64,000 nucleotides of DNA. Source: Eledone cirrhosa. Its lineage: Eukaryota. The stretch is from assembly GCA_964016885.1 (NCBI GenBank), contig OZ024747.1:44144001-44208000 (forward strand), in the 5' to 3' direction. Shown here in pieces: positions 1-64,000 of this stretch (positions are counted from its first letter, which is position 1; every line of letters starts with the position of its first letter). Under the pieces are notes generated by a model that saw only the letters and a program-made list of their open reading frames with translations, was not told the DNA's origin and did not search any database. Position numbers and translations under genes: made by a program.

Positions 1-134
1 TGACGTTTTACCTCGCCACTACCACCACATCCACCTCTATCACCTCATCGCTATAATTAAGGTTATTTTTGTTGTTGCTATCGTTCTTAGTAGACATCTC
101 TGTTTTCTTTTTCGGATTAGGGGTCTCATATTAT

Positions 135-315
135 TGTGGATTGGCAGTATGGGTAGAGGGTCGGACGCCATGCTTTGACGCATAGAGCTACGGCCATTCT
201 GAGTTCAAATCCCGCCGAGGTTAACTTTGCCTTTCATCCTTACAGGGTCGATAAAATAAAGTACCAGTAATGCACTGAGATAATTGCTGGCCTTGTGCCA
301 AAAGTAGAAATAATT
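135..315 (+). mobile_element. tRNA-derived SINE (dominant family of the window)
   Basis: A-box-like TGGCAGTATGGGTAGAG, B-box GAGTTCAAATCCC, central GCCTTTCATCCTTACAGGGTCGATAAAATAAAGTACCAG, AT-rich tail. About 15 further copies or fragments, e.g. 1180-1345, 1355-1442(-), 15775-15935, 27000-27190, 38750-38920, 39680-39815, 47010-47210(-), 50200-50410(-), 50880-51050. Confidence 0.85.
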
Positions 316-371
316 GTTGTACCAGGCTGTTACTACTGCTGTTATTGAGGCTATTGTCTCTACCCTCTAAA

Positions 372-489
<118 letters not shown>

Positions 490-741
490 AAACGATTGAT
501 AATTATTATAGAAAGCTGGTGCAATGCGATATAAAAAGCAGAGAATGACAAATAAAATAAAACAAATATTTTTCTCGCCCAATATATTTCAGGGTTAAAA
601 CCATCTTATCAAATGCAAAACTAACAAAAATCAGTGCAAAACAAAATCGAAGGATGTGTTCTTCCTTAACTGGTTTACTGTATATGTGTGTGTGTGTGAG
701 TGTGCGTGTGTGTGAATGTGGGTGTGTGGGTGTGTGTGTGT

Positions 742-818
<77 letters not shown>

Positions 819-1982
819 CGTGTGTGTGAGTGTGTGAGTGTGTGTGTGAGTGTGCGTATGTGTGAGTGTGTGTGTGTGTATGCGTGTGTGCGTGTGTGTG
901 AGTGTGTGTGTGTGTGTGCGTGTGCGTGTGCGTGTGTGTGAGTGTGAGTGTGTGTGTGTGTGCGTGTGTGTGTGTATGCGTGTGAGTGTGTATGTGTGAG
1001 TGTGTGTGTTTAACTGCTGTTGTTATTGCAATCGGCTATCATTGTTGTTGTTGTTATTATTATTGCAATTGGATGTCATATCTGTTGTTGCTATCGCTGG
1101 CTGTCATATTTTTGTTATTCATCTTATTGTGTTACTGCTGGTGTTTTGTTGAATGTGTCATGGCGATTATTAAATGTGTTACCGGTAGAATCGTTAGAAC
1201 GTCAAACTAAATATTTTGTGGTATTTTTCCGGCTCTTTACGTTCTGAGTTCAACTTTGCCTTTCATCCTTTTGTCTTCATAAAATAAAGGACCAATCAAG
1301 TACTGGGTTCAATTTAATCGATTTTCTACTCCTATAAAATTTGGTCTAGTGCGGTATTTGATCTCAGAACGTAAAGGGCCGTAACTCTATGCCGCGAAAC
1401 ATGGTGTCCGACGTGCTACCGATACTATCAATCCGCTGCCCTAACAACAAAAACAACAACAACAACAACATTATTAATAATAATAAAGGATGTGTTCCTA
1501 CGTGTAAAAAATACATTTATTAACCTGCCATAGAACCACATTGGCATACGGTTGGATAATACTTGTATCCCTATGTGTATTTTTTACACGGAGGAACACA
1601 TACTTTATTTTTATTAATCTCCCCTAAGGTTGCGATAAAACTTGGCCGTTTGGACTGCTGCTATTTCTAGTGGCAGGATATTGACCTGTCCACCCTGCCT
1701 TTTGTCTTTGCACACGGCACCAGACAGAATTATTTCTTTCATCATTCACTCTCATCTGGGAATGGTTTTGTATGGCGTCAGTTTGTGATTTAAACTCGGG
1801 AATTTTATATTCTCCGAGCGGGAAGAGCCTTCTGAAGATAGTTCCCTCCTCAATGGAGTTCCGCTTGGATTATCCGTTTATTTTGGAACTTGAAACCGCG
1901 GTAAAGGCACATATAGTGAGTACAGCGAATTTTTTAAAATTTATTTTTAAACTTTTTTTCTATTTGCTAGACCTGGATTTTA

Positions 1983-2042
<60 letters not shown>

Positions 2043-2049
<7 letters not shown>

Positions 2050-2321
2050 GTGAGGTTTTTTTACAAAATGAAAAAAAAACGAGGTGTCCTACACGAGTGA
2101 ATGTATAAAGGAAAAAGATGAAATCGAAAATGTAACTGGAGTCTTTTTTTTTTTAAATATATATTTATTTCGTTCCTTTACTAGTTTAGCAGTTCTTCTG
2201 CTTTTCAAAAGTAGAATTGAGATGGAGGGTTTGTGATTTTTCTCACATCTGTGAGAAAAACCACAAACCCTCCATTTAAAAAAAGACTCCAGTTGCATTT
2301 TCGATTTCATCTTTTTTCCTT
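2043..2321 (-). mobile_element. (TA)n-embedded inverted-arm element, family K, with mutated U3-A8 hammerhead (2176-2211)
   Basis: Arms about 2104-2150 and 2278-2325, inner hairpin 2222-2276. Minus strand reads ctt-TTGAAAA-gcag.aagaa.ctgc-TAAAC-ta-GTA-aag. Related to 3281-3426. Confidence 0.65.
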
Positions 2322-2351
2322 ATATATATGTATATATATATATATATATAT

Positions 2352-2386
2352 AGTTAGCTACAGTAACTTCACGTTACAATCCCTGG

Positions 2387-2466
<80 letters not shown>

Positions 2467-2689
2467 AGGGAGTGTAACGTGAAGTTACTGTAAGTTCACC
2501 CAAGTGACCACTCGATGTTTAGGTTCACGTCAGTGGCGAGGTGTAGAGCTAGCCAGAGTGTAATATAAAAATAATACAAGGACGATTTGTTAAGCCTTCA
2601 TTATGTTTATTGATTGGTGACGCGCGTTTCGCTATTGACCAGTTCAAGGTTCGATCTGTATCGATCTAACTCGATTCTGGAATCAGAAT
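2352..2689 (-). mobile_element. (TA)n-embedded element, family L (tail plus hammerhead 3' half)
   Basis: Clearly similar to 30931-31237; minus strand contains CGAAACGCGCGTCACC. Confidence 0.6.
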
Positions 2690-2707
2690 ATATATATATA
2701 TATGACA

Positions 2708-3203
<496 letters not shown>

Positions 3204-3208
3204 ATATA

Positions 3209-3286
<78 letters not shown>

Positions 3287-3318
3287 AGAAAAACCACAGA
3301 CCCTCCATCTCAACTCAT

Positions 3319-3354
3319 CTTTTGAAAAGCAGAAGAACTGCGAAACCCGTAAAG
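3319..3354 (+). ncRNA. Minimal hammerhead, U3-A8 core variant (in family K element 3281-3426)
   Basis: ctt-TTGAAAA-gcag.aagaa.ctgc-GAAAC-cc-GTA-aag. Confidence 0.6.
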
Positions 3355-3425
3355 GAACCAAATAAATATATATATTTTTTTTAAAAATAAGACTCCAGTT
3401 GCATTTTCGATTTCATCTCTTTTTC

Positions 3426-3472
<47 letters not shown>

Positions 3473-3539
3473 GGGGGAGAGAGAGAGAGATACATACATA
3501 CATATAAATAAATATATATATGTATATATGTATATATGT

Positions 3540-4330
3540 TTGGGTTTCAATTTGGATCTCAGAAGCTGTTGTCACCATCCAAAAGTTGTCACTGACATAG
3601 ACTTCGTCGATGACATTGCCTTGATCACAGAGGAAATCAGCCAAGCTCAAGCACTGCTCACACGTGTCGAGGTTGAATCAGGCAAAATAGCACTGCATCT
3701 CAATGCAAAGAAGAACGAAATCATGCACTACAATCAGGTTGATCCAGCTCCTTCTTGCTAAGGACGGCACAACAATCAAAACAGTTGAGAACTTTAAGTA
3801 TATTGGTGCATGGATGCACAGCTCACGTAAGGACTTTGAAGTTAGAAAAGCACCAGCATGGTCGGCATGCCACAAGCTATTGAAGATGTGGATGTCCGAC
3901 CTAAACCGCAAAATCACGGAGCGCCTCTTCCTAGCAACTGTTGATTCCGTCCTGCTTTACGTGGACTATTGATAAAGTGCTATGCAAGAGACTTGACGGA
4001 TGTTACGCGAGGATGCTGAGAATGGCTCACAACATTTCTTGACAAATGAAGAACTATACAAATACCTACCAAATAGAGTTGCCTGCCGACGAATGAAACT
4101 GGCTGGGCACTGCATCCGTCATCCAGAAGAGATAGCATCTCAACTTGGGCTCTGGAAACCGGCGGTCGGACGAAGAAGCGTGGAAAGACATGCCGTCTCA
4201 TTCATTGATAACCTGCTGAGAGATGCCAGCATTGAAAACATCGACGAACTGAGAAATGTCATGCTCGACCGGGATGATTGGAGAAAGCCTGCTGAATCTT
4301 TGCGAGTGTAAACTCGGCCGAAGAAGAAGA
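3540..4330 (+). mobile_element. RTE-clade LINE, 5'-truncated, frameshifted RT C-terminal part
   Basis: DIDFVDDIALI, LHLNAKK, FKYIGAWM and RRMKLAGHCIRH across three frames; (GAA)n 3' end. Confidence 0.85.
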
Positions 4331-4499
4331 TATATGTATACATATATATCAGTAGCGAAGGGTAACCTGGAAAGCAGGGCATGCAGTCCAATCGCCATGG
4401 CGGAAAGTGGGGCTGTGCAGCCTTACCCCCCCCCCCAATTCCCTCAAAATGACGTTCCCGGTCAAAGCCGCATGTAGTGTAATCTAGTGTGTGTGTGTG

Positions 4500-5099
4500 T
4501 GTTCCCTGGGACCCCCATTTGTTATTGATGTTTCCTTTGAGAGGCCCCCATTGTCTGCAACTGACTGGCTTCTGTCTTTTAAGAAATCATGCAGCCAATC
4601 ACCTACTTTTCCAGTTATGCTGAGTCTGTGTAGTTTGTGACATAACATTCTGTGGTCGACCTTGTCAAAGGCCTTCGCAAAGTCAAGATATATCACGTCC
4701 ACGTGTAAGGTGTCTAGCAGTTGTTTCAGTACCCAATCATAGTGTTGTAGCAGCTATGTAAGGCAGCTACTTCTTGGGCGAAAGCCATGCTGCGTGCGAG
4801 TTAGGCCGTCATTTTTTTCGAGGAACGTGATCAGTTTTTTCTGATGATTCGTTCCATGACCTTACTGATATGTGACGTCAGGGAGACTGGCCTGTAGTTT
4901 TTGGCCTCCGCTCTACTTCCTCCTTTGTGGATAGACATATTAAGCCTTTTTTACCTCTCTGGGTAGTTTACCGCTAGTCAAAGAACTTCTGAAGAGGATC
5001 TTCAGTAGTCTTGCTAAGGCACGCTTACATGCTTTTAGGAGGACTGCTGGGAATCCATCAGGTCCAGCAGCTGAGTTTGATCTAATTTCTTCTATGGCG
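4500..5099 (-). mobile_element. CR1-type LINE RT fragment (decayed)
   Basis: DVIYLDFAKAFDKVDH motif; upstream SAAGPDG and NYRPVSLTSH-like coding remnants. Confidence 0.85.
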
Positions 5100-5152
5100 A
5101 ATATATATGTATATGTGTATGTATATATTTATATATATATATGTGTGTGTGC

Positions 5153-5253
<101 letters not shown>

Positions 5254-5660
5254 CATAAAAGGTTTTGTCTTTTTTATAAATTTGAGTGCGATTTTTCTAT
5301 TAATTCCAAATGAAACGCTACGCGCTTCATCGACTGACTGTCTGTTTACTTTCTAGCGCGACAACTCTAGCTCTCTCACACACACTCTCTTCTTTTTATA
5401 CGAAAGTCTATCATTCTTCCAGGGTTACCATTTACATCACTTGTCTGCACCACATTTCTAGATAACTGTTATTTGCTTACTTACTCGTTTTTCTGTCCTA
5501 GACGTGTGGTCTCCCATACATCTTCCCAGCTGTCTGCTCTAAGCTGTCATGCAACCTGAGCTCTAATTCCCCCTTATGCACGAAATTGCATTTCCCAGGA
5601 AATGGCTGATGAGGAAGGTAGATACTTCTGTCCATTGTATCTTTTCGTGTTAAATTTTGC

Positions 5661-5725
<65 letters not shown>

Positions 5726-5880
5726 GGTATATATATACAACCAAACAATGTCAAATCTAAGTTTAAGTTAGGGTTTTAGCGGGTAGGGATAAACAAGAGT
5801 ACAAACAATAAGTTGTTTTTATAAAGAACAAAACGAACTGCACAACAGTTCATAGAGATATATAAAAACATTTCAGAAAT

Positions 5881-5938
<58 letters not shown>

Positions 5939-5954
5939 ATATATATAAACGTAT

Positions 5955-5985
<31 letters not shown>

Positions 5986-6047
5986 CAAATATATATACAT
6001 ATACATATATAAATATATCTATATATAAATATATAAATATATATATG

Positions 6048-6121
<74 letters not shown>

Positions 6122-6265
6122 TATATATGTATTTATATATATATATGCATATATATGTATATGCATATATATATGTATATATGTATATGCATATATATAT
6201 ATATATATATGTATGTATTTATATATATATATATATAAATATATATGCATATATATGTATGTATT

Positions 6266-6311
<46 letters not shown>

Positions 6312-6379
6312 TCTATATGTATATATATATATATATATATGCATATATATGTATGTATATATATGTGTATGTATATGTT

Positions 6380-6472
<93 letters not shown>

Positions 6473-7457
6473 CCACATGTTGTGTGTCTCTACATGTGCG
6501 TGTGTAAGTCTGTACTAAATCCTATGTTTAGCGTCATTCAGACATTATTATTAATCTTTTTGTTGTTGTTTATATATATTTTTTTTTACTGGGTTTGCAG
6601 GGTGGGAGTGGAGGACTGTTCTCTGTGTAAACACCATTTCATTATCTTCAATTCCCATATTGTTGTCGAAGAATTCACTTTTCTTTTATACCTTTGAAGA
6701 TGTCTGGGGGCGCCTGCAAGTTAATGAAATTGCGTGGCCCATCATCGAAACGTTATCGCTAACATGACACCCACTCTCGCTTGATACACTTTTAATTGTT
6801 ATAGACTGAAAACAATAGTTTACTCTTATTTATTTATTTATAGTGCATTTGTTCAGTTTCTTTTATTTTGCTGTTTTGTTCCTGTCTCTTTCCTTTTTTT
6901 TTTCTTTAGGGAACTCTTAGGTCAATCGATTGGTCAGAGTAATGGTGGTAGACATTTTGAATGTGAAGAAAGTTGATTTCTGTTTAGAAGGAAAAAAGTA
7001 CACACCCACACACACACACCCACACACACACGTCAGTTTCACTTCACTTTTGGTTTTGCTTCCGTTTGTGGGAGGAGGGAAACGAGAGGAGTGGATGTTG
7101 ATGATTGGTTTAAATTTCTGCTACCAGAACAAGAAATTGTCTACTGGTTTTACTCTACTTGTCACATTACTTGTCACACTAGCTTTGTCACACACTGTCA
7201 CACAAAATCTCCCTGAGAATCACATTAAGGGTACACGTGTGTTTGGAATGCACAGCCACTTATATGTTAATTTAATATAGCGGGCTATTTTGTTGATCGA
7301 ACTGGAACACTCAACATCGAAATCGACGGAGAACCATTCCATAACTATATGGAAGCGCTTTGGTTCAGATTTTGTATTAATCTAACGACGAATTGGTAGA
7401 ATAGTTAGCCTGTCGATATTTTTCCAGCTCTGTGTTCTGAGTTCAAACATCACTGAT

Positions 7458-7616
7458 GCAGACCTTTCAACTTACCCCGTCCGACGGCGAGATCACCCAC
7501 CCTCTTTGGGGTGGGGGAGAGATGTCTTCTCTTGTGAAAATGGGTATAGCTTTCATTATATCTCACTTTTTTTCATGGTAATTCCCGTTTAGGTTTTTAG
7601 AGGTTGGCAGATCTGC
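7458..7616. mobile_element. MITE with CAGACCT..CAAC / GTTGGCAGATCTG terminal inverted repeats
   Basis: Imperfect TIRs; internal sequence matches 47502-47945. Confidence 0.6.
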
Positions 7617-8588
7617 CGATGTCAACTTTGTGTTCGATGTCGACACACAGTGTAACAGTCTTGGATGAAAGAGTCGGGCGGGATGAGCGTTCTGAATTTA
7701 TCCCATTTCTAGTCACCGGAAAAGTGGTGATGATTCTGCCCAAAGTTACGCCCAGCAGATAGGATAACTAATGGAAAAAAAATCAATGAAAACTAGTTTC
7801 GCTATTCTTATCTGATGATCGGCTCCTTTCCTTTCTTTAATGCCTCTATAATATTCCTTGGTAACCTTTTCTTTCATTTGTGTGTGTTGTAATCTGTGTA
7901 CTTCATTCATTCCTAAGTATTTGTCATTCTATCTTCTGTTATTTTTGTTTCTTCATCGATATTATATTACATCACTGATTTTATTGATGTTTTGATCAAT
8001 GTTGCTTTCAAAACTGATTTCTTCACAGAAACTGTGTACAACACTATATTTAACAAAGTTGATAGTTGTTTGTCATATTTGCAGGATATAGGTTTACATT
8101 ATTCATATATAAGAAACGGTGTATTGTTATTTCATATTACTAATGTTCGTACCTAGTCATACTAACCACTACTATATCTATATTAAGTGATCTCTGATCG
8201 ATGAAGAAGATTCTTTTTAAATTCAAAACCAACTCCAGGCCAAATGCATTTAGCCAAATTATTCAAAGGTTGAAAATATAGGCTTAGCTATATGTGTGTG
8301 AAATGAAAGGACACGAACTAGTGGTTAGGGTATTCTGCTCACGATCGCAGTGACGTGGATTCGATTCCTGGACCGGTGATGGTGGTATTGCTGCACCTGA
8401 TTATGTTGGTGGTGGTGCTAGCGGTGGTGCTAGTTGTTTTGGTAAGACTGACCATCTTTTCAGACGGAGAAATGTTCTTTAAATAGGCTGGTCAGTCAAT
8501 GATTGCTAGTAACACCTGTAGTTGACATTTCATTAGTTGCGACTAACCAATGACTCAAAATCACCAGTACAGTGGTTACGTGTGCATA

Positions 8589-8759
<171 letters not shown>

Positions 8760-8813
8760 GTATGTATATATATTATACATATACATATATATATAAATGT
8801 ATGTATATATATA

Positions 8814-8861
<48 letters not shown>

Positions 8862-8917
8862 TATATATAAACATACATTTATATATATATATGTATATGT
8901 ATAATATATATACATAC

Positions 8918-8957
<40 letters not shown>

Positions 8958-8991
8958 GCACACACACACACACACATATATATTATATATA

Positions 8992-9076
<85 letters not shown>

Positions 9077-9101
9077 ACACTCACACATACACCCCACCCA
9101 C

Positions 9102-9138
<37 letters not shown>

Positions 9139-9179
9139 CATACATATACATATATTATACATATACATATATATATGTG

Positions 9180-9225
<46 letters not shown>

Positions 9226-9278
9226 CACATATATATATGTATATGTATATGTATATGTATAATATATGTATGTGTATG

Positions 9279-9344
<66 letters not shown>

Positions 9345-9679
9345 TATACATGTGGTGGGTGGGGTGTATGTGTGAGTGTATTAGATAAAGAGGGAGAGGT
9401 GGAGAGATGTACAGACACAGATAGAGACATATAGAGACAGACGGACAGACAAATCAATTATCTATCTATCCATCTGTTTATCGATCGTTGAATTTTGTTT
9501 CTAGACACTAAATGATGCTATAAATTACAATACAGACCGGGAGAAAAATTACTTAGGGGCACCTGAGTATGAAACATGAAAGGTAAAGTGGGATGTTATA
9601 TACATAATATAGGGGTACATTCTTCTCTGTTCTTTGCCTCCATAGCTGTTGGGAATCTATCTATCTATCTATCTAGGGC

Positions 9680-9840
9680 GGGTGAAATTCCCGAGATCCA
9701 TGGGCGAGGTCTCTCTAGTGGTCTCTGTCCTTCATCATCGCCGCCATATCCTGCGTCTCCAAGAGACCTGTGTCTGTCCTTGAGGCATGAACATATGTCA
9801 ACCTCGGTCTCCCGCTTCTAGTGTGTCCTTGTAGCTTCGT
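9680..9840 (-). mobile_element. RTE LINE 3' end fragment
   Basis: Minus strand encodes DTGLLETQDMAAMMKDRD, similar to the C-terminus of the 4000-4311 ORF. Confidence 0.55.
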
Positions 9841-9846
9841 TTTTTT

Positions 9847-10140
9847 ATATTCTTCTTAACTTCGACTTCGCTTGTCTTTCTCAGAAGAGTTTGGCTTCAA
9901 ACAAGACTTGAGTATTTACAAGTTAAACCACAGTCTTTACACTTAAAGGGCAAGCCTTCTTATGTAGGAATAAGAATCTTAACCTCATTTAATCTCTCAA
10001 AAAGATGGTAGTGGGATATGTTGAAGAAGATTGACTGGAATAGATGGTCAAAAGCAGATGAAAGTAAATAAAGTGTTGAATTACCTGCACATAAGTTCAT
10101 GAGTTCAAATCCTCGGCAGTCATATTTGTGTCTCTCAACA
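9847..10140 (+). repeat. About 290-bp direct repeat, copy 1 (copy 2 at 12063-12368)
   Basis: Near-identical sequence by eye with a few substitutions and indels. Confidence 0.9.
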
Positions 10141-10419
10141 GGAGCACTGAGTGCAGTGTGAACTCTGAATGTCGGTGAGTATGTCCAACTAACCTCAGTC
10201 TCCTCTGTGTTACTGTTGGGAATATGTAGCATAACTGAGGAATATGAGAAATAGAAAGTAATAGAGACTGGCCTTTTAACCTCTGAAAATTTGGGGTTAA
10301 GCACCTCAAATCCTTTTAGTGTACTTGGCTCTTCTATACGTTTAATAAACCACAGTCTATAATATATAAGAAGATTGTCATCATTTCCGACGTCAAGTAC
10401 TCAAGATGATTCAATCAAC

Positions 10420-10692
10420 GAAACTGCCAGCTCCTGAAGTTAGTGGCTGAGCATTCTACAAATACGTGCACCCATAACGTAGTTCTCAGGAAGATTCAGT
10501 GTGACACTGTGTGACAAAACTGGCCTCTTGAATTTACTGGTACAACTCATTTTTGCCAGCTGAGTGAACTGGAGCAACGTGAAGTAAAGTGTCTTGCTCA
10601 AGGTCGCAATGCGTTGCCCAGTTTGAGAATCGACATCACGACTTTACGATTGTGAGCTGAACACCATAACCATTAAGCCATGTGCCTTCACG
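10420..10692 (-). mobile_element. CORE-like tRNA SINE (second family)
   Basis: CTGGAGCAACGTGAAGTAAAGTGTCTTGCTCAAGG motif plus reverse tRNA head (AACCATTAAGCCA); related pieces at 7170-7340, 20985-21160, 56110-56450, 57170-57310. Confidence 0.65.
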
Positions 10693-12062
10693 CTATATGA
10701 TATGCGGTCACTCAAATCACTTCATTTCATATAAAAAAACGGGGAAGGATACTTTAGAAAATGTATTCCTAGATACACTATGCTAGGAAAATATATGGAA
10801 TGGTGATCATGTCTGAAACATGATCATACACTACTACACTACTACACTTCTGCTCTACAACTGTACTACACTACTCTACAAACCTACTATACAGCTACAC
10901 TGCACTACATCTACACTTATACAATTACACTATAGGAGAAAACGAACGATTATGTGCCCCTTCATTTAACCGGTAGGTTTAGTGAACGTGTTAAAGCCCT
11001 CCATTGGCTCATCTTTAGGTTATTTGTTTGTTGTTGTCCGTGTAGTATATCTCCCATGTTAGTCCTGATCAAGCTGGCCTTCAGTTACAAAAAACATTCC
11101 AGATGTGACCAGCATGTCTTTTAAAATCAGTCTCTTGTGGTCTAAGACCTCACTAAATAATATATCCCCTTCTAAACACAATACGGTATGATATGGCTAC
11201 TTGAATTTGGCTACTATTCTTAGCAGGTTATATTACCATGTCGGAGGTTCTTCGCTGGCTGTAGTTGTGTTAGATTTACAGCGAGATGTCATGAGAGTTA
11301 AGTGCCTTAGTTATGGACTTTTCATAACATTATTGATGCGATACGAACAGTCGGTCAATTGGTCATTATATTGACACTCCACCGATCCTCCAGGTCACCT
11401 GACATTTTATTAAACTCTAAGAAAAACTCCTTAATGATGACAACACCTGGAAAAACACAAAAACAAAAATGCATAATAGAAGACTAAGTTTATCAAGTCT
11501 TCGATACAGAATTATTAAACAAATCAGCCAGTCTAGACAACCTTATAACAAAATCACCAACAAGAGACAAAGTGCCTAATTACTTAAAACCACATGGGTT
11601 GCTCCTAGAATTTCTATAAACAACTAATGTTAGCAAATGACACCAAATTTGCATCATTTGTATTTTGTCTGTATACTGTGTAAATGCCACACCCCTACCT
11701 ACCACTTGTTCCAAACAGACACTCATAATATCAAACACACAAACGCACAAAGATGCACTCACACAAACAGGTACTAATACCTACACTCCTACACACATAC
11801 ACGCATACGCACACATATACACACACACCAAGGTCTTTGTTTTCACAAGCCAATCAATCACTTTCCATTAGATATTTCGAGATTCATGTTTTCTAAGATG
11901 TATTTTGCTAAACTTGTGAAGTAATTGCTCTATGTAAACTGTCATAGCTTTTTCTCTCAAATATAGGAAGATAAGTTTTTAATTATATCTGTCTGAGACA
12001 AGTAACATTAGCAAAATCTCGACGCCACTTACCATTGTAACGTTTTCATGGCTTCATTCTGT

Positions 12063-12368
12063 TATATTCTTCTTAACTTCGACTTCGCTTGTCTTTCTCA
12101 GAAGAGTTTGGCTTCAAACAAGACTTGAGTATTTACAAGTTAAACCACAGTCTTTACACTTAAAAGGCAAGCCTTCTTATGTAGGAATAAGAATCTTAAC
12201 CTCATTTAATCTCTCAAAAAGATGGTAGTGGGAGATGTTGAAGATTGACTGGAATAGATGGTCAAAAGTAGATGAAAGTAAATAAAGTGTTGAATATAAG
12301 ATTTGAACTCATGAACACATAAGTTCATGAGTTCAAATCCTCGGCAGTCATATTTGTGTCTCTCAACA
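12063..12368 (+). repeat. About 300-bp direct repeat, copy 2
   Basis: Matches 9847-10140. Confidence 0.9.
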
Positions 12369-12920
12369 AGATCGTACTTTCAGCAATGCTGCAGTTCATT
12401 TAGTACATTATTCTACATTGCATCATTTAACAGAACACGTTGTTGGTGGTGGCTATGTCGTTGATGGTGATGGTGTCGTTGATTGTGGTGGGATTATTGT
12501 TTTTGCTGTAGTCATCGCTGTCATTTTGTTGTTGTTGTTTTCATATTAAACTATATGTATAGGGAAAAGAATTTGAAAATGCAATTGAAGACTTTAAGAA
12601 GGTTTATTTACAGCTAGACCACCCGTGACCGGTTGGGTCACGTTCATTTCAAAGTATTTATTTTTAAATCATATTCACTTTAAAATAGTTTTTAAATAAT
12701 TAAAATATACACAGACATGTATATAATGTGAAATGAAACACTGGAAAGCCCATATATATACGTATGTATATATGTATGTATATGTGTATATATATATATA
12801 TATGTATGTATATGTGTATATACATATATATATATATATATGTGTATATATATATATATGCGTGTGTGTGTGTGTGGATGTCTGTGATCTATATGCACTG
12901 GTCATAGACACACGCACACA

Positions 12921-12975
<55 letters not shown>

Positions 12976-13093
12976 ATACTTTGGGAGGGTCATGTTGCCA
13001 ATAAGAAACACACGCACCAGTTGCTTTCACTTCAATTTATTATAAATTTATGGTTGGTTGGTTGGTTCCACAACCAGATAGTTGTTTATATAT

Positions 13094-13138
13094 AGTCATA
13101 GTTCTTTCGTCACACACTCTGTGACCTCTTCAGTGACT
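13094..13138 (-). ncRNA. Minimal type-I hammerhead in PLE pLTR
   Basis: agtca-CTGAAGA-ggtcac.agagtgt.gtgac-GAAA-gaac-TA-tgact. Confidence 0.82.
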
Positions 13139-13378
13139 GGGGATTCCTTTCTTTGTTTCTGTGCCTCTCATTTGTTCTGTCCTACGCCATTTTGTTTCTG
13201 TGTGTGTGTTGTGTGCTCAGTCTGCGCATGCGCCACATTCGGGTGTCTGTGTGTGTTTATGTTCATATATTTATTTGTTTATTTACATGTTACTGGTTGG
13301 TTGTTTGTTCTATGTGTGTGTGTGTTTTCATTTTGTCCTTAATTGTAAGTTGTGATGTTGCTGTTCCACTCATATTTT

Positions 13379-14995
13379 CTATTTATTTAATTTTGGTTGT
13401 AATTCTTTTATGTTTATTGCCTCTGTAATTTGTCTAAACATTGCGTCTTTTCTGTGTGTAGATTCTATTTTTATTTCTATGTTCTCTAATTTACCCTTGT
13501 GTTCTATTTTAGCATGTTGGTAGAGTACATATGATTCTTTATTATCTTGAAGGTCTTGCCAGTGTTCATTTATCCGTTCCCCTACACTACGAGCTGTCTC
13601 ACCTACGTACACTATATTTTTGTCTCTACATTGTCCTTCAGTACATCTTATGCTATACACTACATTTCTAGTTTTACAGTTAATATGGGGGCTTATTTTA
13701 CAGGTTATACATTTCTTATCTATACATGAGGGTCTTTGAAAAGGGTATGTCTTGCTAATAAGTGTTTTTACGGAGGTACCTGGTCTTTCTACTATCTTAA
13801 TATTGAGTTTATGTTTATTTAGGGCCCTTCTAAATTTGTAAGCTAATTCACCTCTAGGGGTTGTATCGATGAACATTATACTCTGGTATTTATTGCTATC
13901 ATACCATGAGTTTATTCTATTAGCCTTATTCCTAGTTCTTTCTATTCCAAAATTTGCTCCTATACAAGAAGCAGGTCCCATTTATGTCATTATTTACCAT
14001 TTTTTCCCATTTGGTTCTGGCTCCTCTATACACTCTGATTTTATCTCTCTGATTGTAGCCAGAGAACTGCATACGGTGGATGAAGTGTTGTATGTGTCTC
14101 TCTAGTTCTTCAGGGTTGCACATGCGGGACACATTTCTCATCACCCGTACCAAATCCGCAATCAGTATGTTGATTTTGGTATGGTCCGAGACGGCCGAGT
14201 TTCGGTGGATCAGATGTTTGGAAGTCATGGGTTTGGAAGTCATGGGAATGGAGGATTTGTTTTTTGTTGTTAATGGTATCTAACCAGAGCTCTGTGTCTA
14301 GTACAGGTAATCGATGGTTGGGGTGTTTACTTGGGTAGTCTATAGTAACTCTAATGCTCTGGTGGGTGGAGTTTGCTATTTGCTGGATGCTTTCCATTGT
14401 GTTTTTCTCTAGTTCCTGACTGTTCTCTAGTGGGGGTGTCTTGACTACGATGTTTATATCATCAACGTAGCGGGAGTACATTATCAGGGTTACGGGGGTC
14501 TTCTAATTGTTCTTTAAGTTTAAGTTTAAGTCTACTGTCCCACCATACCATGAATAAGTTAGCTATGTCGCCTGCAATGCTAACACCAATGGCTGCTCCT
14601 TCCGCTTGGGCATATGTTTTTCCATTAAATTTGAACATATGTTCCTTAAGGGTTAGTTTTATGCTGGCCCCTACCGCATGTGCAATCATTTTCTTCAGTT
14701 CATCGTGGTTTTCGGGTGTCCGTATGGCTCTGGTCCACCCGTTCCATCTATCTGTGTGGGTTTTCTTGGACATTGAGGTAATGGTAGGTGGTCTGCCTCT
14801 TGCTGGTCTTGTAGGGCACAGGTTGCTAAGGTCATATGTGTCTAGGTAATTATTACTATAGGTAAGCTTAAGTAGGAGTCCCAGCTCACTGGTATCAATC
14901 CCACGGAACTCAACCTTGCTCTCACTGATCATTTCTACGCATTTCTCCACAGCAAAATCCACGTCAATAGATGGATACAGGGACACAACATCCAT
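13379..14995 (-). pseudogene. PLE reverse transcriptase plus GIY-YIG endonuclease, frameshifted into four pieces
   Basis: DVVSLYPSID, QAEGAAIGVSIAG, YSRYVDD, Cys linker CIDKKCITC, NVVYSIRC...VYVGET GIY-YIG. Confidence 0.92.
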
Positions 14996-15169
14996 ACTGC
15001 CTAAACAAATTCAGAAACGAAATATATATATATACATATATACATATATACCACCAACTCTCTTCCATCATTCTTCTCTGACTCCTCTCTCTCTCCCTAT
15101 ATCTCTCTTTCAATCTACTCAGTCACAACCACTATCTCTTCTTCTCTATCTTTCTTTTTCTTTGTTTAT

Positions 15170-15318
15170 GAAGATACTCGGAAAAATCACATATCTCGGG
15201 AACCCGTGGTCCGATTTACGCGAAACTTGTTTTATTCCATCTGTATTCCCATTTCAGGGGCAACTTCCTTTCAAAGTATTTTCCCATTATGCGCTCTTTT
15301 GGCTGTATTACATTACAG

Positions 15319-15350
<32 letters not shown>

Positions 15351-15377
15351 TTGCAGAATTTTAGTAATATATAGATA
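15170..15377 (-). mobile_element. Possible non-autonomous Helitron-like repeat
   Basis: Minus strand begins a|TCTATATATTACTAAAA followed by (GCTT)n, reminiscent of short microsatellite-bearing Helitrons; 3' end not identified. Confidence 0.3.
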
Positions 15378-16789
15378 ATTTATACCGGTTTTACAAGTGT
15401 CATGATTTGAAAGGTTAAGAGAGATGGAGCGATGTTTATACAGAAACATCCGACGCTCTACCGACCGATACTGCCAATCTACCACCCTCAACCAGAATAA
15501 TGAAAAGCAAAACTGACATCAGAAGGTAAAGTGCCGGAACAGGTTAGTCTTAACTCATCCTACGTTGGGGGAGGGGGGAGGGGGGGGGACACATTATATA
15601 ACAAGCATCCTCCAATGCACAGGATCCACTGCTTCTCTTTCGCATTCGTTCCTTCAGATCGTCTTGAAATGTCCACCACCAGGTGGTCTTCGGTCTGTCC
15701 TGTTTCCTTTCGCCTTTCATAATGAGTCAACGTAATCACAGCAACGTTTTTGAGTGCCACTAATCGGGTAGATAAGGTGACGAATTGGTGGGGTCGTTAG
15801 AACGTTTGACACAATGCCTTATGGTATTCGTTCCGGCTCGCTGCTCTCTGAGTTCAAATCCCACCGAGGTCAACTTTGCCTTTCATCCTTTCGAGGTTGA
15901 TAAACAAAAGTGCCAGTCTAGTACTGGGGTCGATTCTTCCTCTATATCTCTTTCTCTTTTCCTCTCTCTCTCTCTCTCAGTTTCCATCTTTTTCTGGATA
16001 AATCTGATGTACTGGGGCTTGGAGACGGATGGGCTCCTACGACTCCCCCAGGAGCTACGGGATTATACTATACCATACCAATCGGGTAGATGGCGCATGT
16101 AGCTTGCCGTGCGAAAACAGACTGGAATGACTACCTCAAAACCTTTTATCTGACGTTCCAACAATTCTGCCAATCCATCGACCATCAAATCATATAATTA
16201 TTTCTAACATTTGCAGAGGATCATCAATTTATTATATTGACTACCGACGGAATTTGAACTCAGAACCTAAATACGACAAAGCAATTTATCCGACGCCTCA
16301 TCAGTACTACCAATCCGCCGAACTTCGATCCATCAGTAATAGCAATTATAATTTCTCACACTGACACAAAGCAAATTGCAAGTGATTATGATCAGTTTCT
16401 ATTTACTATATGAGTGTGGTGGAGTTTGTAACAGTTTAAACTGAACAAATACAGCACATTTAGTTCGTGACCTCATTTCCTTCAGCAGAACAGAAAACAA
16501 ACGTTTATAGCACCTTGATTCTTTGTTGCCCTTAAACTGGCACTGCCATAATTTAAATTTCTTTGTTTGGTTTATAGTATATTGGCATGAATAATCTGCT
16601 TTTGATAATTCCTTTGCTGGCCTCTCTATGACACCAGATAATTATTGGGACACCAATTGTTACCAATTAAATTCATAGCTTATTGCCGGTTCTTCACATA
16701 CACATACAAACTATTGCTCAAATACACAAACGCACACATTAATTCAAATATATATTTTATATTCAGTTTTAATATATACCTACTCTTGA

Positions 16790-16873
<84 letters not shown>

Positions 16874-16920
16874 GGGAGACAGAGAGAGACAGAAGGGGCG
16901 AGATAGATAGATACATATAC

Positions 16921-16970
<50 letters not shown>

Positions 16971-17214
16971 TTCTGTGGAGAATATGACTCAGTTAAAATT
17001 TGTTCCTCTATGATTCTTCTATATAATTACATGTATAGGTGTGAAGTAAACATTTGGTATATTTTACCTATAAATATGTATTATACTTGGCTAGCATGGG
17101 GGGGGGGGGGGGGGGGGGAGAAAATAAATGTATACCAAATATGCAATGTCTATCAGTATGTGTATATATGTGTGTGTGTGAGAGAGAGAGTAAGTGTCGC
17201 TGTGATTGTGTATG

Positions 17215-17234
17215 ATAGATACATAGATAGATAA

Positions 17235-17318
<84 letters not shown>

Positions 17319-17320
17319 TG
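17215..17320. repeat. (GATA)n microsatellite
   Basis: Direct reading. Confidence 0.95.
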
Positions 17321-18139
17321 ATAGAGAAAGGCTGTGCGCATATATGAATTTTTGATTTCTCATTATATGTGTTTGTGTTTAAGTATGTGTCTATGAATAT
17401 ATGTATATATAGATGTGTGTGTGTGTGTGTGTTATATTTGCAATTATGAATGCTAATGCGTGAAAATATCTATGTGCGAGTGTATGCATACAATATATAT
17501 TATATATATATATATACGACTGTTATTGCGACAGTACGCGTGTTTGAGTGTGCGCGTGTGTGCATGTGTATGTGAGTGAGTGACTGTATGAATGTGTGTG
17601 TGTGCGTGTGTATCTGTATGTGTATGTATGTGTGTGTACTGGTGTTCGAGCATTTCTAATTGTATTCATGCAATTATGAAGGTCAATAAGTTGCATGTGT
17701 GAATGTGTGAATGTGTGTACGAATACGTAGGTTTTCTGTTGAATGTACTAACGTGTATACGTATGCACGTGTGTATATGTGTGTGTGTGCATTTGTGAGT
17801 GTGTTTATCTGTGATTTCTGTGCTGTGTACATTTGTATGTATATTTGTATAAATTAGGGCAATACATCTGTGAAGACTGACTAAATGCCAAGTCTATGAT
17901 TGTTGATTTTAATCAGTAAAATTTTAACATTGCATATATGAAATACTCAGAGTGTCCTAAACATTACTATTGCTACTGCTGCTACTACTGTTGTTGGTTT
18001 GTTTATTGTTTTTGTTAGTGTTGTTATTGCTGCTGCTGTTGTTTTTCTTTTATATTTTATCGTTTTGCTGTTGCTATTGACTGTTTGCTGCTGAGGTGGT
18101 TGTTGTTGCCGTTGTCGAAGGCACTAAAAAAATCGTTAT

Positions 18140-18780
18140 TGGTGGATTGGCAGAATCAGTAGAGCGCTGGACACCATATTTAGTGACATAGAGTTACGGC
18201 CCTTTAAGTTCTGAGTTGAAATCCCGACGAGCTTAGCTTTGCCTTTTGGGGATAGAGAAAATAAAGTAACAGTAACGAATAGGGGTCGATTTAATTGACT
18301 TCGTCTTCCCCTTCAAATTGCTGGTTTTGGGCCAGAAACAGTTATTGTTATTATTGAAGGACGGTGGAATGGCAGTATCAGTAGAGAGTTGGATACCATG
18401 CTTTGCAGCATAGAGTTACGGTCCTTTACGGTCTGAGTTCAAATCCCGCCGAGGTTAACGTTGCCTTTCATCCTTACGGGGTCGATAAAATAAAGCACCA
18501 GTAACATACTGGGGTCGATTTAATCGACTTTCCCTTCCCCCTCAAATTACTGGCCGTGTGCCTCCTATACCAGAAATCATTAAGGGCGGTGGGTTGGCAG
18601 TATCGGTAGAGAGTCGGACGCCATGCTTTGAAGCATAGAGTTACGTCCCTTTATGATCTGAGTTCAAATCCCGCCGAGGTTAACTTTGCCTTTCATCCTT
18701 ACGGGGTCGATAAAATAAAGTACCAGTAATGCACTGGTTAATTGCTGGCCTTGTGCCAAAAGTAGAAACAATTATTATTA
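18140..18780 (+). mobile_element. Three head-to-tail copies of the tRNA SINE
   Basis: Units at about 18140-18345, 18360-18580 and 18583-18780, each with A/B boxes and central domain. Confidence 0.85.
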
Positions 18781-19104
18781 GGAAGCATTCGTAAACGCTG
18801 TTTCAGCAGGCCCCATAACAGACAGGAAGTTGATTTATGAAACCATTTGATCATTGCTGCCACCTGTAGTTAAAGCCATGAACGACCAAGTTGACAGATT
18901 ATTTGATGGGATGAGCCAACGAAGATGTCTTCACATGGCTACTTCATCTGCTGGAATAAAGAGTTGCTAAATTTCCGATCTTAAAAACAATAGATATATC
19001 TGTGAATAAAAGACAGGGTAGTAACATGTAGCATTCTTTTGATTATAGGCCTCAAGCAGGCTTGACAGCAAAGAAATAGACGAATAAGATTACTACTACA
19101 CTGA

Positions 19105-19185
19105 GAAGCTTGGAGTGGCTTTTCCAGCGTGTCTCCCTTGCCGTCCTCCGGGGAAACGCCTTCTCCATCCTGTCCGCCGAGGCTT
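19105..19185 (+). mobile_element. CRE-type retrotransposon 3' remnant
   Basis: Encodes LEWLFQRVSLAVLRGNAFSILSA, nearly the same as the C-terminus of the 23720-24253 ORF. Confidence 0.75.
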
Positions 19186-20448
19186 GGGGGGGGGGGGCAC
19201 CATCGCGTAACATTCCATATTTAGGTATGTGTTCTCACATGTAGACGCACGTCCTTTACTATTAACAGATAGCATCACTGCTAAATATCAAATAACTAAC
19301 AGTAGTACTGAAGCTATAGTAGCAATATAGATTATCCCTCAGATTTTATATTTTATTTATTTGTTTATGCGTTAGTCAGAGGAGAGGATCAGGGCCAATG
19401 AACGTGCCGGGCCCTCACAAGTTATTGATATTGGTGAGATCAGTGCTGAGCCGGAATATTTACAGTTCAATTTATATAGGAAGCGAAACCTAACTGGGGA
19501 GAACTATAGGGCTGCAGGAGGAAATAGCTGCAACAAAGCAAAACACACTTACGTTACACAGGACTATGTAGTACTGGTATTAAAGCAGGTTACATGTTGA
19601 CTTGTGATCAAAGTAGTTCCTTCTGGGTTGGTCAAACCTTCTATTCTTCAATGAGCCAATATGAAAGCTTTTAAGGGGTTGCTGGACCTGGAGAAAGTAG
19701 CAGCCAAATCAGCCTCAAATTACAAACTACCATCTTAATAAGAGAGAGATTACTTGGTGGAAATCATAGATATACGAAAAGACGGAATAGTTACAAAGGG
19801 AATACTTTTGATTATAGCTCTGTTACGTCAGGATGTTCTGGGACTAAACAACAACAAATTGAATTGTGTAGAGACAAAAGTCAATAAATGAAATATAGTG
19901 TTAATCTATATTACTGATGTGATTTCATCCATATCCTTGAATACAAAATGTCCTTATATTGCTTTTCTGTAACATTCATGTGGATATTCGACATTGTAGA
20001 GATAACAGCTAAATCTGTCTCATAACCTCATTGGATGATATAGTTTCAATTCAAACAATGCCTGAATAGAAAAAAACTACTAAATCCTCACAGTTTGAAC
20101 ACTGTTGATCATTGTTCTGCAAGATAATAGATGACCTTGTGCCAACCAACAACAACAACTACAATACCAACCATATTTAAATTATCACAATCTACCTAAG
20201 AGTACATCAGCAAGCTAACAAACTCAAGTGGGAAGAACAGAAGCAACATGAAGATATTATTAAACAGCAAGAAACTCTACAGAGAATGTCTAATGAAATT
20301 TTCATCTATTCACAGAGAGCGGTGATTGGAATTTGCTTGTTAATGAAGGGCATTTATGCAAATGTTGCCATCATTGACTGGACACACTCTTTGTCATTAT
20401 AATTTGTATTCCCTCAACCGTCGCACAACTTACAGAAATTATATATAC

Positions 20449-20522
20449 AGGGTGTCCCCAAAATATGTATATACATATTTATTAGAATCGTGTTGAAGTG
20501 TATACATTTTTGGAGGTCACCA
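20449..20522. mobile_element. Tc1/mariner-type mini-MITE
   Basis: TA|CAGGGTGTCC end with degenerate opposite TIR; related to 62963-63053. Confidence 0.55.
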
Positions 20523-20652
20523 TATATATATATATATATATATACAATAGTAAATACGAATGTAAATGGTATATAACATACACACCCAACCTCATGAATA
20601 CAAACAGATATAAAAATACACGCACGCGCAAACATAAACACATACACACACA

Positions 20653-20750
<98 letters not shown>

Positions 20751-20850
20751 CCATTTAATTTCTACTAATATATACAGACAATGGAACCAAAGTGAATTAA
20801 TCTAAATATGCATCACAATGTATACGAGTCGGTATGTGAGTATATTTGTA

Positions 20851-20899
<49 letters not shown>

Positions 20900-20943
20900 A
20901 TGTATAGATATATGTATGTATATATAGATATATATAGATACAT

Positions 20944-20983
<40 letters not shown>

Positions 20984-21159
20984 TATCACCTTGATCGACC
21001 AGTCTGTCGGGCGTCTATTCTTCGCCGCTGGGCAAGCCGGTACTCATTTCTAGAACTGAGTAAACTGGTGCAACGTGAAATAAAGTGTCTTGCTCAAGGA
21101 AACAACACATCACCGGTTCGATTGCAAGCCAATGCTCTAACCACTAAGCCATGCGCCTT

Positions 21160-23099
<1,940 letters not shown>

Positions 23100-23299
23100 N
23101 NNNNNNNNNNNNNNNNNNNNNNNNNNNNNNNNNNNNNNNNNNNNNNNNNNNNNNNNNNNNNNNNNNNNNNNNNNNNNNNNNNNNNNNNNNNNNNNNNNNN
23201 NNNNNNNNNNNNNNNNNNNNNNNNNNNNNNNNNNNNNNNNNNNNNNNNNNNNNNNNNNNNNNNNNNNNNNNNNNNNNNNNNNNNNNNNNNNNNNNNNNN
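23100..23299. other. Assembly gap (200 N)
   Basis: N run. Confidence 1.
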
Positions 23300-23390
23300 T
23301 CTTCAAAATGTTTTTAAATAAACATACAGTATATTAGCAAATATACTATACGTACATTTATACATACATCGCTATTTCAGAGCACCAAAA

Positions 23391-23453
<63 letters not shown>

Positions 23454-23734
23454 TAATAAACAAGCAGACAAATAGTCAGAAAAATATGGTTCTACAGGCG
23501 AAATAAAAGAGTTCTTAAATGCCTTTTGTAAGGTTTATTTATATTTATTTATTTGTATAAATTGTTTTACTCAAAAATAGTATTACTCAAAAGTTCATGA
23601 GTAAGTACCCGCTTGATCTTTCAGGACAAACTTCTGGATGAGAAAGCTTTTGCAGTTTCTAATAAGAATGGTTATCATGACACTGATTTCATTACTGCAC
23701 TAGGGCTTGATGAACACAACTACAAGGATATGGT

Positions 23735-24252
23735 CCGAACGTGGAAGAGCCGAACTCCCACTGTCATCACCTCCATCTCTTCGCCCACCCCATCTCTTCG
23801 CCCACCCCATCTCTCCGCATGGTGAGCAAATGGGGTCCCACGTGCTGGCCTCCCCACAGCTCCAGCGGACAGAATGGAGAAGGCGTTTCCCCGGAGGATG
23901 GTAAGGGAGATGCGCTGGAAGAGCCATTCCAACTCGCAAGGCTCACACCTCCGGCTGGCCAGCTCAGCACCTATGGTGGTTAGTAGAGAGGTAGCCCTAG
24001 AGCCAAGGACACCAGAAGTCTCCATTGCCAAGAGCACGACCGCGAACCAGTCGGAGAGTGACCGGTACTTGGAGAATTTGGCCTTCTCAATCCGACATGC
24101 AGCAGAACCTGGGTTAGTCGCAGACTGCACTAGGTTGCGGCTGGAGACAGTGTCGCTGCAAGTGGCATCCGAGACGAAGGGTTTGCCACGGCGGAACGGG
24201 AAGATGGTCATGCCGTCCGGCCTTTTGCTGACCTCTCGGTCCAGCTCCACCA
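23735..24252 (-). mobile_element. CRE-clade non-LTR retrotransposon 3' fragment (restriction-like endonuclease) with ATGGT TSD
   Basis: RPDG..PF..GK...DATCSDT, EKAKFSKY, METSG and LFQRISLTILRGNA motifs; ATGGT at 23730-23734 and 24253-24257. Confidence 0.85.
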
Positions 24253-24654
24253 ATGGTTACCATTGGATATCAAGTGAGATTCATTATCACTGGCTGGTTT
24301 AGATCATGTAGTAGCAAATTTACTGCTGACTGTTATTCAATTCCTGATTGTCTGTTGCTTGCTGCGAGATAAATTGGCTACTCCCGAATACTATTAAGTA
24401 GGAAGTTCGGTACAATGAACACATGTGGTCTTCCGTATTCTGGTTTGGATTTCTGATATCATTAAGAGTTTCAATAGGGCGGTGAGTTAGCAGCTTCTAC
24501 AAAGCCTCGGAGAAAATGCTTTGCAATACCTAGTTACATCTTTTTACATTCTCAGTTCAAATGCCCATCTTTCATCGTTCTGGGGATCGATATAATTAGG
24601 TTTCATGTTCCCTTTGTGCCAGTGAAGTTTATGGTTGTATCAGTAAAGATTTTT

Positions 24655-24755
24655 TCTTCTTCTTCTTCTTCTTCTTCTTCTTCTTCTTCTTCTTCTTCTT
24701 CTTCTTCTTCTTCTTCTTCTTCTTCTTCTTCTTCTTCTTCTTCTTCTTCTTCTTC
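24655..24755. repeat. (TTC)n microsatellite
   Basis: Direct reading. Confidence 0.95.
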
Positions 24756-24839
24756 TCAACCTTCCTGTTACACACACACATTTATATGTAACACACACGC
24801 ATATACACATATAATCTTTGACTTTTCTTCAGCTAGTTA

Positions 24840-25172
24840 CCTTCTTCTTCTTCTTCTCCTCGATCTCTCACCACAGCAAGAAGATCTCGTCCAGTGAGGC
24901 CATTGTCCTTTAGCAACAGAATCCTGATTGATCTGTTTCAAAATCCCACTTTGCATCAGGTACCCAGAGAAACAGTTTCCTTGCAGGTTAATCATGGCGG
25001 GAAACATGACCAGCACCGGGATCGGACTTTCGATGAAACTCGTGACAGATCACCATAAAGAACTGTTGAACACCACTCGTAACATATTTATGTAAGAACC
25101 ATCAAGTCTCCTTGAGTGAGCCACATTGCGAGGTTCATATAGTAACGCAGTTTCGACCGTAGCTTTGAAGTC
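24840..25172 (-). mobile_element. RTE LINE 3' fragment
   Basis: Minus strand RLDGSY..MLRVVFN and GHV-like remnants; (GAA)n end. Confidence 0.6.
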
Positions 25173-25192
25173 TTTATGCATATATATATATA

Positions 25193-25710
25193 TTGTTATA
25201 CTTTGGGAGGGTCATGTTGCCAATAAGAAACACACGCACCAGTTGCTTTCACTTCAATTTATTATATATTTATAAATTTACAAATTTATAAATTTATAAA
25301 TTTGTGGTTGGTTGGTTGGTTCCACAACCAGATAGTTGTTTATATATAGTCATAGTCCTTTCGTCACACACTCTGTGACCTCTTCAGTGACTGGGGATTC
25401 CTTTCTTTGTTTCTGTGCCTCTCCTTTGTTCTGTCCTACGCCATTTTGTTTCTGTGTGTGTGTTGTGTGCTCAGTCTGCGCATGCGCCACATCCGGGTGT
25501 CTGTGTGTGTTTATGTTCATTTATCTATTTGTTTATTTATTTATTTATTTACATGTTACTGGTTGGTTGTTTGTTCTATGTGTGTGTGTGTTTTCATTTT
25601 GTCCTTAATTGTAAGTTGTGATGTTGCTGTTCCACTCATATTTTCTATTTAATTTTGGTTGTAATTCTTTTATGTTTATTGCCTCTGTAATTTGTCTAAA
25701 TTCAGAAACG

Positions 25711-25712
<2 letters not shown>
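25193..25712 (-). mobile_element. Family C PLE, heavily 5'-truncated; hammerhead at 25348-25392
   Basis: Near-identical to 12971-13440; ends in the inverted tail tip aattcagaaacga. Confidence 0.9.
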
Positions 25713-25761
<49 letters not shown>

Positions 25762-25766
<5 letters not shown>

Positions 25767-26030
25767 ATAAATATTAATAAAATAGATGTTCTTTTGATCA
25801 ATTATATTTTATTATACATATTTCGGATGTACAACAGTACGTCCTCATCAGACAAAATATAATGATACATGACATACCCTGAGATGTTAAATGGTTTAGA
25901 TTTAATTAATTTATTAATATTTATATTCTAATATTAATAACTCCGGAAAATTATTTTACCGTAGAGTGCTTCCAATCTACTGTAAAACTCATTCTTTGAT
26001 ATACTCATTGAATTTTGTTTAACTCTTCAA
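25762..26030 (-). mobile_element. Family A hammerhead element in (TA)n; HHR 25807-25857
   Basis: ttttgt-CTGATGA-ggacgtac..gtacatcc-GAAA-tatgta-TA-ataaaa, then short inverted arm and tail. Confidence 0.8.
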
Positions 26031-26177
26031 TATATATATATTATATATATATATATATGTGTGTATATATATATATATGTATATATTGGAAAGTATGTGA
26101 ACGAAGCAACAATAACATGAGCTTGCTTCGGGCAATTCTGAGTATCTAGGAAGGTATTTATCCAAGTTTGCTATTCA

Positions 26178-26348
<171 letters not shown>

Positions 26349-27200
26349 CGAGTGTGTGTAGTTGAATACATACTCTCCTATATATTTCCCCTACGCTCAT
26401 ACATAAAGATACATACATATGTAGACATACATGAGCAAGGAGAAATATACAATTGTCAACCAAATTAGCTTGCCAATTGAAAGAAGGAAACGAAGCCCCA
26501 GAGATTGTGTAGTGTAGAGACAAAAAGTAATTAAATGAACTTCAAAAATTAACAACAAGTGATTAAATATTCTTTTTATCATTATCCTCTGTCAGAAACA
26601 AAATGGTGCATGAATTTTAATCAACGCTGTGTCATCATAATAATAATTATCAGACAAAAGTTAAGCTCAACGGGCAAGAACTGTCTTAAAGAGCTTTCTT
26701 TCTACACCAGAACTTGCCAAGTATTCCTAATCTGACACATTGATTCAAATAATTCCTTGATCTAATTCCTTCGTCTTAGCTTAATAGAAATTAATGATAT
26801 GAATAACAAAACTCTTGCTGTCCGACTGTCTCGCCTAACACCTAACGTTGTATATGAATGAAGATCTCGTGAGATGGGACTCATTTAGTCCATACGTATG
26901 TGTGTACCTCTCTGTGTGTCTATGTGTGTCAACCAGAGACAGAGGAAGAGAAAGGGGTAAGGAAAAGAACCATGAGTGTACGTTTTTGGTTTCGTTTGGT
27001 GCGAGTGTATTGGCTGTATCTGTAGAGGGTCGGAAGCCATGCTTTGCACCAAAGAGATACGGCCCTTTATGGTCTGAGTTCAAATCACGCCGAGGTTAAC
27101 TTTGCCTTTCATCCTTACGGGGTCAATAAAATAAAGTACCAGTAATACACTGGTTAATTGCTGGCCTTCTGCCAATAGTAGAAACAATTATATGTATATG

Positions 27201-27232
<32 letters not shown>

Positions 27233-27367
27233 AAACGAAGGAAATGTGGTAAGGAATCAGATGGACCATAACACACCAAAGTACTCAATACTTAGGGTAG
27301 TAGAGTGGGTAATAGGAACGAGTAGGACTCTGACGGCTTGAGCTCAGCCGTCGGGGTCCTACTCGTT

Positions 27368-27371
<4 letters not shown>
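27233..27371. mobile_element. Tail plus GC-rich hairpin element in (TA)n
   Basis: Hairpin 27312-27371; tail recurs inverted at 63450-63528; no hammerhead retained. Confidence 0.6.
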
Positions 27372-27415
<44 letters not shown>

Positions 27416-27492
27416 TATTTATGTGTATGTATATACACATGTATATATATGTATATATATATGTGTGCGTATATATATATATATATATTTTT

Positions 27493-27700
27493 ACATATGT
27501 AAAGTATTTCCGTGGAAAAGGTAAAGGAAAGAAGAGTGCTCTATCTATAGTACAGAGCTATTTCATTATGTAATAAACAACACAATATAATTATTCCATT
27601 ACCCAAGGTTTCACGACTTCGGGCGTCTCTGTCGGGGTCGCCGGACTTCGTGAAACCTTGCGGGGTAATGGAATAATTATATTGTGTTGTTTATTATATA
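27493..27700. mobile_element. Tail plus inverted-arm element with hammerhead 3' half
   Basis: Arms about 27568-27615 and 27648-27700 (GAAACC.ttg.GGTA on the minus strand of the left arm); tail similar to 54455-54525. Confidence 0.55.
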
Positions 27701-27740
27701 ATTAAATGTATTTACATATATATATATATATAATATATAT

Positions 27741-28460
27741 ATAAAGGACGTAAAATAAGAAAATATTTTTTTTAAAAAAAAAATTTTAAAAAAATTTTTT
27801 TCTTACTTAAATTTTCACTCCAACTAATTAGTTTCTGCAATGGGATAAAGACAGTTATGTAATCCAACTGTCGAGAATTCATTGCGTCATCAGGAAGTCT
27901 ATTCTCAGTTAAGTCTCCAGGCAATGCGCGGACACTGGCGGCTCATATAAAAATAATAATAATTCGGTAGATCGAACAGCTTGCGAGGACTGGATTCTAT
28001 GTACCGAAATTCTCACTGCTTCAAGTCAAATGGCCGATTCTAAAGAATCAATCACGTGACACAGAGGCTAGTTAGAAGGAATGGGATGGTAAGATGACTG
28101 ACGCCTACTAACACCCCAAAAAAAATTTTTTTAGAAGTGGTTTTGACAAGTTTGCTCGACAAATCAGTGATTTGGAGATAAATATAGATAATTTAATATA
28201 TCAACTAACATAAGCGCACAGATGCACGCCCATGCCAGCAAATTGCAGAAACTAATTAGTTGGAGTGAAAATTTAAGTAAGAAAAAAATTTTTTTTAAAT
28301 TTTTTTTTAAAAAAATATTTTCTTATTTTACGTCCTTTATATTATTGTTCTGCATTCTCCTGCATTGAACCACCTAGGTACTATGACATAACCTGTGTAT
28401 TTGCTGGCATGGGCGTGCATCTGTGCGCTTATGTTAGTTGATATATTAAATTATCTATAT
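27741..28460 (-). mobile_element. Family E hammerhead element with interlocked inversions; HHR 27817-27898
   Basis: acttc-CTGATGA-cgcaatg...cattgca-GAAAC-taatta-GTT-ggagt; arms 27741-27841 and 28243-28341; tail end 28399-28460 also inverted at 28181-28243. Confidence 0.8.
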
Positions 28461-28709
28461 AATATATATATATATATTTTATATATATATATATATCCTT
28501 GCAAGCAGGGAAAAGCGGACGTAAAATGATGATGATGATGATATATATATATATATATATATATATGTAAGTTGATGGAACTAGCATGGGTATCACTGCT
28601 AGTACCAGTTGCATCTCAGCGTCAATAGGTAATGTTAAATAAACTCCCAGAGTATACACATAGTTATTCGCTTCGATACAACACATGTAAACGGGTATCT
28701 TCAATTATT

Positions 28710-28820
28710 CCCGAACTCGAGTTTCGACCACACTTACTGCAGCAATAGAGTGCACTGCACACTCTGTCCGCCTATATTATGCAACAATTCATATTCGGTG
28801 CATGTGGCTTCATCAGTGGG
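28710..28820 (-). ncRNA. Hammerhead motif, family F (extended stem II)
   Basis: ccca-CTGATGA-agccaca...tgtggtc-GAAAC-tcga-GTT-cggg; palindromic aactcgagtt. Confidence 0.65.
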
Positions 28821-29396
28821 CTTCGCCTAATCAATAACCAATCGATCGACAGAATTCGACTCCAGTCCATGCCAGCTACGACTGTTTGCGACGGCCAACA
28901 CGGTAAAGCGATTAGCAACTGGAATCTCTACGGATAACAATGCTGTCCCCTGATTGGCTATTGATTTCTAAATTTACGTGGTGGCAGGAGACGAAAATTC
29001 AAATTGTTCCGCTCCCGCTATAAGCACTCAGCCAACGTATCTCAAACACAAATATACAAGTGCGGCCATGCTACCTTGAAGCTAGTGTGTTTGCATTGAT
29101 ATCATTGCATTACATATTTCTACACTATAAATAGAGAGCGAGGTGGAAATAGTAACGAAAACTACAGACGATCATAGTTCTTCATTTGTGGAGGTAATTT
29201 GATATGAGAGTAATTGATGGTAGAACATTCCATCTATTGTATCCGTATGTATTTCTAAAGGATTACTCTGAATTTATTTACCGTTATGTATGAGGATGTG
29301 GAAGTTAAATCAAGACTTATAAACGTTCGTCTTCGACGTAGATTTGACATCGTTATCTGTAGTTTAACATAACAGCTCATTAATCTGAAGAGGTAC

Positions 29397-29640
29397 ATGG
29401 AGAATGGGTGTTTGTATGGCTCAGATGTATGGATACTTTATCACACCCAAATGTATAAGCTTGATGTCTTCCACAAACATTGTCTTCAAGCTATCTATAA
29501 TTCTTTGCTTTCTGTTCAACATCAGTGGGAGTTTCAGTTGAGTCATTTCAGATGGTCTGATCATGCCCTGTGGCTGACTGACGACCGCACAACTGAGGAA
29601 ACAGTTGAACCCGCTTACGTTGATATACGACGGGAGAGCC
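29397..29640 (+). mobile_element. Old RTE-like LINE fragment
   Basis: CLYGSDVW...KLDVFHKHCLQAI resembles the post-RT LLYGxExW...LxxFHxxCLRxI motif. Confidence 0.55.
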
Positions 29641-29806
29641 CATTATATATATTTATGTATATATATATTATTTGAGAGTTTACAAAAGTGTTTATCTACA
29701 TGAACACTTCGTATATGAATCAATATACAACCCCATACGCACACACACACATATACATACATACATACATACATACATACATACATACATACATACATAC
29801 ATACAT

Positions 29807-29858
<52 letters not shown>

Positions 29859-30489
29859 ATTTTAACCATATATCTTATTAGTGGATGAATGTATTACTGT
29901 TTACGCTACAATACGTTTACGAAATTTCTCTTTTAAATCCGGTGCAAATATTTAAATATCTGAACTGATAAAATTAATTTGACATGAGATGACTGTCATA
30001 AGAATTCAGTGGACAATGTTCAGAGAGAGATACAAACAATTTCAGATTGAACTATATCAGCAGGGATTGAAACACACAAACATTACTTGGTTTTTAAGCC
30101 TTTTATTGTTGACACAATAATAAGCTTACCAATATTCTATCTCAAATTATATATTTATAAAAAAACGTAATGTATTAAGGCATGGCTGTGTGGGTAAGGA
30201 ATTTGCTTCGCTACCACCTAGTTTTGGATCCAGTGACACTGGATGAACACGCTTCGGGTCGACTATTGTCTTGAATGGAATTTGGTTGACCGAAACTGAA
30301 GTGTGTATATATATATATATATGAATGTATATATAGTGAATTTTGCAATACAGTGTATTGCAAAATACACTATATATACACTGTATGCTTAATTAAAAGC
30401 ATTTCGAAGACCTTACGCTATTGTTTTAGAGTAGTGACAGTCTCACTTACTTTGAATTTTCAGCAAACAAGGGGAGATAAAGCTGACAG

Positions 30490-30581
<92 letters not shown>

Positions 30582-30585
<4 letters not shown>

Positions 30586-30856
30586 TTCAAAATATTAATA
30601 AATATAGACATTCATGTAATCAAATATATTTTATTATATATTTTTCGGAGGTACTGTGCTGTTTCCTCAGTACGTCCTCATCAGATAGAATATACAAATT
30701 GATGTATGACACACCTCAACTGTGCTGATTGTTCAATTCCAGTCTTGGCAGTATTCTATATTTATATTTATTAATATTTTGAATTAATATTAATAACTCC
30801 AGAAAACTGGGTGCTTCTAATCATTGATTAATCAATGAACCTTGTTTAACTTTTGG

Positions 30857-30858
<2 letters not shown>
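30582..30858 (-). mobile_element. Family A hammerhead element; HHR 30629-30690
   Basis: ttctat-CTGATGA-ggacgtactg..cagtacctcc-GAAA-aatata-TA-ataaaa; inverted arm and tail on the right. Confidence 0.8.
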
Positions 30859-30930
<72 letters not shown>

Positions 30931-30934
<4 letters not shown>

Positions 30935-31233
30935 AGGGGTGTAACTTGGAGTTACTGCAGGTTCACCCGGGGGAGCACTCGATGTTTAGGTTCACTTCTG
31001 TGATGAGGTGTAGAGCTATACAGAGTGTAATATATTGAAAGGATAACAAGGACGATTGGTTACTCCTTCATTACATTTATTGGTAATATAGTATTTTAAA
31101 GGGTCCGTCGACTGCCGATCATTGAGTCGGGTAGGATCGATACAGATCGAACCTTGAGCTGATCAGTGGCGAAACGCGCGTCACCTACCAATAAATGTAA
31201 TGAAGGAGTAACCAATCGTCCTTGTTATCCTTT

Positions 31234-31237
<4 letters not shown>
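30931..31237 (+). mobile_element. Family L element; degenerate HHR about 31102-31185
   Basis: Tail, then arms 31031-31085 and 31186-31240; GAAAC-gcgc-GTC-acc is intact but the 5' core reads CCGTCGA. Confidence 0.65.
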
Positions 31238-31283
<46 letters not shown>

Positions 31284-31470
31284 AGATAAATCTACCAAGA
31301 GTTTACGGTAGTGTCCAATCCGTATGAAGAACTCAATGTATTCCGGATATCATGGAAAGAAGAGATGTAATGAAAAATCACTTTCGGTGAAAGATAAACG
31401 GTATACAGAGTCAAGATAAACTATTAAACAAATAATGAATAAACAATTCCTTATATTAAACAAAAAAAAG

Positions 31471-31624
31471 TTCATTATTTAACGATCGTTTCTAGGATAT
31501 ATATGTGTTAGAATTGGTATGCATATTCAACAGATCTATGTACAAAATTATACAAAATTATACAAATTATCAAGATTAAATATACATACCAACACATATA
31601 TACGCCGTCTTCAGAAATAATGAA
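31471..31624 (-). ncRNA. Hammerhead in the inverted pLTR copy
   Basis: Reverse complement of 38299-38452. Confidence 0.75.
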
Positions 31625-31928
31625 GTATATTTATTGATAATAACAACAATTCAAAATTTCAGGTCCGTTTGGGAACAAAATTGACCAATGAAAATACAAA
31701 GGGTTAAATGCAGTTCGGTGTGTGTATATACATGTAAAACCCTTACACATATTTTACAAAAATGTATGTATAATTTGTATACGCATACTAAAAGGATGGA
31801 TGCAAATACAAAATTTCAAGGTTAATGTCTCTGTAAGTTTATAATGCACAAATAAGATGCGTATTGACACAAGTATGAAATTAAGTATATAAATATATTT
31901 TTTCATACTCACACATATCCGTACAATC

Positions 31929-34151
31929 AAGAAAGACCTTTTTAATTTAATTAAACACCTCAAATTTAAAAAGTATAAATCCGTCTTTCAAAAGGACCTT
32001 GATTCTACCCTATTGGACCTAAAAAAGTCTAAAAAAATCCATGTCCACTCGGACAAAACTGGTAACTTGTATCATATGGATATTGAACATTATAACGAGT
32101 TCATATATAAAGAACTCAGAAAAAATTATAAAAAATCTAATAATGTGTCACTCACCAACATCAACAACAAAACACACAACATAGTAAAAAAACTAAACAT
32201 TGAAGATAGAACTGAACCTTTGGCATTGAAAAGACCACACTTCAACCTGAAGGATCACAAATCTAACTTTAACTCAAATCCTTCTATTAGACTTATATGT
32301 CCCTCCAAATCAGATATTGGAATAATTAGCAAAAAAATTTTAGATAGAGTCATCCCACAAATAAGAAAATACGTTATTTTACCACTCTGGGAAAACACCT
32401 CCCAGGTAATTAACTGGTTTAAAAATATTAGGTGTAAATCTTCTGCTTCATTCTTACAATTTGATATAGATAATTACTATTCTTCTATATCACCTATACT
32501 CCTGAACAAAGCATTGATATTTGCTAAAAATAGATCTAACTTAACTTTGGATGACATTAATATTATTACACATGCTAGACTAACACTTATTGAATTTCAG
32601 AATGAATACTGGACCAGAAACACATATAGTAATCTTTTTGATATTACTATGGGTTCAAGCGATTCCGCCCAAATTACTGATCTTGTGGGCCTCTTTCTCC
32701 TTTTCAACATAAATGCCTCTTTTCCCCACCTCAAAGGTGGTTTATATCGTGATGACTGTCTTCTTCTTTCTAACAACCTTAGCCTTTCAGAAATTGAAAA
32801 AAACAAAAAACATATTAGAACTTTCCTTAAAGACTATTATAATCTTAATATTACTTTTGAAAAAACAAGTAAAGTAGTAAATTTCCTAGATATAACTTTA
32901 GATTTAGCTACGGGTATCTACCAACCTTACCATAAACCTAACCAAAACTTACACTACATACACTCACAATCTAATCACCCTAAATCTATCCTTAAAAACC
33001 TTGCATATAATATATCACTTAGAATTTCTAACCTTTCTTCTAACCAAGATGTATTTGATAAAAATGCGACCTTCTATAACGAAGCTCTAGATAGAAGTGG
33101 CCACAAAAATAGATTAGAGTATATACCTTCTACTAAAAATACTGAAAGCATACAACATAATATTACCAACAAACACCAAATGAAAAGTACACACCTAAAT
33201 GCCACCCACACTATACCCCAAAATACCAAATCTTCTAATATAAAGTATAGTAACTCTCAAAAAACTACTCATCATACAACTCTAATAAATATTAATAATA
33301 AAACTCCTAATAAAAAGGATAAAACACCTAAATCTACAAATATAACTAAAAATAGTTGTGGTGAGATCATTAACATTAATCCTCCTAGTAAAAATCACGA
33401 TACAACCTATAAAAATAATAAAAATAATAAACAACATAGAAACCGTAATAGACGGGTTACTTGGTATAATGCTCCTTTTAATTTACAAGTTAAGGATAAT
33501 ATTGCTAAAAAAATTTTTTATATCCTTGAGAAAAACTTCCCGCCAAACCACAAATACCATCAAATCTTAAATAGGTCCACAGTTAAATTCTCATACTCTA
33601 CAACAAATAACATAAAACAAAATATAAGTGCCTATAATGCATATAAATGTAAGAAAACCATAAGTATACCACCAGTACATCAAATTAACCATAATATCTC
33701 CTCAAATACAGAATTAACGAAAGGATGTAACTGTAGAAACAAAGCAAACTGCCCATTAAAAGGGAATTGTCTTGTTAACAACATAGTCTATAAATGTAAT
33801 GTTAAAACTAAAGATTCTATTTGCTCATATATAGGAGCTACCTCTAACAATTTTAAGACAAGGTTTAATACCCACAAGCATAGTTTTAAAAATGCCGCAC
33901 TGGCTAATACAACATCTCTAGCAGAAAAAATCAATAGTTATAAAAATAAGAATATAGAATATGATTTGACCTGGAGTGTGCTCAAAAGAGCCACCCCTTA
34001 TCAAAATAATAGAAATGAATGTAGATTATGTTCCCAAGAACTATTTGAAATAATGAAGTCTAAGGATATCTTATTAAATAAACGACAGGAATTAATTATA
34101 TCGTGTAATCATAAACTAAAAAAAACATTTAAATATTATAAACCTAATTAA
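31929..34151 (+). CDS. PLE RT-endonuclease polyprotein (5'-truncated at the inversion junction, otherwise stop-free)
   Basis: FLQFDIDNYY, TMGSSDSAQ, GLYRDD, VNFLD, Asn/Lys/Thr-rich insert, CNCRNKANCPLKGNC linker, IVYKC...YIGAT...FKTRF GIY-YIG; frame open back to 31929 (KKDLFNLIKHLKF). Confidence 0.93.
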   Translation, partial: KKDLFNLIKHLKFKKYKSVFQKDLDSTLLDLKKSKKIHVHSDKTGNLYHMDIEHYNEFIYKELRKNYKKSNNVSLTNINNKTHNIVKKLNIEDRTEPLALKRPHFNLKDHKSNFNSNPSIRLICPSKSDIGIISKKILDRVIPQIRKYVILPLWENTSQVINWFKNIRCKSSASFLQFDIDNYYSSISPILLNKALIFAKNRSNLTLDDINIITHARLTLIEFQNEYWTRNTYSNLFDITMGSSDSAQITDLVGLFLLFNINASFPHLKGGLYRDDCLLLSNNLSLSEIEKNKKHIRTFLKDYYNLNITFEKTSKVVNFLDITLDLATGIYQPYHKPNQNLHYIHSQSNHPKSILKNLAYNISLRISNLSSNQDVFDKNATFYNEALDRSGHKNRLEYIPSTKNTESIQHNITNKHQMKSTHLNATHTIPQNTKSSNIKYSNSQKTTHHTTLININNKTPNKKDKTPKSTNITKNSCGEIININPPSKNHDTTYKNNKNNKQHRNRNRRVTWYNAPFNLQVKDNIAKKIFYILEKNFPPNHKYHQILNRSTVKFSYSTTNNIKQNISAYNAYKCKKTISIPPVHQINHNISSNTELTKGCNCRNKANCPLKGNCLVNNIVYKCNVKTKDSICSYIGATSNNFKTRFNTHKHSFKNAALANTTSLAEKINSYKNKNIEYDLTWSVLKRATPYQNNRNECRLCSQELFEIMKSKDILLNKRQELIISCNHKLKKTFKYYKPN

Positions 34152-35299
34152 TAACATTATCTTAGAAATTAATTTAATTTAAATGTTATTTAACCTATAA
34201 ATTTAATTTAATTAAAATTTTATTACAGATGAGAATATAAAATATTATGTAATCATAAATTGTGAAAAACCTTTAAATATTACTAATATATACTTAGTAA
34301 TTTAATTTATAGATTAATTTTAATTTATTTAAACCTTTTATTATAATTCTTTTACAGATAAAATATAACAAAATAATATCGTGTATCCAATGACAGAGAA
34401 ATAATTTTTAGTATTATAGACCTAATTAATATACATTTTAGAAATATATTTATAATTTGGTTTTAATTTTAATCAACCTAAAAATTTAATTTTAATTTGC
34501 TTAAAATTAGTATCCTTATACAGACGAATTGCAGAAAGTCATGTAATCATAGAATGGGATGTGTTTTGGATATATACCTAGTTAATATATTCTATGCAAT
34601 TTTTTGAAAAAGATATGTATATGTATATGTGTATGTGTATGTGTGTGTGTATGTATATGTGTATATATGTATATATATATATATGTGTGTATATATATGT
34701 ATATATGTATGTGTATGTATATGTATATGTATATGTATTAATTTTGATGTCTATTTGCATATAATTATATTATGCTATTGATAAAATACAATATCTGTTT
34801 TATGTATTATATACCTAATTAACATATACTATAGAAATAAATATATAATTTTTAATTTAGTTAACCTATAATTTATATTCTACTACCGATGTAATACTTT
34901 ATTTTATTTGTTTTTTCCCTATTACTAAATTCATTTCCTAATATTGATACCATAACGTTATTAACTTTAATTTAGTTATACTATAATTAATACTCTACTA
35001 CTATTTAACTTCAAAATTCTGCTTCAAATATTATAAACCTAACTAATTTACACCTTAGAAATCAATATGTTAACTATCTTTGGTTTAGTTAACATATAAT
35101 TAATGGTATACTTGTTTATTTTGAGATGCATAGATTTTGCCTTAGTTCTTGTTTGTTGTATTTCCTAACACTGAAACTATGTAAAAACATACATTGGATC
35201 AAGATACGGAAAATATTCTATGTTTCTTGAAACATATATTTACTATGATCCCCTTCTCCAAACCCCCCCCTTTCCCCCATACTATTATCATCTGTATTT

Positions 35300-35518
35300 G
35301 TATGCGTGTATGTATGAATATATATGTAGGTAGGTGTCTATATAGGTTTGGGTATTTATATATGAATATAAAAATACATATATGCGCATGCAAATATGAA
35401 TGTAAGATTGAGTGTGTATATATGAGTGTGTGTATGTATGTATATATGTGTATATATGCATGTATATATGTATGTGTATGTGAATGTGTGTATGTATATG
35501 TGTATGTATATATATGTA

Positions 35519-35551
<33 letters not shown>

Positions 35552-35802
35552 ATATAGAAATATATATATATGTATATATATGTATATGTATGTGTGTGTG
35601 TTTGTATGTGCGTGTATGTGTGTTATATATATATGTATGTCTCTCTATTTATATGTCTATCTTCGTATCTATGTGATATATGTGTGTGTGTGTGTATGTA
35701 TGCACATATATGTGTTTATGTGTATATATGTGTATGTGTGTATATATGTGTGTGTGCACACACATATATATGTGAGTGTGTATATGTGTCTGTGTATATG
35801 TA

Positions 35803-35843
<41 letters not shown>

Positions 35844-35932
35844 GTGTCTATGTGTGATTATATGTCTATATTCGTATGTGTGTATATATGTATGTATATG
35901 TCTATATGTATATATATATATATGTATATATG

Positions 35933-35975
<43 letters not shown>

Positions 35976-36220
35976 TTTTTTTATTATTATAATATAACTT
36001 ATGTGTATGTGTGTATATGTGAGGTTGTGTATGTGTATATAATATGTGTATATATAAGTGTAAAAAAATATATATATATATGTGCATGTCTGTTTTTTAT
36101 GTGTGTGTATATATATATATATATATATACGTGTATATATATATGTATATGTGGGTGTTTGTATGTGTATTTATGGTGGTATGTGTGTGTGTGGGTATCT
36201 ATATATATATATATATGAAT

Positions 36221-36284
<64 letters not shown>

Positions 36285-36637
36285 ATGTATATATATGTCT
36301 CTATTAATGCGTGTATATATGTATATACATATGCCTTTTTATTTTTATTTGTATGTCTGAGTTAGGTGAGGTTGTAGTGGCGTTTTTATATATATACGCA
36401 TATATGGATGCGTATGTATTTGTATATATGAGTATAAGTAAGTGCATATGTATGTATGATTATATATCTAATTCTATGTATGAATATACATGTATATATA
36501 TGTGTGTATGTAAGTTGTGTGTGTATGTATGTATATGTCTATGTGTGTATATATATATGTATGTATATCGATGTACGTGTATGTATGTACATGTTTGTCT
36601 ATGTATGTGTGTATGTATGTGTATGTATATATATATG

Positions 36638-36696
<59 letters not shown>

Positions 36697-37354
36697 GTAT
36701 ATATCTTTATTATTTATTTTTTTTATATTTTTTTATATATATGTGTATGTGTGTATGTGTTGTGTGTGTGTGTGTGTGTGTATATATATCTTTATATATG
36801 TGTATGTGTATGTTCGTGTAGGTGTTTGTGTGTGTATGACTTTATATGTATGTGTGTATGTGTGTATGCGTATATATTTCTATGTGTGTGTACATGTATG
36901 TATGTGTGTGTATGTGTATGTGTGTGTATATGTATATATGTATGTGTATGTATATATATATATATATATATGTTATATATAAATATGTATATATATATGT
37001 GTGTGTATGTGTATATATATATATATATATATATCTATATGTTTTTCTATTTGTATATATGTGTGTATAGGTATATAACTTTCTCTTTGTATTTCTAAGT
37101 TGTGTGATAGTGTAGTGGTGTTTGTATGTATATACCGATATATAGATGCGTAAGTATTTGTCTGTATGTATATATGTAAGTCTGTATATATTTGTGTGTA
37201 TATATAGCTATGTATGTGTATATCTGTATGTATATTAGTATGTAAGTGTTGTATATGTGCATGTATGTGTGTGGTTATATATATGTGTGTCTATATAGTA
37301 TGTGTGATTATATGTATATGTGTGTGTATATGTACGTGTATATACATGTATGTG

Positions 37355-37410
<56 letters not shown>

Positions 37411-37634
37411 TGTATATTTGTATGTATATGTGTATATGTATGTATGTGTGTATATGTATATGTTTATATATGTGTGTGTATGTATGTTCTTAGCGTGGAT
37501 GTGTGTATATGTATGTATGTGTCTGTATATGTGTGTATATTTATGTATGTGTGTGTGTGTGTCTATGTGTATATATATGTATATTATATATATATGTGTG
37601 TGTGTATATATATATATATGTATATGTATGTGTA

Positions 37635-37669
<35 letters not shown>

Positions 37670-37680
37670 TTTCTTGATAT
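35300..37680. repeat. Degenerate TA/TG/TATG simple-sequence block inside the PLE 3' region
   Basis: Direct reading; lies between the ORF stop and the 3' pLTR. Confidence 0.85.
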
Positions 37681-38298
37681 ATTTCTTTTTTCTTTTTTCT
37701 TTTTTCTTTCTATTGTTTATTTATTATTTTTTATTTTTTTATTTTCTTAGTTTATAGATACATCTATATTAGGCAGTCTGCTCAGACCGTTGAATACTGA
37801 CCTCTCCCCCCCCCCCTCCCACCTAATTTCTGTATCTTGATCTAAAAATGTGTGTGCCAGTGTTTTATGTGAGTGAATTAATATCCATGTGCTTATGATT
37901 TTATATCCACATATATAAATGTGAGTGGGGGTGTGTGTGTGTTTGTATGTTCGTGGTTATGTGTATATTTATGCATATACGCGCGTGTATGTGTGATTGT
38001 ACGGATATGTGTGAGTATGAAAAAATATATTTATATACTTAATTTCATACTTGTGTCAATACGCATCTTATTTGTGCATTATAAACTTACAGAGACATTA
38101 ACCTTGAAATTTTGTATTTGCATCCATCCTTTTAGTATGCGTATACAAATTATACATACATTTTTGTAAAATATGTGTAAGGGTTTTACATGTATATACA
38201 CACACCGAACTGCATTTAACCCTTTGTATTTTCATTGGTCAATTTTGTTCCCAAACGGACCTGAAATTTTGAATTGTTGTTATTATCAATAAATATAC

Positions 38299-38452
38299 TT
38301 CATTATTTCTGAAGACGGCGTATATATGTGTTGGTATGTATATTTAATCTTGATAATTTGTATAATTTTGTATAATTTTGTACATAGATCTGTTGAATAT
38401 GCATACCAATTCTAACACATATATATCCTAGAAACGATCGTTAAATAATGAA
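38299..38452 (+). ncRNA. Type-I hammerhead with about 115-nt extended stem II in the PLE pLTR
   Basis: ttcattattt-CTGAAGA-[long hairpin tatatatgtgttgg...aacacatatata]-GAAAC-gatc-GTT-aaataatgaa; 10-bp stem I, palindromic aacgatcgtt. Confidence 0.78.
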
Positions 38453-38499
38453 CTTTTTTTTTGTTTAATATAAGGAATTGTTTATTCATTATTTGTTTA

Positions 38500-38553
<54 letters not shown>

Positions 38554-40280
38554 TGTGTGTGTGTGTTTCGATTCAATAAGTTAAAGCCGAAATGGATTCT
38601 AAATGAGTAAAAAGCAAAGCAAGGAATAACAGTAATAATACCGATATTTGTAAGTATTAAACTACTTCCTAAGAACAAAATATTTTCCCTTGCTTTTTTA
38701 CTTCAGTAGTGGTTAAATGTGAATTTAAAGTTCATAATTACAATACATTATCGGTAGAGGGTCGGACGCCATGCTTTCCAGCATAGTTATGTCCCTTTAC
38801 CGTCTGAGTTCAAATCCCGTCGAGGTTAACTTTGCCTTTCATCCTTACGGGGTCGATACAATAAAGTACCAGTAATGCACTGGGTAATTGCTGGCCTAGT
38901 GCCAAGTGTAGAAACAATTATCGTTACATCAATATTGTGGGCAGTACCTGCTCGCCGCATCTCCGTCACAACTTGTCAACCACAATATTTTTAATTTTGT
39001 CCTAGGTCTAAATGATGATGAGATATACTAACCCGAAAGTAATGATTCCTCGTTTAGGCACAAAGCCAACAATAATTTACAAGGGGAGTAAAGTCAATCG
39101 ATACATCGGCCCCAGTGCGTGCCTACTTTATCGACCCATGACTCACAACTCAGAGAGTGAGAACAAATTACACAAATATTCTATCTAACGTTCTATCAAC
39201 ACTGCCTGTGTTGTCACTTTATTTAATTATTTCTACTTTTAGCACAATGCCATGATTGATACTTTATTTTATCGATCCGTTAAACATGAAAGGCAAAGCT
39301 AACATCGGCAGGATTTGAACTCAAAACGTAAAGGGTCGTAACTATATGCCATAAAGTATGGTTTCCAATCCACCACCCTTACTTATCCAGCAATAATAAA
39401 ATCTTAAATTTCGACCTCTCTGCATTTCAACCCGTAACTGCTTAAGCAACCGAACATTAGCCCAAGCTGAAATTGAACATCACCGCATTAGGAAATAAAT
39501 GGTTATCAAGATAATGCAGATCAATAGTAAGTTTAACTACATGTATATATAATAGATATGGGGCTTTATTTAAGATTTCTCGGGGAACTAGTTAATGGGG
39601 CATGTGATTTGATATGTACATTTAGACATAATAGCGTAGAACTAATTTTCTGTCCATAATATTTATTATTAATAAGTGTTGTGGGTTCATATCCTGCCGA
39701 GGTTAACTTTTCCTTTCATCCTTACGAGGTCGATAAAATAAAGTACCAGTCACGCACTGGGGTCGATTTAATTGACTTTCCCCTCCCCAAAAATTGTTGG
39801 CCTTGTGCCATATATATAAAAAACCATTATCCGTGAAGAAATAGAGTTGACTTAAATATAGAGTCATATCTATAATCGGTGCAAAACCTTCTTTGGGATC
39901 TTTGAGGGTGGATTCTGGTTTTATGGGCGGTGGAAGCACTTCCGAATTGGAGAAGGGGGGCAAATTTGGTCAATTTAATTGGAATGATTAATTTAGTTCT
40001 TTGCATTCTAAAATGGTCAGAAACATAACATGTACATAAATTGTATCATATATCCAAATAGATGTGAGTTTTGGTAGTTTGGGGAGAAAAATATAATAAT
40101 TAGGTGAGGACATGGCCCTGCTGTCCACCCCCAGTTCCACCTCCCCTGAATATATATAATGTAAAAAAAAAAAATAATGCTCTGTAACATTTCCTAAGGG
40201 GTTGATATATCAAGTTATTCGCATTTGTTATAAACTGGTATTCTACCCCATTTATTCAACTCCTATATATATATATATAT

Positions 40281-40520
40281 ACATTCATTTATTATGGCTA
40301 TTTGTGAGCTGTGTTACTTTGCTCACTCGCCTGCGCACTCACAGGATCACCAGTCATATCTGATGATCCTGTATGTACGCAGGTGAAACTCCAGAGTAAC
40401 AAGGCTCATCATTTAGCCATAATAAATGAATATTTAAACTCCACTTCGGTGTTGAGTTTTTATTCTTACGTCCGTCAATAATTCACGTACACTCCGATCT
40501 AATAATTTTATTTTACATTT
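40281..40520 (+). mobile_element. Family G inverted-arm element; HHR 40357-40401
   Basis: CTGATGA-tcctg..caggt-GAAAC-tccaga-GTA; left arm is a diverged inverted copy; tail on the right. Confidence 0.65.
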
Positions 40521-40639
40521 AAAAAAACATTATATATACAAAAAAAAAAAGAACATTACAAGAAATCCCATATTTACGAACGTAAACTAAACAATTACCG
40601 ATCTCGCAAGCCCCGAACTCCAGACCTATTATTTGGGAC

Positions 40640-41700
40640 CCTCTCTATGTCTACTACAGGATACTCTCCAATTACCAAATTCTCTGCAACCACCAAATTC
40701 TCCCCTCTCTATATCTAACATACAAAACACTCTCCCAATCCCCCTCTTTATATCAATCATCCCCAGTCAATCCCCTCGCCATCTCTACCGCACTCTCTCG
40801 TAATCGTTCACTCCCTATCCATCACAAACTCCACCCTCTATATATTTTGCGATACAGTCTCTCCCAATCCCCCTCTCTATATTTAGCAATATTTATCTCT
40901 CCCAGCCCCCTCATTATATCTACAAGCATTGAAATCTATACCTCTCTATATCTACTTCGCGTCGCTCTCGCCCAATCCCCTTCAATTACCATCAAACTAT
41001 CCCCCTCTCCATATCTACCATGCAACACTCTCATTTTATCCATCACTACCAAATTCTCCACCTCTCTATATCTATCAACACATATCTCTATCAATTCTCT
41101 AACTCCATTCATTACGACCAAACACTCCCCCTCTCTACATCAACCATACAACATCTCTCTCTCAATCCCCCTCTATATATCAATTACCACCAAACTCTCC
41201 CCCGCTCTATATCTACTATACAACACTCTTTTTCATTCCTTCTCACTCTATCCATTGCCACAAAACTCTCCCCCTCTCTATATCTACTATACAACACTCT
41301 TTTTCATTCCCTCTCACTCTATCCATTGCCACCAAACTCTCCCTCTCTCTATATCTACTATACAACACTCTTTTTCATTCCCTCTCACTCTATCCATTGC
41401 CACCAAACTCTCCCCCTCTCTATATCTACTATACAACACTCTTTTTCATTCCCTCTCACTCTATCCATTGCCACCAAACTCTCCCCCTCTACTACATGGA
41501 ACTTTCTTTCAATAACCCCTCTCGAAATCAAATAACAACAAACTACCCCTTCTTTATATCTACTACACGGAACTCTCTTCCAATCCCTCTCTCTATATCA
41601 ATTTACACCAAAGTCTCCCCCGCTCTATATCAAGTAATACCAATCTCTCCCCCTCTCTATATCTACTACACGGAACAATCTTCCAATCCCCCTCTCTATA
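40640..41700. repeat. CT-rich minisatellite, about 71-bp unit
   Basis: ACCAAACTCTCCC..ATATCTACTATACAACAC recurs at 41331, 41402 and 41473; degenerate outward. Confidence 0.9.
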
Positions 41701-41842
41701 TAACATGAACATAAATTATAGCGCATATACAAATAGATGTGTGTTTGGGTATTTTGGGGAGGGGCCTGCTCCCTGTCCCACAACACTTGAGTTTATAGCT
41801 AGACCTTCATCCCTCCCATACACCTTACACACACACACACAA

Positions 41843-41906
<64 letters not shown>

Positions 41907-41908
41907 TA

Positions 41909-44052
41909 TTTAAAGGTTAAACAAGGTTCAATGAATAAATCAAAGAATGAGTTTTACAATAGATTGGAAGCACTCAACGACAATGGTTTACCGGAGTTAT
42001 TAATATTAATTCAAAATATTAACAAAAATAGACATTCGTGTGATCAAGTATATTTTATTATACATATTTCAGAGGTACTGAGCTATCTTCAACAGTACGT
42101 CCTCATCAGATAAAATAAGATGATGCATGACATACCCTGACATAGTAGATGGTTAAGATTCAGTCATGGTAGTGAATATGATATGACAAGACTCAATATT
42201 TATATACCTTAAGATTGAGACATGAAACAATTTACATATAATACAGAGGGTGCGTGTGAGAAAGCTTAAAAATACATAATAGCAATGTACATAACTGTTA
42301 GAGATTCAAATAATTTAAATTATTGAAGAAAGAAGAAAGAAAGAAGAAAGACAGAGAGAAACAGATGAGAAAAAATATAGTTACTAGAAGTATAGAAAGC
42401 AAAAGAGAATTGATCAAGGATAGAGAGACAAAGGGGAATAATTTTATAGTATAAAGCATAGATAAATACATGAATATACATTTGGGCATAGCTATGTGAA
42501 AGAGTAAACTCGAATCTTCGAATTATCTAGAAGTATCCATCTATCTAAATATTAAATATATCTGGGTGTAATTATATGAGGGTTTAATTTCGAGTCCTCA
42601 ATTAATAAGAAATACACTAACAATTATTTATATACACTATATATATCCAAACTTATTCAGCTGACCGTTAAAATTCGAATTCCTTATGTTAGTTCAGAAT
42701 AATGGATTAATCTAAAGGTATAATATTTCAGGCTATAAAAGTTTATAAATGTCTATATTAATATTAAAGTATACTAACATATTTAATTTATAAAATCATA
42801 TTTAAAGTATTTTCAAACATGAGAAAGAAATTTGTATTTTCATCCACACGAAGGTAAACCATATTAAATTATATTATCTTATATTATTTTCCCATGCTAA
42901 AATAATTCTCATTATATAATTTAGAAAATAATTACAGTTATAACTTTAAAAATTTTAAATTAACAATTAGAATGCCCTAAAGCATCTAAAGGCCTTATAA
43001 TTAAACTTAAAAAAAGTTATTATTAAATTTGATATATGCATTTGTCCAAATATATACAAAGAGTATATTGTCTAAAGTTCAAGACGATATTAGTCAGTTA
43101 TACATAACATAATATAATACAATATAATAAATAAGTTACTGTTAATATTGTTACAATTAAGGTTTTAGATCAATTATTGTATCTTAGGATCATGTAATAC
43201 ATATATACTATAAAAATTTCATGAATCATAAGGAAACGAACCAGATTCAAAATAAATAAGTAAATTGTTTGCGATCATATAAGTGCAAAATATTTAAGCT
43301 ATATAATTTAAAATACAAGAACATTTTTAAGGGTCTATATAGTAGTATAGTATCATATTTAAAGTGTCTGCAAACATGAGAAAGAGAAAACTTAAGATTT
43401 TCATCGACCCGAAGGTAACCTGAATTTAATTAAATTAAAAAATAATAATCGTTATATAATTTAGAAAATATTTAACAATTATAACACTAGAATGTCCTTA
43501 AGTATCTAAAGTACTTATAAATGTAGTTAGAATCCTGTTATTAAACCAGATATTCACATTTGTCCAAATATATACAGAGTATTCTGTTCGGAACTCAAGA
43601 CGATATTAGTAATCCATATACATATAATAAATAAATAATCAAAACATTGTTAGTAAAGTTATAATTGAAGTTTAACATCAAGTTAAGGGGAAAACGTTTG
43701 TCGGCTAGGATCGTGTACAACGCATATACCATAGATATATATAAACAAATATAAATATATAAATCAAACATCTTGAATCTTAAAACTAACATACTCCAAA
43801 AGAATACTCTGTATTATATGTAAATTGTTTCATGTCTCAATCTTAAGGTATATAAATATTGAGTCGTGTCATATCATATTCACTACCATGACTGAAGCTT
43901 AACCATCTACTATGTCAGGGTATGTCATGCATCATCTTATTTTATCTGATGAGGACGTACTGTTGAAGATAGCTCAGTACCACTGAAATATGTATAATAA
44001 AATATACTTGATCACACGAATGTCTATTTTTGTTAATATTTTGAATTAATAT
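41909..44052 (+). mobile_element. 2.1-kb family A element: tail, inverted arm and long non-coding body; HHRs 42053-42115(-) and 43940-44002(+)
   Basis: Arms about 42003-42248 and 43807-44052; ttttat-CTGATGA-ggacgtactg..cagtaccact-GAAA-tatgta-TA-ataaaa; internal direct repeat about 42797-43200 vs 43353-43740. Confidence 0.85.
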
Positions 44053-44241
44053 ATTATATATATATATTATATATATATATATATATGTGTGTGTATACCT
44101 ATATATATATATATATATGTGTGTGTATGAGTGTGTGTGCATGTATTTGTGTGTGTGTAAAAGGTAAACAAAAATAACAAATATAACAAAACAAACAGCT
44201 CAGTACATGGACGAAATATATTAGTTTAACGCTTAGAATAG

Positions 44242-44584
<343 letters not shown>

Positions 44585-44600
44585 ATATATGTGTGCATAT

Positions 44601-44634
<34 letters not shown>

Positions 44635-44641
44635 ATATATA

Positions 44642-44712
<71 letters not shown>

Positions 44713-44763
44713 ATATATGTGTGCATATATATATATATGTAAATATATATATATATATATATA

Positions 44764-44806
<43 letters not shown>

Positions 44807-44809
<3 letters not shown>

Positions 44810-45222
44810 GGAGGTGAGTTTTATTGTAGTACAATAAAGCAATGCAGATATCGGATAAGAAGCACTCTACAGTTTGTGGGACTGGAGTATGCATAATATA
44901 AGATCAAAAGATGGTTAAAGGAGTTCAATATATTTTATTATGCGCATTTCAAAAACAAACATCATCAAACAATAATATTTGTGTTTTCATCAGATAAAAC
45001 AGGAGAACATGATATGAAGGCTAAAAAAACACTTGTTGATAGTGCAGTTTTAAATCAACATATGTTGATTTAAAACTGCACTATCAACAAGTGTTTTTTT
45101 AGCCTTCATATCATGTTCTCCTGTTTTATCTGATGAAAACACAAATATTATTGTTTGATGATGTTTGTTTTTGAAATGCGCATAATAAAATATATTGAAC
45201 TCCTTTAACCATCTTTTGATCT

Positions 45223-45230
<8 letters not shown>
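44807..45230 (+). mobile_element. Tail plus essentially perfect 338-bp palindrome with twin hammerheads 44933-44999(-) and 45124-45190(+)
   Basis: Centre tcaacatatgttga at 45061; ttttat-CTGATGA-aaacacaaat..gtttgttttt-GAAA-tgcgca-TA-ataaaa. Confidence 0.85.
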
Positions 45231-45280
<50 letters not shown>

Positions 45281-45303
45281 CAGCTTTCTGTAAAACTTTA
45301 TTT

Positions 45304-45389
45304 CATATTACAATTGTTTCTATATTGATCAGCTTGGGTTTGTTTGTGCGATCGGATCACGACTCTTAATCGATATTTCTTCAAATATG
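45304..45389 (-). ncRNA. Hammerhead motif, family H (C3 to U, probably decayed)
   Basis: catat-TTGAAGA-aatatcgat...atcaatata-GAAAC-aatt-GTA-atatg, within island 45279-45562. Confidence 0.6.
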
Positions 45390-45560
45390 AGAGTGTATAT
45401 GTATATATACACACAGGTTATAAACAATAACCTAAGGCCAAACAAATAGATTTGGCTATTCGAAGAAGTTCGAACCTCGTATCTATCAGATTTCTGGTGA
45501 GCTCATAGGACTACCTGTACTTTTCTTCTCGTGTCTTATCACATATTTAAATCTCAGGTG

Positions 45561-45613
<53 letters not shown>

Positions 45614-45662
45614 GTATATATATATATATATATATAATTGTATATATATATATATATATATA

Positions 45663-45723
<61 letters not shown>

Positions 45724-45768
45724 GTATATATATATATATATATAATTGTATATATATATATATATATA

Positions 45769-45848
<80 letters not shown>

Positions 45849-45958
45849 TGTATATCGTCGTTTGTGTGAGTGTAATGTATATATATATATACACAGTATA
45901 TATATATATATATATATATACACAGTATATATATATATATACACATAATATATATATA

Positions 45959-46009
<51 letters not shown>

Positions 46010-46010
46010 G

Positions 46011-46041
<31 letters not shown>

Positions 46042-46044
46042 GTG

Positions 46045-46081
<37 letters not shown>

Positions 46082-46329
46082 GTGTGTGTGTGTGTGTGCG
46101 CGCGGTAAAAGTATCGAAGCAATATCAAAATTTATGCTGTATTCTGAATCCAACATGAGCTGGAGGCCATAAACTGATTAACTAAAGATAAGAGACGCAA
46201 CAACAACAGTATCAACAACAATAATTACAACAAAAACAACAAGGGATTATAAATAGAAATCAGATATTTGAAGCTAGTGCTGCTGTTGTTGTTGTTGGTG
46301 ATATTGTTGTTTGTGTTGTTGAGGTTACT

Positions 46330-46880
46330 GTTGGTGGTGGTGGTGGTGGTGGTGGTGGTGGTTTTGGTCATTGTCGTTATCGCTGGTGGTGGTCATGGTG
46401 GTGGTGGTGGTGATGATAGTTGTGGTGGTGGTGGTGGTGGTCGTCGTCGTCGTCGTCGTCGTTTTGGTCATTGTCGTTATCGCTGGTGGTGGTGGTGGTA
46501 GTGGGGATGGTGGTCATGGTGGTCATGGTGGTGGTGGTGGTGGTGGTGTTGATGATAGTTGTGGTGGTGGTGGTGGTGATGAGTGATCGTGGTAGTGGTG
46601 GTGGTGGTGGTCGTCGTCGTCGTCGTCGTTTTGGTCATTGTCGTTATCGCTGGTGGTGGTGGTGGTGGTGGTGGTGGTGGTGGGGATGGTGGTCATGGTG
46701 GTCATGGTGGTGGTGGTGGTGTTGATGATAGTTGTGGTGGTGGTGGTGGTGGTGGTGATGAGTGATCGTGGTAGTGGTGGTGGTGGTGGTGGTGGTGATG
46801 GAGCTGGTGGTGATATGGTGGTGATATGTGTTGGTGATGGCGGTGGTGGTGGTGGTGGTGAGGGTGATCGAGTTGGTGGT
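46330..46880. repeat. (GGT)n/(CGT)n compound repeat with higher-order units
   Basis: Repeated GTTTTGGTCATTGTCGTTATCGCTGGTGG modules. Confidence 0.9.
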
Positions 46881-47501
46881 GATTTTGCTACCAATATTGA
46901 TGTTAGCTGTTCTTGTTATTGTTGCCGCTGTATGATATTTCTGATTAATACGTTTTCCTATTGCAGTGCTTGGAAATATACAACATATTTAGAGCAAAAT
47001 AATGATTTCTACTTCAGGTACAATTTAGGAGAGCGGAAAGTTGATTAAATAAACCCCAGTGTACTACTGGTGCTTTATTTTATTGACCCCGTAAGGATGA
47101 AAGGCAAAGCTAACCTCGGAGGGATTTGATCTCAGAACGTAAAGGACCGTAACTCTATACTGTAAATCATGGTGTCCGACGCTCTACCGATTTTGCCAAT
47201 CCACTGACCTAATTCTTAGAGCAAGATAGTAAAACTGATGGTTCAATTTATTGACCACACGGGCCCAAGGTGTTGAAGAGAAAACAAAGAAGTTTTACAA
47301 CACAAAGTGGAGTTTGCACCAATTAAAAATATCCGAAATCAACAGAAACACTAAATGTAACAATACAAAATTCTACAATAGTGGTGAAGAACACCTAGGA
47401 TAGTTCGGAAGGTTTGGGAAGACCCCATTAACAGTAACTCTAAATTTCTTAAAAAAACGATCCATAACTTTAACATTTTTCTTGAAAAGATCTTCTCCTA
47501 G

Positions 47502-47945
47502 GCAGACCTGTCAACCCTCCCCGTCCGACGGAGAGATCTCCAACACTCTTTGGGGTGGGTGAGAGATGATTTCTCTTGTGAAAATGTGTAAAGCGTTCAT
47601 AAAAGTACCAGTAATGCACTGTGTATTGCTGGCCTTGTGCCTAAAAGTAGAAACAATTATATAAAACGGCGGTCATTTGGCAGTATCGGTAGAGGGTTGG
47701 ACGTCATGCTTTCTAGCATAGTTACGTCCCTTTACGGTCTGAGTTCAAATCCTGTCGAGGTTAACTTTGCCTTTCATCCTTACGGGGTCGATAGAATAAA
47801 GTACTAGTAATGTACTGGGTAATTGCTGCCCTTGTGCCAAAAGTAGAAACAATTATGTAAAATTTCCCCGTTTTGCCTCGTTTTGGGATACTTTTTTTTT
47901 TTCATTGTACTCCCCGTTTGGGTTTTAAGGGGTTGGCACGTCTGT
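47502..47945. mobile_element. MITE (same family as 7458-7616) interrupted by SINE sequence at about 47600-47855
   Basis: Ends CAGACCTGTCAACC / GGTTGGCACGTCTG; SINE tail plus a full SINE inside. Confidence 0.65.
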
Positions 47946-48000
47946 CCTAGGGGTAAGACAGTAACCTTCAACGCAGAATCTATATACATGGATTCACTTT

Positions 48001-48037
<37 letters not shown>

Positions 48038-48084
48038 ATATATATATATATATCTATATATATATATATATATATCTATATATA

Positions 48085-48205
<121 letters not shown>

Positions 48206-48445
48206 ATATATATATCTATATATATATATATATATATCTATATATATATCTATATATATATCTATATATATATCTATATATATATATATATATATATCTA
48301 TATATATCTATATATATATCTATATATATATATATATATCAATGATATCAAATATATCTATATATATATCTATATATATATCTATATATATATATATATA
48401 TATATCTATATATATCTATATATATATCTATATATATATATATAT

Positions 48446-48874
<429 letters not shown>

Positions 48875-48875
48875 C

Positions 48876-48911
<36 letters not shown>

Positions 48912-49083
48912 TCCATATATATATATATATATTTATATATATATTTCATATATATATATATATATTCCATATGTATATATATTTATATATATATATATAT
49001 AAATATATATATTTATATATATATTTCATATATATATATATATATTTATATATATATTTCATATATATATATATTCCATATGC

Positions 49084-49121
<38 letters not shown>

Positions 49122-49153
49122 TTCATATACATATATATATATATATATATTCC

Positions 49154-49199
<46 letters not shown>

Positions 49200-49409
49200 C
49201 ATATATATATATATATATAAGCGTGTGTGTGTGTCTATGCGTCTCTAAAAACATAAATATATAAATATATATAAACATATATATTTATAAATGCAAGTAT
49301 ATGTTTGTACACTCGCTCAAAATCACTCATATTTAAGTGAAAAAAATATTCGCTCCGATATTTTTTGGGAAACGGTGAAGTAACTGTGTGTAGAATTCAC
49401 ACAGACGAT

Positions 49410-49443
<34 letters not shown>

Positions 49444-49648
49444 AATACTCTTAGTAAAACATGAAATCTAATCTATTGACAGGAGAACAAATATATATAT
49501 ATATATATACATACACAAGCATACATTTATATATACACATATATGAATACATATATGTATATAAAAATGTGTATGTATATATGTATATATAAATATATAT
49601 ATATATGTACATGTGTTTGGTGTGTGAGAGAGAGAGAGAGAGAGAGGG

Positions 49649-49783
<135 letters not shown>

Positions 49784-50103
49784 TGTGTGTGAATATAAAG
49801 ACACAAGACACCGACTTAAGAAAAATTTTACGAAAAGGTCTTTATACAAAGGTGAAATAAAATATTCTATGATTGTCAGTATTTGTTATCATCAGACACA
49901 TTTTCGTCAGTCCATGACTTATACGTGGTTCTTTTAATGTCTCCTATAATTTCAATCACAATATTTTACCTCTGTTCAATTTATGGCGATTTGAAGAGAT
50001 TTTTCTTGTTGCTTATTTACATGCTTCTTTGTTTGTTGTGTTTCTATTTTTCTACAGTGCGCGGTCCTCATGTATTTTTGGTGTGCAGTATATATATATA
50101 TGT

Positions 50104-50159
<56 letters not shown>

Positions 50160-50414
50160 ATGTATGTATGTGTATATATATATATATATATTGGTTTCTT
50201 ATATAGGCACAAAGCCAGTGATTTTGGGGGAGGGGAAAGTCGATTAAATCGACGCCAGTGCGTGACTGGTACTTTATTTTATGGACCCCGTGAGGATGAA
50301 AGGCAAAGTTTAACTTCGGCGGGATTTGAAATCAGATCATAAAGGGCCGTATCTCTTTGCTGCAAAGCATGGCGTCCGACTCTCTACCGATACTGCCAAT
50401 CCACCGCCCTTGTG

Positions 50415-50593
<179 letters not shown>

Positions 50594-50778
50594 AGTATCT
50601 GTTGGTTGTTTACCGATACCTAAGTATGCAGGTTGGAGCACTCAACGAAGTGCGCAGGTTTGTTTGTCAGTTACTTTGAGGACTAATAACACACCCAGGG
50701 GCTGGACATATCGATGAATTAACAGAGTAGAACCCATTACAACGTCATGTTTTCCTGTTTTTTCTGCCTAAATTCTTA

Positions 50779-50831
50779 CTACCAGATGAGGCCACAGCCA
50801 ATAATGGCTGTCACTGAAATATATATAATAG
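50779..50831 (+). ncRNA. Degenerate hammerhead (core CAGATGA)
   Basis: ctac-CAGATGA-gg..acagcca.ataa.tggctgt..-GAAA-tatata-TA-atag. Confidence 0.5.
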
Positions 50832-50879
50832 CAGCGAATTTGAATAAACGAAGCCAACTTTAACATGTTTGATTTACAC

Positions 50880-51357
50880 TGGCAGTATCGGTAGAGGGTC
50901 GGACGCCATTACTTACGGCCCTTTATGATCTGAGTTCAAATCCTGCCGAGGTTAACTTTGCCTTTCATCCTTTCGGGGTCGATAAAATAAAGTACCAGTA
51001 ATGCACTGGTTAATTGCTGGCCTTGTGCCAAAAGTAGAAACAATTATTATTAGGAAGCATTCGTAAACGCTGTTTCAGCAAGCCCCATAACAGACAGGAA
51101 GTTGATTTATGAAATCATTTGATCAATGCTGCCACCTGTAGTTAAAGCCATGAACGACCAAGTTGACAGATTATTTGATAGGATGAGCCAACGAAGATGT
51201 CTTCACATGGCTACTTCATCTGCTGGAATAAAGAGTTGCTAAATTTCCGATCTTAAAAACAATAGATATATCTGTGAATAAAAGACAGGATAGTAACATG
51301 TAGCATTCTTTTGATTATAGGGCTCAAGCAGGCTTGACAGCAAAGAAATAGACGAAT
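50880..51357 (+). repeat. Duplicate of 18595-19086 (SINE plus about 300 bp downstream flank)
   Basis: Near-identical by eye, including the non-SINE flank. Confidence 0.9.
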
Positions 51358-51470
51358 ATGATTACCAGTAATGCACTGGGATAATTGCTGGCCTTGTGCG
51401 AAAATTAGAAATAATTATTTTATATATATATATGTATGTATAAATATATATAAATATATATATGTATATG

Positions 51471-51563
<93 letters not shown>

Positions 51564-52470
51564 AAACTATTGTATATTTTGTGTAAAACGTCGGCCACGT
51601 TGGAAAAGGCCTGCTAAAAGTATGTTCTTGCATGTTGGTAACGGTGACGTCGAAAACAATTTTTTTTAATATCATACTATAAGAAGACTTTCTAGAAGAG
51701 AGGATCGTATGTGTGAAAGAACGAAAAAATGGTGTTTCATGACCATTACCCTCCTCACCAGTATTCCAGGGAAATAAAATTTTCGAGGAGCACGTATGAC
51801 TAAAAACTACGATACTGTTACAAAACAAAACAAAGTTGATCAAATACATTATCAATCGAGTGCTAGGATCCGCACTATCGACTGTTCCTATACACCATAT
51901 TAATGTCGGAAAACTGGCAGTGTCGTTAGAGCGTCAGATAAAATGTTTGGTCGCATAAAGGACTAGGTTAGAAGTGATAGGTATATTTTCTTTACAAGAA
52001 TACCAGATATTTCTTTCCCGTCTATTTTTACACATTAGAACTATATTGTATCCTCGATTAATTTATAATTGTTTGATAAGCATTTTAAGTAAGCTTTTCT
52101 TTACTTAGACAGTTCAAAAGTACCATGTCAAATTCACGTGTTCCTTCTTACCACTCTCTCGCAAAACATACACACACACGCACACACACACACACACATA
52201 CACACATATACATATGTGTGTGTATGTGTGTATATATATATATGTATGTATGTATATATAGAAAGATAGATATATTGATCGAAAAAATATTTATAAATAT
52301 ACACACATGAATATATACATGTATATATACGTAGACAAATATATATATAGAGAGAGATATAGATATAGATATAGATAGATATATATATGTGTGTGTATAT
52401 ACATATATCAAACGTGAACCTAATATAACTGTGTACAATTGCTTCTTGTGATTTGTTTGTTCATTTTTAA

Positions 52471-52540
<70 letters not shown>

Positions 52541-52588
52541 AGCTGTAGTGATTCTTTCTTTAAATATATTTATCTGTTTTCTTTTATG

Positions 52589-52650
<62 letters not shown>

Positions 52651-52665
52651 CATAAAAGAAAACAG

Positions 52666-52743
<78 letters not shown>

Positions 52744-53004
52744 CATAAAAGAAAACAGATAAATATATCTAAAGAAAGAATCACTACAGCTCAAAATATG
52801 AGATTTATCATAATAAACTATTCAACAGACTAAATACAATTCAGTTTGAGTTGTTTGAAATCCTTGTTTGAAGATGTTTAAGTAACAATATTAAGTCGTT
52901 GAGCAAAAATATTGGAATAGTACACAAGACGAAAGCGGTTAATTATATTACATTTTATTAAATCAACGAACATTTCATCCAAGTTTTAGGTAGATACGTG
53001 ATTA

Positions 53005-53156
53005 CCGTATTTCCCGGCGCCGAGGACGCACCCTAATTTTGACAACCAAAAATTTGAAAAAAAATTATAAACAATCTTCAGCCTCCAGGACGCATGGTAG
53101 ATTTTTGAGACTTATTTTAGGAAAAAAAGTAGCGGCTTCGACACCGGGAAATGCGG
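53005..53156. mobile_element. Tc1/mariner-superfamily (pogo/Tc2-like) MITE
   Basis: TA|CCGTATTTCCCGG ... CCGGGAAATGCGG|TA, TIRs with TA TSD. Confidence 0.8.
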
Positions 53157-53392
53157 TAATTATTACTTAATTAATAAGATAAACAAAATTTGGAATCATC
53201 AGAATTAAATTAAACATAAATAATTATTACCTCGTAAAACATATTGAAGCCACATTTTAACCTAAAGGCTAATGTTTAACATAAGAGGATCTGCCAGTCT
53301 GCTAATGTGCAAAACAGGCCGATCAGTCACTGTGTATTTTTGAAAATAGCATATATTTTCACTAGCTCTGACAGTTTGGCAGCTGAGCAGTG

Positions 53393-53440
53393 AGCTGTAC
53401 TGATGAAGGGTGATACCCAGAAACATTAATGTCTGCAGTT
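53393..53440 (+). ncRNA. Canonical minimal hammerhead, family I (GUC site)
   Basis: agctgta-CTGATGA-agggt.gat.accca-GAAAC-attaat-GTC-tgcagtt; downstream sequence recurs as the palindrome at 58645-58900. Confidence 0.85.
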
Positions 53441-53675
53441 CTGTTCGAATGCCAACATAAGAGCAAGAATGAAGGTTCATTCTACTGACATGGCTATAAA
53501 ATTGATGCTTGTTTGCATAATTGCAAACGAATCGAATGTTATTATTAATATTCGAAAAACTCAGATTACATTTATTGTATATATATATATATATGATAAT
53601 TATAAAACTCAAATGATTACAGTATCTCATGTGTAAACATATGTTGTAAGTGATGAATATATATATATATATATA

Positions 53676-53910
53676 GCTATACTTTGGGAGGGTCATGTTG
53701 CTAATAAGAAACACACGCACCAGTTGCTTTCACTCCAATTTATTATAAATTAAATTATAAATTTAAAATTTATAAATTTATAAATTTCCGGTTGGTTTGA
53801 TGGTTCCACAACCGGACGGTTGTCAAAGTTCTTTCGTCACACATTCTGTGACCTCTTCAGTGACTGGGGATTCTTCTCTTTGTTTTGTGCCTCTTTGTTT
53901 TGTTGGTTGA
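53676..53910 (-). mobile_element. Family C pLTR fragment; HHR 53822-53864
   Basis: Similar to 12971-13180; gtca-CTGAAGA-ggtcac..gtgac-GAAA-gaac-TT-tgac. Confidence 0.85.
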
Positions 53911-54364
53911 TATATACACGTGTGTGTGTATGTGTGTGTGGGTTATACATATGCAATGGGGTTTACCTTTCGTAGAAGACGGTATGATCGAACCCATAAA
54001 TTATGTCTGATAGTATACAATTCTCTAAATGCTATAGATCAGTCAATATATCAATATTTTCACACCCACCCCTCCGAAATGATCGTAAAGCAATGAAGGA
54101 ATTTTTGTAAAATAACTTGCCTTTGCTAGTATATGTATATATATCGCCCTTATCTAGTATATGTATATATATTTTTTTAGTTATGCAATAAATAACAGAA
54201 GATAATTAATTCATTTACCAGTGGTTTCTTGAATTAATTATCTTATGTTGTTTACTTAACTAAAAAGCTCTGTAGCCTATATAGAGCACTCTCTTTTAGC
54301 ACTCTCCTTTACCTTTCCTACGGAAATACTTCATATATATCTATATACATAAATATATATTTAT

Positions 54365-54430
<66 letters not shown>

Positions 54431-54572
54431 ATAAATATATATGTATATAGATGTATATGAAGTATTTCCGTAGGAAAGGTAAAGGAGAGTGCTAAAAGAG
54501 AGTGCTCTATGTAGGCTACAGAGCTTTTTAGTTAAGTAAATATATATAGATGTAGATATATATATATATAAA

Positions 54573-54800
54573 TAAATATACACGGGTGTGTATGATTGTG
54601 TATAGAAGATTATATTAATAAAAGGAATTCCAACTATGTCTGAATTACTTGTTTTATTTACAATCCTTTAAAATTATAATATTATAATGAAATAGTATGG
54701 TATAATATTCAATGTTAAGTGTTATTGGAACAAGTACTTTCATGCTATCGCAATCTTCAGGTTCATATTCTGTGGTGACAGTCAAGTTTGCAATGTTCAA
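54573..54800 (-). mobile_element. Family B single-arm copy; HHR 54728-54764
   Basis: Matches 2838-3088; gaac-CTGAAGA-ttgc.gata.gcat-GAAA-gtac-TT-gttc. Confidence 0.8.
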
Positions 54801-54823
54801 TATATATATATATATATATATAT

Positions 54824-55166
54824 AACCAAAGATTAATATGGTTCATTTGTTAATATGGTTCATTGGTTACTCAATGAATATAGTTTTACAATAGATTAAA
54901 AGCACTCTACAAGAAAGTTTTCTGGAGTTATTATTATTCAGAATATTAATAAATGAAGACATTCACATAATCAAAATATATGTTTTATTATATATATTTC
55001 GAATACTCGAATTGAACTATCAAGACCGTTGAGGTATGTCATACATCAATTCATGTATTTTATCTGACGAGGACGTAGTAAAAAAAACAGTACAGTACCT
55101 TCGAAATATATATAATAAAACATATATTTTGATTATGTGAATCTCTTCATTTATTATTATTCTGAA

Positions 55167-55171
<5 letters not shown>
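54824..55171 (+). mobile_element. Family A element; HHR 55058-55120
   Basis: Tail, arms about 54930-55003 and 55100-55171; ttttat-CTGACGA-ggacgta..taccttc-GAAA-tatata-TA-ataaaa. Confidence 0.8.
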
Positions 55172-55196
<25 letters not shown>

Positions 55197-55201
<5 letters not shown>

Positions 55202-55729
55202 GGAAAAAATGAAACGATATTTCATTTCCCACTCTTAGTACGGCTGTTACTTAAATATAAGTATGTACACGTACATACATATATGTATACCGACGTACAG
55301 TAGTATGTATATATATATATATATACATACATGCACACATATATATATGCACGTATGGATTCACCGAACATTTATTATAATGCTCGGTGTGTTTGTAAAC
55401 AAACATCCCGTATTAAGCCGTAGTGTCTAGCAACCACCGTTGCTCGTTTGTTCAACACTGACAAAGGAACGCTGTACTAGTTTCAAGCTTGTTAGCTATC
55501 GTCAGCAACGTATACCTTCCTGCCAGATTGTTGAACGTATATACTTACCTTATGCATATTAACGGCTGAGTAGCCCAATTTGCATATCGAGTGGGTTAAT
55601 CGGCCGGGTGCACCGAAAACGATAAACGGAAAAAATGAAACGATATTTCATTTCCCACTCTTAGTACGGCTGTTACTTAAATATAAGTATGTACACGTAC
55701 ATACATATATGTATACCGACGTACAGTTG

Positions 55730-55730
<1 letters not shown>
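55197..55730. mobile_element. (TA)n-embedded element with about 105-bp terminal direct repeats (426-bp period)
   Basis: 55197-55300 matches 55623-55727; inverted relative at 58130-58370. Confidence 0.65.
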
Positions 55731-55771
<41 letters not shown>

Positions 55772-56073
55772 AATCGTCGAATACTTTATGTCTGTTTACG
55801 AAAAAGACGGTAGATTTTCGATCAACCAACTTTCATCAACTGAATGAGTGCTCAACTACATATTGAGTACTCACTTACTGTGGTTGCCCCCGATTGAACC
55901 CGGTATCCACCCACACACAACACACACACACACATATATATGTGTGTGTGTGTGTGTGTGTTGTGTGTGAGTGGATACCGGGTTCAATCGGGGACAACCA
56001 CAGTAAGTGAGTACTCAATATGTAGTTGAGAACTCATTCAGTTGATGAAAGTTGGTTGATCAAAAATCTACCG

Positions 56074-56109
<36 letters not shown>

Positions 56110-56448
56110 TCATTTTCATCATTTCATTTTATGTCCGCTTTTTCCCTGCTTGCAAGGGTGGGACGGGAACTGATTCTGGCTTGATTTCTACAGCTGGATG
56201 CCCTTCCTAACACCAACCTCATTTACAGTGAGTGCTGGGTGCTTTTTTGCCGTGGCACCTCCACGACCACTTTGCAGTGGAATGATAGGGACCCCAGTCC
56301 CTATCATCTCATTTCTACAGCTGAGCAAAATGGAGCAATGTGAAATAAAGTGTCTTGCTCAAGGAAACAACACATCACCCGGTCTGAGAATTGAACTCAC
56401 AACCTTTCGATTGCAAGGCCAATGCTCTAACCACTAAGCCATATGTGC

Positions 56449-56791
<343 letters not shown>

Positions 56792-57309
56792 GTGGGGGGG
56801 GGGGTGTTCTTACAATTGTTATTAAAAATGTAAAATTATTTTCTGTATGGCCTAAGGAGTAGTTTCACAGAATGAATAAACAGGTAAACATTCAAACGGG
56901 AATGTCACCAGACAAAATATCCTGTGTTACCTACGGTGAAATCATTTAGCAACTGATCATTTCCATTCATCATTTTTCCTCTAAGAAATTAACTATTGGT
57001 TACATTTTCACAACCTTTCTAGATTCATTAGAATTTTGAAAACTCGTCTTTTTTTTTTTAGCTCCAATGGCTAATCGGCTTTTTATTCTCCATAGCATAT
57101 TTAGTGAACCCATGACCTATTGAAAAGTTCAATTTTCAAATCTTAGTATAACGTTGGAATGGATCTCCGTCAGTTTTGACATTGAGTGTTCCAGTTGTTC
57201 GATCAATGGCACAGTCTTCTAGTGTTATTAACGTGTAAGAGACTAAGCATTCCACAGACACATGCACCATAAACATAATTCTTAACGAGACTCAGCGTAA
57301 CACAATGCT

Positions 57310-57365
<56 letters not shown>

Positions 57366-57699
57366 AGTACCTTCCTTACTGTGGTTACCCCCAATTGAAC
57401 CTGGGACTCACACACACATGTATATATTTATATGTATATGCAGACATGCACACATATCTACTCAGTTGATGTTTATTCAAATGGAAAGATTCTTGAGTCT
57501 TTGTTAGAAACCGATTCACTCTCTCTATTGTGATGGGCCAGATTCAGTCCATACTCATGTGCCCATGAACTGTGAGATAACTCTGAAGAACAGTTGATGT
57601 TTTACAAGTTCTACACCAAATATGAAAGGCAAACCTCGGCATCCCAAAAGGATTGGTTGTGTTTGTACAGTCCAGGCTTGGACTTAAAATAAAGTGACT

Positions 57700-58000
57700 T
57701 CTCAATCAGGCGAGGGGGGACGCTCTTCGACACACTTGCATTTGGCGCTGAATCAATTTTTAACATTCACGTGACCTCTACCGACCAATCAAGGTTGTTG
57801 TGACTACAAGAATTTGGCGCGAAATTTGTAGTACTCGTTCGCGTGACATTCAGCAACCAACCAAGTCTTGATACCTCTGGAGCCACTTTTTTCACATGAA
57901 ACAGGAAGAGTTTCCAAAGCTGATCAGGTTAGAGCAAGAATCACGGGCGCTCTATCTCAAGATTGTTTTTGAAAAGCGTTGGAAGTGCGCAACCGGTAGA
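57700..58000. promoter_or_regulatory. Promoter-like CpG-retaining island
   Basis: TCACGTGA E-box 57767-57774, CCAAT 57785-57789, consensus E2F site TTTGGCGCGAAA 57813-57824, TTTGAA near 57968. Confidence 0.45.
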
Positions 58001-58372
58001 GACTTGAAACTGAAACTGAATACTGACCAATGCTTATTACTGATTTATACTTGTTCCCAATTAAACTATTTTTCACTGGGAAAGGTTTGTCAGCACTTTC
58101 TTTTCCTTTTACTTATATATATATATATATATATGTACGTATACATACATACTTACATTTAAGTAACAGCCGATGAAATTTCGTTTCATTCTATTCCATT
58201 TATCATTTTCGGTGCGCCCGGCCGACTAAACTCACTCAATATGCAAATTAGGCTGCTCAGCCGTTAATATGCATAAGGAAAGTATATACTTTCAGACGTT
58301 CAACCATCTGGCAGGAAGGTATACGATGCTGACGATAGCTAATAAGCTTGAAACTAGTACATCGTTCCTGTG

Positions 58373-58612
58373 TTTATCCCGGGTTCAATCGGGGATAACC
58401 ACAGTAAGTAAGGTACTAAATATATAGCAGAGTATAAATATTTAATATAGAAATGGCTTCTACAGGACTAGAACTGTTTCATTCGGGAGAAATCATCAGG
58501 AATGAAACAGTTCTAGTCCTGTAGAAGCCATTTCTATATTAAATATTTATACTCTGCTATATATTTAGTACCTTACTTACTGTGGTTATCCTCGATTGAA
58601 CCTGGGATAATC
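58373..58612 (-). mobile_element. Palindromic element, family M; HHR core 58463-58499
   Basis: CTGATGA-tttc.tccc.gaat-GAAAC-agttcta-GTC; stem I 5' strand lost at the inversion junction; outer arm shared with 55860-55905 and 57362-57406. Confidence 0.6.
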
Positions 58613-58618
58613 TTATCT

Positions 58619-58644
<26 letters not shown>

Positions 58645-58649
<5 letters not shown>

Positions 58650-58898
58650 GTAATCTGAGTTTTTCGAATATTAATAATAATATTCGTTTGCAATTAATTA
58701 TGCAAATAAGCCTCAATTTTATAGCCATGTCAGTAGAATGAACCCTTCATTCTTGCTCTTGAAGGGTTCATTCTACTGACATGGCTATAAAATTGAGGCT
58801 TGTTTGCATAATTGCAAACGAATTGAATGTTATTATTAATATTCGAAAAACTCAGATTACATTTATTGTATTCAGCCATGTAGAGCGAAATTTTCTTT

Positions 58899-58900
<2 letters not shown>
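58645..58900. mobile_element. Family I palindrome plus tail (truncated before the HHR)
   Basis: Arms 58645-58749 and 58760-58865 match 53455-53578. Confidence 0.75.
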
Positions 58901-58962
<62 letters not shown>

Positions 58963-59274
58963 ACTTTACTTACTTTGATAACTTTGATAGGTTCCGGCCA
59001 GTATTGGCCCAAGCCATGTCTAACTTAATAGCACCACCTGGCGAAGTCTTACAAATCAGTGTTTGGGCACCATGGCCCACTCGAACAGAGAGTTATTGTT
59101 TACGGAGGCATATCCGGGTGTGAGAGGCTTATCCAGGATTTCTTGAAGGAATTTATCCAAAGACTTCTTGAACTTGATGGGGTCTGTCTCTGCTTTGATG
59201 TGTTTTGGTGTAATGTTAAAGAGTGCAGGGCCAATTGAGGTGAAATAAATGTGCTGTATTGTTGTTATGAGATG

Positions 59275-60825
59275 CTAGTGAGATTTTTGACGTGGGCAGA
59301 TAGCACGGGGCCCAAGACTTGAGTGTACATTAAAGGTAATGCCAACATCATTTGGGCAAAGCTGATGGAATATTTTCCACATCATGCAGATAATGTAGTG
59401 CTCACGGCGACGTTGGAGAGAATAAAGGTTGAGCTTTTCTAATCGACTCCAAAAGTCAAGGCCTGTCATGCCATCTATCTTTTTTGTAATTGACCTTTGG
59501 GGTGCTTCAACTTTCATGATACTTTGTTTTGTGTGGGGTGACCACTGTGGACAACAGTTTTCAAGGTGGGGTTGGGCAAAAGTGGAGAAGAGAAGGATAA
59601 CAGTGTGGATATCTCTCGACTGGAAAGTTCTGAGAATCCAGGAACATATTCTGCGGGCCATATCAACTTTGCTGTCTATATGAGTGGCCCAGCTTATGTT
59701 GTTGTCCACAATTACTCCCAGGTCTCTGATGTTATTGGATGCCACTAGAGTTTCACCCGAAGGAAGAGAGTATGGTAGTTTCAGGGCATTCTGAATTAAT
59801 TCAAACTTATCCTCATTCAGCAGCATATTATTCTTTTCTGCCCATTGGATAACAGCCAGTAGGTCTGACTGAAGGCAAGTCCGGTCACCCACCTCATTGA
59901 TGACCCTTTGGAGCTTGGAATCATCTGCGAAGATTCTTATGTTGCTGTGCTTGATGATGTCAGTGATGTCATTAATGTAGATGATGGAAAGAAGTGGGCC
60001 CAACAGAGTGCCTTGTGGGACGCCACTGCTGACTTTGGCAAAGCTTGATTTTACTCCTTCGACTACAACATGCTGGGTTCTGTCTGTCAGGAAGCATTTG
60101 ATCCACTGTAGAAACCTTCCAGAGGCACCAACATTGGATAGTTTTTTAATCTTATGATCAACCCTGTCAAAGGCCTTGCTGTAATCAAGGTAGATGACAT
60201 CAGTGTTTGAGCCCTCTCCCATGGCTCTCAAAACATCGTCAAAGTGATGCAGGAGCTGCGTTAGGCAGTCCCTTCCATTACGGAACCCATGTTGGTTGGA
60301 GTTCAGCAGGCTGTTGCTTTCAAGAAAGTGGGTTATTCGTGATCTCACGACCCTCTCAAATATCTTGATAATATAAGAGGTGAGTGGGATCGGACGGTAG
60401 TGGGACTTATTTCCCTTTTTGAAGACTGGGACAACGGACTGGGACAGAAAGCTTTCAGGAATATAGCCAGTGTCCAGTGAGTTCCTCCACAGATTAGCAA
60501 GAGGAGATACAAGTTGGTGTCGGCACACCTTCAGGACACAAGCAGGGAACCTGTCGGGTCCTACTGCTGAATTGTGTTTAATTTCGTTTATTGCCGCTAA
60601 GACATCAGGGGCGCCAAACGTTATGTCTGATATAGTGTGTTGGGGATTAACATCACTGATACAGCCCAGATCGGCCATATCAGGATTGCTGAAAACAGAG
60701 CAGTATTGTTTCTGCAGTATCTCGCCTATGGTTTTGGCATTATCTTGGAGTGTGCCATTTTCATCAACTAGAGGGCCAACAGTGGAGACAGTGACCTTGT
60801 GTTTTTTAGCAAATGAAAAGAACAC
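59275..60825 (-). pseudogene. LINE reverse transcriptase domain (516-aa open stretch of a disrupted ORF2)
   Basis: Full set of non-LTR RT motifs; separated from the APE part by frameshifts and stops. Confidence 0.92.
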
Positions 60826-61297
60826 TTTGGGGTTGAGTTTGATTTTCTCAATGGCCCACCTCTCTTCAGCTGTTCTCTAGTTATTGATGATGGTCTTCAT
60901 GCATTGTTGGAGGTTATATTTTTTTTTATTCGAGCAGGGCGATAACCGTCGAATGTGTGTGTTGCTGTTGGCAGTATTTTAGTGTGTTAATTTTTTTGTT
61001 TGTTCTTTTTATTTTTCTGATAATTGTTTTTTCTCTTTTGGTGGATAATGCACTTAGTTTTGTTCACAGGTTTTGGTGGGGTGCGTTTTGTACATATATT
61101 TGTGACAGTGTCTACAAAGATCTGCCAAATGATCTGCAAGATGTTTTGATGTTGGTGGAAATGTATGCGCGTGTAAAAGACCAGTCAACATGTGATAGTT
61201 CGTTCATAATTGCATCCCAGTTGGCATTGTAGAGATCCATGTTATCAAATGGGTGGGCTGGAAAGGGGTCCCTAGGATTAGCTTTCGGCTGGTGGAA

Positions 61298-62061
61298 TCA
61301 CAGGTTACAAAGAACCATGTCATGGTCTGAGAGAAGGGTTTTTTCCACTGTAATATTATGTATAGTATTAGTGTGGTTACTAAACACTAGATCCAGAATG
61401 TTCTTCTGATGCCTTGTTGGTGCAAGGACAAGTTGGGACAAGAAAGACTCATTTATGAAGTCAAGAAGTGACTCGAATGCTTCTTTGAGGTTGAGGTTGG
61501 GCTGCCTGGTTTCAAACTGCTTGTAGACCAATCGACACAGGGTAGATTAAAGTCTCCCATCAAAAATATGTTGCTAGAGTGGCACTGTTTAATAAAGCAT
61601 TTAATAGTGTTGAGGCATTCTTTGAAGCAAATTATGGGTGTTTGTGGTGGCCTATAGAGCCCAACTAATGTCAGGTCATTGGCTTTGTTGTGCACAGTGA
61701 CTGATTCACAGTAGCAATTGGAGAATGTTGTAATACCATCTGCTGTAAAGGAATCATGCAGGAAAATTGCAGTTCCACCCTTCTTTCTGCCAACACGATC
61801 CGCGCGGATGGTTGTGAAATTCCTCATTCTTACTTCGGCCTCCATGTGGGAGTTGTCAAGGTGGGTCTCAGTAAGAATGAAGAAGAGGATGTGAAATGGA
61901 TGGTTACCAACCCAATCCTCAATGAATTGGATCTTCCATTTCTGTTCATTGATGGATGGGCTGATACCTTGTGTATTGAGTAAAAATGTGGAGGCTAGTG
62001 TGGTGGCTGGTTTTGACTGTTGCAGGGGGCTTGTTTTGAGATTGTGTGTTAGTGACAGCAA
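61298..62061 (-). pseudogene. LINE APE endonuclease domain (frameshifted)
   Basis: ORFs 61453-62061 and 61298-61531 carry consecutive APE motifs. Confidence 0.88.
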
Positions 62062-62317
62062 GGATGGTGTTGGGTGATGGCTAAAATGTTTTCTGTATCT
62101 CTTTTGCCAGGTTCATGGCTAAAAAAGAAAAATGTTCTTGTTCATGGAGCAGTTTTTGATTGGATTTGTGGTTACACCATTGGATAGGGTTGAAGTTCCC
62201 TCTTTTATTGTCGTTGTTGCTGTACTTGTTGTTATTGTAATCGTGTCTTTGTGTAAAAACTGGAGCAGCATTACTTTTGTTGTTGTTGTTGTAATCGTGT
62301 CTTTGTATATATATATA

Positions 62318-62806
62318 GTTAGGGAAGCAGAAAATTGCTTATTGTAATCCAGTTCGTGGTTAAGAAAACCAGTTTCATGGACGGTTTCAACATACGGTTA
62401 GGGGTAACTCCACAAGTTTGTAAGAATCACGTTCAATCTTGGAGCATAAAGAATAAAAGAGAAAACACAGGTAAGCATTAAAAAAAGATTTTATCCAGGT
62501 ATTTACGACCGTTTCATTGGTAAGTGCAACCTTATATTGCTATACTGCAAATAGCAGCCACTTTAATAATAATTGTTGTTCACCTCCAAATTTTCAAAAT
62601 AATGAATAAGTTACTTTTTTATATATTAAGAATCTTTTACGAGTGACTTATTCATTATTTTGAAAATTTGGAGGTGAACAACAATTATTATTGAGTGGCT
62701 GTTATTTGCAGTATAGCAATATAAGGTTGCACTTACCAATGAAACGGTCGTAAATACCTGGATAAAATCCTTTTTTTAATGCTTACCTGTGTTTTCTCTT
62801 TTATTC

Positions 62807-62808
<2 letters not shown>
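62318..62808 (+). mobile_element. Family J tail plus palindrome with twin U3-A8 hammerheads 62500-62601(-) and 62656-62756(+)
   Basis: tatt-TTGAAAA-tttgg...ccaat-GAAAC-ggtc-GTA-aata; arms about 62451-62614 and 62642-62808. Confidence 0.75.
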
Positions 62809-62839
<31 letters not shown>

Positions 62840-62895
62840 TATGTATATATATATATACATATATTATATTATATATTATATTATATATATATATT

Positions 62896-62928
<33 letters not shown>

Positions 62929-62930
62929 AC

Positions 62931-62962
<32 letters not shown>

Positions 62963-62965
<3 letters not shown>

Positions 62966-63050
62966 GGCTGTCCTAAAAAATGTATACACACATTGATTGC
63001 AATATTTATTAGAATGGTGTTAAAGTGTGTATACATCTTTTGTGGACACC

Positions 63051-63053
<3 letters not shown>
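62963..63053. mobile_element. Tc1/mariner-type mini-MITE
   Basis: TA|CAGGCTGTCC ... GGACACCCTG TIRs. Confidence 0.65.
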
Positions 63054-63101
<48 letters not shown>

Positions 63102-63106
<5 letters not shown>

Positions 63107-63356
63107 ATACTTTGGGAGGCTCATGTTGCCAATAAGAAACACACGCACCAGTTGCTTTCACTCCAATTTATTATAAATTAAATTTATAAATTTAAGAATT
63201 TATAAATTTGCGGTTGGTTGGTTCCAAATTGGAGTGAAAGCAACTGGTGCGTGTGTTTCTTATTGGCAACATGACCCTCCCAAATTATAACAATATCGGT
63301 TTCAACAAACGTTTTCAGATAAAGAATCTTGCTAACTTGCTAAACAAATTCGGAAA

Positions 63357-63359
<3 letters not shown>
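63102..63359 (-). mobile_element. Family C pLTR end, inverted arm and complete tail
   Basis: 63102-63170 inverted at 63226-63293; tail 63294-63359 ends gctaaacaaattcggaaacga. Confidence 0.85.
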
Positions 63360-63430
<71 letters not shown>

Positions 63431-63526
63431 ATATATATATATATATATATTACACACTCTACTACCCTAAGTATTGAGTACTTTGGTGCGTTATGGTCCA
63501 CCTGGTTCCTTACCACATTTCCTTCG

Positions 63527-63987
<461 letters not shown>

Positions 63988-64000
63988 ATATAAAATCAAA

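What the first reader, a model, noticed from the sequence alone, without database searches (positions are those of the whole stretch)
31280..38502. Young 7.2-kb PLE with stop-free ORF, about 4.3-kb microsatellite-filled 3' region and long-stem-II hammerhead
Seen: about 740 open codons cut at the inversion junction, about 508-bp arms that look near-identical (recent insertion), an Asn/Lys/Thr-rich insert within the RT C-terminal region, and about 2.4 kb of TA/TG simple sequence between the ORF stop and the pLTR. Inference: this simple sequence is part of the transposed RNA, so the element may export microsatellite-like DNA, including its own TA targets. The Cys linker points to a Neptune/Nematis-type rather than Poseidon-type PLE; the clade needs a tree.
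Basis: partly seen in the sequence, partly recalled or inferred. Interest (0 to 1): 0.7.

Follow-up and report, generated by a model that had tools for sequence, protein, structure and literature searches.

The report
Jumping gene carrying its own microsatellite
This is a recent, front-truncated copy of a known kind of jumping gene whose family carries a long TA/TG repeat block in essentially every copy checked, so each jump likely plants new landing sites for itself and other mobile DNA, and the block may be an intron that the element fails to remove before copying.

Summary
The anatomy is confirmed, but the clade call is wrong. This is a Hydra-clade Penelope-like element (RWR, DKT, CxCx5C, no conserved CCHH), not Neptune/Nematis. 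The window copy lacks the first 73 of 813 codons.

The refutation test failed. The 2.4-kb TA/TG block is collinear in 38 of 39 closest copies; the other has an assembly gap. None of 28 position-ordered copies joins ORF to hammerhead directly. The two arms of one insertion carry near-identical blocks (0-0.25% divergent, against 1.2-2.9% between insertions), so the block travels with the element.

It differs between subfamilies (about 0.9, 1.5, 2.0, 2.4 kb) and carries TG, not CA, on the sense strand. It is a landing pad: one young copy sits inside a sister copy's block. The lineage supplies only about 1% of the genome's TA/TG DNA.

New lead: the block is bracketed by conserved GT(AAG) and polypyrimidine-TAG, like a retained intron. 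No RNA evidence was obtained.

The scan already noted Hydra elements with such tails elsewhere in this genome.

The parts
31236..31279 (.). (TA)22 target run, left flank
   Evidence: all 32 distinct tail ends examined abut TA runs
31280..31421 (-). 141-nt one-sided tail; equals the first 141 nt of the 5' UTR in read-through copies
31422..31929 (-). inverted, 5'-truncated copy of the 3' end (pLTR arm) with a second hammerhead at about 31471-31624
31930..34151 (+). RT + GIY-YIG ORF, codons about 74-813 of the 813-aa family protein, no stops
   Evidence: model pLDDT 81, best fold matches are telomerase RTs
33126..33437 (+). 104-aa Asn/Thr/Lys-rich insert, predicted disordered, at a site of variable length among homologues
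33726..34112 (+). CxCx5C linker and GIY-YIG endonuclease with CxxC and CxH around the conserved E and N
34152..34610 (+). AT-rich 3' region with three degenerate repeats of about 140 nt that start in the ORF end
   Evidence: (family D16)
34611..34740 (+). small TA/TG block; pure (TA)n in the most diverged subfamily
34741..35299 (+). unique AT-rich 3' region shared by all subfamilies
35300..37757 (+). main TA/TG block, 2458 nt from donor-like GT to acceptor-like TAG; candidate retained intron; the whole 3' region holds 13 runs of at least (TA)8, all in this block
37758..37993 (+). unique segment between block and arm
37994..38502 (+). 3' pLTR arm ending at the tail-less 3' end
38299..38452 (+). 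type I hammerhead motif with long stem II and palindromic stem III (activity untested)
38506..38550 (.). (TA)22 target run, right flank

Best explanation
This is a recent, 5'-truncated and inverted copy of a Hydra-clade Penelope-like retrotransposon whose 7.1-kb unit includes a 2.4-kb TA/TG block, which is likely copied from the element's RNA at each insertion and likely rides along as tolerated cargo that grows by slippage and partial duplication. Shown: the block is shared by copies at unrelated sites, is cut through by truncation and inversion points like the rest of the element, is nearly identical in the two arms of one insertion, differs in length between subfamilies, and takes insertions of this and other elements. 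Inferred: the GIY-YIG domain nicks (TA)n on both strands; reverse transcription starts at two fixed sites 141 nt apart, giving one tailed and one tail-less end; two cDNAs joined head to head give the inversion seen here. Inferred and untested: the block is tolerated because it is a spliceosomal intron, removed from the mRNA but kept in the transposition template, as PLEs do with other introns (about 40%); otherwise it is a plain long UTR.
For: Block collinear in 37 of 39 closest copies by anchor extraction; L053 also has it with a 200-nt deletion and L054 has an assembly gap inside it. Of the first 28 exact ORF-end hits on contig C1, 25 have 2.5-4.6 kb between ORF end and hammerhead (13 newly fetched, 2 fetched earlier, 10 from hit coordinates only), none joins directly; the other 3 are a gap, a block broken at an internal TA run, and an inversion junction. 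Nine within-insertion pairs differ by 0-0.25% in the block, 12 between-insertion pairs by 1.2-2.9%. Block length medians: 938 (8 old-subfamily blocks), 1520 (16), 1959 (8 mixed), 2430 (39). Nested insertion: the two halves of a sister-subfamily block around a young insertion match that host's own other arm at 99.5%. One tailed and one tail-less end in 27 of 27 insertions with both ends visible, by my reading. ORF stop-free over the collinear part in 36 of 38 copies; 33 synonymous vs 14 other codon changes between subfamilies. Intron signature: GT in 96 of 96 and GTAAG in 90 of 96 aligned block starts, TAG in 78 of 78 block ends; sense-strand polypyrimidine-YAG sites in all five Hydra families, none on the antisense strand of 18 sequences, and after only 1 of 16 host TG arrays.
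Against: No RNA was seen: the run search listed no RNA holder, which says nothing either way. The 39 closest copies were chosen for similarity to the window, hence the second, position-ordered sample, which covers only one contig arm. Intron signature is modest: about half of neighbouring sites are equally conserved, the sense strand is T-rich so polypyrimidine tracts are expected there, GTAAG occurs many times inside the block, the window copy itself has GTATG, only families A, B and C have the acceptor close to the repeat end, and no spliced retrocopy was found (0 hits; expected if PLEs always keep introns, so uninformative). Direction of growth rests on midpoint rooting with the short-block subfamily outside, and growth is not monotonic. 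Arm identity could be helped by gene conversion.
Confidence: 0.85

Rival explanations
1. The block is functional: its (UA)n tracts help the RNP find or pair with (TA)n targets, or its UG tracts recruit host RNA-binding proteins, and it is kept by selection.
For: All five Hydra families examined, 41-69% identical in protein, have long TG-biased 3' regions of about 1.0-4.4 kb, always TG on the sense strand.
Against: Published Hydra families of 1.1-3.0 kb target (TA)n without such blocks. Block length varies 0.76-2.5 kb within this lineage. All 3' ends map to the two fixed sites, none primes inside the block except possibly L201. Short copies lacking the block insert in TA runs equally.
Confidence: 0.12
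2. The TG bias is a record of A-to-I editing of self-complementary (UA)n RNA that reverse transcription writes back into DNA.
For: The small block is pure (TA)n in 20 of 20 old-subfamily copies and holds 13-14, 18-21, 25-31 and 34-39 TG units, with no added CA, in more derived subfamilies. In the main block A>G variants (113) outnumber T>C (43); shared variants 77 vs 14, private 36 vs 29.
Against: G>A variants are as frequent per site as A>G (92; 0.21 vs 0.18), the pattern of slippage and misalignment; no significant A>G excess in ORF, unique UTR or arm. Host compound arrays are also one-strand skewed (median 0.93, 59 arrays). One TA>TG change followed by slippage can give a whole block.
Confidence: 0.15
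3. The simple sequence is host microsatellite that arose or was captured at this locus, or the copies are DNA-level duplications.
For: The genome is rich in such arrays: 8.9% of 180 kb sampled.
Against: Same block, same unique islands, in copies on at least 15 contigs with unrelated flanks and base-precise ends; 196 exact hits of an internal 26-mer, control 0. A single ancient capture by an ancestor is not excluded.
Confidence: 0.02
4. The element is a Neptune or Nematis PLE.
For: A cysteine-rich linker precedes a C-terminal GIY-YIG domain, and it targets (TA)n.
Against: Linker is CxCx5C, not CX2-5CxxC; DKT, not DKG; no conserved CCHH; N-terminus aligns by eye with Hydra-1_Obim. 107 of 118 homologues have DK[T/S], none DKG.
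Confidence: 0.02

Closest known systems
Hydra clade of C-terminal EN+ Penelope-like elements, incl. Hydra-1_Obim (Craig et al. 2021, PMC8557442; main text parts 1-6 of 10, supplement tables S1 and S2 and cut protein passages seen)
   Same: Single ORF with RW[K/R], DKT, CxCx5C linker, CxxC and CxH around E and N; hammerhead near the 3' end; (TA)n insertion; inverted and tandem structures.
   Different: Listed Hydra consensus lengths are 1080-3045 bp (27 families; Hydra-1_Obim 2507 bp); this unit is about 7060 bp with a 4.35-kb 3' region. Stem II in the listed hammerheads is a few base pairs, here a hairpin of about 110 nt. Tail 141 nt (about 230 in some sister copies) against the 30-40 bp described for PLEs.
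Poseidon PAc of Anolis, two internal RT start sites (Frangieh et al. 2024, PMC11167929; parts 1-2 of 4 read)
   Same: Two fixed 3' ends whose interval is the tail; both strands cut and extended in vitro.
   Different: Other clade, short tail, ATT target, no microsatellite cargo; the mechanism is transferred here by inference only.
Intron-retaining Penelope elements and N-rich ORF inserts (Arkhipova et al. 2013, PMC3846280, passages; Penelope and Chlamys-3 pLTR introns as described in PMC8557442)
   Same: PLEs keep introns through transposition; Asn-rich inserts near the RT thumb occur in rotifer Penelope ORFs.
   Different: Known pLTR/5' UTR introns are 75-751 bp and not described as microsatellite; rotifer inserts are 460-554 aa, here 104 aa.
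Microsatellites born in or riding on TEs (Grandi and An 2013 review, PMC3812793, passages; MITE hitch-hiking cases seen only as reference titles in PMC9659126); Chlamys PLEs lengthened by tandem repeats (PMC8557442)
   Same: Mobile elements that deliver simple repeats on insertion, and elements that target microsatellites.
   Different: In the passages seen these are short tails, proto-microsatellites or non-autonomous DNA elements; not a multi-kb compound block inside an autonomous element that contains its own target.

Membership tests
PLE (EN+) | Telomerase-like RT in one ORF with a GIY-YIG endonuclease | tested here: met
   Model's top Foldseek hits are TERTs, E about 1e-8; YRDD and VY..YIG motifs. 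Pfam does not call the query; GIY-YIG is hit weakly in 2 of 16 aligned proteins.
PLE (EN+) | pLTRs, tandem/inverted insertions, one-sided tail | tested here: met
Hydra clade | RWK motif in place of GxKF/Y | tested here: met
   RWR at 37-39 in full-length copies, as in Hydra-1_Crog; missing from the truncated window copy
Hydra clade | DKG modified to DKT | tested here: met
   SDKTG at 114-118
Hydra clade | Linker CxCx5C | tested here: met
   residues 673-681
Hydra clade | CCHH absent from the endonuclease | tested here: met
   Two Cys lie between VY and YIG in this protein (696, 705) but the second is in none of 15 aligned homologues, so no conserved CCHH; a private pair, noted as a caveat
Hydra clade | [quoted passage not shown] | tested here: met
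   C771, C774, E777, N790, C799, H801 nearly invariant
Hydra clade | No insertion-in-fingers domain | tested here: met
   Motif A to motif B spacing is within one residue of Hydra-1_Obim, counted by eye
Hydra clade | Hammerhead near the 3' end and (TA)n insertion | tested here: met
Hydra clade | Generally short, under 3 kb (a tendency in the paper, not a diagnostic motif) | tested here: not met
   Tandem unit 7060 bp (coordinates of L013/L014) against 1080-3045 bp
Hydra clade | Placement in an RT tree with named reference clades | not testable with these tools
   Named references were visible only in a paper supplement and could not be entered; the tree holds unnamed homologues only (all five host families in one 99-support group with four unnamed proteins)
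Neptune / Nematis | CX2-5CxxC linker, DKG, CCHH | tested here: not met
Naiad / Chlamys | N-terminal endonuclease, CxC motif, no hammerhead | tested here: not met
   EN is C-terminal and a hammerhead motif is present
Type I hammerhead ribozyme | Core CUGANGA, GAAA, UH with stems I-III | tested here: met
   Constrained fold -43.8 vs unconstrained -46.9 kcal/mol; core unchanged in 11 aligned copies except one stem III change; extra unpaired bases flank stem II
Type I hammerhead ribozyme | Self-cleavage | not testable with these tools
   needs an in vitro assay; PLE hammerheads cleave poorly alone (PMC4209133, passages)
U2-type spliceosomal intron | 5' GT, polypyrimidine tract, 3' YAG | tested here: inconclusive
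   Present and conserved but against a background of about 50% conserved sites
U2-type spliceosomal intron | Spliced RNA exists | not tested
   no RNA run was listed; no spliced genomic copy

The most novel reading that the evidence does not exclude
Hydra PLEs in this genome carry a giant microsatellite intron: spliced from the mRNA, kept in the transposition template, growing with a sense-strand TA-to-TG bias, and delivered with every long insertion. Because it contains the (TA)n target, it creates a feedback loop in which these elements seed landing sites for themselves and other repeats, and all Hydra families together account for a visible share (perhaps up to a tenth) of the host's compound TA/TG DNA.
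Probability: 0.22. Interest if true: 0.78.

Novelty: new variant of a known kind. Interest (0 to 1): 0.5.

Why it matters
It gives a clean, countable case of an autonomous retroelement that transports kilobases of its own target sequence, with subfamilies that record how a compound microsatellite changes. If the block is an intron, it would be a much larger test case for PLE intron retention than the 75-751 bp introns described in the papers read, and one long-read RNA set would settle it. For annotation: such elements are split at the repeat block, so Hydra lengths and copy numbers from short-read or masked assemblies may be underestimates. The limit is scale: this lineage explains about 1% of the genome's TA/TG-run DNA.

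Tried and rejected
Rfam: no match at gathering threshold. Pfam: nothing at cut-off for the query. PDB by sequence: one weak retron RT hit. RNA: no RNA holder listed. Reads laid on ORF and first UTR segment were contigs of unrecorded or guessed-DNA kind from four labelled organisms; they cover 26-30 of 30 bins, none reaches the repeat block, and they were not used as evidence. A second read-laying on the segment after the block gave no result, so splicing and insertion polymorphism stay open. Spliced retrocopy search: 0 hits for one donor window of 2-32 nt; other donors were not searched. A-to-I editing as the source of TG bias: not supported in alignable parts. The acceptor counts were spoiled by false anchor matches inside the repeat and were replaced; only the small-block columns and the tree are used. 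First-look candidate counts (2252, 1780, 92276) were not used as copy numbers. Literature searches for a PLE with a microsatellite-filled 3' region or intron showed no such description in the listings and passages seen; the library lacks most subscription papers, Repbase and Dfam entries, and I saw only part of the Craig supplement.
Full report
Setting. The window is G000:C7:44144001-44208000 in a 3.0-Gb assembly. Nothing below depends on that.

Observation. Rfam has no match. Left of the inverted arm are 141 extra bases; both ends abut (TA)22.

The family. A search with ORF end plus UTR returned 40 scored matches, all at least 99% identical. I fetched the 39 others. Full-length copies read arm, 141-nt tail, rest of 5' UTR, an 813-aa ORF, 3' region, arm; the tandem unit is 7060 bp. 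The window copy starts at codon 74 and has its upstream pLTR inverted, so it is likely dead on arrival although stop-free. It is young: 2-6 substitutions in 702 ORF bases against its closest copies (leaving out L065, whose ORF part is inverted). A 27-mer at the ORF end has 2072 hits and one in the hammerhead 9338 hits at up to one mismatch, controls 0; these counts include older subfamilies and both arms of inverted insertions.

Clade. Craig et al. 2021 define Hydra by RWK, DKT, a CxCx5C linker, no CCHH, and CxxC and CxH around the conserved E and N. The protein has RWR, DKT, CxCx5C, CxxC and CxH. Of 118 homologues 107 have DK[T/S] and none DKG. The AlphaFold model (pLDDT 81) best matches telomerase RTs and leaves the insert disordered. 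Inserts at this site occur in several homologues, and Asn-rich inserts are known from rotifer Penelope elements. The Neptune/Nematis reading fails. A tree with named references could not be built; the tree of unnamed homologues groups the five host families examined with four unnamed proteins.

Is the block part of the mobile unit? Yes. It was extracted collinearly from 37 of 39 copies (2143-2541 nt; 1.5-3.9% substitutions and 20-33 gaps against the window); L053 has it with a deletion and L054 has an assembly gap inside it. Because those copies were picked for similarity, I took the first 28 exact ORF-end hits on contig C1: 25 have 2.5-4.6 kb before the hammerhead (13 newly fetched, 2 fetched before, 10 judged from coordinates), none joins directly, and the other three are a gap, a block that breaks off at an internal TA run, and an inversion junction. 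Nine pairs from one insertion differ by 0-0.25% in the block, 12 pairs from different insertions by 1.2-2.9%. An inversion breakpoint falls inside the block in the C4 insertion. This is what copying from one template at insertion predicts. That the template is RNA is inferred from the element type; no RNA holder was listed.

How it changes. Median block length is 938 nt in the most diverged subfamily (8 blocks), 1520 in a sister subfamily with a 98% identical ORF (16), 1959 in a mixed set (8) and 2430 in the window's subfamily (39). One unique island is present twice in the block, closer together in the sister subfamily. The small block at 34611 is pure (TA)n in 20 of 20 old-subfamily copies and holds 13-39 TG units and no added CA in the others, rising along the subfamily tree. 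With midpoint rooting this reads as growth by slippage and partial duplication; the root is not proven. Four other Hydra families in this genome, 41-46% identical to this one, also have long 3' regions shared between copies (about 1.0, 1.3, 2.0 and 2.5-3.2 kb; 3-4 copies each), all TG-biased on the sense strand, two of them repeat-filled. Published Hydra families are 1080-3045 bp in all. I tested A-to-I editing as the cause of the strand bias: A>G and G>A are balanced in the block and there is no excess in alignable parts, and host arrays are one-strand skewed too. It stays a minor rival.

Landing pad. A young tandem insertion on C4 sits in the last TA run of a sister copy's block; the two host halves match that host's other arm at 99.5%. 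A family D ORF start (96% identical) lies inside an old-subfamily block in L237, and other repeats interrupt blocks in L243, L189 and probably L180. Of 66 end flanks tested, 1 was inside a block of this lineage and 2 loci were beside another copy's end, so self-targeting is real but not the rule.

Scale. Alternating TA/TG or TA/CA runs make up 8.9% of 18 stretches of 10 kb taken at round coordinates (range 0-24%), or roughly 270 Mb. At 0.75-1.9 kb of such runs per copy, 2072 copies give 1.6-3.9 Mb, about 1%. Two Hydra-like ORF fragments in the same 180 kb hint at some tens of thousands genome-wide, so all families might reach several percent; two hits cannot fix this.

Intron lead. The block starts at a donor-like GT (35300) and ends in a long pyrimidine tract and TAG (37757). 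Aligned on independent anchors, GT is kept in 96 of 96 and GTAAG in 90 of 96 starts, TAG in 78 of 78 ends, while an AG seven bases upstream is lost in some subfamilies. All five families have polypyrimidine-YAG sites on the sense strand, none on the antisense strand in 18 sequences, and only 1 of 16 host TG arrays is followed by one. PLEs retain introns, and Penelope and Chlamys-3 have a pLTR intron. Against: half of nearby sites are as conserved, the strand is T-rich, donor-like words are common in the block, the window copy has GTATG, and no spliced retrocopy exists for the one junction searched. I put it at about 40%.

Insertion mechanism (inferred). All 32 distinct tail ends abut (TA)n, as do the tail-less ends listed. 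By my reading, 27 of 27 insertions with both ends visible have one tailed and one tail-less end. This fits the two RT start sites shown in vitro for an Anolis Poseidon element, with a longer interval. Earlier scan notes say the same for other families here.

Verdict. A Hydra-clade PLE with an unusually long, co-transposed repeat block: a new variant of a known kind. Repeats riding on TEs are known, and the scan had noted such tails at other places in this genome. Eight literature searches showed no description of this arrangement in what I saw. Papers seen: PMC8557442 parts 1-6 of 10 and parts of the supplement; PMC11167929 parts 1-2 of 4; bioRxiv 10.64898/2026.07.22.740005 part 1 of 5 (supplement not seen); PMC13282606 part 1 of 3 and passages; passages only of PMC4209133, PMC3846280, PMC3812793, PMC3124438 and PMC9659126.

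Noticed in passing
L207-L210 (G000:C1) and genome-wide: Short palindromic insertions of this lineage: both arms stop at arm position 308-316, the 5' strand of hammerhead stem I, with different junction letters in each of 4 copies. 15 such pairs (spacing 234-308 nt) lie among the first 100 hammerhead hits. Either a fixed RT stop after the long hairpin or an RNA 5' end.
   Followed up: partly
window 30934-31235: A 302-nt element between TA runs with a perfect fold-back of about 53 bp and a hammerhead-like core variant; a similar sequence flanks L074. The PLE inserted in its right TA flank.
   Followed up: partly
L171, L172, L176, L177, L178, L182, L162, L193: Some sister-subfamily copies have a tail of about 230-245 nt rather than 141, suggesting a third start site.
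   Followed up: no
L055: A direct, unit-length copy that begins exactly at the tail-less end position and finishes at the tail end, with TA runs on both sides.
   Followed up: no
L164 (family B): Its 3' region holds two hammerhead-like copies, about 0.45 and 2.05 kb after the stop, so this UTR seems to have grown by partial tandem duplication.
   Followed up: no
window 41028-41490: 71-bp minisatellite, 6.5 copies, within a longer C/T-rich degenerate repeat at 40600-41720.
   Followed up: no
window 38805-38884 and 39682-39761: Two 89% identical copies of a short interspersed repeat, probably a SINE; similar sequence is seen beside L207 and L210.
   Followed up: no
runs X1, X4, X5, X7: Contigs from four differently labelled organisms cover most of the ORF and first UTR segment at 85% identity or more; shared ancestry, label differences or contamination were not told apart.
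   Followed up: no
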